Positions 1 through 54,503 of a DNA stretch of 54,503 bases are shown piece after piece. Below the pieces are notes generated by a model that saw only the letters and a list, made by a program, of their open reading frames with translations, ran no database searches and was not told where the DNA came from. Numbering within the stretch: position 1 is the stretch's first letter; each line of letters opens with the position of its first letter. The position numbers and the translations under genes are program-made. The DNA comes from a virus (Duplodnaviria > Caudoviricetes). The stretch covers positions 1 to 54,503 of IMG/VR virus record IMGVR_UViG_3300031957_001318; one strand, given 5' to 3'.

Positions 1-91
1 TCCGATAATTATAGCAATCACCGCGTCTATTGTCAGTCCGGCCCATAAAGCGCTTTCCATCAAACCAAGAAACCAATCCACCATAAGAGCC
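1..91. repeat. Terminal direct repeat, left copy (circular-assembly overlap)
   Basis: 1-91 is identical to 54413-54503 (tccgataatt...cataagagcc). Confidence 0.97.
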
Positions 92-400
92 AATCAATAC
101 CGCTAATATCGCGGCAATGTCGGACAAGACAAATGGTAGCGAGCCAACATACACTTCCGCGCCAATCAATCTGGCGATAGGGTAACACAACCCCGAGGCG
201 ATTACAAGCGCCCCCGCAAGCTGTTCCCTGAGATGGATTATGATAAACGTACCCACGATATTCCACATGGCGAATTTAAGCAGGGTGTAGTCTGGTAGGA
301 TTTGCGCCATAGCATAGCCGCCAAGAACAGCGACGGCCACGCCAGATTTAGACAGCGCCGCAACCACTGCGATTAGTGCAATGATGTACGGCCACACCAT
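1..400 (-). CDS. Multi-pass membrane protein, 142 aa, spanning the contig junction (continues 54412..54384)
   Basis: ATG at 400 abuts the stop of 401..619. The frame MVWPYIIALIAVVAALSK...RVEEKGR* stays open across the junction to TGA at 54384-54386 and has several hydrophobic segments. Not in the ORF track. Confidence 0.75.
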   Translation of the reverse strand, partial: MVWPYIIALIAVVAALSKSGVAVAVLGGYAMAQILPDYTLLKFAMWNIVGTFIIIHLREQLAGALVIASGLCYPIARLIGAEVYVGSLPFVLSDIAAILAVLIGSYGGLVSWFDGKRFMGRTDNRRGDCYNYR

Positions 401-619
401 TTATTTATCCCCAGCCTTCGCCGTAATCCCACCAACATTCATGGCGCGCCCGGTTGCCATGACGGCGCACAGATCACGCGCCATAGCCCAAGCCTGCGCG
501 CTACCGTCAAAGTCGCCACGCTGGCACAGATCGTCAGCCGCCGCGATAGCTTCATTGACCATGCGACGTGTCTGCCGCGCGCCCCGGTTTAGTTGCTCTT
601 GATATTCACTCATTGCCAT
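401..619 (-). CDS. Hypothetical protein
   Basis: AGGA RBS; tightly packed between tail genes and the membrane-protein gene. Confidence 0.6.
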   Translation of the reverse strand: MAMSEYQEQLNRGARQTRRMVNEAIAAADDLCQRGDFDGSAQAWAMARDLCAVMATGRAMNVGGITAKAGDK

Positions 620-627
620 TTCCTATG

Positions 628-1116
628 TTAAGCCAATCCGCCCATGATCCAGACAGCGGCGTTGCGTGATCCACCACCATTGAGGCGAATTTGGAATGCG
701 TTAAATCCTGACGGAACCGTGATGCTGTCAACCGTCCCATCATGCAAGGTTACATTACCCGCATCAGTGTCAACGATTGCGTACTCCCCGGCTGCGCTAA
801 CCTGCGTAGAGAAAATTTGGTTAACGCCATACGACGAACCGCCGTCCGTCGAGAAAGCGATAGCGTCAAAAAGTTGCCCGCAATAATCAAGTCGCAAAAC
901 CTTTACACGCTCTGCAACTACGCTGGTAGCGCCGGAACCGCCATAAGTATTCCTGCGCCCCAACCAAAGATTATCAAGCGCGATCCCCTGAACCTTTGGC
1001 GCACCTGTAGCCCCGCCCGCCATTTCAATGGGGTTGTCTCTGTTCTGATACATCAACTGCGACGTTAGTGGCGCGTCGGGGTCAATCTGCGTATCGGTAA
1101 TCGGAATGTAAGCCAT
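628..1116 (-). CDS. Putative tail tip/fibre-associated protein
   Basis: Follows the tail hub gene; N-terminus MAYIPITDTQIDPDAPLT resembles tail-tip adaptors; beta-rich C-terminus. Confidence 0.55.
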   Translation of the reverse strand: MAYIPITDTQIDPDAPLTSQLMYQNRDNPIEMAGGATGAPKVQGIALDNLWLGRRNTYGGSGATSVVAERVKVLRLDYCGQLFDAIAFSTDGGSSYGVNQIFSTQVSAAGEYAIVDTDAGNVTLHDGTVDSITVPSGFNAFQIRLNGGGSRNAAVWIMGGLA

Positions 1117-2889
1117 TTAGATAATCACATACGGGCCTGTGCCGTCTCCAAACAAAAGCGTTCCTTCATCAACCATGTAAGCGCCTCTCGCTTTTTGCGC
1201 TGCCGTACTTGAGCTATACACCGGCCTTGTGTTTTCTGTGATGTACGCATAACGCTTATCGAATGGGAACCGCTGCATTGTCAGCTTGACGCGATGCCCT
1301 TCAATAACATCTTCGCGCATTGTAACTTGCGACAGGAATTGCTGCAATTCGCCAGTAGGGGACTGAGACACATTGGAGCGCAAATCAACCACGTCAGCGA
1401 CTTCCAAGTTATCCTTGTAATCGACGGTCAATTCTGTCCTAACCGGAGCGCGTCGAAACCGATCAAGCAACCGCAGTGACAAAATACGCGCGTTCGCATC
1501 ATCGCCATGGTTAAACCAGCGAAAATTAACCGTCTTGAATTTAACGTCCCCGTATGCCTGTGGAAGCTTCTCTACAATGGACCCATTGACATAGCCACGC
1601 GAAAAGTTATTGTCGGACAGGTTTCGAGACGGATCAATCTGAACCGTGTTAAAGATTACGTCCGTGATTCGTTCATCGTCACGGTCCTCTTGCGATGCCT
1701 CAATAACAGCGTTATCGTCAGTGATTAAATACAACGTATCCGTGTCAACTGGCCGGTTCATGCGAAGTCGGATTTTCTGGTTTACGTCATCCCACCAGAT
1801 CGTAACACCCGCAACAGTGATTTCCTCAATCAGTGACGCAACACCAGTCGGCTTTAGAATGTCCGTTGTCAGTACCGTTGATGGTGCCCAACGTGAAACC
1901 TCTTGCTGCCAATCTGCGAAAGTGATAAACGACGGATCGATACCCGCGTAATTCACAAGCAAGTCATAGATCACGTCATCAATACGCTGCCTGCGTGGTG
2001 AGAACGTCAATTGGAACGTGTCATCAACGCTATGTGATGCAATGGACGTTCCAGAAACGCCGCGCTCAGTAACGGTGATAGTATCGCCTGACCGCGTAAA
2101 CTTGATAATCTCGGAGCCGATAGCCGCAAAGCCGCTAGTCGGATACCCATCCGAGGCAGCGATGCCAGCGGGCGTTAGGTTGAACACAGGGTAAACCGTA
2201 GCCGTGTCAATATCGGTGTCAATCTTGGCGCGCGACTGTGCGGGCGCTACGGCTTTGTCATCGTCTGCAAGTTTAAGAATGTCCTTGCCCGTTACAGTGA
2301 CGCGACCCCCATTATCCGATACCTTCATTTCCGTAATTATGAAATGCCGGGTTGACGTGATCGTAACAACGCCATCTTTGATGTACCCCGTAACCTTGCG
2401 CATAGGACGCCCGGCATAGTTAGGGTTGCGTGCCCGTAGACGCCCCCAGAACGTGCCAACGTCTTTCGGATTGTAGCCCACGCCGCTTAGCTGTGCCGCG
2501 CCCGAGATGCGCTCAGACTGGTACTTGTCGCAAAACCTGTCATGGTATGGGAAGTCAGTGAATGTGGCAGTGATCTTACCCCGCTCACCAAGGCCATACA
2601 TCCGTTCGTCAGAACCGGCGATGTTTGCCTTGGCACTACTGCCAGACACAGACACAAGGCAAGGGAATGTAGTCTGCCCCTTCGGATAGTTACTGCGCGG
2701 CGTTACGAATTTATACGTCTTGACAATCTTGTCATAATTCTCTTGATCGGCGCACGTAAAGAACGTATTGAAGCACTTATACGCCACAGACCCGCCGAGT
2801 GCAGCCGTGCATGGCGCAACACCAAACGTCCTAGAGCAGTAGTCTAGATCAAGCTCAATGGATTCGAATGGTTCCTCATTGCTCGACAT
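1117..2889 (-). CDS. Tail tip/hub protein
   Basis: 590 aa, second gene after the tape measure; Cys-rich N-terminus (YCSRTFGVAPC...KCFNTFFTC) typical of siphovirus tip proteins. Confidence 0.7.
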   Translation of the reverse strand: MSSNEEPFESIELDLDYCSRTFGVAPCTAALGGSVAYKCFNTFFTCADQENYDKIVKTYKFVTPRSNYPKGQTTFPCLVSVSGSSAKANIAGSDERMYGLGERGKITATFTDFPYHDRFCDKYQSERISGAAQLSGVGYNPKDVGTFWGRLRARNPNYAGRPMRKVTGYIKDGVVTITSTRHFIITEMKVSDNGGRVTVTGKDILKLADDDKAVAPAQSRAKIDTDIDTATVYPVFNLTPAGIAASDGYPTSGFAAIGSEIIKFTRSGDTITVTERGVSGTSIASHSVDDTFQLTFSPRRQRIDDVIYDLLVNYAGIDPSFITFADWQQEVSRWAPSTVLTTDILKPTGVASLIEEITVAGVTIWWDDVNQKIRLRMNRPVDTDTLYLITDDNAVIEASQEDRDDERITDVIFNTVQIDPSRNLSDNNFSRGYVNGSIVEKLPQAYGDVKFKTVNFRWFNHGDDANARILSLRLLDRFRRAPVRTELTVDYKDNLEVADVVDLRSNVSQSPTGELQQFLSQVTMREDVIEGHRVKLTMQRFPFDKRYAYITENTRPVYSSSTAAQKARGAYMVDEGTLLFGDGTGPYVII

Positions 2890-3673
2890 AAGCGCTCACA
2901 TCCATTGATACAGACATCAAAACCCCGCCTTCTTCATACGTTGGCGACAACTCACCCCCACGCTCTGGACGCCAGCAATATCCCATGTCTTCCGGCATGA
3001 AGTCAGGGTTACCCGCATAAAAGAATGTTCTGCCAGAATTATAGTGATCCTCAAAAACGGCCATGTCGTTATCCACAAAGTCACGTTCCAGCAATCCAAA
3101 ATCAATCGTCGTTTCAGCACCAATACGCTTAATCCGGTTGCCAAGGAATTGCCCGCCAATACTGGTAGAGTTTAGCAGTTCAATCTTCTTGCCGTGATTG
3201 ATGGACAGGTGCCCAGAAATAACACCGCCGTCAATAACCAACCGCCTGCCAAGCTTAATGACACCAATGGATGCAGGCCCGTTGAAAATGTTAAACCGCC
3301 AATACCTAGAGAACGTAAGCGGAAACAGAACAATGATCGTATCATCTGTTAGCGGGCTAAGGAAAACACCAATGGCGGTGTATGTAACCCCGTCCGTCGA
3401 TGTTTGAAGCGTGAAATTAGCCCCCTGCGTTGCCATGTCGTGCGCGGCTATGCACAAGCAATCCGCACCGGCTGAAAAACCACGGTCTACCGTGATGCTA
3501 GCAGATGCAACAGCGGGCGTCCAGAAGTCAAAGGTCGTGTCCTCAATCGCATTAGCGCCTTGGCCGTCACTCGTTTCGCTTGAAACAGTAATAGTCCCAT
3601 CTTCGAACAAGTTACTATACAGCAGCATCGGCTTATCTGTGTCGGTCGCGCCGGATTTGATTTCCATTGTCAT
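2876..3673 (-). CDS. Distal tail-like structural protein
   Basis: Directly downstream of the tape measure gene; beta-sandwich-like RYWRF motif. Confidence 0.6.
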   Translation of the reverse strand: MTMEIKSGATDTDKPMLLYSNLFEDGTITVSSETSDGQGANAIEDTTFDFWTPAVASASITVDRGFSAGADCLCIAAHDMATQGANFTLQTSTDGVTYTAIGVFLSPLTDDTIIVLFPLTFSRYWRFNIFNGPASIGVIKLGRRLVIDGGVISGHLSINHGKKIELLNSTSIGGQFLGNRIKRIGAETTIDFGLLERDFVDNDMAVFEDHYNSGRTFFYAGNPDFMPEDMGYCWRPERGGELSPTYEEGGVLMSVSMDVSAYVEQ

Positions 3674-3676
3674 GAT

Positions 3677-5686
3677 TTATCGCCTGTTGAAAATAACGCG
3701 GCCATCGCCCGACGCTTCATAAAGTTGGTTCGTCCAATCCTCAAACATATCCCGCGCCCAATCCGGCCCGTCAAATGATACCAGAATAGTCCTGCGCGGC
3801 TCCCTTGGTGCCGTTGTGCCAGCGCTGGAACCGCCACCAGCACCGCCGCCGCCGCTTCCTTGTGGGTTCTGGCTTGCGATATTGGCAATCATCGCGCCGG
3901 TCTTGGCGAGCGATGCGGCAGATGCAGCAGCAGCAAGTGGTGGACCGCCAAACTTCATCCCCCAACGCCAAGCGGAAACAGCGGATTCCCAGCCTTCCAT
4001 TACCGCGTTAGCAATTGCTGCCGCCTGACCGATGCGGAATAGCTTCATGCTTTCCGTTTGCATTAGGCTAGACAGGTCGCCAAACATGGTACGATAACCA
4101 GACATACGCTCTTCGCGTTCTGCGCTCCTGATTTCCGCCATGCGGTCTTGGTATTCCTGCTCAATACGAAGGCGCGCCTCGTTATGCCCGCCAATCGCGG
4201 CAAGCTCGCTTTCATTGTATTGCGCCAGCAAGTCTAGCTGTTCCGTGCGCCATGCTTGTAGCGCCTCGGATTCCGTCCGCAGCCCTTCAATGAATTGATC
4301 TAGCTGCGACTGCCGTTGATCCGTGCCACCGCCACCACCAGCGTCAAGTCCTAATGGATCAGTCTCACCAAGCAATAGATTAGGGTCGCGCTCTTTAGCC
4401 GCCGCAGATGCAGCCCCAGCCGCTTCTAGAAGAACGTCGCGCAGGACAATAGCGCGGTCAATAGCGTTAGTGAACCAAGCGCCACCATTCGAAATGGACC
4501 GGAACCGCTCAGCAGTAACAGCCGCCTCGGACGTCTTGATTTCCAATTGCAGCATTTCCGACAACGCGTTTTGGATGCCGACAGGCAATTGCGACATTGA
4601 GATATTGTTCGCCTCGATAAAACCCTGCATCCGACGCAATGCGGCTGTTTGCTGATCAAACGTGCGCGCAGTGCCGATAGCCTGCATGATTTCTTCAAGT
4701 TCAAACGCTTGCGCCCGCGTTACGTCAAACGCTTGCTCAATGCGCAAGATAGCATCACGCAAAGCAGGCCCGGACGCCGCAAGCGCGTAATATTCCCGTG
4801 TCGCATCCGCAGCAAGAGCGGCTTGTTCGCGTAGGGTTCTTTCGATCTCGGCAATCTGCAATTGGCTTAGAGCCTGCGCGGCCTGCCTGACTGATTCCGC
4901 ATACTGGCCATATCTTTCCGTCAATTCCTCAACTGACATACGCAGGATTTCGCCAGTCTGCTGCAGTCCAGATTGCAATTCACTAAGACGGTCCATGCGG
5001 TCACTTAGTGTTTCCGCTTCATCCCCCGCACCGATTGCGGAAATAACCCACTGACCAAGAGCCGCAGCGCCAGCAATAACACCAATCGTCACAAGAGACG
5101 TGGGGTTAACCAGCCCCATTAGGCCGCCACGAAGAGCGGAAAACGCAGATTGCCCTTCCAGCTTCATTTGATTGAAAATACCTGCAACCTGCGTACCTTG
5201 CTGCATGGCGAGGATCAGCGGGCTTTGCCCGCTCGCCATCATCATGGCGATATCTTGAAACTGGAATCCCATGTTCAGGATGTGGCGGTTCGCAGCACCA
5301 ACCTGAGTGCCCATAACACCAGCCGCAGCGCCCGTTGCAAGATAGCCTTGTTGCAACTGTTCTAGCGCCGCATCGGCCTGTTGACTTGAAAGCACCCCCA
5401 ATTGAACAGCGCGCGCGACTTCTTGCTGCGCATTGGCATATGCAAGCTCAGCAGATAGCGCAGTATTGTATTTAGCGGCAAGTTGTTCAATTTCGCGGGC
5501 GTTATCAGCAGCAGCGCGGGCGTTACTGATAAACCGACCATCAGCAGACCGGAACCTAGTGACCAGCTTTGCAGCCCCAATAGCAGCCTTACCCGCCGCC
5601 TGTTCCATGGTCAGAAGGTTGCGCGCGGCACTCAAAGCCTGAGTGCTATCAATCTCAAAACCAAGGCGCGCAATATCGTCAGCCAT
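3677..5686 (-). CDS. Tail tape measure protein
   Basis: 669 aa, Ala-rich and helical; MADDIARLGFEIDS start; lambda-type QFQDIAMMMASGQSPLILAMQQGTQ segment; follows the chaperone genes. Confidence 0.9.
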   Translation of the reverse strand: MADDIARLGFEIDSTQALSAARNLLTMEQAAGKAAIGAAKLVTRFRSADGRFISNARAAADNAREIEQLAAKYNTALSAELAYANAQQEVARAVQLGVLSSQQADAALEQLQQGYLATGAAAGVMGTQVGAANRHILNMGFQFQDIAMMMASGQSPLILAMQQGTQVAGIFNQMKLEGQSAFSALRGGLMGLVNPTSLVTIGVIAGAAALGQWVISAIGAGDEAETLSDRMDRLSELQSGLQQTGEILRMSVEELTERYGQYAESVRQAAQALSQLQIAEIERTLREQAALAADATREYYALAASGPALRDAILRIEQAFDVTRAQAFELEEIMQAIGTARTFDQQTAALRRMQGFIEANNISMSQLPVGIQNALSEMLQLEIKTSEAAVTAERFRSISNGGAWFTNAIDRAIVLRDVLLEAAGAASAAAKERDPNLLLGETDPLGLDAGGGGGTDQRQSQLDQFIEGLRTESEALQAWRTEQLDLLAQYNESELAAIGGHNEARLRIEQEYQDRMAEIRSAEREERMSGYRTMFGDLSSLMQTESMKLFRIGQAAAIANAVMEGWESAVSAWRWGMKFGGPPLAAAASAASLAKTGAMIANIASQNPQGSGGGGAGGGSSAGTTAPREPRRTILVSFDGPDWARDMFEDWTNQLYEASGDGRVIFNRR

Positions 5687-6074
5687 TCTTACCTAACCTT
5701 GCCTTTTCGTTTTCAGCCTGCCGCGCCCTCCAAGCTGACCGATACGCATTATCCATTCGATAGATTATATCGCGCTCATGCCGATCTAGCAAAAAGCCAC
5801 GATCCGCGCAATAATCCGCCATCATGCTTGGATTTATTGCCGTTTCATTTCCGTAGAACCTGCGCAACTCCCAAAACACATCAACGTATTTTTGAGCATC
5901 CCAGCTTACCGAGTAATCTTCAATCCTATCGCCGCGCCCAGATGCCTGATAATAGCTGCGCTGTGTGTGGTATTCACCGCTACCCTTGCGCTTTTCCCAA
6001 TGGGTATGAGTTTCCCAATAAACCCACCGTTCAGCGTAACGAACGCATTGCGCCGTTACGCTTTGGTAAAATCC
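5679..6074 (-). CDS. Tail assembly chaperone GT, C-terminal part (probably reached by -1 frameshift)
   Basis: The frame is open from the GGATTTT site (6074-6068) to the stop at 5679 and lies in the -1 frame relative to 6056..6487. Confidence 0.7.
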   Translation of the reverse strand, partial: GFYQSVTAQCVRYAERWVYWETHTHWEKRKGSGEYHTQRSYYQASGRGDRIEDYSVSWDAQKYVDVFWELRRFYGNETAINPSMMADYCADRGFLLDRHERDIIYRMDNAYRSAWRARQAENEKARLGKNG

Positions 6075-6487
6075 GTGATCTTGGCAACCCCTGCGACAAG
6101 CTGGCGCTTCATTTCTGCAACGGACGTGATAACCTTAAGAACGTTCGCGCGGGAGAATTTAGTATCAAGATCACCTAGCTTCTTATCGCCCCAATCCCAA
6201 TCCACAACGCACGTAGCAAGTTGTTCGTCGCTAGGAATGATGCCGCTAATCATGGCAACCACTTCCCCGCCGTCTTCATCCGTCACCTCTTTGCCCGCAA
6301 CCCACTTCCGGCCAAGCAACTCTTTCTGCTTGCGTTCCGCAATCGCAATGGCGTCAGGGTTACGAACGGAGCGGATTTTCCAAACAATGCCCGTCCCCAC
6401 TTCTTCGCCCGTCTCAGGATCACGCCCCTTAATCTCCAGATCAAAAACAGCATCATCCTGCTTGAACAGGTTGCTAATATCAGTCAA
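6056..6487 (-). CDS. Tail assembly chaperone (gpG-like)
   Basis: Between the major tail and tape measure genes; GGAGG RBS with TTG start. Confidence 0.75.
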   Translation of the reverse strand: MTDISNLFKQDDAVFDLEIKGRDPETGEEVGTGIVWKIRSVRNPDAIAIAERKQKELLGRKWVAGKEVTDEDGGEVVAMISGIIPSDEQLATCVVDWDWGDKKLGDLDTKFSRANVLKVITSVAEMKRQLVAGVAKITDFTKA

Positions 6488-6506
6488 AGTAACCTCCTTA
6501 GTTTAT

Positions 6507-6986
6507 TTAGATAAGCTCCGGATCAGCCACAATAGGCGCTTGGTTTAGGCCAAGCTGGAACGTCTCGTTGTCGAAATCCTCACCGCCACCGCCGGTGAAG
6601 TTAGGACCACCCACGATACCCCGCGAATACCGAATGGTGTTGGTGTACAGTGCGCTAGGAGCATCGGCGCTTTCCAGCTTGAACGCATAGTTAAACCGCG
6701 TCCCTGCAGCAGTACGAAGCGCATCTTGGCCCGTGTCTTCGTAGTCACGCCCGACCACAATTTCAGTGTCCGACGCCATACGGTAGCCTTTTTTCTTTTG
6801 GCTAACGTCAGTACCGATGTAGTCCTGCGATACGATATTGTCCGTCACGCCGAAGTCAGGCAGCGTTACCACGTTGCCAATTTCCACCCAAGTAAGCGCC
6901 TCAAACCCCGCAAGGTTAAGGTCAGCCGCTTGGGCAGTAGCGCAAATGTACAGTTTACTCTCGCGTTTGATGCCAGTATCGGCCAT
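6507..6986 (-). CDS. Major tail (tube) protein
   Basis: LTWVEIGNVVTLPDFG and GQDALRTAA..YAFK motifs typical of siphovirus tail tubes; synteny. Confidence 0.8.
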   Translation of the reverse strand: MADTGIKRESKLYICATAQAADLNLAGFEALTWVEIGNVVTLPDFGVTDNIVSQDYIGTDVSQKKKGYRMASDTEIVVGRDYEDTGQDALRTAAGTRFNYAFKLESADAPSALYTNTIRYSRGIVGGPNFTGGGGEDFDNETFQLGLNQAPIVADPELI

Positions 6987-7018
6987 CCTCTTTCCTTCGC
7001 TAAGTTAGAATTTCATGC

Positions 7019-7052
7019 TTGACAGTATACCCGTGGTCGTGCTATCTAGCAA
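7019..7052. promoter_or_regulatory. Overlapping divergent sigma70-like promoters
   Basis: Plus: TTGACA(7019)-18-TATCTA with extended TG. Minus: TTGCTA(7052-7047)-17-TATACT, facing the major tail gene. Confidence 0.6.
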
Positions 7053-7081
7053 AGCAGGCATAGAACATAGGAGGTTTTGCC

Positions 7082-7396
7082 ATGAGTGAGTACAAGGTTG
7101 GTGATCGTGTGCGACTTCGGCCACATGCTCGGTTTATGAATAATGACATATGTACTGTTTTTAGGGTTTACGATAATCCAAGATGGCCTTTAGATATCCT
7201 TTGTGATAATGGACGTTACACATTTTCTATTTCAAGCGACAACATCGAACCCTACACCGACCCCGAACCCACCACACCCGACCACATCACCCAACTGCGC
7301 GCCATGACCGAGGACGCGCTATCCAAGGGCGACTACAACCAAGCCGCTATCCTCGCAAACGCACTGGCGCAACTCACCCCCAAGCCCACCACCTGA
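7082..7396 (+). CDS. Hypothetical protein, SH3/KOW-like N-terminus (antisense cassette)
   Basis: AGGAGG RBS; YKVGDRVR motif; own promoter. Confidence 0.75.
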   Translation: MSEYKVGDRVRLRPHARFMNNDICTVFRVYDNPRWPLDILCDNGRYTFSISSDNIEPYTDPEPTTPDHITQLRAMTEDALSKGDYNQAAILANALAQLTPKPTT

Positions 7397-7802
7397 CTTC
7401 AACCGGCAACCGCATCATACCAATCGCGTCATCACGATACGCGGAACCTGCGACAAATGGGGTTTCGCGTATCTTCACGTTTAGGTCTGAATATGTCAGC
7501 CGCAAGTCTTTAGGAAAATGCGCGCGGATCAAGCCAACCACGCCCATGCGCTGCATATGCGTCCAAGTCATCGGCGTGAGGACTGACACCATGAATGTAC
7601 CACGATGAAAGTCTGGCGCGTCTGTTGTAACGTACTCGCGCGACGGATCAAACCGCACGTCATCCGTTAGCAAGAACGCGGTATTTGCAGGCGGGTCATA
7701 TGTCTCGCCCGGTTCGCTGATGTAGTAGCCGCCTGACATGGATGCGAGGCGGTCGCGTAGGGCGGCGTAGATTTTCGCGTCTAGGTTTGTGATTAGTGGC
7801 AT
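7374..7802 (-). CDS. Tail terminator / tail completion protein
   Basis: Synteny just upstream of the major tail gene; size and RGTFMVSV...AHFPKD pattern. Confidence 0.7.
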   Translation of the reverse strand: MPLITNLDAKIYAALRDRLASMSGGYYISEPGETYDPPANTAFLLTDDVRFDPSREYVTTDAPDFHRGTFMVSVLTPMTWTHMQRMGVVGLIRAHFPKDLRLTYSDLNVKIRETPFVAGSAYRDDAIGMMRLPVEVRWWAWG

Positions 7803-7820
7803 TATTGGCTCCGATGGGGA

Positions 7821-7860
7821 TTGACAGGCGAATTGTCATAGTGTAAGGATAGCGTGTCAA
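7821..7860. promoter_or_regulatory. Overlapping divergent promoters
   Basis: TTGACA at 7821 (plus, 17 bp to TAAGGA) and TGTCAA at 7855-7860 (minus TTGACA-17-GACAAT). Confidence 0.6.
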
Positions 7861-7873
7861 ATAGGAGGTTACT

Positions 7874-8770
7874 ATGACACAGTTTGTTAAGTACATGCAT
7901 CTTGAGCGTTTTGGCTCTGATGAAGTTGATGGCATTGAAGTGGGTAAAACTCTTGTGTTTCCGAAACTTGACGGCACCAATGCACAGGTTTGGCTGAATG
8001 AGGATGGCTCTATCGGATGCGGTTCGCGGAACCGTGTTCTGTCCGTTGATGCTGACAACGCCGGGTTTATGAATTGGGCGATTGATCAGCAGAATATCAA
8101 ACAGTACCTTACGTCGCATCCGAACCATACGCTTTACGGTGAATGGCTTGTCCCGCATAGTCTGAAAACGTACCGCGACGACGCTTGGCGTCGGTTCTAT
8201 GTGTTTGATGTTTTCGACCACGCGGACGGGCGGTTTATCCCGTATGACGATTACAAGGATGGCATCGAGCGGCATGGCCTTGACTTTGTAACGCCAATCG
8301 CCATCGTCAAAAACGGCAGCTTTGATAAGTACCTGCAATGCCTTGACCACAACACGTTTGCCATTAAGGACGGTGAAGGTATTGGCGAAGGTGTCGTTAT
8401 CAAGAACTACGACTTTGAAAACAAGTATGGCCGCGTCGTGTGGGCGAAGATCGTTACCACGGCATTCAAGGAAATGCACGTTGCGGCGATGGGCGCGGCT
8501 GAGATTGGCGGTCTTTGCGTCGAGGAAATCATTGTCAACGATTGCGTCACCAAGCATCTTGTCGATAAAACTCACGCCAAGATTGAAGCCCAAAATTTCG
8601 GCTGGAATAGCAAGATGATCCCGCAACTTCTCGGTATGGTCTGGCATGATCTTATCACCGAGGAAATTTGGGATATTCTGAAGAAACATAAGAACCCGCG
8701 TATTGACTTCCGTGCGTTGCAGCGGTTTTGCATTGCTAAGGTAAAAGAGCTAAGATCGGACTTGTTCTAA
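7874..8770 (+). CDS. ATP-dependent RNA ligase (Rnl2-like nucleotidyltransferase)
   Basis: Motif I KLDGTN, III YGEW, IIIa FYVFDV, IV GEGVVIK, V WAKIV; AGGAGG RBS. Confidence 0.85.
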   Translation: MTQFVKYMHLERFGSDEVDGIEVGKTLVFPKLDGTNAQVWLNEDGSIGCGSRNRVLSVDADNAGFMNWAIDQQNIKQYLTSHPNHTLYGEWLVPHSLKTYRDDAWRRFYVFDVFDHADGRFIPYDDYKDGIERHGLDFVTPIAIVKNGSFDKYLQCLDHNTFAIKDGEGIGEGVVIKNYDFENKYGRVVWAKIVTTAFKEMHVAAMGAAEIGGLCVEEIIVNDCVTKHLVDKTHAKIEAQNFGWNSKMIPQLLGMVWHDLITEEIWDILKKHKNPRIDFRALQRFCIAKVKELRSDLF

Positions 8771-8777
8771 TCTTACT

Positions 8778-8853
8778 TGCTGGGTAGCTCAGATGGTAGA
8801 GCGTCCGACTGTTAATCGGATGGTCGCGGGTTCGATCCCCGCCCCAGCAGCCA
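8778..8853 (+). tRNA. tRNA-Asn (GTT)
   Basis: Full cloverleaf: acceptor TGCTGGG/CCCAGCA, D-arm GCTC/GAGC, anticodon stem TCCGA/TCGGA with loop CTGTTAA, T-arm GGTTCGATCC, G73 and encoded CCA. Confidence 0.96.
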
Positions 8854-9327
8854 TTACCTTCCCATAGCACTGTTAAACAATCTGGATGCGGCATTGCGCA
8901 TGATGCTGCGATAACGCGCGCCAACGCTTTCCACCCAAAATTTGCCGGGCTGGCTGTACAGCCTGCCGAGACTGTCCACCCCGTGGAAGCCATAATTCTG
9001 GCGCATCGCATAGTTGGCTTGATAAACCATTGTGCATTTATCGCCAAGCTTCAATGAACCTATAACATCAAGTGCGCGCTGGTCATTGTACACCGACCCA
9101 TAAGCGGCATTAGGTCCAGCGGGGATTACGCCATTCTTCCCAGCCGTGAGACTAGACCGCAGAAACCCCGTCAAAATAGGTGTTGCATCACGAAGCGCAA
9201 TGAAATAATCAAGCATCCCTAACTGAAACGCTTCCTCGCTTCGTTCCGTTGTTTCCTTTGTCCATTTTCGGACGGACTGTAAAAAACCGCGACTAGTGCC
9301 GAGGTTTCCACCCCTCATCCGTACCAT
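8854..9327 (-). CDS. HK97 gp10-like neck/tail completion protein
   Basis: TPILTGFLRSS and ANYAMRQNYG...QPGKFWVE motifs. Confidence 0.75.
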   Translation of the reverse strand: MVRMRGGNLGTSRGFLQSVRKWTKETTERSEEAFQLGMLDYFIALRDATPILTGFLRSSLTAGKNGVIPAGPNAAYGSVYNDQRALDVIGSLKLGDKCTMVYQANYAMRQNYGFHGVDSLGRLYSQPGKFWVESVGARYRSIMRNAASRLFNSAMGR

Positions 9328-10382
9328 TCGCGCAACCCCTTCTTATCCAGCTTGTAATCCGCGCGGCACATACAATTGATAATCTGGTGAGGCCCGGCCC
9401 CCAATTCCGTATCATGGGGATACCTTAACGCTGCCCCATCCGGCATGATAAACGGCTCAGATAGACCCCTAACCTGTGTGCCGCTGATAAACATATGCTG
9501 TACACGGTCAATCATGGAACGTCCAGTGTGTCGCCATGTGCGGATTAGGAACTGCTCAGGAACGCCGGTCTTTTCTAGCCCTTGCCGCCACGCGTCAAAC
9601 TTGCCTTGTTCGATTGCACCAATGGTTTCCGTGCGAGCAATACGCAGACCGCGTACCATGAGTTGATTGTTCTCATACCGTCTAAGCAGCGCGTCAATCT
9701 GGGATTGCGTCAACGTCCGGCTTTCAGCGATGATGCGGCGGATGAATGCTAGGTCTCTTGGATTGAGTTTCATCCCCAGCGCGCGGGAAGGATCGGTTGA
9801 CAGGTATTCGCGAAGGTTGCGCACCCATTGCATCTGTTGCGGATCAAGCCCCACAACCCCGCCAGTGCGCCGCCCATTAGCGCCAATGCGCCCCACAAGG
9901 TCACGCGCGATACGGTCAAGTGGCCTGCCTAGAGCATACCCGTCAGCGATCACGTCACGCGCTACGGCTTGCGCTTCCGTTGACAGGCCAACCACCAGAC
10001 GCGCAGACAGGTTCCTAGCATACGTCTCAGCAAGCGGCGACAGGCTGTTATACCGCACCACTGCCCGCGTACCATCCGGGTAAATCCATGTGTTAGACTG
10101 GATGGTCAGCGAGCCGGATTGTGAGTACACTTCCAGAATGATGGCCTGTAAACGTGCATATGCAGCAGGGTCAATATTCAGCGCATTGACCGCCGCGTTA
10201 ATATCACCGGACCGCAGCGCATCCCTTAACTGGCCCATCTGCGCACGGTTGCGAATGTCCTGCATAGCGGTCAAGAACGCGTTACGGATGCGCGGTTCAT
10301 ACAGGCGCACGAGGTCCGCAATTTGCCGCTCATACATGGCGTCTTTTAGGTATTGACTGACTGGTGCGGGTGTGCTAGGCAT
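9315..10382 (-). CDS. Minor head / head morphogenesis protein (Mu gpF/SPP1 gp7-like)
   Basis: RIARTET, RTWRH and C-terminal YPHD...INCMC motifs. Confidence 0.8.
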   Translation of the reverse strand: MPSTPAPVSQYLKDAMYERQIADLVRLYEPRIRNAFLTAMQDIRNRAQMGQLRDALRSGDINAAVNALNIDPAAYARLQAIILEVYSQSGSLTIQSNTWIYPDGTRAVVRYNSLSPLAETYARNLSARLVVGLSTEAQAVARDVIADGYALGRPLDRIARDLVGRIGANGRRTGGVVGLDPQQMQWVRNLREYLSTDPSRALGMKLNPRDLAFIRRIIAESRTLTQSQIDALLRRYENNQLMVRGLRIARTETIGAIEQGKFDAWRQGLEKTGVPEQFLIRTWRHTGRSMIDRVQHMFISGTQVRGLSEPFIMPDGAALRYPHDTELGAGPHQIINCMCRADYKLDKKGLREWYG

Positions 10383-10417
10383 GGTGAACGTATAGCACAG
10401 AAAGCGTGGAGGCGCAA
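10353..10417. promoter_or_regulatory. Divergent promoter pair
   Basis: Plus: TTGACT-17-TAGGCA. Minus: TTGCGC-17-TATACG with extended TG, 6 nt from the ATG at 10382. Confidence 0.5.
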
Positions 10418-10423
10418 AGAGGA

Positions 10424-10594
10424 ATGGATATTAGCGAGTTGATTAAGGAAATTCAATTAGCAATGGATCGCGTTGGTGTAGAGCGTGATCGTATTGATGA
10501 CATTATCAGCAACGCAGAACAATTGCGCGATAACTGCCAAACTGCATATGATGACCTCTGGCATGCGCGCGATGCATTGTCGGAACTAGTCTAA
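10424..10594 (+). CDS. Small coiled-coil hypothetical protein (antisense cassette)
   Basis: GAGG RBS before ATG 10424; helical, acidic. Confidence 0.65.
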   Translation: MDISELIKEIQLAMDRVGVERDRIDDIISNAEQLRDNCQTAYDDLWHARDALSELV

Positions 10595-10622
10595 CCCAAC
10601 CAAACCGCCAAGGATGCAAAGA

Positions 10623-10922
10623 ATGACCAAATGGCAACCGATTGAAACAGCGCCGCATGGCAAAACATGCCTTATCTTCCTGAAAGATCAATACGGCCAT
10701 CAAAGAATTATCAAAGCAGAGTACTGCGATAAATTTTCTTGGGAAGCCTATTGTGAAAATTTCGAAGAAGAGTGGTGCGACTGGAATGAGGATGCAGGAT
10801 CGTATTACTACCCAGAAGGATGGTATGAAACATGCTGGTATCACAATGACATTTCAGGGATGAGAGTTACAGACACACCAACCCACTGGCAACCACTTCC
10901 CGAACCGCCTAGCGCACAATAA
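10623..10922 (+). CDS. DUF551-like phage protein
   Basis: WQPIETAP N-terminus and PTHWQPLPEPP C-terminus. Confidence 0.8.
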   Translation: MTKWQPIETAPHGKTCLIFLKDQYGHQRIIKAEYCDKFSWEAYCENFEEEWCDWNEDAGSYYYPEGWYETCWYHNDISGMRVTDTPTHWQPLPEPPSAQ

Positions 10923-11259
10923 ACACCGAGGCCACCGGCTCCCCAGCCCCTTTATAATTAATGATCCGCACGACAGACACAACGTCACCGTCGATGCGGA
11001 TCATGTCGTTATTTTCCATATCGACCACGCCTTGGCATAGCACTTGCCTATCGCTGGCAAGCACCGTAGTGCCGTCAACGTATTTTTGCGACACGCCGCT
11101 AACCACCGCGTCAATCCGCGTCCATGTCGTCGTGACGGTCGGAGGGTCCCATTCGTTCGCGCCAGCAACCGTGGTCGACACCCCGATCTCGACAACGCCT
11201 TGATTGTACTTTTCCAGTAGCCGTCCAGCCGTGCCTCGCATACGGTCATAGAGTGGCAT
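10909..11259 (-). CDS. Head closure / head-tail joining protein
   Basis: YDRMRGTAGRLLEKY and YVDGTTVLASDR motifs; AGGAG RBS before ATG 11259. Confidence 0.75.
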   Translation of the reverse strand: MPLYDRMRGTAGRLLEKYNQGVVEIGVSTTVAGANEWDPPTVTTTWTRIDAVVSGVSQKYVDGTTVLASDRQVLCQGVVDMENNDMIRIDGDVVSVVRIINYKGAGEPVASVFIVR

Positions 11260-11279
11260 AAAAAAATCTCCTAGGGGTG

Positions 11280-11310
11280 TTGACATGTGGTTTCGGGTGT
11301 GTCATATAGT
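11280..11310 (+). promoter_or_regulatory. Sigma70-like promoter for the leader and DIP1984-like gene
   Basis: TTGACA at 11280; CATATAGT at 11303-11310. Confidence 0.55.
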
Positions 11311-11341
11311 TTATCAGCTAAACGCAAGGAGACAAAACCAA

Positions 11342-11560
11342 TAGCAACCGCTCACCATGTGCGTCATCATGGTTTCGCAAAATGGAAGGTCGCCATACCT
11401 ACTGGCACAAGTCCGCAAGGGTAAAGTGTTAAGTGGTAAGTCTCAATTTGAGCAAGGTGATAGTTTCAATTGTGAAGAACGCAACTAAAATCTAGGCAAG
11501 TTGTTCGCCGTTGCTGCATGGTCAATCCTAGCTTCCCTTGTCGGGTTAGCTTTATTTTTA
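11342..11560 (+). ncRNA. Candidate structured leader/ncRNA with ~7-nt periodic AA(G) repeats
   Basis: Closing stem 11342-11351/11507-11516; hairpin ACCATG/CATGGT at 11354-11373; AA(G/T/C) or TAG units at 11409, 17, 24, 31, 38, 45, 54, 61, 68, 75, 83, 89, 98; no convincing ORF. Confidence 0.5.
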
Positions 11561-11573
11561 TCAGGAGGAAAGA

Positions 11574-12083
11574 ATGAAGATCGTAGAGGCTATGAAGAAA
11601 GTGAAAGACAATCGCCGCAAGATTGATGATCTTCGTCAGAAGATTGCCAAGAATGCTGCTCGTCTTTCTTACGAAACGTCTCAATATGATAATCCTGAGG
11701 CAAAGGTCAAGGAGTGGCTACAATCCTGCAATGATCTTTCAGTGCAATCCGTTGATCTTCTTGAACGTATCAATAAGACTAACATCAATACGATTGTTGA
11801 AATCGAGATTGGCGGCAAGTCTGTTTCTCGTTCCATTGCTGGCTGGATTTACCGCCGCCGTGAGTTTGCGGCGATTGATGCTGCAACTTGGAAAGCGTTG
11901 ACTGACAATGGCTTGAAAGATGGATTCGCAAAAACGGCATCAGGCGACCAGATGGAAGTTAAAGTCGTGCGTCACTTTAACCCTGAACAGCGAGACCGTA
12001 AGATTTCAGAGTTCTCAGAGGAACCATATTTGATTGATAGCCGACTAGAGGTCATCAACGCTATCACCGATCTCGCGGAATGA
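11574..12083 (+). CDS. DIP1984-like (septicolysin-annotated) helical coiled-coil protein
   Basis: AGGAGG RBS. The pattern MKIVEAMKK..IDDLRQKI, RINKTN, SIAGWIYRR, FNPEQRD..IDSRLEVINAIT matches my recollection of this family; HMM confirmation needed. Confidence 0.6.
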   Translation: MKIVEAMKKVKDNRRKIDDLRQKIAKNAARLSYETSQYDNPEAKVKEWLQSCNDLSVQSVDLLERINKTNINTIVEIEIGGKSVSRSIAGWIYRRREFAAIDAATWKALTDNGLKDGFAKTASGDQMEVKVVRHFNPEQRDRKISEFSEEPYLIDSRLEVINAITDLAE

Positions 12084-12086
12084 TTT

Positions 12087-12109
12087 AGGCCCCATTGGGG
12101 GCCTTTTTC
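12087..12109 (+). terminator. Rho-independent terminator, possibly bidirectional
   Basis: AGGCCCC-ATTG-GGGGCCT followed by TTTT, between convergent genes. Confidence 0.75.
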
Positions 12110-12635
12110 ACACCACCCGCGCATCAAACGAACGCACACCAGCAGTCCCGCGCACGAAACAGTCAATCCTGCGCATGGCAGCTTCAACACGGGTCTGCAT
12201 GGCCTCATACGATGCCGCATACCGGCTGGCATCATACCCCACTTGGATTTCCCCAACCTTCTCCATGGTGATTGCCGCATCTGCCAGACGGTACGAAGGC
12301 GACAGAACACCCGGCGCGCTAAGTTCTGCCCATGCCAAGTCATACTGAGCCGCGATAACCTCATCCGGGATTTCATCGTCGGCAATCGCGTTACCATCGC
12401 AATCTACCACGTCAGACCGAGGCCACGCACCAACCTGCGACCGGCCTAGTGTTCGTGCACCCTTCCACTTAAGCCCGTTCAGGTACGCAAACGCAGCCCG
12501 CATTGGTACATCCGAAGCGTCTTCATCTGCTACCGTACCGCCATAGTAATTCGCCACATGCAGAATGAAACCCGCTCGCGTTCCGTAGCTGTCTGCACCC
12601 GTAACGCCAGTGCCATTTTCAATTACCAACGCCAT
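12108..12635 (-). CDS. Head-tail adaptor (DnaT-like annotated family)
   Basis: MALVIENGTGVTGADSY, WKGAR...AWPR and IPDEVIAAQYDLA motifs. Confidence 0.8.
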   Translation of the reverse strand: MALVIENGTGVTGADSYGTRAGFILHVANYYGGTVADEDASDVPMRAAFAYLNGLKWKGARTLGRSQVGAWPRSDVVDCDGNAIADDEIPDEVIAAQYDLAWAELSAPGVLSPSYRLADAAITMEKVGEIQVGYDASRYAASYEAMQTRVEAAMRRIDCFVRGTAGVRSFDARVV

Positions 12636-13187
12636 TTATGGTCTTTCCTCCCACCATGCCCGGAAAATGCCCGCATTAGGGCCGCTACCGGGGTTTGTTA
12701 AGACAAAATAGTATGTTCCTGCCGGAATGCCGCGCTCATCAGTCAGCCCATTTCCTACGCTCGCAATCTGTGCTGTTGCAGACGCAGCACGCCCAGCAAA
12801 AGCATCAAGAACCGTTCCGCCTGTATGTGTACCGCCCGCAGTAATTGCCACGACTGGTGAATATGCCGGTGCTACAGACATGGAATTGCGCGGGATAATC
12901 GGAAGTGTTTCAGAGAATGTGCCTCCCTCAGTCCCGCCAATCCGTGTTTCAACATCTGCCCAACCGTCAACCATTTCTAGACGTAAATCAAACAAGATTA
13001 CATCTACCGGAACTACAGCCTTGACAACTAGCGTCCCACCGTTAGCAATGGCAATCCGGCGAAACGTCCGAAACTCGCGCCCATCAAAGAAACCAGTCTG
13101 CCCAACATCAACGCGAATTCGGGCATTATCTCCGTCCGCATCGGTCATCAATTTCAGTGGCGGATAGTTACTGTTAAACCGCGTCAT
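12636..13187 (-). CDS. Putative virion structural protein
   Basis: In the head-neck operon; RVDVGQTGFFDGREFRTF; beta-rich. Confidence 0.6.
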   Translation of the reverse strand: MTRFNSNYPPLKLMTDADGDNARIRVDVGQTGFFDGREFRTFRRIAIANGGTLVVKAVVPVDVILFDLRLEMVDGWADVETRIGGTEGGTFSETLPIIPRNSMSVAPAYSPVVAITAGGTHTGGTVLDAFAGRAASATAQIASVGNGLTDERGIPAGTYYFVLTNPGSGPNAGIFRAWWEERP

Positions 13188-13678
13188 CGGGCTTTGTGCG
13201 TCCTAGTGATAACATACCGCACGTCATAAAGGCTTGCAGTCCCGTTAGCGCGGCAATAGACCGTAGCGCCATTACCTTCCCATGTATCAAGCGTATAAAC
13301 GCCAGTGGAAATTACCATCGTTCTAATCTCGCCCTGACCTTTAGGGAACGTGATGGGTCGGCGATACAGTTCGCCAATAGATCCGCCAATATCAAACCAG
13401 AACTCAATATAAGTCGTGTTAGCGCTAGTCGGCACAACCTTGGCGTCAATGGTAATCAGCAGGGCATCTCCATTCTGACCCGTAATAACAGAACCATCAT
13501 AGAACGACGTAACATCAGCAGGAAGTTGACTTTCAATAACCGACCCTGCGTTATTGGCAACCAGCGTATCAGTGTCAGCCGCAATAAGCTGCGGCGATCC
13601 AGACGTGTATTGCGTATCGACGTAGTTTCCCCATCCCGTCCAAGATGCAGCCGCTACTGGAGAGACAAACCTAACCAT
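13184..13678 (-). CDS. Putative virion structural protein
   Basis: Overlapping start/stop with neighbours; beta-rich, TGWGNYVD motif. Confidence 0.6.
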   Translation of the reverse strand: MVRFVSPVAAASWTGWGNYVDTQYTSGSPQLIAADTDTLVANNAGSVIESQLPADVTSFYDGSVITGQNGDALLITIDAKVVPTSANTTYIEFWFDIGGSIGELYRRPITFPKGQGEIRTMVISTGVYTLDTWEGNGATVYCRANGTASLYDVRYVITRTHKAR

Positions 13679-13941
13679 TACGAACGAACCACGCCAACCG
13701 TAGTGGCCCCGTTAGGCGACAAGACATACACGTCAGCAGCAGGGCCTGAGAAGCTATATTCTCCGTCCCAGTGCTGATAGCTAGCATGAGCAGCACTAGC
13801 TGGGGCAGTGCCGCCAGTCGCAACGATGTAAATCCGCATACCACCCACAAGCGTTTCCGTGGCCGTGAGCGCCGTCACGTTATCGCCAATCTGCACATAA
13901 TCAGCCGCGCTAACCGCAACCCGTACCGTCTCAAGAGCCAT
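13678..13941 (-). CDS. Putative small virion protein
   Basis: GAGG RBS; coupled to the downstream gene. Confidence 0.6.
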   Translation of the reverse strand: MALETVRVAVSAADYVQIGDNVTALTATETLVGGMRIYIVATGGTAPASAAHASYQHWDGEYSFSGPAADVYVLSPNGATTVGVVRS

Positions 13942-13970
13942 CTATATCGTCCTCTGTATAGTTTGCCTAG

Positions 13971-14017
13971 AGTGTAGCAAAAAAGGTGTTGACAGGCAAA
14001 GCGAGGGGGTGTAGTGG
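13971..14017. promoter_or_regulatory. Bidirectional promoter cassette, copy 1
   Basis: Plus: TTGACA(13989)-17-TAGTGG. Minus: TTGCCT(13999-13994)-17-TACACT with extended TG. Similar to 22494-22540. Confidence 0.6.
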
Positions 14018-14044
14018 TGTGGGGTGCAGCAAATGGAGGCAGGT

Positions 14045-14431
14045 ATGGCTGACTTGTATATCATTCGCGGCGTTCCCGGCAGCGGAAAGACTACGCTTGC
14101 GGAAAAGATGAACGATAGCGGGATGATTGACGTCTATTTTGAGGCGGACATGATGATGATTGATCATGACGGCAACTACAAGTTTGACCCGTCTAAATTG
14201 TCTTTCTGCCATGACCAGTGTCAGCGCGCCGTTGATGTTGCCTTGACTGTCGGCCACAACGTTGCTGTCTCAAACACGTTCACGCGGAAATGGGAAATGA
14301 AGCCTTATTTTGATATGGCGAAAAAACACGGCGCGCAAGTTACGGTGATTGTTTGTCAGGGTGACTTTTCCAATGTGCATGGCGTCCCGAATGGGAAGGT
14401 TCAGGCGATGCGCGACAGGTTTGAATACTGA
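14045..14431 (+). CDS. P-loop kinase, AAA_33 / polynucleotide-kinase (N4BP2-like) family
   Basis: LYIIRGVPGSGKTT, FEAD, VAVSNTFT..WE..PY and NVHGVP motifs; GGAGG RBS. Confidence 0.8.
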   Translation: MADLYIIRGVPGSGKTTLAEKMNDSGMIDVYFEADMMMIDHDGNYKFDPSKLSFCHDQCQRAVDVALTVGHNVAVSNTFTRKWEMKPYFDMAKKHGAQVTVIVCQGDFSNVHGVPNGKVQAMRDRFEY

Positions 14432-14880
14432 CCGCACAACCTCCTAAAAACCCGGCTCTCCATTGCGTCCGCCTTGGTGATCCATTTCTTTGATGCGTTC
14501 TCGCGAGGCACCGGGTCAACATACCCGATACTTGCCAAAGCGTCAGAAATTCGCTCAATAGGATATACCTCAATCCCCGGCATATCCATAAACCATTCTT
14601 GTGGCTTGAATGCGGCCTGTTCCGTGCGGTACCGCAGGATATGGCGGCACACGCTATCGACGTCACCAGCCGGATAATAGTAATTAATCGCACTCACTAG
14701 CCGGTCAATAGGATCACGCACAACGGCAATGATACGGCTGGCAGTCATGGGATATGCAGACGCGCGAATGTGGCCTAGATGTGTCATGGGGCCTAGCGTG
14801 GATGCAGCCTTGACTAGGCTAGATGAGCCGGATTTAGGGATTTGTAGGAGGATGGTGTTTAGGTGCGGGATGTATGGCAT
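14401..14880 (-). CDS. Sulfotransferase family protein
   Basis: 5'-PSB-like QIPKSGSSSL and 3'-PB-like VVRDPIDRLVSAINY motifs. Confidence 0.8.
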   Translation of the reverse strand: MPYIPHLNTILLQIPKSGSSSLVKAASTLGPMTHLGHIRASAYPMTASRIIAVVRDPIDRLVSAINYYYPAGDVDSVCRHILRYRTEQAAFKPQEWFMDMPGIEVYPIERISDALASIGYVDPVPRENASKKWITKADAMESRVFRRLCGQYSNLSRIA

Positions 14881-14894
14881 GGCGTCGTACTAAC

Positions 14895-14923
14895 AAAAAA
14901 AGCCCCGCCATCACAGCGGGGCC
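14895..14923 (-). terminator. Terminator after the major capsid gene
   Basis: GCCCCGC stem pair with an A7 run on the plus strand (U-tract on minus). Confidence 0.75.
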
Positions 14924-14944
14924 TATTCTTAAATACCAACCGGA

Positions 14945-15976
14945 TTAGGTCAGCGTACCACGGCGCAGCGTGCCGGGGCGCTGGCAATAATACAGCGGAT
15001 AGGCGTGGACGTGATACTTGGCAAAGCGCGGGGTTTGCGCGAAAGCCGCATCTAGTTCCTGCACGGCGTAGACCGACTGACCCGGAGTGTTGACGTACGG
15101 CATGAATTCATCTGCCGGTGCCATCGCCTTCACAAAGATACCATCACCACCATCAACGAAGAACTTAGCATCGTTAACGCCGATTGCGATTTCCGAGTTA
15201 TCGTCCGAACCGCGATAGTTGATGAAGGTAATCCCGCCGAAGGTGAATTCGGTAAACGGATCAATCCCGCGCATTTCAGCAGCAGCCTGCCAGTTCAGCC
15301 AGAATTTCTCTACGTTGGGATGCTTGATAAGGGCATCATAGAACGCATCACCCACAAGGCCGACGACACGCGACCGACCCACAACCCAAGCGCCTTTAGC
15401 CGAACGCTGAATAGAGCGTTGCAGAGTGCGACAGATACCCGCAACATCAGTACCGTCCTGATCAAGCTCAAACGAAGTCGCAGTGTCCTGCGCCTCACCA
15501 AACTCGGTGTAGTAGTTGTAGTACGTCGAACCGTCAGCCGGGTCCAGAGCAAGACCTTGAATAGCAGCAAGGCGCAGGTATTCCTCGGTGTACTCCATCT
15601 TCTGGCGCATGCTTTGCAGACGGCCAGCAACTTCGCGCTGAACGCTCATCAGTTCGGTCTCGGAGCCAAACTCACGCAGGCCAGCAACCTCATGCGCCCA
15701 GACGGTATCCTGAACCGCAAGGCGGGGGATGGTAAGGCCCAGCATGTCGCGGCTGTAGCGGCTGTTTTGCTCAGGCGCAGAACCGCGCTCAGAGAAACCA
15801 ATAAGGTTCAGAGTGTCGGTCTTACGGTCAACCCAAACGTTTTTAGTGCGAACCGGCTTAGGGGTAAACAGGTTCATCGAACCCAGCATTTGCGGGTTAT
15901 AGTCCATCTTTTCAACCGTCGAAGACAGTTCAAACATGGAGAAGGCATCAGCCTTAAAAATGTCCATAGTAGCCAC
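14945..15976 (-). CDS. Major capsid protein (lambda gpE-like)
   Basis: 343 aa; DIFKADAFSMFELS start, TEEYLRLAAIQG, FTFGGITFINYRG; strong RBS; terminator follows. Confidence 0.88.
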   Translation of the reverse strand: MATMDIFKADAFSMFELSSTVEKMDYNPQMLGSMNLFTPKPVRTKNVWVDRKTDTLNLIGFSERGSAPEQNSRYSRDMLGLTIPRLAVQDTVWAHEVAGLREFGSETELMSVQREVAGRLQSMRQKMEYTEEYLRLAAIQGLALDPADGSTYYNYYTEFGEAQDTATSFELDQDGTDVAGICRTLQRSIQRSAKGAWVVGRSRVVGLVGDAFYDALIKHPNVEKFWLNWQAAAEMRGIDPFTEFTFGGITFINYRGSDDNSEIAIGVNDAKFFVDGGDGIFVKAMAPADEFMPYVNTPGQSVYAVQELDAAFAQTPRFAKYHVHAYPLYYCQRPGTLRRGTLT

Positions 15977-15987
15977 GTTAGAACTCC

Positions 15988-16347
15988 TTAATCGCGGACA
16001 ACAATATTAAGCGCAAGCAGGGTCGCGTCAAGCTCAGCATTAGTGCCGTCAAAAGTCAGCTTGGACCGCTTGACCTCCGCGTCACGAACAATCACAGTGC
16101 GGTCAACAGCCGCCAGCGCATCAACGCCCTCGTAAAGAATGCCAGCAGCATCTTCCGAACCGTCAGTAGCGTCACCATCCCAAGCGACAGCAGCACCACC
16201 CACAATGGCGTAAACCTGACCGGCAGGGATGGCGGCATCGCCCCAATCGGTGTCACTATCAAAAGCCTGCACTTCGCGCGAACGGTAACCATTCGCTTCC
16301 GATTGCAGAAACTCGGCGGTACGCGCGCCCTCAGTAAGCGTAGCCAT
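15988..16347 (-). CDS. Head decoration protein (lambda gpD-like)
   Basis: FLQSEANGYRSRE and DGSEDAAGILY...VIVRDAEV motifs; upstream of the capsid gene. Confidence 0.85.
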   Translation of the reverse strand: MATLTEGARTAEFLQSEANGYRSREVQAFDSDTDWGDAAIPAGQVYAIVGGAAVAWDGDATDGSEDAAGILYEGVDALAAVDRTVIVRDAEVKRSKLTFDGTNAELDATLLALNIVVRD

Positions 16348-17426
16348 TATTTCTCATCCTTTTCTTTGTACATACCTTCCCAAGCAGATTTCTTCTTGGT
16401 CTTTTCTTTCATCGCATCCAACACCGGATCAGCCTTAGCAACCGACCGAGCAACAGCAAACGCAGCCTTGATTTCCGCGTCCGTGGTCAGGTCCGCAACA
16501 GCTTCATCGCCATAGACCTTAGCGATGACTTCCCTGCGCATGGTCATAGCGTCCTTGCCGGTAGCGTCGTAATCCTTGACCAGTTCACGGGCCTTATCAG
16601 CAACCGTAGCGCGTTCAAGAACAGCCGCGTCTACCAGCTTGGCGATTTCCTCATCCGACTTAACCAGCTTGTTAGCGTCGGCAGCCTCAATCTTGACAGC
16701 AGCCAGTTCTGTTTTCAGTCCTTCCACTTCTGCCGCGTGTGCATCCAGAATGGCCTTGAATTTGTCAGCGTCCGAGGCATCAACACTAATAGCCTTGTCA
16801 CCGACCATAATCTTGACAATATTCAATTCTTCATCCTCATTGTCAGTTACGGTTAGAGGCGTTGCGCCCCAGTTCTTAGACACGTTGTCAGCCGCGTCCT
16901 TGCCATACGCCCGCCCCCGTGGGACTAGCGCAAGATGGTTGGGGTTGATGTTTCGTTGTACCCCGTCATATTCTTTTCCGTCAGGCGTTACACCCGGCGT
17001 AAAATCAATATCAGCCGTGTATCCGCCTGAATATTGCTTATGCGTCGTGACGGACGCATCCATAGCGCGCCTATCCTTGACAATGAATTCCAGACCTAGC
17101 CAGCCATCATCACCCACACGCGCCCTTGACGATACCTCACCGACCGCGTATTCCGCGTAGTTATCCGGCGTGACCAATTCGTCAGGATGATCCAGCGTAA
17201 CCGGAACATGCGCCCAGCCATTAAGCGCAGCGTCCGAGAACACTTCATCATGCGGGCGGTAGATTTTCAGCACGTCTTTAGGATCACCCATAGGCGCAGC
17301 GTCACCGAGTTCCGCCCGAGTATAGCTTTGAATGCCCGTCCTAGCCACATTGGCACGAACGATCTTATACCCATCCTTGTGGGTTTTAGTCGTTACGTTA
17401 ATCAGGGCATCGGTAAATCTATTCAT
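16347..17426 (-). CDS. DUF2213 prohead protease/scaffold protein
   Basis: ARTGIQSY, VTLDHP, SGGY and NHLALVPRGRA motifs; start placed at 17426 from promoter spacing (17432 is an alternative). Confidence 0.85.
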   Translation of the reverse strand: MNRFTDALINVTTKTHKDGYKIVRANVARTGIQSYTRAELGDAAPMGDPKDVLKIYRPHDEVFSDAALNGWAHVPVTLDHPDELVTPDNYAEYAVGEVSSRARVGDDGWLGLEFIVKDRRAMDASVTTHKQYSGGYTADIDFTPGVTPDGKEYDGVQRNINPNHLALVPRGRAYGKDAADNVSKNWGATPLTVTDNEDEELNIVKIMVGDKAISVDASDADKFKAILDAHAAEVEGLKTELAAVKIEAADANKLVKSDEEIAKLVDAAVLERATVADKARELVKDYDATGKDAMTMRREVIAKVYGDEAVADLTTDAEIKAAFAVARSVAKADPVLDAMKEKTKKKSAWEGMYKEKDEK

Positions 17427-17455
17427 GCTCATATCGTATATTAATGCGCCTCATT

Positions 17456-19402
17456 TTACAAAGCAGGGCCGTAGGCGTGAAGCATTAGGGATTTGGCGTT
17501 CGCGGCAGGAATTGACGTAGCGGCCCACGCAACAAGCCTAGCCGTAGTCGCAAAGTTCCCTCGGACGTTAGCCCCGCCTGAAATATCAGCGCCGCGTTGC
17601 CAGTTGGCGTTGACGATTGGCTCACTACCAGACGGGTACGCCTTTGGGTATGTCCATGTGATTTCGCCAGTCCTGAACAAGGAACCATCGGCAGTAGTAA
17701 CCGCCTCTGCACTAATGTCCATTTCATAGAAGCAAGTCATAAATCCCTGCTCGTCAATGACAAAAGTACCGTTTGCATTAGTCTCACTGCGGGGGACGAG
17801 AACAGGTCCAGCGACACGGCCAGATACTCCCGCTTCCATGGTCTGAACGATGCACACGTTATCTTCTGCATCCACCTCCGCGAACACCGCCCATTCGCCA
17901 TAAGTCCCGGGGTCAAGGTGAACGGCTTCAACGCGATTACCAAAGCAGCCGACGCCAGCCCCGCCACCGTCAAAGCGCACACATGCCGTGGTGTAGGTTG
18001 CCCCCTTGCTATCGTTCGGATCAATGCCAACCGACACAACCCCTGTCACAAGGTTATATGCCGTTGCGGTACTCAAGTACCCGCCATTGCCCTCGGAAAT
18101 CGAAACGGCTTGGTATTCGTTGTTGATGCCTTGCACGTTATTGAAGACGTTATACTGAGCGCCATGGATCAGCTTAAGGGTTGACCCCTCACAATCTTCA
18201 CCAAAGAAGTTACCACCCGTGCAGTGGTGCGCGAAGCAATCGACGACCTCGCCAACGTTCTTGCCCCAGACATTAAAGATGTGGTGCCCGACGCCCTTCT
18301 TGACATTGACCACATCGGCTTGAGTGCCCCAAGCGGCCAGCGCGGCCCCCGTGTTGCCCATGTTGATCCCGGTGATATTCTGAATATCCCAAGCAACACC
18401 AACGGTGTCCTCGTCCACCTCAACCACAGTGCATTGTGTCAGAACGCCCGTACCATCCGCAAACACAGTCGGGTTCTGGCAATCCGTAGCGATAATATCT
18501 CGCGCAACAGGGCGTCCAGTGCAGGTGGAGCCCGCAACCATTTTGCCGGTCGGGATGCCGGTGAAAGAAAGACCCTTAACCACAGGACTATCGCAAGCAT
18601 CAACGATGATGCCGTATTTCAGATGATACCCCGGCGTACTATGCCAACGGATACCGAAATTCTCAAACACGGGACCATCTGTGCCGCTCGCGTCAATCAG
18701 TACGTTATTGGTGCCCTTAGCCGCCGCAGCAAGCGTGGAGTTGAACCCACTCGCAAGGCATTGCAGGTAATCAATGTCACGATTACGGCCACGGATACCA
18801 GCGTAATCAACATCAGAATCAAGACGCTGAGAGAATGCGTTATTACCGCGAATGTTAACGACATATCCAGCCGCAAGGCACGCCTGAATTGCAGCGGTCA
18901 TATCCGTGGTTCCGGGCGTAGTATTTTCCGCCCAATGGTAAGCAAATGCATCACCATCCGGAACAGCATCCGCCATATCAGAGATAGCCGTAGCGCCATC
19001 CGAATACACAACAGACAGCACTACAGCGTCAGTTGATGGGAGTTGCGCCGAATACCAGCTAATCTTGGTCACGTCGCTCGCCCGCGCAGCCCAAGCCGCA
19101 ACAGCCGCCGCCCGGTTAGCATAAGGCTGCGTAACGGTCAGGTCTACCGCGTCCCAATAGTTCGGCTGCGATTCAGAGCCGCCCTTATTTCCCACAATCT
19201 GATAAGCGCCGGGCTTAACCCAAAACTGCACGAACCCGTCAAGACCGCCCGTAATGGGGTTGCTAAGTGCGTCACCGGAAGCGTCGTAAATATCGGCAAG
19301 CGGGAATGTTGACCCATCATTAACGCGGACAGTTACAACCGGCTCTGGAATTACGTTGCCCAGATCGTCGGTTACTGTTTCATTCCAAGGCACAAGCGAC
19401 AT
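17456..19402 (-). CDS. Fibre/spike protein with a right-handed beta-helix (possible depolymerase)
   Basis: N-terminal attachment-like domain (NPITGGLDGFVQFWVKPGAY); TDMTAAIQACL helix preceding beta-helix repeats; C-terminal NANGT...TWTYPKAY domain. Confidence 0.75.
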   Translation of the reverse strand: MSLVPWNETVTDDLGNVIPEPVVTVRVNDGSTFPLADIYDASGDALSNPITGGLDGFVQFWVKPGAYQIVGNKGGSESQPNYWDAVDLTVTQPYANRAAAVAAWAARASDVTKISWYSAQLPSTDAVVLSVVYSDGATAISDMADAVPDGDAFAYHWAENTTPGTTDMTAAIQACLAAGYVVNIRGNNAFSQRLDSDVDYAGIRGRNRDIDYLQCLASGFNSTLAAAAKGTNNVLIDASGTDGPVFENFGIRWHSTPGYHLKYGIIVDACDSPVVKGLSFTGIPTGKMVAGSTCTGRPVARDIIATDCQNPTVFADGTGVLTQCTVVEVDEDTVGVAWDIQNITGINMGNTGAALAAWGTQADVVNVKKGVGHHIFNVWGKNVGEVVDCFAHHCTGGNFFGEDCEGSTLKLIHGAQYNVFNNVQGINNEYQAVSISEGNGGYLSTATAYNLVTGVVSVGIDPNDSKGATYTTACVRFDGGGAGVGCFGNRVEAVHLDPGTYGEWAVFAEVDAEDNVCIVQTMEAGVSGRVAGPVLVPRSETNANGTFVIDEQGFMTCFYEMDISAEAVTTADGSLFRTGEITWTYPKAYPSGSEPIVNANWQRGADISGGANVRGNFATTARLVAWAATSIPAANAKSLMLHAYGPAL

Positions 19403-19818
19403 TATTCAATGCTCCAATTAGATGTGTTTTCAGCGCGGAAAAGTCCAGCGGCCACTGTTCTTTTACTACCGTTTTCGTTTGCAGGATCGTCATTCAGAAT
19501 ATCGCATTCGAAGTAATTAAGCCGTTTAGTCAATGCGCCACTTTCATTCCTGAAAACCCAGACCGTGAATTTATATCCATTGCCGTGAATTGTAATATCG
19601 CCATCCGTCAGCGTTTTACTGAATTGAACAGCCCCGCCCAATTCTTTCGGCACATCCCAAACGGCAAATACAATTTCTTCTGCCCCGCTAATATCAACAA
19701 GCTGGCCCTCTTCATCGCGCACAGTAAAAATCAACCGAGCATCGTTATGCTTCGGGACTTTTATTGATTGCATGGGTAGATAAAGGTGTCCGTAATTACT
19801 CATGAGCATTTCCGCCAA
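19402..19818 (-). CDS. BppU-like N-terminal domain protein (fibre attachment)
   Basis: LIFTVRDEEGQLVDISGA pattern; next to the fibre gene. Confidence 0.55.
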   Translation of the reverse strand: MAEMLMSNYGHLYLPMQSIKVPKHNDARLIFTVRDEEGQLVDISGAEEIVFAVWDVPKELGGAVQFSKTLTDGDITIHGNGYKFTVWVFRNESGALTKRLNYFECDILNDDPANENGSKRTVAAGLFRAENTSNWSIE

Positions 19819-20141
19819 ATAGCAGTTAGCTCAATTGTATCGTCAAACACCGCATCCACACAAACCAGCGGATCATAAGGGCGTGCGCCCAGCACCAAAA
19901 CCTTACCGCCGAATACCAGCCTATCACCGCCGCTCGCCGTAACGGCAGGCATCGGTGCACCACCTGCCCCGAACGCCTCTTTGTACCCTTCACCATCCGT
20001 TTCAACGGCGGGCATGACAGCGCCACCGGAGCCGAATAGTTCGCGATAGCCAGTGCCAGCGGTCGTGACGGATGGAACACTCGCCCCGCCGCTACCATTG
20101 GCAATGTAGATCGTGAATGAGGGTGAAAACAGGATTGGCAT
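19800..20141 (-). CDS. Gly-rich virion protein with ~21-aa internal repeats
   Basis: Three GGAx(V/M)P(S/A)V units. Confidence 0.6.
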   Translation of the reverse strand: MPILFSPSFTIYIANGSGGASVPSVTTAGTGYRELFGSGGAVMPAVETDGEGYKEAFGAGGAPMPAVTASGGDRLVFGGKVLVLGARPYDPLVCVDAVFDDTIELTAIWRKCS

Positions 20142-20512
20142 TAGCTAGCGGGCGCAGTTACCGTAAAGCCGTCAAGCCGAAGTGTTTCATCCGCCACAAG
20201 TACCACAGAAGACAGTGTAATATCACCAGTCCCAACCGCGATAGTCGTCACGGTTCCAGTTAGCACAGCATCGCCGCCGCTTGTCTTGGCGACGTACTTA
20301 GCGATAGTCCCTCCCGTAACTGAGCTATCTTCCGTGATAGCATTGGCCGTGGCAACACCACCAACCGCCGACCCGAACGCAGGAGTACCGAACGTTACAG
20401 TTGCAACCTCTACGTTCCCGCTTGTCTGAAACTCAATAGTGCCCCCATCAAGAAGACCTGCAACAGCATCAGCCGCAGCGTTACGAGCGTTTACTTCAAG
20501 TGTGACTGCCAT
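20141..20512 (-). CDS. Putative virion structural protein
   Basis: ARNAAADAV...FGSAVGGVATANAIT...GDITLSS pattern seen in phage fibre modules. Confidence 0.65.
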   Translation of the reverse strand: MAVTLEVNARNAAADAVAGLLDGGTIEFQTSGNVEVATVTFGTPAFGSAVGGVATANAITEDSSVTGGTIAKYVAKTSGGDAVLTGTVTTIAVGTGDITLSSVVLVADETLRLDGFTVTAPAS

Positions 20513-21156
20513 TATTCTCTACCTTGCAATTTGCGGATCATCGTAATATGTTCTGGATTATCGCGGTATTGTACAACCGGGATTTCAACGGTTTTTACTT
20601 CCGTCTTAACTGCCGATCTAGCTTCGTCCAAAGCGGCCTTTAGCTTTTTATTTTCAGCACGGGCTTTCTTTAGCGCTGCAATTGTTTTGTCACTGTCCTT
20701 TTCCACGGTTATGGTTTTCATCACCACGCGCGGCACATCAACGGGGCGGTCTCGGTATTCAACGGCAGGCTTTTTCGCTAGATCGGATTCAAGTCTTTTG
20801 ATCTTGTCGATAGCCGATTTGAGCGCTTTTGTAGTCTCTTCGCTGTCCTGCGTTTTGGTAATAACCTTGGTAACTTGTTTGGGCACTTCCTTGATTACGT
20901 CGCGGTAGACGATGCGCTCCGGGCCGAGGATGTTTACCCGCTTTTCCACCACGCGCTCAGGACCGTCACGATAAACAACGCGCTCAGGCCCCGGCACCTC
21001 CTTTTCCACCACCTTAACGACGCGCTCAGGCACTTTAACCTCGCGCACCACTTCCACAGGCGGCAAATCACGCAGCCGCTTAATCTCAGCCTCAGCCGCG
21101 CGCAGTTTTTCTTGCAGGTCGTTAATGTCTTTACGCAGTTGCGGGATTGATGTCAT
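20512..21156 (-). CDS. Coiled-coil protein with V/E/K/P-rich PERVV repeats
   Basis: PERVV x3 plus PERIV, and VEYRD/VQYRD units; repeated CGCGCTCAGG at DNA level. Confidence 0.7.
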   Translation of the reverse strand: MTSIPQLRKDINDLQEKLRAAEAEIKRLRDLPPVEVVREVKVPERVVKVVEKEVPGPERVVYRDGPERVVEKRVNILGPERIVYRDVIKEVPKQVTKVITKTQDSEETTKALKSAIDKIKRLESDLAKKPAVEYRDRPVDVPRVVMKTITVEKDSDKTIAALKKARAENKKLKAALDEARSAVKTEVKTVEIPVVQYRDNPEHITMIRKLQGRE

Positions 21157-22486
21157 TGTCTTCCTCCTGCCCTTCCTCGCCTAGCGTTCCGCCCGCGTCG
21201 ATCCAGTCCCAATAATGCCCCTCTAGCCCCGGGAACACGCCATTCTCAGTGAACGCATTAATAACCGATTGCGTCATAACCTCGGCGGGAATTGCGCCGC
21301 TGGAAATTAGCTTCTGCACGCTGGACGAAATCTTGTCTGCCAATTCCGCGCGTTCTTTGTCAGACTGTTGCCAGAGGCTATTCCAATTGTAATGGATTTC
21401 AGCAGGACGAGCGCCAAGAGCATCCCAGATAATGCATTCATCCAGCACCGACATAGCTGGTTGCAACTCATTGGATTGCAGCGTGTTGACGTAATCGTAA
21501 TACGCGCTAAGCTCAAGATCACCAGTAGCGCCAAGACCACCCGCACCAGTGCCAAACAGGATAGCGCGCGGCATCCGAGCGGCAGCGCTGGCGTCCTCTT
21601 GTGCCTTTTCGATAACGTCAGGCAAGGTAGCAAACGAAGTCGTGGATTGGTCTAACCGCTCGCCCTTGTCATCTGAAATATTAGGATCGCCCGCGTCCAG
21701 CAGGCCCATGCTCATATTGCTAAGGCCCATGTTGAACACACGGGCGCGCGTCAATACTTGCGTCTCGCCTTCGCTGTCCTCTAGCAGCTTGGCAAGGTTC
21801 TGAATGTACAGAATACGCACACGCGCGTCATGCGTCATTCCAGAGACGTTATGAATAATGCTATCATAACGCTTAATAGCAGGCAGGGTTGACGCTAGTA
21901 CGCTTTCACTTTCCGAACCGAAAACGTAGTCTTGCGGAAGCTCTTTACCCTTGAATTTCACCAGCCGCGACGGGTGAATGCGCCGCAATTCAGCGGTTGA
22001 CATAACCTCGTAATATTGCGGCTCCCCATACCCGTCTTGCAGCGGGTCGGTCTGAATAGGCCCTTCCGCAATCTCATTCTTTGTCAGCAGAACGATACGG
22101 GAAATGCCGCCATTCTTGGCGCGCCGTGGGTCTAGCGGTTCATCCGTGCGATCTTCATCGCCCTTAATCGAAATATAGAGATAAGCCTCACCATACAGTC
22201 GCCCAAGTTGGAATGCGCGCTCAGACTTCTTAAGCCATCCAATCCGCTTTTCCGTAGCCTCAATACGACTGATCTGATCCGCCTCAGCCTGCCACGCACG
22301 GCCTTTTCGAAAGCAGTCCTCGGCCACCTGATCCACAACGCGCCGCGCAAGCCATGACGTGCGATACGCCGCGACGTACTCCTGCGTGCGGTCGTGCGTC
22401 GGCAAGGTATAGGTGACACTCTCGCTCTTGTCGCGGTCAGTCCCCATGCCAGTAACCAGTGATGTGAGGCCGTCATTGATATGCAT
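21131..22486 (-). CDS. Portal protein (DUF1073/HI1409-type)
   Basis: DGLTSLVTGMGTDRDK, YRTSWLARRVVD, IHPSRL and LFGTGAGGL motifs; first minus-strand gene after terL. Confidence 0.85.
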   Translation of the reverse strand: MHINDGLTSLVTGMGTDRDKSESVTYTLPTHDRTQEYVAAYRTSWLARRVVDQVAEDCFRKGRAWQAEADQISRIEATEKRIGWLKKSERAFQLGRLYGEAYLYISIKGDEDRTDEPLDPRRAKNGGISRIVLLTKNEIAEGPIQTDPLQDGYGEPQYYEVMSTAELRRIHPSRLVKFKGKELPQDYVFGSESESVLASTLPAIKRYDSIIHNVSGMTHDARVRILYIQNLAKLLEDSEGETQVLTRARVFNMGLSNMSMGLLDAGDPNISDDKGERLDQSTTSFATLPDVIEKAQEDASAAARMPRAILFGTGAGGLGATGDLELSAYYDYVNTLQSNELQPAMSVLDECIIWDALGARPAEIHYNWNSLWQQSDKERAELADKISSSVQKLISSGAIPAEVMTQSVINAFTENGVFPGLEGHYWDWIDAGGTLGEEGQEEDNDINPATA

Positions 22487-22493
22487 AGGCGAT

Positions 22494-22540
22494 AGTGTAG
22501 CAGAAGGCGCTTGACAGGCAAATCAGGGCGTGGTATCAAC
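22494..22540. promoter_or_regulatory. Bidirectional promoter cassette, copy 2
   Basis: Plus: TTGACA(22511)...TGGTATCAA. Minus: TTGCCT-16-TACACT, 7 nt before the portal ATG. Confidence 0.6.
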
Positions 22541-22565
22541 GCGGCGTAGACACAGGAGCAACACC

Positions 22566-22739
22566 ATGCAATACCACGTTAAACGTATCGACAGCATGTT
22601 TTCCAAGGTCATGTGGGGCGATTGCGACATGACGCGGGCGCTACTGATCCGCTTGTATGATGACCACGATACTGCTGGTATGGTGTTTCATCCTATTGCG
22701 CAAGAAATGTGTGACAAGGCTAATGGGGTGAAAACGTGA
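22566..22739 (+). CDS. Hypothetical protein
   Basis: AGGAG RBS; first gene of a plus-strand cluster. Confidence 0.65.
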   Translation: MQYHVKRIDSMFSKVMWGDCDMTRALLIRLYDDHDTAGMVFHPIAQEMCDKANGVKT

Positions 22740-22808
22740 AACACATCCTATGGGTACTCGCCCTGCTATCGTGCGGGTGTGATCTTGACAAGGCTAGGGA
22801 GATGATGA

Positions 22809-23060
22809 ATGAGCGGTGAGTGGGGCGATTGGATTGAGCATGACGGCAAGGGGTGTCCGTGCGTGGGGATGTATGTGCGGGTTGTGCATGAGTTTTGGGA
22901 AAGCCAATGGGAAGGGGTCGCAAAGGGTGGCCCGTCTTGGGATTGGGATTCCGATTACGAACGCATCATCCGCTATCGCATCCGCCGCCCCCGCGCCCTT
23001 CTCGACATGATCGACCGGGCGGCAGAGTTGGACAAGCTGGGCGAATTGGAGGAAATGTAA
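22809..23060 (+). CDS. Hypothetical phage protein
   Basis: WIEHDGKGCP...IIRYRI motif, similar in style to 41974..42285. Confidence 0.7.
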   Translation: MSGEWGDWIEHDGKGCPCVGMYVRVVHEFWESQWEGVAKGGPSWDWDSDYERIIRYRIRRPRALLDMIDRAAELDKLGELEEM

Positions 23061-23242
23061 TGCGAGTTAAACTTAGCGAAACCGGTAAGTCTGTGTACGA
23101 TGACGAGCCAGAAAATCCGCACGGCATCACTGGCACTATCGACGCAAACTATACGCCGTGGGATAATGAGTTTATCGTGTGCGTTCGCTGGGATAACGGC
23201 GAGGTAAACAGTTATCGGGATTGTGATTTGGAGATGATTTGA
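23060..23242 (+). CDS. Hypothetical protein (SH3-like)
   Basis: TAATG coupling; VRWDNGEVNSYR..DL motif. Confidence 0.65.
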   Translation: MRVKLSETGKSVYDDEPENPHGITGTIDANYTPWDNEFIVCVRWDNGEVNSYRDCDLEMI

Positions 23243-23486
23243 TGCGTAAGCAGGTTTACCTATTCGCCTATGGATATTGGGCTGATATCATCAAAGAAAC
23301 AGATACCCATATTGGTGCTATTGATATTGACGGCATTAATACGGTTGTGGTAAAGGATGGTATGGAGTTAGTCAGATGGGCGCAGTAATCCACTGGTACG
23401 AAATCCTAACCTCCGTATGTATCTTTTTCTTTTGCTGGGCGATTGAGGAGCAGTTTCATGATGGATCGGATTGAGGCGGCGGGTTA

Positions 23487-23798
23487 ATGCCCCGCAAACG
23501 ACACCACGTCATAGCAACGATCCGCGACCGAAAAGGCCGTGTACTTGCTATGGCGTGTAACTCATACGATAAGACGCATCCCTTGCAGGCTAAGTATGCT
23601 TCGTTGTGTGGATTGCCTCATAAGCAGTACCTTCACGCAGAAGTCGCGGCAATCCTAAAGGTACGGGACATCAGCCGGGCTTGGAGTATTCGCGTGGAAC
23701 GGTACAACGCAAAGGGTGAGCCGGTGAACGCTAAGCCTTGCGTTATCTGTGCGAAGGTGATAGAAGCGGTTGGGATTAGTAATGTGGAATGGACATAG
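23487..23798 (+). CDS. Cytidine/dCMP deaminase-family zinc protein
   Basis: HAE and PCVIC zinc-binding motifs. Confidence 0.8.
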   Translation: MPRKRHHVIATIRDRKGRVLAMACNSYDKTHPLQAKYASLCGLPHKQYLHAEVAAILKVRDISRAWSIRVERYNAKGEPVNAKPCVICAKVIEAVGISNVEWT

Positions 23799-23810
23799 GA
23801 GGAATACAGC

Positions 23811-24188
23811 GTGAATTTACTAGACCACATCAAAGCAGATCGTGAGGCGGGGACGCCGGGGCCGTGGGCGTACGAGGCACACGGCGATACAATGCAGTAT
23901 GGTGTCGGGGTATGCCACGCCCTTAGCGATATCGAAATGGCATTCCCTCTATCTGGTCAGGTTGATTCAGATGTGATGGTGACCGACCCGGTTTGCGTGG
24001 AGGTTAACTGCCAAACCAACGCCCGCCGCATCGCCCGGGTTCCAGACATCGAAACCGCCCTTCTAGCGGCTGGTGAGTTGGCGGATGCTACTGCCGAGGA
24101 TCTGGCGTCGTGGCCAAAGCACATGGTTCAGGACACACGGCTTGCCAACGCCCTCGCCGCCTTCCGCAGCGCAATTGAGGTGAAGTGA
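23811..24188 (+). CDS. Ead/Ea22-like protein
   Basis: GTPGPW and NARRIARVP motifs; AGGAGG RBS. Confidence 0.65.
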   Translation: MNLLDHIKADREAGTPGPWAYEAHGDTMQYGVGVCHALSDIEMAFPLSGQVDSDVMVTDPVCVEVNCQTNARRIARVPDIETALLAAGELADATAEDLASWPKHMVQDTRLANALAAFRSAIEVK

Positions 24189-24419
24189 TGATGGAAGTTT
24201 ATTGGCTGACGCCTATTTCTTTGTTCTGGTTTACTTTTGGCTTTGTCGTTGGGCGGGTCGGCAAATGACCATCAAAACAGCGATTTACGGATACATCGGC
24301 GTCTTAATCGGTCTATCATTGGCTATGACTTTAACGTGGATTAACGCGGATTTTTCACTGGCGTATCATATTGGTGCGACTATTGGATATTGGTGTGCGG
24401 TGTATGTGGGAATGACCAA

Positions 24420-24638
24420 ATGACCATCACAACGGAAGAACTGCAACGGCTAGTGGATAATGCGCAGGGTATCGGCACAGATCACCGGCTGGTATACCTC
24501 GCCCGCCGCGTCCTTGCTGCGGAGAAGATGGTGGAGGCGGGTTCCAAGATGGCTGATGCGGCAGAGATTGGCGACATTACGTCAGACGAAGTGACTGCAT
24601 GGGACGCCGCCATCTCAGCATACGAGGCCACCAAATGA
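24420..24638 (+). CDS. Hypothetical protein
   Basis: ATGA coupling with the upstream ORF; helical. Confidence 0.55.
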   Translation: MTITTEELQRLVDNAQGIGTDHRLVYLARRVLAAEKMVEAGSKMADAAEIGDITSDEVTAWDAAISAYEATK

Positions 24639-24688
24639 CCAACCTGCTACCGTGCCCGTTCTGCGCTAAACCCAACTCAGGGTCTTAA
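24635..24688 (+). pseudogene. Possible truncated Lar-like zinc-finger gene remnant
   Basis: MTNLLPCPFCAKPNSGS*; ATGA-coupled start; runs into the terL stop. Confidence 0.4.
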
Positions 24689-26042
24689 TAGGCTTCCCAT
24701 CCGTCACAGCGTCAAACATGGGGTCTAACTGGTCGTCATGTTTGCCGTTGGGGAAGTAACTCGCCTCTTGCAAGAAATCAGATAGCCACGGCGCATTCCG
24801 TGGCAAAAACACGTTTCCGCTTTCAACGTATGGGGCGGCATCTAAGGCGCGCGTGACTTTATCCGTGCCACGCTGCACCCCTAACACGGGCAGACCCTCG
24901 CGCCTTAGCGTCTGGATCAGGTCAGTGCCAGATACCTTGTCCTCGACCTTCATGTGACGCAGCTTGCCGTTGCTGACTGCCCTGTGTTTATTCCAGAATG
25001 CGCGCGCTTGGTCTCTTAGCTCAGGGCTTTCCCATTTACCCCTGATCTGGTCGATTAGATACCGCTGGCCTTCCTTTGTACGTCCCCAGCATTGCAACAC
25101 AGAGTAATCGTTTTCCTCTTTCGTCTTTTGTGCCGTATCCGCATAGATACCCCGCCATTCAAACGCGGGTTCAATCGTGTAGTACTGCCACCATGAGTCC
25201 TTAAAGATACCACCGCCAATAGGTGCTGGACGCTGCATGTACTGCCCCGCGAACACATAGCTGTTGGATTTCTCCATACGGCGCAGGTTGTCAATTTCAA
25301 AGTTGCTATTCTCAGGCCAGAAGCTATTCCCATCCGGGTCAATCGCCGGGATAACTAGGTGATGCCATTTCTCGCCATTACCTCCATCTAGCAGGAACCC
25401 CGACAAGTCCTCTTCGTGCAAGCGCTGCATGATTAGGATGATCGGCGTTTCTCTAGAGTTCTTACGGCTTTCTAGCGTCGTCGTGAACCAGTTAAGCACG
25501 TTCTGCCGCATGGTATCGGATGCAGCCTCACCGGCCTTGTGCGGGTCATCGACTACGATCGCGCCGCCGAAGTAATCGCGCATTTTGCCAGCGCCGAAAC
25601 CAGTGATCGTGCCGCCTGCGCCGGTTGCGTAAACGTGTCCACCATCTTTAGTTTTGAAGTGATCCTTGGCATTTGTATCGTTGCGATACTTAGGTGCCCC
25701 GAACACCGCCGCGAAAGCCTCATGGCTCATAATCTCGCGTATCTCTGCCGTGTTAGCCGTTGCAAGCGTTTGGGCATAGCTGGCATGAATAAACTCGGCA
25801 TCTGGGAATATCCCCATGCACCACGCGATAAACGCCTTAACCGCCACCTCAGTTTTACCAGAGCGTGGCGGCACGTTAATGATAAGGCGATTAATGTCAC
25901 CCGTTACAACACGTTCCAATGTACGGCAAAGTTCCTTATGGAAAGGCGCTTCCATAAGGTTTTGTTTTCGTCGCTTCTGGAACATGTATTTAGTGAATTC
26001 CAGAAGGTCAGTCTGGAGTGTTGCGATTTCCTCCGGGGTCAT
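24666..26042 (-). CDS. terL: Terminase large subunit
   Basis: Walker A INVPPRSGKT, Walker B IVVDDPHK, MQRLHEEDL; RNase H-like ADTA..DYS and HDDQLD motifs. Confidence 0.93.
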   Translation of the reverse strand: MTPEEIATLQTDLLEFTKYMFQKRRKQNLMEAPFHKELCRTLERVVTGDINRLIINVPPRSGKTEVAVKAFIAWCMGIFPDAEFIHASYAQTLATANTAEIREIMSHEAFAAVFGAPKYRNDTNAKDHFKTKDGGHVYATGAGGTITGFGAGKMRDYFGGAIVVDDPHKAGEAASDTMRQNVLNWFTTTLESRKNSRETPIILIMQRLHEEDLSGFLLDGGNGEKWHHLVIPAIDPDGNSFWPENSNFEIDNLRRMEKSNSYVFAGQYMQRPAPIGGGIFKDSWWQYYTIEPAFEWRGIYADTAQKTKEENDYSVLQCWGRTKEGQRYLIDQIRGKWESPELRDQARAFWNKHRAVSNGKLRHMKVEDKVSGTDLIQTLRREGLPVLGVQRGTDKVTRALDAAPYVESGNVFLPRNAPWLSDFLQEASYFPNGKHDDQLDPMFDAVTDGKPIKTLSWV

Positions 26043-26183
26043 GCGTCAGGGTGTAGCATGGTGCGTGGGTGGGAGGCAAGTTAGCGGTTATTTGCCCAGA
26101 TACAGACTGCCAAGCCAATAAAGAATGCCAGCATCATTGCGGCGTCTGCGTATGTGGTCATTGAATCGCCTCCATCTTCACGC

Positions 26184-26696
26184 TTAGCTGACAGTAGCGA
26201 GCCATTTATTAACCTCCTTAAATGTGCCCATAACAGGCTCACCGTCTAGCGTGTCAATGGTTCCAATCTTATTATCGCCATTGATGTACACGCCAACAGT
26301 CTCGCGCTTTGGTTCAGGTTTGATGCGGTAGGCGCGATGTGGCGCGAATTGGCTAATAATATATTGACCGCATGTCACCCAAACTCGTTCATCACTTCGC
26401 CACGCCTCAATATCTCGTTTTTCATGCGCAGCCAGCAACAGCGCGCCTTTTTCTTCTGGGGATAGGTCGCTCCATGTTTTAGGTTCATGTGCGGCGCGGG
26501 AGATTAGGCGTACATCATTCATCGAGTAACGAATAGGATCAATGCTGCCTTTCCCATCCCACCAAGAGAATCCGTACCTGCCTCCGACAACCTCAGTAAC
26601 TGTGTACTTTATACCCTCACTGCCAAACTCCACCACATCCCCCGGCTTAACGTCCAGTTCACGCAGCGTTCCAACGTCTCCGATTTTAGCAGTCAT
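26184..26696 (-). CDS. Hypothetical protein
   Basis: GGAG RBS; LDVKPGDVV and AYRIKPEPKRETV motifs typical of small roseophage proteins. Confidence 0.7.
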   Translation of the reverse strand: MTAKIGDVGTLRELDVKPGDVVEFGSEGIKYTVTEVVGGRYGFSWWDGKGSIDPIRYSMNDVRLISRAAHEPKTWSDLSPEEKGALLLAAHEKRDIEAWRSDERVWVTCGQYIISQFAPHRAYRIKPEPKRETVGVYINGDNKIGTIDTLDGEPVMGTFKEVNKWLATVS

Positions 26697-26942
26697 TCAC
26701 ACTCTCCAATCCAAGCAAAGTTACCATTGTTAGGGCAGTAAAGCGCATATCCGCGTTCGATAGCTTGCGATTGCCACAGATGATCTGGCGTTGCAAACCA
26801 TGCAACTGCTAAAAACAGCCCCCAAAAACCGGCCATCAATCCAACAAGAAACCCCATCATCACATCCCTCCAAATCCAAATCCCAAAAACAGAGTCCCGA
26901 CCATCAGGACAACCAGTGCAATCGTTCCTAGCATATCTCGGA

Positions 26943-27188
26943 TCATGCCGCAACCCTAAGTTTGGTGTATTCGCGCAGGTTAGCCGCCGCAGGAGTGCCA
27001 CCAGTGGGCGGGCTGGGCGGTTCTGGCGTGGTGTGTGATCCGGTCGCCCAGATCAGTTGACGGATGCCGAAGTAAGTATCCGACCATAGCTCTTCGCGGT
27101 CGCCACGGGATAAGATGATAGGCTGCGCGTGTCCCCATGGATCGCGTGGTGCTGGCCGGTAGTCTGATAGGTTGATGATGTTAGTCAT
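26943..27188 (-). CDS. Hypothetical protein
   Basis: AGGA RBS; NIINLSDYR start. Confidence 0.6.
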   Translation of the reverse strand: MTNIINLSDYRPAPRDPWGHAQPIILSRGDREELWSDTYFGIRQLIWATGSHTTPEPPSPPTGGTPAAANLREYTKLRVAA

Positions 27189-27344
27189 TTCCTAACCCAA
27201 TATCCTGATTTCTTCCATTTATCCCAAGTGCTTTTGTTCGCTGCGGTCATCCACCCGTCACTATGGCAAACAACACTGCCATCTTCTCTTTGCACAACTA
27301 TCCATTCTCTGCCTTCGTTGAACCAGAAACCAGTGTCGGACGGT

Positions 27345-27587
27345 TCACTCATTGGTCAGCGCCTCCCATGCGGCTAGGGTTCTCTGTATCCCGCTAATTT
27401 CGTATGTGTCGCCAGTCAATGCAGATAGATCATGCATCGCATCTCTTAGGTCTGCCACCAACGCCACAAGCTCAGGTGCGTCGGCACGTATGTAGCGGGT
27501 GTCATTTGGCGAGTACACGTCTGTAACTGACCATCCGCATGGGCTGCCATACATGTTGTATATCCAAATAACCTTCGGCGCTTCCAT
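27345..27587 (-). CDS. Hypothetical protein
   Basis: AAGGA RBS; APKVIW...RYIRAD pattern. Confidence 0.65.
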   Translation of the reverse strand: MEAPKVIWIYNMYGSPCGWSVTDVYSPNDTRYIRADAPELVALVADLRDAMHDLSALTGDTYEISGIQRTLAAWEALTNE

Positions 27588-27740
27588 GTTAGTTGTCCTT
27601 ATTGTAGATTGCTGACATCATATTGACCATGCATAAGAACGCCATAAACTCCCACTCTTCGCCGATATACCAAAATACTGACGTAAAACCAAGACAAATA
27701 AAGCCTAAAAACAAGTGTACGATAGCCATCCTTCAACCTC

Positions 27741-28034
27741 CTACGGTTTCTTGCAAACGGTCCATCCGCTTGCATCCTTACCATTGACATACACCACGCC
27801 GTCACGGATTGCAACCTTTTTCTGCCAGTCTTGCGGTCGCACTCGGATATAACGCATGGTAGCCGGATCGCGGAACAGGACCGTATGGCCCTGTTCGATC
27901 TGAGATATCGCGAACTGATACCGCGCAATATCAGCAATTCGTGACTTACCGGAACGATTGCCGTACATGATTGTGATCCTTGCGTTAGTTTGGCCATTTT
28001 CGTGCATAGTGGTGGCGAATTTGGCGCGGGTCAT
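27741..28034 (-). CDS. Hypothetical protein
   Basis: ATGA coupling; GNRSGKS P-loop-like segment. Confidence 0.55.
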   Translation of the reverse strand: MTRAKFATTMHENGQTNARITIMYGNRSGKSRIADIARYQFAISQIEQGHTVLFRDPATMRYIRVRPQDWQKKVAIRDGVVYVNGKDASGWTVCKKP

Positions 28035-28312
28035 GCAAACACACCTTTAAGAAGCGACAGATTATACTCAAGCTCTCGTTTCTGACGATCCTTAGCGCCA
28101 TGCAAATGATCAGGATGGAAAAATACTTCCGGCGCAAGGCCCTTCTTTGGCAACCTACCAAGAGCGCCTTTCTTGACCGCATCCATAAGCTCCTTGCGGA
28201 CATATGATGGAATTTTACCATTGATAACTTTGCTTCCCCCGGCGCGAATCTTCATCGCGTTAGGGCCGATGCCGCCATCAAGCTCGGTCATCTGTGCAAT
28301 AGTGAGTGCCAT
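28031..28312 (-). CDS. Hypothetical protein
   Basis: AAGGAG RBS; promoter-like TTGCGC...TGCATAGT upstream. Confidence 0.7.
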   Translation of the reverse strand: MALTIAQMTELDGGIGPNAMKIRAGGSKVINGKIPSYVRKELMDAVKKGALGRLPKKGLAPEVFFHPDHLHGAKDRQKRELEYNLSLLKGVFA

Positions 28313-28908
28313 CTTCGTATCTCCTTTGCTGTTGATACGACTATGCACCATGCGGACAGGGTGCGCAAGAGTTATTTTTACTTTTTATGGCTTTTCCAAG
28401 TTTGAATCACGGCCTTAGCCATAAGGGCGCTATATCCTGCGCCCCTAAGCTTACCCACGCACCAATCTTCGCTAGCGCTGTATCTTTCATAACACCTTCT
28501 GACGGCACATAACCTCAGAAACCTTCTATTTATAGACCTGTCAGGCGTTACCCTAAACCAATTCATCACGGCTTTCCATGAATTTCAACCATGCGGTCGA
28601 GATTATCACCGGCTTCCCGCAAATCTTTTTCAGTAATTTTCCCAGCAGCTTTAGCATGAAGGGCCATGATGAAATCGCGTGCAGCCTGACATTGGGGTTT
28701 GTTGGTCTTTTCCATCTGCGTTCTCCTTGTCTATGCAAACACTATGCACCACACCAGCACCACGGTCAACAAGAAAATGCGCCTAACCTCATTTTTTACC
28801 GTTTGGTAAGCAGGCCGTTATTTTTGCCCGTAGAGCGGCCATCTATGCGTTAGGGCAGCCTAACCTATAAAAACGCGACTTGCGCCTGTACGGCGCCACG
28901 CAATCGCT

Positions 28909-29262
28909 CTACGCGCCATCACCGCCAGACTTCGCCCGTAGTGCCGCAAGAACCGCGCTCTGGTGATCTACTGGCGACATAGTGCCGTCCGGACTAGACA
29001 ACTCCTGACGCGCAACGGGCTTCCCATCCTCGCGCTCAATGGCCGTATGGATCAACCGCAACACATCCGCGCGCACATGCTGCAAGGCTTGTTCTTCGCG
29101 CTCGGTCAGGTCACGTGTAACAGCAGAAAGTAACCGCTCCTCGATAGCCATGGCGGCATCGCGGTTGCGCTTTCGTTGCTCGATCTGTTCGCGGGTCAGT
29201 CCTCCGGGGTTACCCGATTGGCCCGGCTGGAACTGTGTATTTTTGTTTGGAAACTCGCCCAT
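28909..29262 (-). CDS. terS: Terminase small subunit (DUF5681-type)
   Basis: TQFQPGQSGNPGG motif, ERE.GKP and QELSSPDGTM tail. Confidence 0.75.
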   Translation of the reverse strand: MGEFPNKNTQFQPGQSGNPGGLTREQIEQRKRNRDAAMAIEERLLSAVTRDLTEREEQALQHVRADVLRLIHTAIEREDGKPVARQELSSPDGTMSPVDHQSAVLAALRAKSGGDGA

Positions 29263-29313
29263 TGTGCACCTGCGCTCAGGTTTTACCGCGCATGAGTTTA
29301 AGCGTGTACATAA

Positions 29314-29766
29314 TCACCCCCAAATATCCTCTTCATCACCTTCATCAACAGGAGCCAGCGCCTTGAACACATCCATCCCAGCTACCTCTGCCTCTAGATG
29401 CCATTCCTCAAGAGCGTATTCACCGGCCTGAGCTAAATAATACACGCCCGACTTATCAAATTCCAGAAGCCCGTCCTTGTAGCACCGATTGACGGCATCC
29501 TGCGCATTGATAGGACTACGGAAGCCAAAAGCAGACGTAAGCCGCCTATTGTTCGCGGACGGCTGATTGGTCCACTGGAACGGCCCCTGTTCGTATGCGT
29601 AGTTTAGCACACGGGCAAGCGATTTTTCCAATGGGCGCGGCTCACCGAACCAGTCAGGGATACGACCATCGGCGCGGATAACTGCAGCGTCGTGTTCATA
29701 CTGCCGCTGCATTGCCTCGCGCAGATCGTCCTGTTCGTTTGGTTGTGTTTGGTCAAATAGGTCCAT
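29314..29766 (-). CDS. Hypothetical protein, possible winged-helix
   Basis: Start placed at MDLFDQ, 6 nt after TTTACA-17-TATCAC; CYKDGLLE..GVYYL segment. Confidence 0.55.
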   Translation of the reverse strand: MDLFDQTQPNEQDDLREAMQRQYEHDAAVIRADGRIPDWFGEPRPLEKSLARVLNYAYEQGPFQWTNQPSANNRRLTSAFGFRSPINAQDAVNRCYKDGLLEFDKSGVYYLAQAGEYALEEWHLEAEVAGMDVFKALAPVDEGDEEDIWG

Positions 29767-29804
29767 AGGGAGGTGATAGCGTATTGTGGTGTGGTTGTAA
29801 AGAT

Positions 29805-29826
29805 AGGCCCCGCCGAAGCGGGGCTG
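29805..29826. terminator. Stem-loop / terminator
   Basis: GCCCCGC-CGAA-GCGGGGC. Confidence 0.6.
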
Positions 29827-29831
29827 TTGTG

Positions 29832-30131
29832 TCAAATGCCATACAACTCTCGATGTTTATCCATCTGCGATCTTTTCCATTCATAGATCGCGTCGTAAAT
29901 GCAGTCGTAGTTCTCTGTCGCATCGCCATCAATTCCTTGCGTCCATACGGTTTCTTTTTTGCTGTGTCCTAGGCGGATTGTTGCTCCGTCACCATAAAGT
30001 CCCATAAGGCAAGCTGCTGCTGCGTAATCGTGCGCGCTTGCTTGGTACTTACCAGTTGCGTCAAAAATCTTGATTTGCGGTGCTGCGGCCATTTCTATCT
30101 TCCTTCTCTCTGGCGTAATCGCCGTTTCCAT
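29832..30131 (-). CDS. Hypothetical protein
   Basis: AGGA RBS; promoter-like TTGCGT...TGGCATACAT upstream. Confidence 0.65.
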   Translation of the reverse strand: METAITPERRKIEMAAAPQIKIFDATGKYQASAHDYAAAACLMGLYGDGATIRLGHSKKETVWTQGIDGDATENYDCIYDAIYEWKRSQMDKHRELYGI

Positions 30132-30310
30132 GTCCTATGTATGCCATGGCGCGATGCGTGACGCAAGAGGAAAAATGCACTACTGGCTAGATTTTTTCAT
30201 CTGCACCAACTTATACCCCAGCAGTTTGATTGCCGTCCTTTGATCCGGCGCAAGCTCGCGCGTCGGGGGCCATGCGTAGCCCAGACGGGCCTCGATGATC
30301 TGGCGGGCGG

Positions 30311-31075
30311 TCATTCCCCGGCCTCCCTTGCATCGGCGGCGGCGAGGATGGCGCCACGGATGGCCACGCGCATTGACACGTCGTCGTGTCCGTACTCATA
30401 GCGATCACCGCCGGGCGCAAAATCTTCGACCATCTCCGCCGCCTCCCGCATCCCCTCGACCACCTTGGCGCGGTCACGGGCTGTGAGGGCGTCGGGCTGG
30501 GGCTGGGCCGGGTTGACTGGCTTGCCGAACTTGTCCCGCTCCAACGTCGCCGCGATCAGCGCGTCACGCTCGGCCTGCGCGGCGGGGTTTGGTTCGAGGG
30601 CGGCGAGGATGCGACGGGCGTAGTCGGCCTGGGCTGCGGCCTTTGCGGCCTCCATACTCACAGCCTCAGTGCCGTTGAAGTAGCAGTCTGAACCATCGTC
30701 ATGGGTGCGGTGAAGCCACGCATACCACCTTACTCCGCCAATCTTATCTTTCCAGCCGCCTTCGATTTCATACTCGCCCGTTTCACACTGGGCTGCCGAA
30801 TGAAGATCGCTTCCGTTCCACTCCAACGCGCGCACCCTCACCTCCCCTTCCATAGCGGCGGCAAGCTGGGCCTCGGCGGCGGTGGCGCGGGCTTTGTTCT
30901 CGTTGGCACGGGACTCCTGCTCATTCACCTCGCGTTGCAGAGCCTCTTTCTCGGCGCGCAGGGCGGTTATGGCGTCGGCGGCATCATCTGCCCAATTCGG
31001 GAAGCCACTCCCGCCGATCTGCCTCAGCGACTCCTCCAGCGCGTCCAGCGTCTCTTTCGACAGGTCAGCGGTCAT
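30311..31075 (-). CDS. Hypothetical coiled-coil phage protein in a GC-rich block
   Basis: AAGGAG RBS; VRALEW and AAKAAAQADY..RILAALE motifs. Confidence 0.7.
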   Translation of the reverse strand: MTADLSKETLDALEESLRQIGGSGFPNWADDAADAITALRAEKEALQREVNEQESRANENKARATAAEAQLAAAMEGEVRVRALEWNGSDLHSAAQCETGEYEIEGGWKDKIGGVRWYAWLHRTHDDGSDCYFNGTEAVSMEAAKAAAQADYARRILAALEPNPAAQAERDALIAATLERDKFGKPVNPAQPQPDALTARDRAKVVEGMREAAEMVEDFAPGGDRYEYGHDDVSMRVAIRGAILAAADAREAGE

Positions 31076-31340
31076 GGCGGGTCTCCTTCCGGGCGCGGTG
31101 GGCGGCGAGGGCGGTCATGAGCGCGCCCTGCAAGTCGGTGTCAGGCACGCACTCGATGCCGTGGTCTCGGTCGATGGTGGCAACCGCCCCCGCCAGCCGC
31201 TCCGCATCCGCCTCAGCCGCTTCCAACGCATCCGCCATCTTCATCAACAGATCATCAGCGCGATAATCGCCAAGCATGACACGCGGCAGGACTTCACTGC
31301 CCTCAGCGCGTCGTGCGGATTCGATAAGTTTGTTTGTCAT
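31065..31340 (-). CDS. Hypothetical protein
   Basis: GAGG RBS; coupled with neighbours. Confidence 0.6.
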   Translation of the reverse strand: MTNKLIESARRAEGSEVLPRVMLGDYRADDLLMKMADALEAAEADAERLAGAVATIDRDHGIECVPDTDLQGALMTALAAHRARKETRHDR

Positions 31341-31609
31341 TGTTCACCTCGTGCTTTGGCTAGAGCGGCGTTGATACCCTGCATATCAAACCGACCGTCA
31401 ATATCAAGCCACATCGCGGCCATTTCAAGCGCGCGATACAACTCAGGCGCGGCGGCGAACACATGCGGCCCGTGCGATCCGAAGTAGCCACCGATAGCCA
31501 CATACGCATCACTCCAACCTGTGCCATCATAATCAGTATCCAAGTCTGCGTTTTCAATCCGCGCGTGTTGCGGTTCATCATCGCAGCGCCAAACTACTTC
31601 CAGTTTCAT
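31337..31609 (-). CDS. Hypothetical protein
   Basis: GGAGG RBS; AAAPELYRALE...AALAKARGE phage motif. Confidence 0.7.
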   Translation of the reverse strand: MKLEVVWRCDDEPQHARIENADLDTDYDGTGWSDAYVAIGGYFGSHGPHVFAAAPELYRALEMAAMWLDIDGRFDMQGINAALAKARGEQ

Positions 31610-31671
31610 TATGCAGTCCTCCGTTGGTGTTCTGTCTAGGGTATGCCATGGGTGGCGGGTGGTGTCAAGCG

Positions 31672-31902
31672 TTATTCGACACGCCAGATGCGGACACCAC
31701 CGTCAACTGTCCTGCCTGCGAACTTAACGCCGTTCTTGTATGCATATGCATTTGCAGCGGCATACGGCTTGCACTGAGGCCCGATCTTCTCGCCATCAAA
31801 GAACAGACTATCCCCAACCGCCATTTCACCAAACGGATACTTTGGCTTTCTGCCTCTGGTTGATGCTTTCGGATTGAACTCAATTCCGGTTTCTATTTTC
31901 AT
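31672..31902 (-). CDS. Small DNA-binding protein
   Basis: GRKPKYPFGEMAVGDS...GVRIWRVE motif; TTGACA promoter at ~31957 on minus. Confidence 0.75.
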   Translation of the reverse strand: MKIETGIEFNPKASTRGRKPKYPFGEMAVGDSLFFDGEKIGPQCKPYAAANAYAYKNGVKFAGRTVDGGVRIWRVE

Positions 31903-31999
31903 AGCAATTTCTCCATTTTTGAAATTAATAAATAGTGCATAAATATAGCAATGTCAAGTCGTGATGTCCGGGATTACAAATTCAAAAAACGTGAAAGTA

Positions 32000-32270
32000 A
32001 TATTCTTTCGCCCTAACCGATGGTTAGACTCGGTAGGGGTCTGGGTTAGAAATTTCAAAGCCGCTAAGTCCCTTTACTTACTTACTTTTCTTTAAAGGTA
32101 AGGTAAGGTAATGACTTTCTAACCACTTTCTGAGAATACGTCAACCTATACGCGCGCCCGCACACGCGCCCGCGCACGCGCGCATTGCCTCGCTCGTTTT
32201 TTGGTTGGTTAGTTAGAAAAGCCATTAAGTAGTTGTTTTTTCTTGATTGTAGTCTAACCGTTTGGCGCGA
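32000..32270. repeat. Putative replication origin with GGTTAG(A)/TCTAACC iterons
   Basis: CTAACC or GGTTAG at 32013, 32022, 32044, 32118, 32207 and 32253; TTAC x3 and AAGGT x3; CG-rich tract 32150-32184; lies at the strand switch before the primase gene. Confidence 0.5.
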
Positions 32271-32279
32271 TATGGCCTC

Positions 32280-32310
32280 TTGACTACCTGTACACACCCA
32301 TGCTATACCG
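32280..32310 (+). promoter_or_regulatory. Promoter of the replication operon
   Basis: TTGACT...TGCTATACC upstream of GGAGG RBS. Confidence 0.55.
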
Positions 32311-32331
32311 TTCCCCGCACATGGAGGACAC

Positions 32332-34908
32332 ATGCTAGACGACTTCATCAAAGCCATGCACGACGCGGGGATTGGACCTGTACACCCTGACCGCATCGTT
32401 GCAGACGACACAATTCACAGGTACGAGGTAGACGGAGACCGACGCGGAACCAAGAACGGGGTTTACCGCTTGGCCGTGGATGGCGACTTCGGCTATGGAT
32501 TTTTTATGAGCCATAAGACGGGCGAGGTCCACAAGTGGCACACTAAGGCTAAACGCAATTGGTCTGCGGATGAGAAGAAAGCGCACAAAGAGCGGATTGA
32601 GGCGCGACGGGTTGAAGCAGAGCGGCAACGTAAGATGGCGGCTGATGCGGCAACTGAGGAAGCGCAAGAACGATGGGCGCGGGCTAGCCGTGATGGAACG
32701 TCTCAATACTGCATCGACAAGGGTATTGATGTTAAGGGCGTCCGGTATGACGGCGACGAGTTGCTGGTGCCTATGTGGCGCGATGGTCGGATGGTATCTG
32801 TTCAGCGTGTGATGCCGGACGGAACGAAATTGTTCATCAAGGGAAGTGACCACGTTGGGGCTTACTTCTCGATTGGCACTGACACTAGCACGATTGCGAT
32901 CTGCGAGGGTGTGGCGACTGGGGCTGTAGTGCATCGGCTGACTGGGTGGGCTGTTATCTGCGCGTTTAACGCGGGGAATTTGAAACCCGTAGCGAAGACG
33001 ATGCGCGATAAATACCCGGATGCGCGGATCGTAATCACGGCTGACAATGACCATGAGACAGCGGCGCGGCGTCCTGAGTTGGGTAATCCGGGGATGGATA
33101 AGGCGGCACAGGCGGCTGTTGCTATTGGTGGCGCGCAGGTGATTGCACCGCCTAGTGATGAAGGCGTGTCCGATTGGGACGACTACGCGCGGGCTTCGGG
33201 TGATGATGCGGCGCGGGATGCGTTGACGGCTGTTGCTAGTGTGGTGCCTGTGGCGGAATCGGACGATTGGGAACCTGTCAGTGAACCGCCTGCTACTCGG
33301 GATGATCCTTTTGATGAAATCAGACCGATGGGGCACAATCGCGGAGAGTATTATTTCTTTCCTAGGTCAACTGGCCAGATCATGTCATTCAGCGCGACGG
33401 CACTGTCACGCGCGGCGAACCTATACCAGTTGGCGGGCCGTGGTTTTTGGTTAGCACTTTATGCGCCAGAAACGTCAATGGGGACGATTGCGGACTATGC
33501 CAGCGCGGAATTGATTGCAGAATGTCATCGTCGCGGGGTGTTCAGTATCGAGAACGTGCGCGGCGTTGGGGTATGGCGAGATAAGGGGAAGTATTTGGTA
33601 AACTGCGGCGATGTGATCGTGGGTGAGGGTGTGAGGATGCATCCTAGCGCATATGAGGGCGCGGCGGTATATGAGGCTGGGCCTAGGGTTATTGACCTTG
33701 ACGTCGAACCACTGGCAACGCGTGACGCGGCTGAGTTTCGCGCGTTGTGTAATATGCCAACTTGGAAGCGGGCGCAGTTTGGTGACTTGCTGGCCGGGTT
33801 CTGTGTTATCAGCATGGTCGGATCGGCGTTGAAATGGCGTCCTCATATCGCTGTAAGCGGCCAGAGGGGAGCGGGCAAGTCAACCGTTATGGACGAGATT
33901 ATCAAGCGCGCATTGGGTGACATTGCTATCAAGCGAGACGGTGGCACGACTGAGGCGGGCGTTAGGAAGGCAATCGGCATGTCTGGGCGTCCGTTCGTGA
34001 TGGATGAGGCAGAGAGTGAGGGGCAGGCGCGTCTGGAGATGGATAAAATCCTGTTCCTTATCCGTCGTGCGTCGTCGGGCAGTATTGTCGAGAACGCAAA
34101 CGCAACGTATGTTATCCGGTCATGCTTCGTGCTGGCTGCTATCAACCCACGGATTGAGCAGGGCGCAGATAGGGCGCGGTTTACACAATTGGAGTTGATG
34201 CAGAATAAGCGGCCAGATGCGGCAGACCATTATCAACGGTTGCTGGATAAGATTGACACTGTGTTGACTGGAGACTTTCCAGCTAGGCTGATGGCTAGGA
34301 CTGTGGCTAATCTTGACGTTTTGATTGATAACGTCAAGACGTTCGGTGATGCGATTGCGCGGATGATCGGGGATAAGCGGTCAGGGGATCAGCTAGGGCC
34401 TATGATTGCGGGTGCTTATTCACTTGTCAGCACTAAGCGGGTAACGATGGAATTTGCAACTGATTGGATCAACAAACAGGAATGGGATTGGCACGAAGGC
34501 GGGAACGACAAGACCGACGCCGAGGCGCTGGTTGAGCATATCCTTATGAGCCGCGTGCGTTATGACCAAGACGGCATGGGGCGCGAGAGTACTATTGGTG
34601 ATCTTGTGACTAAGGCGGCTGGCAATCCAGACGCGGCTAAGGGTCTCGGGGCTTACGGCATCAAGGTTGACGGGGATAGGTTGGTTATCAGCAATTCCAG
34701 CCCCGGATTGCGTAAGGTTTTGGATCAAACACCTTGGGCAGTATGGCGGCGCACGTTGTCGGATTATGTTGGGGCTGATAACTACGGTAACAAGATCGTG
34801 TATTTCGGAAGCGGGTTGAGTAGTAAGGCGGTTAGTATTCCGCTGGCATCGGCGGTTGGTATGAGTGACGTTAGCGGCGATGACGATTGGGATATGGAGG
34901 GTTTTTGA
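32332..34908 (+). CDS. Primase-helicase (TOPRIM plus P-loop NTPase)
   Basis: TOPRIM motifs ICEGVATG, AFNAGNL, ADND, DWDD; Walker A GQRGAGKS, Walker B FVMDEAE. Confidence 0.88.
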   Translation: MLDDFIKAMHDAGIGPVHPDRIVADDTIHRYEVDGDRRGTKNGVYRLAVDGDFGYGFFMSHKTGEVHKWHTKAKRNWSADEKKAHKERIEARRVEAERQRKMAADAATEEAQERWARASRDGTSQYCIDKGIDVKGVRYDGDELLVPMWRDGRMVSVQRVMPDGTKLFIKGSDHVGAYFSIGTDTSTIAICEGVATGAVVHRLTGWAVICAFNAGNLKPVAKTMRDKYPDARIVITADNDHETAARRPELGNPGMDKAAQAAVAIGGAQVIAPPSDEGVSDWDDYARASGDDAARDALTAVASVVPVAESDDWEPVSEPPATRDDPFDEIRPMGHNRGEYYFFPRSTGQIMSFSATALSRAANLYQLAGRGFWLALYAPETSMGTIADYASAELIAECHRRGVFSIENVRGVGVWRDKGKYLVNCGDVIVGEGVRMHPSAYEGAAVYEAGPRVIDLDVEPLATRDAAEFRALCNMPTWKRAQFGDLLAGFCVISMVGSALKWRPHIAVSGQRGAGKSTVMDEIIKRALGDIAIKRDGGTTEAGVRKAIGMSGRPFVMDEAESEGQARLEMDKILFLIRRASSGSIVENANATYVIRSCFVLAAINPRIEQGADRARFTQLELMQNKRPDAADHYQRLLDKIDTVLTGDFPARLMARTVANLDVLIDNVKTFGDAIARMIGDKRSGDQLGPMIAGAYSLVSTKRVTMEFATDWINKQEWDWHEGGNDKTDAEALVEHILMSRVRYDQDGMGRESTIGDLVTKAAGNPDAAKGLGAYGIKVDGDRLVISNSSPGLRKVLDQTPWAVWRRTLSDYVGADNYGNKIVYFGSGLSSKAVSIPLASAVGMSDVSGDDDWDMEGF

Positions 34909-35267
34909 TGCGCGTATTGGTGTGTGGTGGCCGGGATTTTGATAATGAGGCATGGATTTATGACGCATTGAATAAGGTCTATGCAAAATATGGTGATAAC
35001 TTAGAGATAATCACAGGCGCATGTCCAGAAGGTGCAGACAATATTGCAGAAAAATGGGCTAAAGAAATGCAAGTTGACTATCGTGGATTGCCCGCAAAAT
35101 GGACTAAACAAGGACGCTCGGCAGGCCCAATCCGCAACAAGCGGATGCGCGACACCACGCAACCTGACGCATGCATTGCATTTCCCGGAGGTAATGGCAC
35201 TAAGGGAATGATTGCGCTTATGCGCGAGATTGGGATTGAGCCTTGGCTAGTCGGGTGGAGTGAATAA
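34908..35267 (+). CDS. SLOG / YspA-like (DUF2493) protein
   Basis: MRVLVCGGRDF, GAD, AGPIRNKRM and AFPGGNGT motifs. Confidence 0.85.
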   Translation: MRVLVCGGRDFDNEAWIYDALNKVYAKYGDNLEIITGACPEGADNIAEKWAKEMQVDYRGLPAKWTKQGRSAGPIRNKRMRDTTQPDACIAFPGGNGTKGMIALMREIGIEPWLVGWSE

Positions 35268-35539
35268 TGCGCGACGAATTTAACCTTGGATATTTTGACG
35301 GCGAAACGTGGGCAGATAGGGCGGAACGTCTTGGATTGGCGCTAGGCTTTCCGAAATGTTGTGTTGCCGAATGGATTAATGAAATTGATTTGCCGAGCCA
35401 CCAACGAAGAAAATTAGACGGAACCGGGTATATTCCGTGCAGAAAGTGCAATGAAAAGACCGAAGATGAATTAGTTTCTGTTATTAACACTAACCGTCTT
35501 TGTTACACTCCATTTCCTATTGATCCTTGGAGTTCGTGA
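35267..35539 (+). CDS. Hypothetical Cys-containing protein
   Basis: GFPKCC and GYIPCRKC motifs. Confidence 0.65.
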   Translation: MRDEFNLGYFDGETWADRAERLGLALGFPKCCVAEWINEIDLPSHQRRKLDGTGYIPCRKCNEKTEDELVSVINTNRLCYTPFPIDPWSS

Positions 35540-36937
35540 ATGACCCACGTCACGCTATACGATGACCAAACCGCATTCGTTTCTGACATTCAATCCGCCA
35601 TGCGACGAACTAAGAACGTTCTAGCGTGCCTGCCAACTGGCGGTGGAAAAACTAGGGTTGCGGCGCATATGATTGACCGTATCAGGCTTAAGGGTAATCG
35701 CGCTGGCTTTATGGTGCCGAGGCGAGAACTTCTAAGGCAGACAACCGAGACAATGAATGAGTTTCGTATTCCTCATGGACACATCGCGGCGGGCTATCCT
35801 GTCAATCCTTTTTCCAAGGTGCAGTTGATTACGTCAGGAACGCTTGCCCGTAGGTTGGACAAAGCGCCTAATCTTTCGGTCTTATTTGTCGATGAGTGTC
35901 ATTTTGGCGGTGCCGAATTGGATCGGATTATCAGGCACTATCAGGCGCAAGGTACGTGGGTAATCGGACTGTCTGCAACGCCAATGAAAACTTCCGGTCA
36001 AGGGATGGGCGATTGGTATAACGAGTTGGTGCAAGGGCCTAGTATTCGCTGGCTCATGGATCATGGGCGGTTGTCTGATTATCGATTGTTTGCGCCGAAT
36101 AGGCCGGACCTTAGCGGCATCAAGACGGTTGCTGGTGACTATGCTAAGGGTGAATTGGCGAGTTACATGGAGAGTGACAGGGTTCTGATCGGGAACGCGG
36201 CAAAGCACTACAAAGCGCATGCAATGGGCCGTTTGAATGTGGTGTTCTGCACGTCGATCAAGCACGCTGAGATTACATGCCAAGTGTTCAAAGACGCGGG
36301 TATTCCTAGCGCAGTTGTGCACGGGAAAATGGCGGATGATGAAATCGCGGCAACAGTGAAGGCATTTGCTAGGCGCGAGATTTTGGCGCTGTGTAGCGTT
36401 GACTTGTTGACATTTGGGTTCGACTTGGCTCAGGCGGCACGGATGGATGTGACGGTTGAGTGCTTATCAGACTTGCGGCCCACTAAGTCATTGCCGTTGC
36501 AATTGCAGAAGTGGGGCAGGGCGTTGCGGATGAAAAAAGAGCCTGCTTTGATATTCGACCATGCCGGGAACAGCCATGACAGTATGCACGGGTTGCCTGA
36601 TACTGATAGGGAGTGGACGCTAGAGGCTAGGGATAAGAAAAAGCGCGGCGATGCAGAAAAGACTGAACCAACCCGCCAATGCCAAGAGTGTTTTTTCGTG
36701 CATCGTCCGTCCCCATGCTGCCCTAACTGCGGGTTTGAATATCCTGTCATGGGGCGCATGATCGAGGAGGTAGAAGGCGAACTAGAGGAGGTCACAGGAC
36801 GCCAGATGACACCGAAACAGGAAATCGGGTTTATCGCCCGCACTGAGGGGTTGCAAGGGTTGATCGCTTATGGTAAGTCTAAGGGGTATTCGCCGGGGTG
36901 GGCGAGGAAGCAGGCGCAGATTAGGAGGATGGTGTGA
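35540..36937 (+). CDS. SF2 DEAD/DEAH-box helicase with C-terminal zinc finger
   Basis: LPTGGGKT, DECH, GLSATP and QKWGRALR motifs; CQEC..CPNC. Confidence 0.9.
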   Translation: MTHVTLYDDQTAFVSDIQSAMRRTKNVLACLPTGGGKTRVAAHMIDRIRLKGNRAGFMVPRRELLRQTTETMNEFRIPHGHIAAGYPVNPFSKVQLITSGTLARRLDKAPNLSVLFVDECHFGGAELDRIIRHYQAQGTWVIGLSATPMKTSGQGMGDWYNELVQGPSIRWLMDHGRLSDYRLFAPNRPDLSGIKTVAGDYAKGELASYMESDRVLIGNAAKHYKAHAMGRLNVVFCTSIKHAEITCQVFKDAGIPSAVVHGKMADDEIAATVKAFARREILALCSVDLLTFGFDLAQAARMDVTVECLSDLRPTKSLPLQLQKWGRALRMKKEPALIFDHAGNSHDSMHGLPDTDREWTLEARDKKKRGDAEKTEPTRQCQECFFVHRPSPCCPNCGFEYPVMGRMIEEVEGELEEVTGRQMTPKQEIGFIARTEGLQGLIAYGKSKGYSPGWARKQAQIRRMV

Positions 36938-37131
36938 ACCCCGGCGACATCCCCTACAAAACGCCAGACGACGAAACCGCAATTGACAGGGCTAAACATT
37001 TCTGCCGATCAAGTAGTTTAACACCAAACGATGTAAAGATTGTCAAGCGTGATGGGTTTGTGATGGTTGTGGTTAAGCGCGCTGGCGTGACAATACGATT
37101 GGATAAGGAGTATATCAATGGCGCGAAGTGA
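36934..37131 (+). CDS. Hypothetical protein
   Basis: GTGA coupling; AGGAGG RBS. Confidence 0.55.
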   Translation: MNPGDIPYKTPDDETAIDRAKHFCRSSSLTPNDVKIVKRDGFVMVVVKRAGVTIRLDKEYINGAK

Positions 37132-37435
37132 GGCGAATGTCATGAATGATTGCATGATTGCGTTATCCAAGGCCGGTTGTCTCATTTGGCGCAACAATAC
37201 CGGAGTATTGCCTGATAAGAATGGGCGTCCGATTAAGTTTGGACTGTGCAAGGGTAGTTCTGACTTGATCGGGATTTGTCCTGATGGCGTGTTTTTAGCT
37301 GTTGAATGCAAGACGGAAACTGGTAGAGTGAGGCCGGAACAGACGCGGTTTATTGAGGCTGTACTTAAGCAGGGAGGTCGCGCTGGCATTGCAAGAAACG
37401 CACAAGACGCACTTGACATTATGCGACGTAACTGA
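37118..37435 (+). CDS. VRR-NUC domain nuclease
   Basis: WRNNTG, GSSDLIG, AVECK and EQTRFI motifs. Confidence 0.88.
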   Translation: MARSEANVMNDCMIALSKAGCLIWRNNTGVLPDKNGRPIKFGLCKGSSDLIGICPDGVFLAVECKTETGRVRPEQTRFIEAVLKQGGRAGIARNAQDALDIMRRN

Positions 37436-37551
37436 ACGCGCGGCAATCATTGCAGAGGCGTGCCAAGTGTCGCAAGGTAAGGCTGAGAAAATGACGGCTG
37501 AACAGAACGGGTTTCGGTCGTGGGGTGATATGGTTAATCGCATAGGAGGCG

Positions 37552-37728
37552 ATGATGGAAGTTAAGATTAATGTAAAAGGACCGGCTGGTTGCGGAAAAT
37601 CGCAATTAATTGATGACATCATTGAGATGATGCGAGATACCTATGGAACTTGCGCTGTTCAGACAAAGGACTGGAAAGAAGATGACCATGATGTAACAAT
37701 TGACGTGTATATGGAGGATGATGATTAA
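37552..37728 (+). CDS. 58-aa protein with a Walker A-like motif
   Basis: AGGAGG RBS; MMEVKINVKGPAGCGKSQLIDD; below the ORF-track cutoff. Confidence 0.6.
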   Translation: MMEVKINVKGPAGCGKSQLIDDIIEMMRDTYGTCAVQTKDWKEDDHDVTIDVYMEDDD

Positions 37729-37730
37729 CA

Positions 37731-38423
37731 ATGCATCCTAACTGCACTATCCACAACGTCGATCAAGGCAGTCCAGAATGGCACGAAGCCCGCAACGGAC
37801 TAATCACGGCATCCGAGGTCAAACTTATCCTCACGCCGAAATTTAAAATGGCGGATAACGAAAAAACCCGACAGCACATTTACGAATTGGCGGCGCAACG
37901 TATCTCGGGCTATACAGAGCCGACATACATCGGTGATGAGATGCTGCGCGGTCATGCGGACGAGGTAACAGCGCGTGACCTCTATAGCGAACACTATGCG
38001 CCTGTAACTGAATGCGGGTTTATCACGAGGGATATTGGCGGCTCTGTTCTGGGGTATAGTCCGGACGGCATTGGCTTGATTGATGATTTCGGAATTGAGT
38101 GCAAGTCGAGGCGTCAGAAATATCAGGTGCAGGTGATCACTGCCAACGAGGTTCCAGAAGAACACATGTTGCAAGTGCAAGCTGGTCTATTGGTAACGGG
38201 TTGGGATCGGCTGGCGTATATCAGTTATTGCGGCGGGTTGCCTATGTGGGTGATTGACGCTGAACCTATTGCGGCATATCAGGACGCGATTACGGAAGCG
38301 GTCATGAAAACGGAGGAAAAGATTAAGGAAACCATGGATCGGTATTATGAGCGGCTGAGTAAGGCCAAGGTGATCGAGACTGAGCGGGATATTGACGCGA
38401 CAGATGTAGAAATTTACACCTGA
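37731..38423 (+). CDS. YqaJ / lambda-exonuclease-family recombination nuclease
   Basis: QGSPEWHEARNGLITAS, SPDG, IECK and QVQAGL motifs. Confidence 0.88.
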   Translation: MHPNCTIHNVDQGSPEWHEARNGLITASEVKLILTPKFKMADNEKTRQHIYELAAQRISGYTEPTYIGDEMLRGHADEVTARDLYSEHYAPVTECGFITRDIGGSVLGYSPDGIGLIDDFGIECKSRRQKYQVQVITANEVPEEHMLQVQAGLLVTGWDRLAYISYCGGLPMWVIDAEPIAAYQDAITEAVMKTEEKIKETMDRYYERLSKAKVIETERDIDATDVEIYT

Positions 38424-38520
38424 CTTTGTTAATTCACCGGCATCCTTTAAACTTGTCGGGCTAGGGAGCGCGCCAACGCTCGACCTAGCCCTATCAACGG
38501 CAAGAGAAAAGGATATCGCC

Positions 38521-39285
38521 GTGACTAAGATTGAGATAACACCTAAGTATTCTGAGGTCAAGCCACAGGGTTATTATGTATATGTCCACAAAAGAGCAAC
38601 GAATGGAACGCCATTTTACGTTGGAAAGGGCAAGGGTAGACGGGCGTGGGATAGGAGTAAGAGTGATTGCAGATCAGATCATTGGATAAATTGTGCATTA
38701 AAAAATGGCGTTATTGTTGATGTGATTTGTGACGGCATGGATGAAAAATCAGCCTACAAGATGGAAGCTGATGTTATATCATCATTTAGATCGGAATGCA
38801 TTGATCTCGTAAACCAATCAGAAGGCGGCATAGGCCCTATCGGATTAGTTGTTTCCGAAGCTACTAAGGAAAAGATATCAAGTGCTTTTCAATTTAAAGT
38901 GTGGAATGATGATGGCGAGGAGTTTCGCAACACTTGCGCGGCAGCTAGGGAAATGCGAAACAGGGGTTATCCAAGGGCGGCGGCATCTGGTATTTTTGCA
39001 GCAATAAAGGGCGAAAAAAGTAAGACGGCATATGGTTATGCTTGGTCTAATATTTGCGTTCCAGACAAGCCAAAATCAACTGGTTATCACGCATCAAATG
39101 AAGGCAAGATGCTTCCAGTTTTATGTGTTGACACTGGTATGAAATTCGTGTCATGTAGTGAGGCTGCAAGATGGGTTGCCAGCGTTGGAAGGCCTAGCGC
39201 AAGGGGTTACCGTATATCTTCTTGTGCAAAAGGTGAATCAATGACAGCGTATGGAATGAAATGGAGGTCCTTAGAAAGTGAATAA
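38521..39285 (+). CDS. GIY-YIG-like homing endonuclease with NUMOD1-like repeats
   Basis: YYVYVH...FYVGKGKGRRA, LVNQSEGG and two AARE/AAR...TAYG.W modules; AT-rich. Confidence 0.75.
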   Translation: MTKIEITPKYSEVKPQGYYVYVHKRATNGTPFYVGKGKGRRAWDRSKSDCRSDHWINCALKNGVIVDVICDGMDEKSAYKMEADVISSFRSECIDLVNQSEGGIGPIGLVVSEATKEKISSAFQFKVWNDDGEEFRNTCAAAREMRNRGYPRAAASGIFAAIKGEKSKTAYGYAWSNICVPDKPKSTGYHASNEGKMLPVLCVDTGMKFVSCSEAARWVASVGRPSARGYRISSCAKGESMTAYGMKWRSLESE

Positions 39286-39856
39286 AGATGTAACTCAGGC
39301 GATTGCCGCCCGCTCTGATCAGCTAAATGCTGATGATTTAGTAAGCGGCCCTATGACTATCAAGATCACAGACGTTAATGTTAAATCGTCATCAGATCAG
39401 CCTATTGAAATCTCGTTTGAAGGTAGCGCGAAGCTATTTCGCCCCTGCAAGACAGCCGCCAGATGCCTAGCCGCTGTCTGGGGTCCGAACGCTGCACAGT
39501 GGACGGGGTTGCATTGCACGATCTACAATGACCCAACCGTGACTTGGGCTGGCGCTGCGGTTGGTGGAATTCGTGTGTCGCATATGGAGGGCCTTGATAA
39601 GCCGCGCCAATTGAGCCTGAGCAAGACTAGAGGAAAGAAATCTACTGTCACCATTCAACCGCTTGTGATGAATGATGCGCCTGCCGTTGATAATACAGCC
39701 GTACTTGATGAAGCCCGCGCCGAAGCCGCAAAAGGTAAGGACGTGTTTACTGTTTGGTGGAAGGCGAATAAACAACATCACGACGCGGTAATGCCTATCA
39801 TGGGTGAATTGAAGGCGTTGATGGAAAAGGCTATTGATGATGAAGTGCCACTTTAA
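39278..39856 (+). CDS. Putative single-strand annealing / recombination protein
   Basis: SDQLNADDL and WAGAAVGGIRVSHM conserved phage motifs; synteny between YqaJ and SSB. Confidence 0.55.
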   Translation: MNKDVTQAIAARSDQLNADDLVSGPMTIKITDVNVKSSSDQPIEISFEGSAKLFRPCKTAARCLAAVWGPNAAQWTGLHCTIYNDPTVTWAGAAVGGIRVSHMEGLDKPRQLSLSKTRGKKSTVTIQPLVMNDAPAVDNTAVLDEARAEAAKGKDVFTVWWKANKQHHDAVMPIMGELKALMEKAIDDEVPL

Positions 39857-39868
39857 GGAGGATATTTA

Positions 39869-40027
39869 ATGGAAACCGACGATAAAGTATATCGCGATTG
39901 GATTGAGTGGTTTTATGCTAATGCAGATTTCGGCCCAGCACATAGCGATGTAATGATTATGATGATGGATGATTTTGAAGAAGAAACGGGTAAAAGTCTA
40001 CCTGACTATGTAAAGGAAGGCTACTAA
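39869..40027 (+). CDS. Small acidic hypothetical protein
   Basis: AAGGAGG RBS; TAATG coupling to ssb. Confidence 0.6.
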
Positions 40028-40470
40028 TGGCAGGTTCCGTAAATAAATGCATCATCATCGGCAATCTTGGCCGTGACCCTGAGATCCGCTCATTCTCAAA
40101 CGGTGGACGTGTTGCAAACCTGCGCATTGCCACGTCTGAGACTTGGAAGGATAAGAATACAGGTGAGCGTAAGGAAAAAACAGAGTGGCATTCAGTTGCC
40201 ATCATGAATGACGCACTTGTCGGAATTGTCGATCAATACATCAAAAAAGGCAGCAAGGTCTACATTGAAGGGCAGCTAGAGACCCGAAAATGGCAGGATC
40301 AATCTGGTGCTGATAAATATAGCACTGAGATTGTGTTGCGCCCGTACAACGGCGTTCTGACGATGCTTGATAGCGCCGGGTCTCGTTCTAACGGCGGATA
40401 TAGTGAGCCTAGTAATGGTCCGACTGTGGGCAGTGGGCTTGACGATGACGGCGATTCCATTCCATTTTGA
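40027..40470 (+). CDS. ssb: Single-stranded DNA-binding protein
   Basis: [34 protein letters not shown] and acidic DDDGDSIPF tail. Confidence 0.95.
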
Positions 40471-40485
40471 CGCTGTAAATAATAC

Positions 40486-40522
40486 TTGACACCCACACAC
40501 CGCGCCTTGTATGGTGCGGTGT
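40486..40522 (+). promoter_or_regulatory. Promoter with its -10 box inside an inverted repeat
   Basis: TTGACA(40486)-18-TATGGT; ACACCGCGCC/GGTGCGGTGT stem. Confidence 0.55.
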
Positions 40523-40542
40523 AGTCATATGGAGGTTAGCGC

Positions 40543-41088
40543 GTGACATATAAGCGCAAGGAAGTTATTGGCGGACTATTGAAAGATGTTTCTTTTACAG
40601 GCTTCCCTAGGAACATCACAATATACGGAATTGGAACACCAGAAACAGTTTATGTTGGAAGCACAAATCAGACTATAGAGTCTCGCATTCGTGCGCATGT
40701 TTCAATGGCTGTAGCAGGAAGTGACACGCCGATCCACATTTGGATGATGGAAAGAAAGTGTGAGTTTGATGTAATTCACTTGGAAACATGCGCAGCTGAT
40801 CGGCGTGAAGAAAGGGAACGGTACTGGATTTCACATTTTGGCGATGGCCTCCTAAATGTAACAGATGGTGGTCCCGGTATGTCTGGCAATCTATTTGCGG
40901 GAACCGGCCATGCTGAGAAAATTGCAAATAAATTGCGTCTAGGAACCAATTTCGCTTGTGAGGTATGCGGGGTAGAATTTTGGAGAAAGCCAAGGGATAT
41001 AAAACTTGGAAATACTAGGTTCTGTTCTCGCGCCTGCTATCAGTTCTGGCAAAAAGGTAAGCCTAAAAGAAGGGTTAAGAATAAATGA
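40543..41088 (+). CDS. GIY-YIG-like endonuclease with C-terminal zinc finger
   Basis: TIYGI...YVGST...RIRAH, ERERYWI, LLNVTDGG; CEVCG...FCSRAC. Confidence 0.75.
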   Translation: MTYKRKEVIGGLLKDVSFTGFPRNITIYGIGTPETVYVGSTNQTIESRIRAHVSMAVAGSDTPIHIWMMERKCEFDVIHLETCAADRREERERYWISHFGDGLLNVTDGGPGMSGNLFAGTGHAEKIANKLRLGTNFACEVCGVEFWRKPRDIKLGNTRFCSRACYQFWQKGKPKRRVKNK

Positions 41089-41738
41089 CCGCAATAAAGA
41101 AAGAAGTTGTTATAGGAGATTGCCGACTTATCCTAGGCGATTGCATGGAAGTGATGCCTACGCTGGGCAAGGTTGATGCGGTGGTTACTGATCCGCCGTA
41201 TGGTATTGGGATTACAAAAAGTAATAGGCTTGCTGTTTCACGGGGGATGGGTGGTAAGTCTTGGGATGATGAAGTGCCTGACATTACTGCGCTTCCTAAT
41301 GTTTCAAAGATCATTTGGGGCGGTAACTACTTTGATCTTCAGCCGTGCCGTGGTTTTTTAATCTGGGATAAGAATAACGCTGGCAGAGATTTTGCGGATG
41401 TTGAATTTGCATGGACTAACATTGATATGGTGGCACGCAGAATGGTTTACCGCCCTATGAATATGGATGGAGGCAAACAACACCCCACCCAAAAACCAAT
41501 CGCCCTTATGCAATGGTGCCTTGGCTTCCTTCCTAATGCAGACACCATCCTAGACCCATTCATGGGCAGCGGAACAACAGGTGTTGCTTGCGTGAACCTT
41601 GGTCGTAAGTTCATCGGCATTGAACTTGACGAGGATTACTTTGACATTGCGTGCCGTCGCATTCAAGAAGCGTATAATCAGCCGCGTTTGGCACTTGACG
41701 AACCCGCGAAACCTGTGCAACAGTCTATTGAGTTTTAA
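41085..41738 (+). CDS. DNA N6-adenine/N4-cytosine methyltransferase (beta class)
   Basis: TDPPY precedes HPTQKP and LDPFMGSGTTG. Confidence 0.9.
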   Translation: MTAIKKEVVIGDCRLILGDCMEVMPTLGKVDAVVTDPPYGIGITKSNRLAVSRGMGGKSWDDEVPDITALPNVSKIIWGGNYFDLQPCRGFLIWDKNNAGRDFADVEFAWTNIDMVARRMVYRPMNMDGGKQHPTQKPIALMQWCLGFLPNADTILDPFMGSGTTGVACVNLGRKFIGIELDEDYFDIACRRIQEAYNQPRLALDEPAKPVQQSIEF

Positions 41739-41749
41739 AGGAGGACAAA

Positions 41750-41977
41750 ATGCCAGTAACAACCTACAACAGCGAAATTGAGGCGCAGGTTAGCTATACG
41801 ATGGACCGGCAGCGTTTCAGCGATGAGGAGCCGGGCGACATTCCGACGAATATGGAGTTGCATGACTTGTGGATGTTCGGGCGCGCGTGGCGATGGTCTG
41901 AAGTTGTCGATACGTTCGGCAACAAAGGCGCGCGCGCGATTGAGCGGTTTATTTTTGACAATGTGGAGGTGGAGTGA
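41750..41977 (+). CDS. Hypothetical protein
   Basis: AGGAGG RBS. Confidence 0.65.
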   Translation: MPVTTYNSEIEAQVSYTMDRQRFSDEEPGDIPTNMELHDLWMFGRAWRWSEVVDTFGNKGARAIERFIFDNVEVE

Positions 41978-42285
41978 TGGAATACGAGGTTGGCAAATGG
42001 TACGGCTGGAATGGTGGAGAGTGTCCGGTGCACCGATCCAGTAAAGTAGAAGCTATTTTTTCCGATGGCAGCGGGGCTGGTGAAGTTGTGTTTGCTAGGG
42101 ATTACGGATGGAATGGGCCATACTATCCCATCGCCTTCCGCATCATCAAGGAACACAAAGAGCCGCGTGAGTTTTGGATTAGCGAAAACGATGGTTACGC
42201 ACACCCAACAGAAGAAAGCGCGCTGTCCGATCCATTGACCGCTAAGCACGGCTATATCCACGTCCGCGAGGTACTACCCAAATGA
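41974..42285 (+). CDS. Hypothetical phage protein
   Basis: WYGWNGGECPV...IAFRI and YIHVREV motifs. Confidence 0.7.
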   Translation: MMEYEVGKWYGWNGGECPVHRSSKVEAIFSDGSGAGEVVFARDYGWNGPYYPIAFRIIKEHKEPREFWISENDGYAHPTEESALSDPLTAKHGYIHVREVLPK

Positions 42286-42473
42286 CTAAACCCCACAACG
42301 TAGCGTCCATCACAATCACGCCGGGTGAGGACTTCCACCTTACCGTTAAGACCAGTGATGGCGGGGTCCTGCGCCTTAGTGGTGAAAACGCAATCCCGTG
42401 CTTTTTCACTATTGCCAATCTGGTGACTGACGATTACGATACTGACACTGACGAAAAACAACAGGTGCATTGA
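42282..42473 (+). CDS. Hypothetical protein
   Basis: ATGA coupling. Confidence 0.5.
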   Translation: MTKPHNVASITITPGEDFHLTVKTSDGGVLRLSGENAIPCFFTIANLVTDDYDTDTDEKQQVH

Positions 42474-42718
42474 TGATCTCCTACGCAACCCACAAAGACC
42501 CAGCCCGTATGCTGCGAATGGCGGTTCTTGACGATGCAACGCCTGCCGAGCGTGGTACAGTGCTGGAATACTGGCGCGGGGCAACGAATGTTGATCCGCA
42601 AGGAAAGCGGGCAGACGCATTCCGAACGGCGCGGCGACTTGCGGATGCTGGGCGCGTTGTGCTTATGCAGAAAAAGCACGGCATTGATGATTATTCTTAT
42701 AGGGCGGTGGTGGTGTGA
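42470..42718 (+). CDS. Hypothetical protein
   Basis: Coupled on both sides; LEYWRG and GRVVLMQKK pattern. Confidence 0.6.
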   Translation: MMISYATHKDPARMLRMAVLDDATPAERGTVLEYWRGATNVDPQGKRADAFRTARRLADAGRVVLMQKKHGIDDYSYRAVVV

Positions 42719-43248
42719 TGGAACGCTACGGAGACTGGATGCAGACGTACAGCGGAAAGCAATTCTGGCCGCTTGACCCAAAACCAGATGAAATTTTCAT
42801 GGAGGACATTGCACATGCGTTGTCTCTAATGTGTCGCTATGGCGGTCATTCTATCATGTTCTATTCTGTTGCTGAACATTGCTGCCATATCCATGATTAT
42901 CTTGACGATGAATTCAAGACGTGGGGACTGATGCATGATGCAAGCGAGGCTTACATTGTTGACATTCCGCGACCATTGAAGCCTTTCCTTGCTGGATACA
43001 AGGACGCAGAACGCAAAGTTATGGACGCGGTTTGCGATAGATTTGGGATGGATCATCATGAGCCTCCAATTGTGAAGAATGCCGACACCAGAATTCTTGG
43101 CGATGAGCAGAGGCAAGTAATGTCAGCTCCGCCTGCCCCGTGGTATCACACTGGCGATCCACTTGGCGTTAAAATTCAGTTTTGGGCACCAGAACGGGCT
43201 GAAAGCGAATTCCTTGATAGGGCCTATGCACGGGGGCTGCTGAAATGA
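42715..43248 (+). CDS. HD-domain nucleotide phosphohydrolase (YfdR/YfbR-like)
   Basis: DIAHALS..CRYGGH, YSVAEH and LMHDASEAY..DIPRPLK motifs. Confidence 0.85.
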   Translation: MMERYGDWMQTYSGKQFWPLDPKPDEIFMEDIAHALSLMCRYGGHSIMFYSVAEHCCHIHDYLDDEFKTWGLMHDASEAYIVDIPRPLKPFLAGYKDAERKVMDAVCDRFGMDHHEPPIVKNADTRILGDEQRQVMSAPPAPWYHTGDPLGVKIQFWAPERAESEFLDRAYARGLLK

Positions 43249-43673
43249 TTCTCCCCTACAAACTACTCCACCCAGCCGCCAAACCGCCCAAATTCTCCCA
43301 CGAAACGGACGCATGCTTTGATCTTACCGCCGCCGTCCGATACGACACAGACGGTAACAGCCGAGTCTATGACACGGGACTTGCCTTCCAAATCCCGAAA
43401 GGTTATTATGTCGAACTCGCCATTAGGAGCGGACTAGCATTTTCTGGAGGCTTTATTCTGGCCAATGGAGTCGGGATTATCGACTCTGGTTACATTGCGT
43501 CCGTTAAGTGCAAGCTTGTTTATCTTGGCGAGGGAAATCCAGATTGGCCGCGTGTCGGTGATAGAATTGCGCAGGGTCGCCTCGTGCGGCTTACAAAAAC
43601 GGAATTGCAAGAGGTACAAGAACTTGACGAAACAGAACGGGGAGAAAATGGGCTTGGGTCAACGGGGCGATAA
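43245..43673 (+). CDS. dut: Trimeric dUTPase
   Basis: ACFDL, RSGLA, GIIDSGY, DRIAQ and RGENGLGSTG motifs. Confidence 0.92.
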   Translation: MILPYKLLHPAAKPPKFSHETDACFDLTAAVRYDTDGNSRVYDTGLAFQIPKGYYVELAIRSGLAFSGGFILANGVGIIDSGYIASVKCKLVYLGEGNPDWPRVGDRIAQGRLVRLTKTELQEVQELDETERGENGLGSTGR

Positions 43674-45420
43674 CTATAAGCCGTTTCATAACCCAATGGC
43701 GGCGCAGATTTGGGATATGAAATACCGCCTGAAAGAACAGGATGGAACGCCGGTTGATATGACCGTGCAAGACACTTGGCGTCGTGTCGCTAAGGCTCTG
43801 TCTGTAAATGAGCCAGAACAAAAGGGCGCTTTTTATAGCGTCCTCGAAAACTTCTCTTTCATCCCTGCTGGTCGTATCAACGCAGGTGCTGGCACTGATC
43901 GGAATGTGACCCTGTTCAACTGCTTTGTCATGGGAACTATTCCTGACAGCCTTTCCGGAATCATGGACGCACTGAAAGAAGCCGCTATGACCATGCAGGC
44001 GGGTGGCGGCATCGGCTATGACTTCTCGACGCTGCGCCCGGCTGGCGCGCCCGTTAAGGGTGTTGCTGCTGACGCAAGCGGACCTCTTACGTTTATGGAC
44101 GTTTGGGACAGCATGTGCCGAACGATCATGTCGGCGGGTGTCAGGCGCGGCGCTATGATGGCAACCATGCGTGTTGACCATCCTGATATTGAGAAATTCA
44201 TTGATGCCAAGCGTGACCCTACCCGGCTTCGCATGTTCAATATGTCTGTGCTGGCAACCGATGCGTTTATGGACGCTGTGCGCAAAAATGAGAAGTTCCC
44301 GCTGCAATTTGGCGGGAAGGTCTACAAGTACGTTTCCGCGCGTGGTCTGTGGGATCACATCATGCAGGCGACATATGCTTATGCAGAGCCGGGTGTTATC
44401 TTCATTGACCGCATCAATGAGGAAAATAATCTGCGCTATGTGGAAACTATTGCATGTACCAATCCCTGCGGCGAGCAACCGTTGCCGCCTTATGGCGCTT
44501 GCCTGCTGGGGTCTATCAACCTTGCGGCGATGATTGATAATGATGGCGGGATCAACTTCACCAAACTGCGCAACACTGTAGCCGTTGCCGTTCGCATGAT
44601 GGATAACGTGATTGACGTGTCCAAATTCCCATTGCCGGAACAAGAGGCCGAGGCGCAAGCCAAGCGCCGGATCGGTCTTGGTGTTACTGGTCTTGCGGAT
44701 GCGCTGGCGCTTGGCGGCATTGTGTACGGATCGGATGCGGCTGTTGCATGGACTGATGACGTGATGCGTGAGATTGCGGTGGCGTCCTATTACACGTCCG
44801 CCATGCTTGCCAAAGAAAAAGGCGCATTCCCGCTTTTCGATCTTGACGAGTTTATGAAGTCGCCAATGATGCAGCGTATGCCACACGAGGTGCAGGATGC
44901 GGTTCGCAAATACGGCATTCGTAACGCGCTGCTTACGTCAATCGCTCCGACTGGCACGATCAGTCTTTACGCTGGCAACGTGTCGTCTGGGATCGAGCCT
45001 ATCTTCGCGCTGGAATATGACCGCAAGGTGATGCAGAAAGATGGTTCTAAGGTCACTGAGACTGTGCGAGACTACGCGGTTGACAAGTGGCGTCGGATGT
45101 ATGGTGATGCGCCGTTGCCAGCGTCGTTTGTGACGGCTCAAACCCTTGCGCCGATTGATCACGTCAAGATGCAGGCTGTTGCTCAGAAGTGGGTGGACTC
45201 TAGCATTTCCAAGACTATCAACTGCCCGGAAGACATTAGCTTTGATGACTTCAAGGACGTGTATATGACGGCGTGGGAAATGGGCTGTAAGGGCTGCACT
45301 ACATATCGCCCGAATGATGTAACTGGGTCTGTGCTTGAGGTTAAGAAAGAGCCTGAGAATGGCGCGTGTGAGTTGAAGGTTGATCCCTCGACGGGGCAAC
45401 TGATCAGATCTTGTGAATAG
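43648..45420 (+). CDS. nrdJ: Class II (B12-dependent) ribonucleotide reductase
   Basis: TLFNCF, GGGIGYDFS, TNPCGEQ, SIAPTGTIS and C-terminal ACE...SCE motifs; no small subunit gene; start placed at GGAG-preceded ATG 43648. Confidence 0.9.
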   Translation: MGLGQRGDNYKPFHNPMAAQIWDMKYRLKEQDGTPVDMTVQDTWRRVAKALSVNEPEQKGAFYSVLENFSFIPAGRINAGAGTDRNVTLFNCFVMGTIPDSLSGIMDALKEAAMTMQAGGGIGYDFSTLRPAGAPVKGVAADASGPLTFMDVWDSMCRTIMSAGVRRGAMMATMRVDHPDIEKFIDAKRDPTRLRMFNMSVLATDAFMDAVRKNEKFPLQFGGKVYKYVSARGLWDHIMQATYAYAEPGVIFIDRINEENNLRYVETIACTNPCGEQPLPPYGACLLGSINLAAMIDNDGGINFTKLRNTVAVAVRMMDNVIDVSKFPLPEQEAEAQAKRRIGLGVTGLADALALGGIVYGSDAAVAWTDDVMREIAVASYYTSAMLAKEKGAFPLFDLDEFMKSPMMQRMPHEVQDAVRKYGIRNALLTSIAPTGTISLYAGNVSSGIEPIFALEYDRKVMQKDGSKVTETVRDYAVDKWRRMYGDAPLPASFVTAQTLAPIDHVKMQAVAQKWVDSSISKTINCPEDISFDDFKDVYMTAWEMGCKGCTTYRPNDVTGSVLEVKKEPENGACELKVDPSTGQLIRSCE

Positions 45421-45430
45421 CTTGCAATAC

Positions 45431-45476
45431 TTGCAATTATGCAGTCGCCACCTATATAATGTAGGTGGCGGTTTTT
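45431..45476 (+). terminator. Terminator of nrdJ fused with a promoter (TATAAT in the loop)
   Basis: CGCCACCTA-TATAATG-TAGGTGGCG then GTTTTT; TTGCAA 18 bp before TATAAT. Confidence 0.65.
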
Positions 45477-45488
45477 CTATGAGGGGTC

Positions 45489-45935
45489 ATGAATAGGAAT
45501 AGAGAAGGATACTTAGTTTCGGAAACGCATAGGGAATGCACTAATTGCGGAAGCATTTTCGAAAAGACAAGCAAGATGACGCTTTGCAAGAAATGTAATA
45601 GCACTAGAGTTAAGTCGCAAACTCCAGAGTGGAGAATGTTTCAGAGGGCTAAGGCTAGATGCAAGACTAGTGGGCTTGAGTTTTCAATTGACATTGACGA
45701 CATACACATTCCGGATACATGCCCAATCCTCGGTATGGAAATAAACATGAATAGCGGCAGGCCGGGTGCATACAAAAACTCACCAAGTCTAGATCGAAAG
45801 GATAACGACAAAGGATACATTAAGGGTAACGTATGGGTTATATCTCAGCTTGCAAACGCCATGAAGGGTGCCGCAAGCGTTAGTGACCTACATAAGTTCG
45901 CAGATTGGATCAATAGTGAGTTTCCGCGTTCTTAA
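45489..45935 (+). CDS. HNH-like (His-Me finger) endonuclease
   Basis: CTNC/CKKC, CPILG and SPSLDRKDNDKGYIKGNVWVIS..AN.MK motifs. Confidence 0.75.
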   Translation: MNRNREGYLVSETHRECTNCGSIFEKTSKMTLCKKCNSTRVKSQTPEWRMFQRAKARCKTSGLEFSIDIDDIHIPDTCPILGMEINMNSGRPGAYKNSPSLDRKDNDKGYIKGNVWVISQLANAMKGAASVSDLHKFADWINSEFPRS

Positions 45936-45938
45936 GGC

Positions 45939-45985
45939 TTGACACACCACTGCGCCTATGCTACCCACGGCATAGGCGTTTTTTT
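45939..45985 (+). terminator. Terminator fused with a promoter
   Basis: TTGACA(45939)-17-TACCCA; CGCCTATGC/GCATAGGCG stem followed by T7. Confidence 0.65.
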
Positions 45986-46166
45986 ATGGAGGTAATGCTG
46001 TGGTCAGATACGAGATTGAGCGTGGCGTTAACGCGCCGTGTCAACTTGTTTCCATCGTAAGTGGAAAGTCGTTTGGCGGAAAGGTTGACACTGAGTTTCG
46101 AAATTTTGTATGCGAAGGAACGCATGCTTACTGTATGAGCGTTAAGGAAAAATTGGAGGTAATGCC

Positions 46167-46559
46167 GTGATTGTTAAAGAGGGTATGTACTGCAAGACTG
46201 ATGACGGGAAAAAAGTTGGCCCGGTCCGTCGCACAAGCCAAAGACTTACTGACCCGTGGCCGTTTGTTTGCGACTACGATGGGACGAGCACTGAATTGCT
46301 ATATATCAGGGCTAACGGTGAAACTCAGAACGGTACAGGAGACTATACCACGCCGGACCTCATATCCGAATGGCCGTCCGATGGCCCTGTACGCACGGTA
46401 ACACGGCGGGAGATTGTGCCGGGAGTGTATGGGGCAGTCCGTGTGGATTGTCTTGGTTACACTGTCGTGATGCCGTCTCGGTCTCCCACCGAACTCCGCG
46501 CCGCCGCTGCAACCCTTATCGAAATCGCTGATGCGTTGGAGGATGGTAAAGATGAGTGA
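46167..46559 (+). CDS. Hypothetical protein
   Basis: GGAGG RBS; DGKKVGPV...DLISEW..GPVRTVTRREIVPG pattern. Confidence 0.7.
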   Translation: MIVKEGMYCKTDDGKKVGPVRRTSQRLTDPWPFVCDYDGTSTELLYIRANGETQNGTGDYTTPDLISEWPSDGPVRTVTRREIVPGVYGAVRVDCLGYTVVMPSRSPTELRAAAATLIEIADALEDGKDE

Positions 46560-46737
46560 GTACGCATATCCGCAGGTAACGCAAGATGGTATCACGGGCG
46601 GCATGACCCTGCGCGATTGGTTTGCTGGGCAAGCGCTGGCAGGGCTTACCACCCTTGACGCTGACTGCGGCACGAAGGGTGTGGCGCACGATGCCTACGC
46701 CTTCGCCGACGCCATGCTAGAGGCCCGCGATAAATGA
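46552..46737 (+). CDS. Conserved small phage protein
   Basis: GMTLRDWFAGQAL...AYAFADAMLEAR motif. Confidence 0.8.
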   Translation: MSEYAYPQVTQDGITGGMTLRDWFAGQALAGLTTLDADCGTKGVAHDAYAFADAMLEARDK

Positions 46738-46807
46738 CCCACGCCATCATCATCTTCGCAATCATCATCACGCCCGCCGTCTGGGCTGTATCGGGGTATG
46801 TTTGGGT

Positions 46808-47479
46808 ATGAAAGCAGAATATGTAGACCATATGGGCGATGACCTTAGCGTGGTGAATGCCGCGCGGGTTTCTTTTGATAAGGTCAGTGAGTGGGACGAA
46901 CACGCCAGCCAGCAACTAGGCGCACAGACTCTGCTCGGCCCAGACACCCGCCTAATCAATTACCTAGCCCGTCACAATCATTGGACGCCGTTCGCTCATA
47001 CGTCCATCACCCTACGAATGGGCGCTCCCGTTCCGATCCGCACGCAATGCTTTAAGCACAAGCAAGGATTTGTCGAAAACGAGGAAAGCCGACGCTATAT
47101 CAGTTCTAGGCCAGAGGTGTTTATTCCAAAGCACTTTCGATCTGCGCCAGAAGGAAGCGTAAAGCAAGGTAGCGGCGGAATTCACCACGACAGCGATTGG
47201 TGGCTGGAACAATACAAGTGGCGCACTAAGGAGGCGGTTGACGCTTACATGGCTATGATTGATGATCATGTTTGCCCTGAGCAAGCGCGTTTCATCCTTC
47301 CGCAAGGCTGTGTCGTTAACTGGATTTGGACCGGCAATCTTGCATCTTACGCGCGTTTCTATAAAGAACGTACTTACGAAAAGGCGCAAGAGGAAGTGCA
47401 AGACCTTGCACGCGCTGTTGCTGATATTATCAAGCCGCTTTACCCGCATTCGTGGGCGGCTCTAACGGAGGCTGTATGA
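46808..47479 (+). CDS. thyX: Flavin-dependent thymidylate synthase
   Basis: VVNAARVSF, HWTPFAH, KHK..NEESRRY (variant of RHRX7S), EQARFILPQ and AQEE motifs. Confidence 0.92.
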   Translation: MKAEYVDHMGDDLSVVNAARVSFDKVSEWDEHASQQLGAQTLLGPDTRLINYLARHNHWTPFAHTSITLRMGAPVPIRTQCFKHKQGFVENEESRRYISSRPEVFIPKHFRSAPEGSVKQGSGGIHHDSDWWLEQYKWRTKEAVDAYMAMIDDHVCPEQARFILPQGCVVNWIWTGNLASYARFYKERTYEKAQEEVQDLARAVADIIKPLYPHSWAALTEAV

Positions 47480-47718
47480 AACACAAGGAGTGGACGCAAG
47501 ACCAACGTGACTATATGTTCCGTGTAGGTTATACCCCGTCAACTACGGATGAAATCCTAACCATGAATTACTGCATTGCATGGATGGCAGCATGGAATAA
47601 GCCGTTTGAGGAATGGCGCGATGCAGGGTTTAACAATCATATGTATTCGCGCATCAAGCCGAAACGAAAACAAAAGCTACTTCGGTTGAATATTGAAAAA
47701 ATGGAGGTCAACCAATGA
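47476..47718 (+). CDS. Hypothetical protein
   Basis: ATGA coupling on both sides; GGAGG RBS. Confidence 0.6.
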   Translation: MKHKEWTQDQRDYMFRVGYTPSTTDEILTMNYCIAWMAAWNKPFEEWRDAGFNNHMYSRIKPKRKQKLLRLNIEKMEVNQ

Positions 47719-48788
47719 AACTCACAACCGAGAAAAAACCGCTACTGGCAGCGCTGTCAAACCTCAGCAAAGTAGTAGAGCGCAAGAACACCATGCCTGT
47801 ATTGGGCAATATCCTTATGGCTATCAAGGATGGTGAGTTGCATATGCGAGCGACTGACCTTGATATTGAGGCGGGTGTTGCAGTTGAGTGCGAGGCGACA
47901 GAACCCGGCGCAACGACTGTATCGGCGTCTATGCTTCTGGATATTGTCAAGAAGGCACCGGACGGGGCGCTTATTAAACTCGCACACGCCAACGAAACTC
48001 TAACCGTGTCCTATGGCCGATCCAGCTTCAAGCTTGCAACACTGTCAGCCGATGATTTTCCTGTCATGGCATCGGATCAATACAGTTATAGCCTAAGCCT
48101 AGATGACGGGGAACTTGCGTACCTACTGAAACCGGCATTCGCGCAATCGACTGAGGAAACGCGATACTACCTTAACGGTATCTATCTACACCCAACCGAT
48201 GCGGGTATCACGAGTGTTGCAACGGACGGGCATAAACTTGCACGCTGCATTATTGACCGGCAAGAGGACTTTGCGGGCATCATCATCCCGCGCAAAACGG
48301 TTGCTATTCTTAAGGGCATTGATGGGCCTGTAACGATTGACGTTAGCGAAACCAAAATCCGTGTTTCGTCGCGCGCTATGGTTATCGTGTCCAAGGTTGT
48401 GGATGGCACGTTTCCGAATTACTCGGCTGTTATCCCCACGGACTACACCAGCCGCGCGCAGGTCAACGGAGATGATATTCGCAAGGCCTCTGATCGAGTT
48501 GCGACTGTATCAGACGGCAAGGCACGAGCTGTGAAGCTGTCATTCAAGGATGGCGGTATTGGTCTTTCGTCACGCAGCGGGATTGACGAGGCGCACGACG
48601 AGATTGACGCGGACGTTGATGGGGAACATATTGAACTTGGCGTGAATGCTGGATACTTAAAAGACACCATGGCCGAGTGTGATAGCGCCACAGTGACGAT
48701 TGAGTACAGTGGAAAGGGTGGCCCTATGGTGTTCCGACCGGACGATGACGCCGGGTTTATGGCGCTTGTGATGCCGTTTAGGGGGTAA
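47715..48788 (+). CDS. dnaN: DNA polymerase III beta sliding clamp
   Basis: ATDLDIE, STEETRYYLNGIYLH, VATDGHKLA, DGTFPNY and LVMP motifs. Confidence 0.93.
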   Translation: MKLTTEKKPLLAALSNLSKVVERKNTMPVLGNILMAIKDGELHMRATDLDIEAGVAVECEATEPGATTVSASMLLDIVKKAPDGALIKLAHANETLTVSYGRSSFKLATLSADDFPVMASDQYSYSLSLDDGELAYLLKPAFAQSTEETRYYLNGIYLHPTDAGITSVATDGHKLARCIIDRQEDFAGIIIPRKTVAILKGIDGPVTIDVSETKIRVSSRAMVIVSKVVDGTFPNYSAVIPTDYTSRAQVNGDDIRKASDRVATVSDGKARAVKLSFKDGGIGLSSRSGIDEAHDEIDADVDGEHIELGVNAGYLKDTMAECDSATVTIEYSGKGGPMVFRPDDDAGFMALVMPFRG

Positions 48789-48792
48789 AAAT

Positions 48793-48978
48793 ATGGATAA
48801 TGATATGACTATGACAAAAGAACAAATGGCAATGTGCTTCAACGAGTGGATGCAGCGATATGTTGATGATCCACAATCATTTGAAGTGGAATTCCAAACG
48901 GTTGCGCGCTTTTTGACAGAAGATGATCCTACATACGGCGATGAGTGCGCGGCTTACATGTTTAGCATTCTGGAATAA
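48793..48978 (+). CDS. Hypothetical protein
   Basis: FNEWMQRY...YGDECAAY. Confidence 0.6.
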   Translation: MDNDMTMTKEQMAMCFNEWMQRYVDDPQSFEVEFQTVARFLTEDDPTYGDECAAYMFSILE

Positions 48979-48987
48979 AAACAACCC

Positions 48988-49034
48988 ACCCCGCGTTTTT
49001 CCTGTTGACGGATGGCGCGGGGTTTGTGTATGGT
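48988..49034 (+). promoter_or_regulatory. Promoter with its -35 box inside an inverted repeat
   Basis: TTGACG(49005)-18-TATGGT; ACCCCGCG/CGCGGGGT stem. Confidence 0.5.
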
Positions 49035-49058
49035 GGGGGTATCAGATAGGAGGTTGAT

Positions 49059-49397
49059 ATGGCATGGCAGCGGATGACGGAACAAGAATGGCGCGAGCAT
49101 TTTTTCCGTGCATTAGATGATATTGAGGCATCACAGTTTGACTTTGTAACTGGCGCAGGCCGTTCTGGCGCTGTTGCTGCGGTTTATGCCTCTCACTATC
49201 TTGGACTTCCATTTAAGCCGCACAAGTCAGGAAATTACACCGATGATAGTGCGGTGCTCATTGTTGATACTGTTGAGTACACTGGCAAGACGCTAAGGAA
49301 AGCAAAATCTTGGTATGAACGAAAAGGACTGATTGCTGTGACGGCATATGCAATCAAGGAAGAACACGGGCATTACTTCAAAATGTGGTATGAATAA
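49059..49397 (+). CDS. Phosphoribosyltransferase-fold protein
   Basis: VTGAGRSGAVAA..ASH.LGLP and VLIVDTVEYTGKTL (PRPP-loop variant). Confidence 0.7.
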   Translation: MAWQRMTEQEWREHFFRALDDIEASQFDFVTGAGRSGAVAAVYASHYLGLPFKPHKSGNYTDDSAVLIVDTVEYTGKTLRKAKSWYERKGLIAVTAYAIKEEHGHYFKMWYE

Positions 49398-49398
49398 C

Positions 49399-49431
49399 AA
49401 AAAAAAGCCCGCCTCACTGGCGGGTTTCTTC
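49399..49431. terminator. Bidirectional terminator between the convergent arms
   Basis: A-run, GCCCGCC-TCACT-GGCGGGT stem, then TTCTT. Confidence 0.75.
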
Positions 49432-49746
49432 ATACTCAATCAGCAAGTCCAAGAAGTGCCGCGCTTTCTTCAAATCCTGTACACCACCCTTGTCTTTCCA
49501 TCTGGTGACATACTTGATAACAGACCCCTCCATGAAACCAATCCCATTCGCCATGCAATATTCTACCGGCTGAATGGCTTTCGTCTTGTAGTGGTCGCCG
49601 CCTTCTTGGTGTTGTAGAGCGCTTTTTGCAAATGGATTCATGGATACGATAGGACCATTATACCCCGCGTCCATCCTGCACCATGGGCATTCTGTTCCAG
49701 AATAGATACCATGCGTCATGCAATTCCGCTGTACACTCATATTCAA
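49414..49746 (-). CDS. DUF3310 (T7 gp1.7-like nucleotide kinase family) protein
   Basis: QEGGDHYK..IQPVEY and EGSVIKYVTRWKDKGGVQDLKKA motifs. Confidence 0.85.
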   Translation of the reverse strand: MNMSVQRNCMTHGIYSGTECPWCRMDAGYNGPIVSMNPFAKSALQHQEGGDHYKTKAIQPVEYCMANGIGFMEGSVIKYVTRWKDKGGVQDLKKARHFLDLLIEYEETRQ

Positions 49747-50840
49747 CCCCTCCTAATCGGCTCAATAGCCTGCATAATCAACCCGTCTTTATCGCAGAAC
49801 GTCAACGACTGCAAAGCGCGCCTAGACGAGAACCCGGACCCGTATTCATCGGCAGGGCAGAACGCGCGCAAAGACCACCACTTAACGCCGGGGAAGTCCT
49901 TGATGCTGTCGTGGTGAATGTGCCCTGTGAGCAAGTGCCTATCACGCGCCATAGACCATTCAGGGCAAGTGTCTGCAAGGTGCATGGCTAGGCGTTGCGC
50001 TGGGTGACGGTCGCCATGATGCGATGCCACAAGTGCCACGCCATGCCTAATCCAATATGTATCCCGTTGCGCATCCTCAATCGTTACCATTGGTGCAAGA
50101 CGATACCTAGCGGCAAGGGCAAAGTGTAGGATCAAATGCGAGTGTTGATCGTGATTCCCTCGCTGGACCCTAACCGTAACCTTTGAATGCCGCTCTGCCA
50201 GCCCGTCGATCACATTGCAGATCGCATGAATGGCAACCTCAGATACCTTGTACAACCGTCCGTCAGTATCCACCACATGCTTGCGGGATTGCGTGTGCCC
50301 CTCGTTATCGTCGGCGTGCAACGTATCCCCGCCAAGGATCAGCACGGCATGGTCGCTCGCTGGAGTGCGAGACCATAGACGATCAAACGCCGTGATAAGG
50401 TCAGTGCGCGCTAGGTCTAGGTCATAATCCTGTCCGCCCGTTTCACGCCCCCACGCCTTCATGCCGAAATGCGCATCCATCAGCGGGTATACAGTGAGCA
50501 GCCCATCACCAACCGGCTTGATAGGATTAGGCCGATACGTTGGCACGTTCTGGAATGCGTCACGGATGGTTTCTAGATGATCCTCTGTGGCGGTTTCCGG
50601 CACGTCAAACACATAGTAGGTCGAGCGATCATCCTGTTTAACCCACATGGCCCTAGGAGTACCCGCCGCGCCATCTGACTGTGCGGCTTGCTTGGCGATT
50701 GGGTCCGCGTCAACCCATCGCCGCGCACGCTCCCAGCGGCTACGGGCAGACCTGTAAGAAATACCAAGACGGCTTGCAACTTGCCTTAGCGTTAGGCCGG
50801 ATTGTTTCAGGTCGTAGACTTGTTTTTGTTCTGGCGTCAC
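49743..50840 (-). CDS. Calcineurin-like metallophosphoesterase with N-terminal HTH
   Basis: DAH, GGDTLH, GNHD, HHGD and GHIHH motifs; HTH GLTLRQVASRLGIS; GTG start after GGAGG. Confidence 0.8.
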   Translation of the reverse strand: MTPEQKQVYDLKQSGLTLRQVASRLGISYRSARSRWERARRWVDADPIAKQAAQSDGAAGTPRAMWVKQDDRSTYYVFDVPETATEDHLETIRDAFQNVPTYRPNPIKPVGDGLLTVYPLMDAHFGMKAWGRETGGQDYDLDLARTDLITAFDRLWSRTPASDHAVLILGGDTLHADDNEGHTQSRKHVVDTDGRLYKVSEVAIHAICNVIDGLAERHSKVTVRVQRGNHDQHSHLILHFALAARYRLAPMVTIEDAQRDTYWIRHGVALVASHHGDRHPAQRLAMHLADTCPEWSMARDRHLLTGHIHHDSIKDFPGVKWWSLRAFCPADEYGSGFSSRRALQSLTFCDKDGLIMQAIEPIRRG

Positions 50841-51100
50841 CAGATATCCTCCGAATATAGGTCTCGCTGGCAGGTTGTTCCATTTGGAATTTGCCCAGCA
50901 ACCCAAGCAATTTGCATGGCCTGCACACGGTTTACAAATCGGCCCTTGCTTGTCAGAAATCCTTGACAAACGTAATGAATTGCACCTTTTGGCAAGAATT
51001 GCTCAGCGCAGCGCAAAACCTGCCCATGACGGGCAGGCTTCGGTAGACTAATGGTAACACCATCGTATTGAATGGCGGCGGCGGTGATACGTTCGGTCAT
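50837..51100 (-). CDS. Conserved hypothetical phage protein
   Basis: PARH, QGFLTSKGRFVNR and LYSEDIW motifs. Confidence 0.75.
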   Translation of the reverse strand: MTERITAAAIQYDGVTISLPKPARHGQVLRCAEQFLPKGAIHYVCQGFLTSKGRFVNRVQAMQIAWVAGQIPNGTTCQRDLYSEDIW

Positions 51101-51285
51101 TCTCCATATTCCCCGCGCATGGCACCAATGATGCAGTCGAACATTACAAATATTGTTTCAGCATCAACATTCATTCCTTTAAGCGTCAGGAACCAATCTT
51201 CAAACGTACTGTCAGTATCGTTTTTCCACCAATCGTTTTCAGCATTCCACTCTTTGAATGCCTCAATATCGTCACCGCTAATCAT
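51097..51285 (-). CDS. Small acidic hypothetical protein
   Basis: ATGA coupling on both sides. Confidence 0.6.
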   Translation of the reverse strand: MISGDDIEAFKEWNAENDWWKNDTDSTFEDWFLTLKGMNVDAETIFVMFDCIIGAMRGEYGE

Positions 51286-51563
51286 GTATCAAACCCCCAA
51301 TGCAGTTGTTCAAAACCACTACCATTCACAAGCATACAAGTAAAACCAGTCGGCAATTCCGCGACAATCAGGAAAGCGCCGGTTAGCGGATTTGCATAAG
51401 TAACAATGCGCGCGCCGTCCGAAACACCCTCCGACGCTGCAACATATCCGTTGTTTTCATGGTATTCATCAGCGACATGACGCGGCACACAATCGAGCGC
51501 ATAGGCTGGCGCGGTTGCGCAGGTTGACAGGGCGGCGCACAGGGCCAGTGTGGCGAACTTCAC
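51282..51563 (-). CDS. Putative exported protein
   Basis: GTG start after GGAGG; signal-peptide-like MKFATLALCAAL...AYA. Confidence 0.55.
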   Translation of the reverse strand: MKFATLALCAALSTCATAPAYALDCVPRHVADEYHENNGYVAASEGVSDGARIVTYANPLTGAFLIVAELPTGFTCMLVNGSGFEQLHWGFDT

Positions 51564-51882
51564 TTCATTCCCTCCAATACCACTCCCACGAGCGGCGGCA
51601 ATGGCGCTCTGTGAAAATCCAAACCCACACGCGCCAGAATGTGGACCTGTCTTGCAACGCATAAGCGCGGCTGCAAAGCGACTGTGATTTATCCTTGAAA
51701 ATAGCGTCATGCATCACGCGAGACAAATCACTGATATGCATATTAGCCTCCTGAGCAATATGGCCGGTTTCTATGCCTCAAGGCTAGGAGGTATCGCCAA
51801 GGCAAAGGATCACCGGAAACCATGGATACCGTAGCATGTAGTTAGGTGGATGTAAAGAAGCCCGCGCGGTGGCGGGCTTAGT

Positions 51883-52137
51883 TTAGAAGCGAACAGTGTT
51901 TCCCTTGAACCATCCAGAGCAAACAACGCCATCAACTGGCGTTCCATTTGGCGAGATGGCGGTAAACGCAGTCCTAAACGTATCGCGTTCGTCGCAACCA
52001 AACAACGAATACCCAGTTACTTGGATATTTGTATACCCCATCTGTTCAAGTGTTTGCCGTGCACCGTCAGCATCGGAACACGCCGAAAGAATGACGGAGC
52101 TAGCGATAAGAGCGGCAGCCAAAATACTTTTCATCAT
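51883..52137 (-). CDS. Putative lipoprotein
   Basis: Lipobox ILSAC; GVVCSGWFKGNTVRF C-terminus. Confidence 0.75.
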   Translation of the reverse strand: MMKSILAAALIASSVILSACSDADGARQTLEQMGYTNIQVTGYSLFGCDERDTFRTAFTAISPNGTPVDGVVCSGWFKGNTVRF

Positions 52138-52143
52138 CTCACC

Positions 52144-52356
52144 TCAAAACGTAATCGTGATTTTGTCGCCGGGGTAGAAGCGGTAGGTGGCATCTGTATC
52201 ATTGAATTCGCCGAAGTTATCATGCACTTCACCAAATGTAGAAATCCAAATGCTGTTCCCGCTTTCAGTCTTCACAATCAAATCACCATCACTATCAATA
52301 AACGCCACACACTCGCCGCGATCCTTTTCGTCATCATACTCAAACTTCATAGCCAA
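52144..52356 (-). CDS. Hypothetical protein
   Basis: AGGAGG RBS; TTGACA promoter at ~52411 on minus. Confidence 0.7.
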   Translation of the reverse strand: MAMKFEYDDEKDRGECVAFIDSDGDLIVKTESGNSIWISTFGEVHDNFGEFNDTDATYRFYPGDKITITF

Positions 52357-52582
52357 ACCTCCTTTTTCATGCTGGCCCTTACCTCATACACCACCCCTAA
52401 TCCCATGTCAACAAAAAAGACCCGCCTAAGCGAGCCTTTGCATTGTAGTCTATGTTATGTCGTCGCTTCTAATTCAAGGCGGGTACAGGGGTCTGCGATT
52501 GGTAGTACATCGAAAATCCAGTTCCGCCATGTTAATGCCTCGCTGTTAGTGGTATAAGGGTAGCACGTCGCAGCGGATTGCG

Positions 52583-52816
52583 TCAAGGCACCAAAAACGA
52601 AAAATCAGGGCAAGCGTTCACAAAGTCGGCATAGGCGATGCCGATATCTGCAATGGTCTGCGCCGTGTCATCGTGTGACCGCGTTGGCAGGCTGTTACCC
52701 CATGTCTCGCATAGGGTTGCCTCAGTCTCGGAACCCCGCATCATCAAGTTCCCGCAACCGCTGAGCGCGATCAACGTTAACCCTGCGACGAATGTCCTTA
52801 GCGTTTTCATAGTCAT
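52583..52816 (-). CDS. Outer-membrane spanin (Rz1-like lipoprotein)
   Basis: Lipobox LIALSGC; overlaps the i-spanin gene in another frame; GGAGG RBS. Confidence 0.65.
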   Translation of the reverse strand: MTMKTLRTFVAGLTLIALSGCGNLMMRGSETEATLCETWGNSLPTRSHDDTAQTIADIGIAYADFVNACPDFSFLVP

Positions 52817-52943
52817 CCTCCATGGCGTCTTGGTTAGCGTCACTCTCGCCAGACGCGCGGCCTCGCCAGTATGCCACAAGAGCGCCAAGGATAGCAACCC
52901 CTAAAGTCCCTAGGATTGTGGGGATAAGGTCTAGGCCGAACAT
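52722..52943 (-). CDS. Inner-membrane spanin (Rz-like)
   Basis: N-terminal TM followed by YWRGR and a charged helix; position in the lysis cassette. Confidence 0.6.
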   Translation of the reverse strand: MFGLDLIPTILGTLGVAILGALVAYWRGRASGESDANQDAMEDDYENAKDIRRRVNVDRAQRLRELDDAGFRD

Positions 52944-53119
52944 GCGTCACCAAACTTAGCCATAGCGTTAGCTGCGATATCATCAAGAACCGCGTTAAGA
53001 TCATCTAGTGACTTGCCGCGCAGGGCCTCTTGGTATGCCGCCTTAGCAACATCCTTCAGCATAGGTCCGATAAGTTCAACGTCTTTGATGCTGATACTAA
53101 TGCTTGCGATATCTGCCAT
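52931..53119 (-). CDS. Hypothetical protein in the lysis cassette
   Basis: TAATG coupling with the holin gene. Confidence 0.55.
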   Translation of the reverse strand: MADIASISISIKDVELIGPMLKDVAKAAYQEALRGKSLDDLNAVLDDIAANAMAKFGDACSA

Positions 53120-53319
53120 TACTCACTCCCTTGCGGAACCAGTCGCCCCACGATACCCAACACCATAAGAACAGCCGTCACGGTAGACGCCAGATCATCC
53201 GGAACCCTAGCCTTCAAATCATCCGGCACGAACAGCCACGCACCCTGAATAGCCCCAGCGAGCGCCATAGCCTGCACAGACCACCACCGCCACGCTTTCT
53301 TTGCATCCCTCACAAGCAT
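53119..53319 (-). CDS. Holin (2 TM)
   Basis: MLVRDAKKAWRWWSVQAMAL...GRLVPQ; directly after the endolysin gene. Confidence 0.75.
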   Translation of the reverse strand: MLVRDAKKAWRWWSVQAMALAGAIQGAWLFVPDDLKARVPDDLASTVTAVLMVLGIVGRLVPQGSE

Positions 53320-53320
53320 A

Positions 53321-54028
53321 TCAATCCACCTTAAACCAACCGAGAATAATCGACAGTAGGTTAGGGCGCTCTGCGGGGCGTTTTGTCGGACGCGCAGGCA
53401 CAACCGAATAGCCCGAAGCAACCAGAGCGTCACGCCACTTGACGGCCCAATCCGCATACTTCCGCGCTTCAAACGTGCCGTTAACAACCCGCCGCGCCTG
53501 CACGAAATCCAGCTTGCCAGCGTTCGTGTAGTCTGCCAAAGACTTACCAGTAAACATGCCGTTCAACATGCCGTCAAATAGCGCTGGAACCCCATACTCT
53601 AGCGTTGCAGCCTTAGCTGGATCATCAGCCAAACCAAACTTAGCGTAGTTATCCTTTCCGGTAAGCTGCGGCAACCCGCCCCCACGGTAAATCCACCCGT
53701 CGCCGCTCGCCTCATTGCCGTTGCCAAGCATATTGGCGTAAGCGGCACTGGCAAGGGCCTTCGGGCTTCTGGCAAGCTCTTGTTCACGCCCTGCCAGACG
53801 CTTGAACACTTGGCTAATACGCTCAGCGCTGTAGTACATATTTTCGCGCTTGCTGTAATCCATACCGCTTTCGCCTTGCGCCGTGGCAAGGATGTAAGCA
53901 AGATGGTCAACCGAAACGCCGCGATTTACGCCCGCCGAGACAATCGCGTTGATTGTGTCAACTTGCTTTTGACTTAGCGATCCGCCAATGATTTGACGCG
54001 CATCGCTGAAAAATTCATCCATATCCAT
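53321..54028 (-). CDS. Endolysin, glycoside hydrolase family 19-like
   Basis: AYILATAQGES, DGWIYRGGGLPQLTGKDNY and ARRVVNG motifs. Confidence 0.85.
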   Translation of the reverse strand: MDMDEFFSDARQIIGGSLSQKQVDTINAIVSAGVNRGVSVDHLAYILATAQGESGMDYSKRENMYYSAERISQVFKRLAGREQELARSPKALASAAYANMLGNGNEASGDGWIYRGGGLPQLTGKDNYAKFGLADDPAKAATLEYGVPALFDGMLNGMFTGKSLADYTNAGKLDFVQARRVVNGTFEARKYADWAVKWRDALVASGYSVVPARPTKRPAERPNLLSIILGWFKVD

Positions 54029-54152
54029 ATTCTACACTCCTGCTAATGGATTCCTACCGCCCTAAGTATTAGCATGAAACTATCAGCAAACCAATTCAGC
54101 ATACTGACAAGCGCCATGCAAACAAGTGTGAATGTCGGCAGGATTTTAGTCA

Positions 54153-54380
54153 TCATTGCAGAGCGTCCGAAATTAGACCAATGATAGCCCGACCCTGATC
54201 GCTTCCAAGGAATGCCACGACCACTAGAACCGCTAGAAAGTGCTTCCATTTTCCCATTACATAAACAAAAGGCCCCAAGGATTCATCATGCTCAGGAAAC
54301 CGATCCAGCACATAACGGACGTTCTGTAGCTCTTCCTCTGAAAGCGGCTCCTTGCTCCAGCCGCGCCTGTCATTGCTCAT
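54153..54380 (-). CDS. Small membrane protein upstream of the endolysin
   Basis: Single TM FLAVLVVVAFLG; follows the junction-spanning gene. Confidence 0.6.
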   Translation of the reverse strand: MSNDRRGWSKEPLSEEELQNVRYVLDRFPEHDESLGPFVYVMGKWKHFLAVLVVVAFLGSDQGRAIIGLISDALQ

Positions 54381-54412
54381 TTGTCACCGGCCTTTTTCTT
54401 CAACGCGCGTAT

Positions 54413-54503
54413 TCCGATAATTATAGCAATCACCGCGTCTATTGTCAGTCCGGCCCATAAAGCGCTTTCCATCAAACCAAGAAACCAATCCACCATAAGA
54501 GCC
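54413..54503. repeat. Terminal direct repeat, right copy
   Basis: Identical to 1-91. Confidence 0.97.

Follow-up and report, generated by a model that had tools for sequence, protein, structure and literature searches.

Within the 54.5-kb window, that is, the whole stretch of marine phage DNA that was analysed, a self-contained cassette composed of a ~240-nt RNA and a gene for a 169-aa protein is located on the + strand between two virion genes of the - strand, which encode the head closure protein Hc1 (10909-11286) and the head-tail adaptor Ad1 (12108-12635). The G+C content of the cassette is ~0.42, compared with ~0.57 in the flanks. All features of the cassette described below are on the + strand. 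At its 5' end, a candidate sigma-70-type promoter (11280..11310) can be read from the sequence, with TTGACA at 11280-85 and two weak candidates for the -10 element, namely TATAGT at 11305-10 with a 19-nt spacer and CATATA at 11303-08 with a 17-nt spacer; transcription would then begin about 7 nt past the -10, at the first base of the helix designated P1. The structured non-coding RNA (11316..11551) is succeeded by a segment at 11552..11573, comprising a T-rich run (11552-62) and the ribosome-binding site AGGAGG (11563-68), and by the protein gene itself (11574..12083, ATG at 11574), whose product has the DIP1984/DUF6847 fold. Between the convergent genes, at 12087..12108, a G+C stem-loop with a T-run behind it can be read that resembles a terminator. 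The features named in the first-pass annotation, including TTGACA, the non-coding stretch, the open reading frame, the stems, the hairpin and AAGGAG, are each found where it had placed them. In the case of the promoter and the terminator, the sequences are present, but neither candidate was called by a consensus promoter/terminator scan, and the -10 element is weak. An RNA ligase, a tRNA-Asn and an AAA_33 kinase are all present in the same phage. The public sequencing runs that contain this stretch are seawater metagenome DNA of one study only, and no RNA run is among those listed for it.

The stretch of ~240 nt at 11316-11551 is a member of a conserved, pseudoknotted non-coding RNA family, and its bounds, from the 5' strand to the 3' strand of P1, are given by a covarying closing helix. 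The covariance model of this family, referred to as model R1, comprises the 3' 173 alignment positions and covers the 3' 150 nt in this phage, and the helices on the 5' side were assessed outside the model, on MAFFT alignments. Model R1 has a single match in the window (11404-11551, E 1.4e-12), and the matches of nhmmer profiles are limited to 11408-11462 and 11474-11552. The single-sequence fold is only modestly better than that of shuffled sequences (z -1.85), and the support for the structure therefore comes from the relatives.

The 5' strand of P1 (AGCUAA, 11316..11321) is perfectly complementary to its partner at 11546-11551, and the P1 columns of the family are rich in compensatory changes. 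The adjoining segment (11323..11338) holds the 5' strand of P1b, which pairs with 11534-11543 and in which alignment pairs 20-29 with 362-370 covary, together with a conserved 5' box, GGAGACAAAAC (11328-38), whose G, A, G, A and A-run show no variation across 16 sequences. On the opposite side, the segment 11530..11551 contains the 3' box AGCUUCC (11530-36), of which GCTTCC is without variation in 32 sequences, as well as the 3' strands of P1b (11534-43) and P1 (11546-51). As read from the aligned sequences, the 5' box pairs with the 3' box in the closing helix. Part of the AAGGAG stretch at 11326-31 lies in the 5' box; it had been interpreted earlier as the orphan Shine-Dalgarno sequence of a displaced gene, an interpretation that finds no support, as AAGGAG belongs to this conserved paired element.

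Further inside, the 5' strand of P2 (11338..11351) consists of P2a (CCA, 11338-40), which pairs with 11519-21, and P2b (11342-51), which pairs with 11507-16 in 9/10 positions. The latter pairing, originally noticed as a closing stem in this phage alone, is homologous to the covarying family helix. For P2a, 81% of cells are paired, compared with 26-46% when the partners are slid, and its covariation score is matched in 0/500 shuffles; the mean energy of the P2 duplex is -10.0 kcal/mol for cognate strands and -6.7 for non-cognate ones. The 3' stem S3 (11492..11531) is formed by CUAGG at 11492-96 and CCUAG at 11527-31, with both-side changes in 9/11 of its pairs in the family, and its loop holds the 3' strands of P2. 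Given this order of strands, we infer that S3 and P2 cross as a pseudoknot. The closing helices covary strongly: 89.8% of cells pair, against 33-52% with the partners slid, and the covariation score of 0.629 compares with 0.13-0.19 in the slid controls and is reached in 0/500 shuffles. Covarying stems, which the first-pass annotation had suggested looking for in relatives, are thus present, with both-side changes in 25/30 pairs. The frequent G-U pairs are compatible with the + strand only, indicating that the element is a + strand RNA. Behind the closing helix, 24/46 unique members have a T-rich run, compared with 25% of random places; intrinsic termination at this helix was considered as a family rule and was rejected on that count.

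The variable domain (11354..11396) contains two small hairpins in this phage, at 11354-73 (ACCATG 11354-59 with CATGGT 11368-73) and at 11382-96. In the relatives, the same slot is occupied by a tRNA-like structure of the normal order in 41/81 unique members, as detected by ARAGORN, and at least 9 of the 81, judged by eye and with a simple pattern, appear to show a YrlA-like permuted order of T arm, closed acceptor stem and D arm. In the copy of this phage, ARAGORN detected no tRNA-like domain in the variable domain. Two members, L074 and L002, reach Rfam YrlA scores of 37.5 and 30.1 bits, respectively, over the tRNA-like part only. A tRNA-island setting for the module was also considered and rejected, a further tRNA being found within 4 kb in only 15/83 unique loci.

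The AAG array (11409..11477) follows, with sites R1 to R5 at 11409, 11417, 11424, 11431 and 11438 and, after a gap of 16 nt between R5 and R6, sites R6 to R9 at 11454, 11461, 11468 and 11475. In this phage, R7 is UAG and R8 is AAU, leaving 2/4 sites intact in the second half-array. The first five sites provide four successive spacings of 7 or 8 nt, a run reached in 0/5000 dinucleotide shuffles, and the array is the only place on either strand of the window with a run of three or more such spacings. Tandem Repeats Finder reported no repeat with a score of 30 or more in 11200-11650. In the family, the nine sites follow the register 7-7-7-8-16-8-7-8 nt, whose steps are supported, in this order, by 76, 69, 70, 69, 53, 55, 77 and 47 of 79 unique members. 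Successive AAG triplets are 7 or 8 nt apart in 287 of 475 cases in 64 unique arrays, the control regions being flat, and the mean number of AAG is 8.4 per array and 2.5 per control region (253 regions). In the consensus fold of the family, the array takes part in no pairing. The AAG heptads first noticed by eye are consequently real and fixed in position; of the earlier description of about 13 repeats, the periodicity stands, but the count was too high, with nine positions in the family and the last three supposed heptads falling in a paired region.

In distant loci, with 27-32% protein identity, the array is kept in 8/8 examined, as four to five and four AAG heptads on either side of a structured spacer directly downstream of the gene, and the remaining RNA is unrecognisable. 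The persistence of the array with the gene where the boxes and the 3' domain can no longer be recognised suggests that the array is the part specific to the partner. Separately, some other phage loci that lack the gene contain AAGG heptad arrays too, a few of which pair with their own complement, so that arrays of this kind can be read by something else or serve another role.

Direct repeats adjoining a gene for a small, helical protein that forms dimers are a common mark of partition or replication sites. The heptads might accordingly be regarded as sites for a DNA-binding protein, such as iterons or a centromere. This explanation carries an almost negligible probability: the flanks show strand-specific covariation of the RNA type with many G-U pairs, the array is strand-specific and purine-rich, its 7-8-bp spacing is off the DNA helical repeat, and its orientation is always that of the gene.

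The RNA class is apparently undescribed in the sources searched. Rfam gave 0 matches in 11200-11650 at E up to 10, and a scan of the whole window at the Rfam 15 gathering thresholds returned the tRNA-Asn alone, with no GOLLD/ROOL or other family; on six related loci, Rfam found tRNA, tmRNA-like fragments, a group I intron and the sub-threshold YrlA, and nothing else. No description of the RNA-protein module was found in the literature covered, which took in few of the subscription journals. The module is present in at least a hundred uncultivated phages, as well as on metagenome-assembled contigs labelled with many bacterial phyla and one archaeon. It was not found in cultured phages: GenBank phages gave no blastn match for the cassette and no tblastn match for the protein, and no plasmid matched the protein by tblastn. 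A protein search at E up to 0.001 yielded 316 representatives of 50%-identity clusters. The loci on viral contigs were recovered with an alignment as the query; the single protein as the query returned nothing.

Model R1 finds the RNA in 91/98 loci with a gene for a related protein, with 92 matches, all on the strand of the gene. Among the seven loci without a match, one (L079) ends 106 nt past the gene, and the others (L092-L097) are distant relatives. Scans that started from RNA patterns gave mostly chance matches among the 80 loci listed in the first and the 78 listed in the second: in the first, 73/80 listed loci had no match to model R1, and in the second, 7/78 of the matches listed were strong, with seven more being weak (20-28 bits) and none of the weak ones accompanied by the gene. 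The two scans together gave at least 14 strong matches, of which seven were on contigs already known. On the seven new contigs among the scan matches listed, the gene adjoins the RNA in six, and the seventh is truncated at the contig end, so that the gene is present in 13/13 of the informative strong matches listed. No other conserved neighbour gene was found, the next real cluster occurring in at most 6/94 loci; flanking genes are diverse in 10 sampled loci, and HNH endonucleases sometimes adjoin the module. This near-obligate linkage, with nothing else conserved alongside, shows that the RNA and the gene are functionally coupled and bears out the protein-RNA module that had been recognised from this one locus. 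The linkage demonstrates coupling, not contact with the array. A connection with RNA repair had also been proposed from the ligase and kinase genes of this phage; those genes are real, but none of the other 98 loci has a homologue of the ligase or the kinase at a distance of up to 4 kb from the module, and a conserved connection of this kind is rejected.

The position of the RNA relative to the gene bears on whether it acts in cis. A leader or attenuator, in which the protein would bind the repeats in its own 5' untranslated region and control read-through, is suggested by the location of the RNA between a promoter-like site and the gene here and in 16 related loci, and by the T-rich run between the closing helix and the ribosome-binding site. 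The RNA is upstream of the gene in only 16/91 loci, and it is downstream in 75/91, so that as a family it is not a leader; the flip in gene order fits a trans-acting pair better. Furthermore, the RNA is closed by the pairing of its own ends and can nest tRNA-like domains, and the T-run is far from general among the members. The autoregulatory attenuator and leader role assigned to it originally are thus not supported, and a cis-acting element is considered very unlikely, although feedback could arise as a secondary effect in the subclade with the RNA upstream.

The 169-aa protein represents, judging from its sequence, a distant branch of the DUF6847/DIP1984 family and not a standard member. 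Its match to Pfam PF20935 (residues 12-167, E 1.1e-7) scores 32.4 bits against a gathering threshold of 27, DUF6847 is the sole Pfam match at E up to 0.1, and the score for NCBIfam NF038048 (DIP1984_fam) is 43 bits, below the cut-off of 70. Canonical DUF6847 proteins are ~150 aa long and score 150-180 bits, compared with ~169 aa in the phage branch. The AlphaFold2 model (pLDDT 96) aligns with PDB 3KDQ in VIA-align over 149/152 residues (Z 12.8, rmsd 7.0), and the runner-up (Z 9.0) covers one helical hairpin only, leaving 3KDQ as the sole clear solved relative. Foldseek gives E 2.6e-4 and TM 0.57-0.63 for the same structure, which in turn matches a canonical DUF6847 member at E 1.9e-31; the description of the gene as DIP1984-like agrees with the Pfam score and the fold. 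PDB sequence searches with the single protein and with a 91-sequence profile gave chance-level rows only, and the matches from the ESM Atlas were all hypothetical proteins of viruses and bacteria. The fold was solved in 2009 without a function (PDB 3KDQ). In the portions of the literature available to the search, no function was found for the DIP1984/DUF6847 family and DIP1984 appears as a label only. Annotations of Acinetobacter plasmids use the name 'septicolysin' for the family.

A model of self-association scored 0.76, compared with 0.00 for the best control, with contacts agreeing in at least 93% between runs, a partner pLDDT of at least 88 and identical interface residues on both copies. 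The protein is accordingly modelled as a two-fold symmetric dimer; neither a ring nor a filament is indicated by the model, which leaves a TRAP-like ring unsupported. In a calibration that applies only roughly here, where four copies and a custom alignment were used, the same mark was reached by 20/30 proteins solved as pairs and 1/23 single chains. The entry of the solved relative 3KDQ has four chains, so the result may stem from likeness to it. With a pI of 7.8 and a net charge of +1, values shared by the family median, the protein is close to neutral, and no known RNA-binding domain was found in the domain searches. The canonical bacterial DUF6847 genes have no flanking array or RNA (0/4 loci), indicating that RNA binding does not extend to the fold family in its entirety; the expectation that a periodic tract would lie beside homologues is thus borne out for the relatives of the phage branch, including the distant loci, but not for the canonical bacterial genes.

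The order of promoter, repeat RNA, T-run and protein gene resembles that of ToxIN, and the module behaves as a self-contained mobile cassette in varied contexts, sometimes beside HNH endonucleases. On these grounds, the repeat RNA could be envisaged as neutralising a toxic protein, as in a type III-like toxin-antitoxin or addiction pair. However, the fold is that of 3KDQ, no endoribonuclease family was matched in Pfam, and PADLOC returned weak, inconsistent matches only, none of them credible. Additionally, the sites are 7-8 nt apart inside a large folded RNA instead of forming ~36-nt tandem units, and the gene precedes the RNA in most loci, which makes such a pair improbable to a high degree.

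On balance, the RNA and the DIP1984-fold protein probably form a new ribonucleoprotein in which copies of the protein read the AAG array. The cassette would be a self-contained two-part unit, with a structured RNA and a small protein acting together. The RNA core would be compact, its ends pairing in the long closing helix P1/P1b with the two boxes and P2 crossing S3, and it would present an optional tRNA-like domain, absent here, and a single-stranded array of nine AAG sites. The constancy of the register speaks for a reader that is oligomeric and regular, and ~8 to 10 protomers (four to five dimers) are predicted, with one AAG per copy and the array serving as a ruler that would fix the particle size. 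The modelled dimer is symmetric and the array is divided into two halves by a turn, so the dimers may span both halves, with these running antiparallel. Protein-RNA binding, its stoichiometry and its geometry are what we infer from the features described above. Several observations count against binding, namely the near-neutral protein without a known RNA-binding domain, its dimer model, the degenerate second half-array in this phage, the AAGG arrays elsewhere without the gene, and the canonical DUF6847 genes without the RNA.

Some of these observations also agree with an explanation in which the RNA and the protein cooperate but the AAG array, AAG being a lysine codon, is read by a host protein, a ribosome or a tRNA anticodon loop, and the protein binds elsewhere, for instance at the boxed closing helix, or acts on the RNA or its tRNA-like domain. 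The closing helix with its invariant boxes and bulges resembles a protein site, the protein is not basic, AAGG heptad arrays exist without the gene, and the linkage reveals coupling without specifying contact with the array. This explanation is rather unlikely: distant relatives keep the array with the gene after the boxes and the 3' domain have become unrecognisable, and the fixed register favours a regular oligomeric reader.

It has to be considered as well whether the RNA might self-assemble as an RNA-only machine like ROOL and GOLLD, with the protein as an accessory or chaperone. The RNA is phage-borne and pseudoknotted, and it nests tRNAs, which have also been reported in the linker regions of GOLLD (10.1101/2024.12.08.627333). 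According to the same source, ROOL and GOLLD are without a conserved protein partner (10.1101/2024.12.08.627333), and the linkage here is nearly absolute; the present RNA is also much smaller, and the ROOL and GOLLD models of Rfam do not match it. Little probability is therefore given to this possibility.

Returning to the reading in which the protein copies occupy the array, the tRNA mimics in many members suggest that the particle engages a host factor handling tRNA. A more specific version, in which a ladder of DIP1984 dimers on the nine-site AAG ruler of the pseudoknotted scaffold RNA makes a particle of a new phage ribonucleoprotein class that serves as a decoy or trap for such a factor, is speculative and distinctly unlikely as stated. 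What the particle displays would be the tRNA mimic, whereas minimal forms, that of this phage included, would present the AAG array, which resembles lysine codons. The target might be, for example, a tRNA-cleaving defence nuclease; the RNA ligase, the spare tRNA and the polynucleotide-kinase-like gene of this phage would fit.

If the proposed ribonucleoprotein is real, it would constitute a structured RNA class with a dedicated protein partner that is in no source searched, and it would offer a first clue to the function of the DIP1984/DUF6847 fold. It would also represent a new mode of reading RNA, through AAG triplets in a fixed register ~7.5 nt apart, and would broaden the theme of tRNA mimicry to phage RNAs other than Y RNAs. 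The small size and self-contained nature of the pair make direct reconstitution and structure determination feasible.

Several known systems share individual features with this module. GOLLD and ROOL are phage-encoded, ornate and pseudoknotted RNAs that can carry tRNAs and whose function is not known; they are described as RNA-only cages of 500-800 nt or longer with no conserved protein partner (10.1101/2024.12.08.627333). The RNA described here differs in its length of ~240 nt, its linked protein gene and the lack of a match to their Rfam models. A further comparison is with the Ro60-associated Y RNAs, including YrlA, which are modular RNAs encoded beside a protein partner, also in phages, with ends that pair in a stem; one module of YrlA imitates a tRNA, with the T arm first, then a closed acceptor stem and the D arm (PMC4201824). 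The gene-adjacent location and the paired ends are shared with the present family, and a similar permuted order was noticed by eye and with a simple pattern in some of its members. However, the YrlA scores of L074 and L002 are far below the RF02553 gathering threshold of 69, Y RNAs are not known to have an AAG array, and the tRNA-like module is optional here and missing in this phage; in the complete 54.5-kb phage, no TROVE/Ro60 gene (PF05731) was found, and control genomes were matched.

Other systems resemble the module in their repeated sites. In ToxIN, tandem RNA repeats of ~34-36 nt precede the gene of an endoribonuclease toxin; here there is no tandem repeat, and no toxin family was matched in Pfam or PADLOC. 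In CsrB and RsmZ, GGA motifs are located in irregularly spaced hairpin loops, and these RNAs act as sponges that titrate the global regulator CsrA. They share with the proposed particle the principle of one RNA with many short motifs bound by symmetric homodimers, and they differ in that the RNA is not known to be encoded beside CsrA and in the fold and role of the protein. HutP, a hexameric cis-acting antiterminator, recognises UAG triplets with 4-nt spacers, three sites per set, in two sets joined by a linker. Its 7-nt period and two separate sets recall the half-arrays of five and four sites here, whereas the triplet is AAG instead of UAG, the fold is unrelated and the protein has no Pfam match to HutP.

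TRAP, which acts in cis as a beta-sheet ring, binds ~11 (G/U)AG triplets that are 2-3 nt apart (~5-nt period) in the 5' trp leader of Bacillus, one per subunit. The 169-aa protein has no Pfam match to the TRAP family at E up to 0.1, and the present module differs in its nine AAG sites at 7-8 nt, its helical dimer model of the 3KDQ fold and its closed, folded RNA, which mostly comes after the gene. The likeness lies in the many spaced purine-rich triplets on single-stranded RNA and in the protein oligomer proposed here as their reader, and by this analogy, one repeat per protein copy would be the best reading of the array.

The 54.5-kb window represents a complete virus record carrying direct terminal repeats. 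In it, the module forms a plus-strand cassette inserted within the minus-strand virion operon, between the genes for the head closure protein Hc1 (10909-11286, minus strand) and the head-tail adaptor Ad1 (12108-12635, minus strand), with a G+C content of approximately 0.42 compared with approximately 0.57 in the flanks. All the sequence features named in the first-pass annotation are in place on the plus strand, including TTGACA (11280-85), non-coding sequence extending to the ATG at 11574, an ORF of 169 amino acids (11574-12083), a G+C stem followed by a T-run (12087-12108), a closing stem (11342-51 with 11507-16, 9 of 10 pairs), the ACCATG/CATGGT hairpin, and AAGGAG (11326-31).

The same virion operon carries further plus-strand inserts, namely an RNA ligase gene (PF09414, E 3e-21; 7874-8770) directly followed by tRNA-Asn(GTT) (8778-8853), and an AAA_33/zeta-toxin-like kinase gene (14024-14431), which together resemble a T4-style tRNA repair kit. 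A small plus-strand insert at 10406-10922, between the head morphogenesis gene and Hc1, comprises a 62-aa ORF and a 102-aa ORF, the latter weakly matching DUF551 at E 6e-4, slightly short of the cut-off. The suggested tie between the module and RNA repair is not conserved: no ligase or kinase homologue lies near the module in the other 98 loci, and the link is therefore local to the window phage rather than a family trait.

Searches for the protein yielded 18 relatives in 90% clusters and, among 1.84 billion 50%-cluster representatives, 316 matches at E up to 0.001, with 161 at E up to 1e-10. An alignment-based search supplied 98 loci for comparison: the best 80 of 101 confirmed in viral contigs, and a further 18 in genome contigs. 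When the leader was compared with the fetched loci by blastn, the repeat tract was matched 5' of the gene in locus L059 and 3' of it in L027, L074, L024, and L028, and a common architecture was evident on reading these five loci. R1, a covariance model built on 173 positions at the 3' end of the RNA, has a single match in the window (11404-11551, E 1.4e-12) and 92 matches in 91 of the 98 loci, all adjoining the gene and on its strand; among the seven missed, one (L079) ends 106 nt past the gene, while the other six hold the most distant relatives. The association was also recovered from the RNA side, where two pattern scans gave, among the matches listed, 14 strong R1 matches, 7 of them on contigs already in the set; on the seven new contigs, the gene adjoins the RNA in six and the remaining one is cut by the contig end. 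This strict linkage to the protein contradicts an RNA-only cage as an explanation.

The RNA precedes the gene in 16 loci and follows it in 75, a freedom of order that contradicts the proposal, raised in the first-pass annotation, of a leader acting as an autoregulatory attenuator. A type III-like toxin-antitoxin pair is contradicted not only by gene order but also by unit size and fold. Apart from the pair itself, no gene family recurs in these neighbourhoods: after two antisense shadow-ORF clusters, the next cluster reaches at most 6 of 94 loci, and the flanking genes in 10 sampled loci are diverse, including HNH endonucleases, methyltransferases, ribonucleotide reductase, portal, and tail fibre genes, among others. 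In L016, the module adjoins a 1297-aa ORF (20-3910) with portal-protein matches and, mid-ORF, HNH/homing-endonuclease matches, which may represent an intein or inserted endonuclease. Upstream of the module in L067 (1892-2231 and 3519-3602), a group I intron match (45.9 bits, slightly short of the gathering score of 50) adjoins a tRNA and fragments matching the tmRNA model.

The consensus fold predicted by RNAalifold from 16 full-length members consists of a long closing helix and a 3' stem, S3 (11492-96 with 11527-31 in the window), with the AAG tract left unpaired. Within the closing helix, P1 pairs the 5' and 3' ends of the RNA (11316-21 with 11546-51), and P1b joins a conserved 5' box, GGAGAYAAAAAC, to the 3' box GGCUUCC (11323-32 with 11534-43). 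Paired cells amount to 89.8%, compared with 33-52% when partners are slid; changes on both sides occur in 25 of 30 pairs, and the covariation score is 0.629 against 0.13-0.19 in slid controls, with the observed values reached by none of 500 shuffles. Many pairs alternate between A-U and G-U, which suits the plus strand only, so the constraint acts on a transcript; a DNA-level repeat is contradicted by this strand-specific G-U covariation. Since the 5' box of P1b includes AAGGAG, this motif is not the relic ribosome-binding site it had been suggested to be. The closing stem recognized earlier proved homologous to a further family helix, P2 (11338-51 with 11507-21), whose 3' strand lies within the S3 loop, so that P2 and S3 are predicted to cross as a pseudoknot. 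Its part P2a covaries across relatives, with 81% of cells paired compared with 26-46% when slid and a covariation score reached by 0 of 500 shuffles, although 157 and 175 of the 500 reach the two measures counting pairs and pair types. The mean energy of cognate P2 duplexes is -10.0 kcal/mol compared with -6.7 for non-cognate ones, and the cognate partner ranked first or second in 10 of 16 rows, two rows being shortened by alignment gaps.

In the window, AAG occurs at 11409, 11417, 11424, 11431, and 11438, giving four successive spacings of 7 or 8 nt, a run reached by 0 of 5000 dinucleotide shuffles of the RNA; elsewhere in the window, on either strand, there is no run of even three. Tandem Repeats Finder detected no repeat in the tract, because conservation is confined to three or four letters of each unit. 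The periodicity extends to the relatives, as 287 of 475 successive-AAG spacings in 64 unique arrays are 7 or 8 nt, with secondary peaks at 14-16 and 21-22 nt, the distribution being flat in control regions from these loci; the mean number of AAG per array is 8.4, compared with 2.5 in 253 control regions. The unit reads K-Y-A-A-G-G-N-U, the fourth G being present in 54% of units. Aligned to the model, 79 unique members share a fixed register of nine sites, with successive spacings of 7 (76/79), 7 (69/79), 7 (70/79), 8 (69/79), 16 (53/79), 8 (55/79), 7 (77/79), and 8 (47/79). Midway through the 16-nt gap stands a degenerate CAA/CAG, which may represent a tenth site. The heptad array of the first-pass annotation is thus real, but its approximately 13 repeats become nine family sites, three of its units falling in S3; in the window, seven of the nine AAG are intact, with R7 reading UAG and R8 reading AAU. 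In eight distant loci (L091-L095 and L097-L099; 27-32% protein identity) with little or no R1 match, the gene is closely followed by AAG heptads in two sets, the first of four to five and the second of four, on either side of a structured spacer; of the whole RNA, the array is thus what remains associated with the protein.

The most serious rival explanation assigns the array a reader other than the DIP1984-fold protein, as AAGG heptads, approximately 6-11 per array, also occur in phage loci without such a gene: L244 (3920-4080 and 4570-4700), L305 (approximately 8560-8700, minus strand), and L288 (10930-11010). In L244 and L305, the array is followed by a short turn and its own reverse complement (CCTT heptads), which would form a long hairpin of heptads; no complement was seen in L288.

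Between P2 and the array lies a variable domain, in which ARAGORN calls a tRNA in 41 of 81 unique members. At least 9 of the 81, identified by eye and with a simple pattern, apparently have the parts permuted (T arm, closed acceptor stem, D arm) in the way described for YrlA (PMC4201824), and two permuted members match Rfam YrlA with sub-threshold scores (37.5 and 30.1 bits, gathering score 69). The first anticodon position is A in eight nested tRNAs, the anticodon loop is abnormal in size in five, and seven of eight with a 'Ser' anticodon are just 71-76 nt long, features suggesting structural mimics rather than decoding tRNAs. Anticodons unusual for bacteria (AAT, ACT, ATT, AGG) or odd-sized loops were noted in L004, L028, L035, L046, L055, L064, L082, L090, and others. 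The slot in the window holds two small hairpins and no tRNA-like domain, and the window phage has no Ro60/TROVE gene.

The protein matches Pfam DUF6847 (E 1.1e-7, 32.4 bits, cut-off 27) and, below the cut-off of 70, NCBIfam DIP1984_fam (43 bits). Its AlphaFold2 model (91 sequences, pLDDT 96.2) has four long helices and two beta hairpins. Only one solved structure is clearly related, 3KDQ, an uncharacterised protein from C. diphtheriae (VIA-align Z 12.8, 149 residues aligned, rmsd 7.0; Foldseek E 2.6e-4, TM 0.57-0.63), which a canonical DUF6847 member matches at E 1.9e-31. A four-copy model scored 0.76 against 0.00 for the best control, with at least 93% contact agreement between runs and partner pLDDT of at least 88; in calibration, 20 of the 30 proteins with structures solved as pairs attained the mark, and of the 23 with single-chain structures, 1 did so, counts only roughly applicable here because four copies and our own alignment were used. 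According to the model, the protein is a two-fold dimer, since the same interface residues are used on both copies, though the pass may reflect likeness to the solved relative. Family members are close to neutral (median pI 7.8, net charge +1), and the conserved polar residues K2, K8, T69, N70, D155, E159, N162, and T165 are candidates for a binding site. Four canonical 150-aa chromosomal DUF6847 genes of Pseudomonadota (L222-L225; 150-180 bits) have neither a flanking AAG array (0/4) nor an R1 match, so the partnership with the RNA is confined to the 169-aa phage branch. Among control genomes, only Deinococcus radiodurans has a DUF6847 match.

The module is most likely a self-contained RNA-protein pair forming a ribonucleoprotein. 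Direct partnership is indicated by near-obligate linkage, free gene order, the lack of further conserved neighbours, and the retention of the array alongside even very distant relatives of the protein, and a regular reader present in multiple copies is indicated by the regular, fixed register. Each protein copy would read one AAG. Given a symmetric dimer and an array divided into two half-arrays around a turn or hairpin, dimers may conceivably bridge the halves running antiparallel. The tRNA mimics nested in many members suggest that the particle may engage a host factor handling tRNA.

Rfam 15 gave no match to the element, either in the window at the gathering threshold or for the element at E up to 10, and in six related loci it returned only tRNA, tmRNA-like fragments, the group I intron, and sub-threshold YrlA. 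Among the sequencing runs listed as containing the stretch, none is from RNA. No protein relative was found in GenBank phages and plasmids, PADLOC gave no credible match for the module, and neither a function for DUF6847/DIP1984 nor such an RNA is described in the literature searched, which lay mostly outside subscription journals and supplements; on these grounds, we consider both the class of RNA and its protein partner to be new. Among the known systems that the module resembles, it belongs to none of those assessed; it shares spaced triplets with TRAP and HutP, many sites for dimers with CsrB, a modular RNA beside its protein and a tRNA mimic with Y RNA, and, with GOLLD and ROOL, the nesting of tRNAs in a phage RNA.
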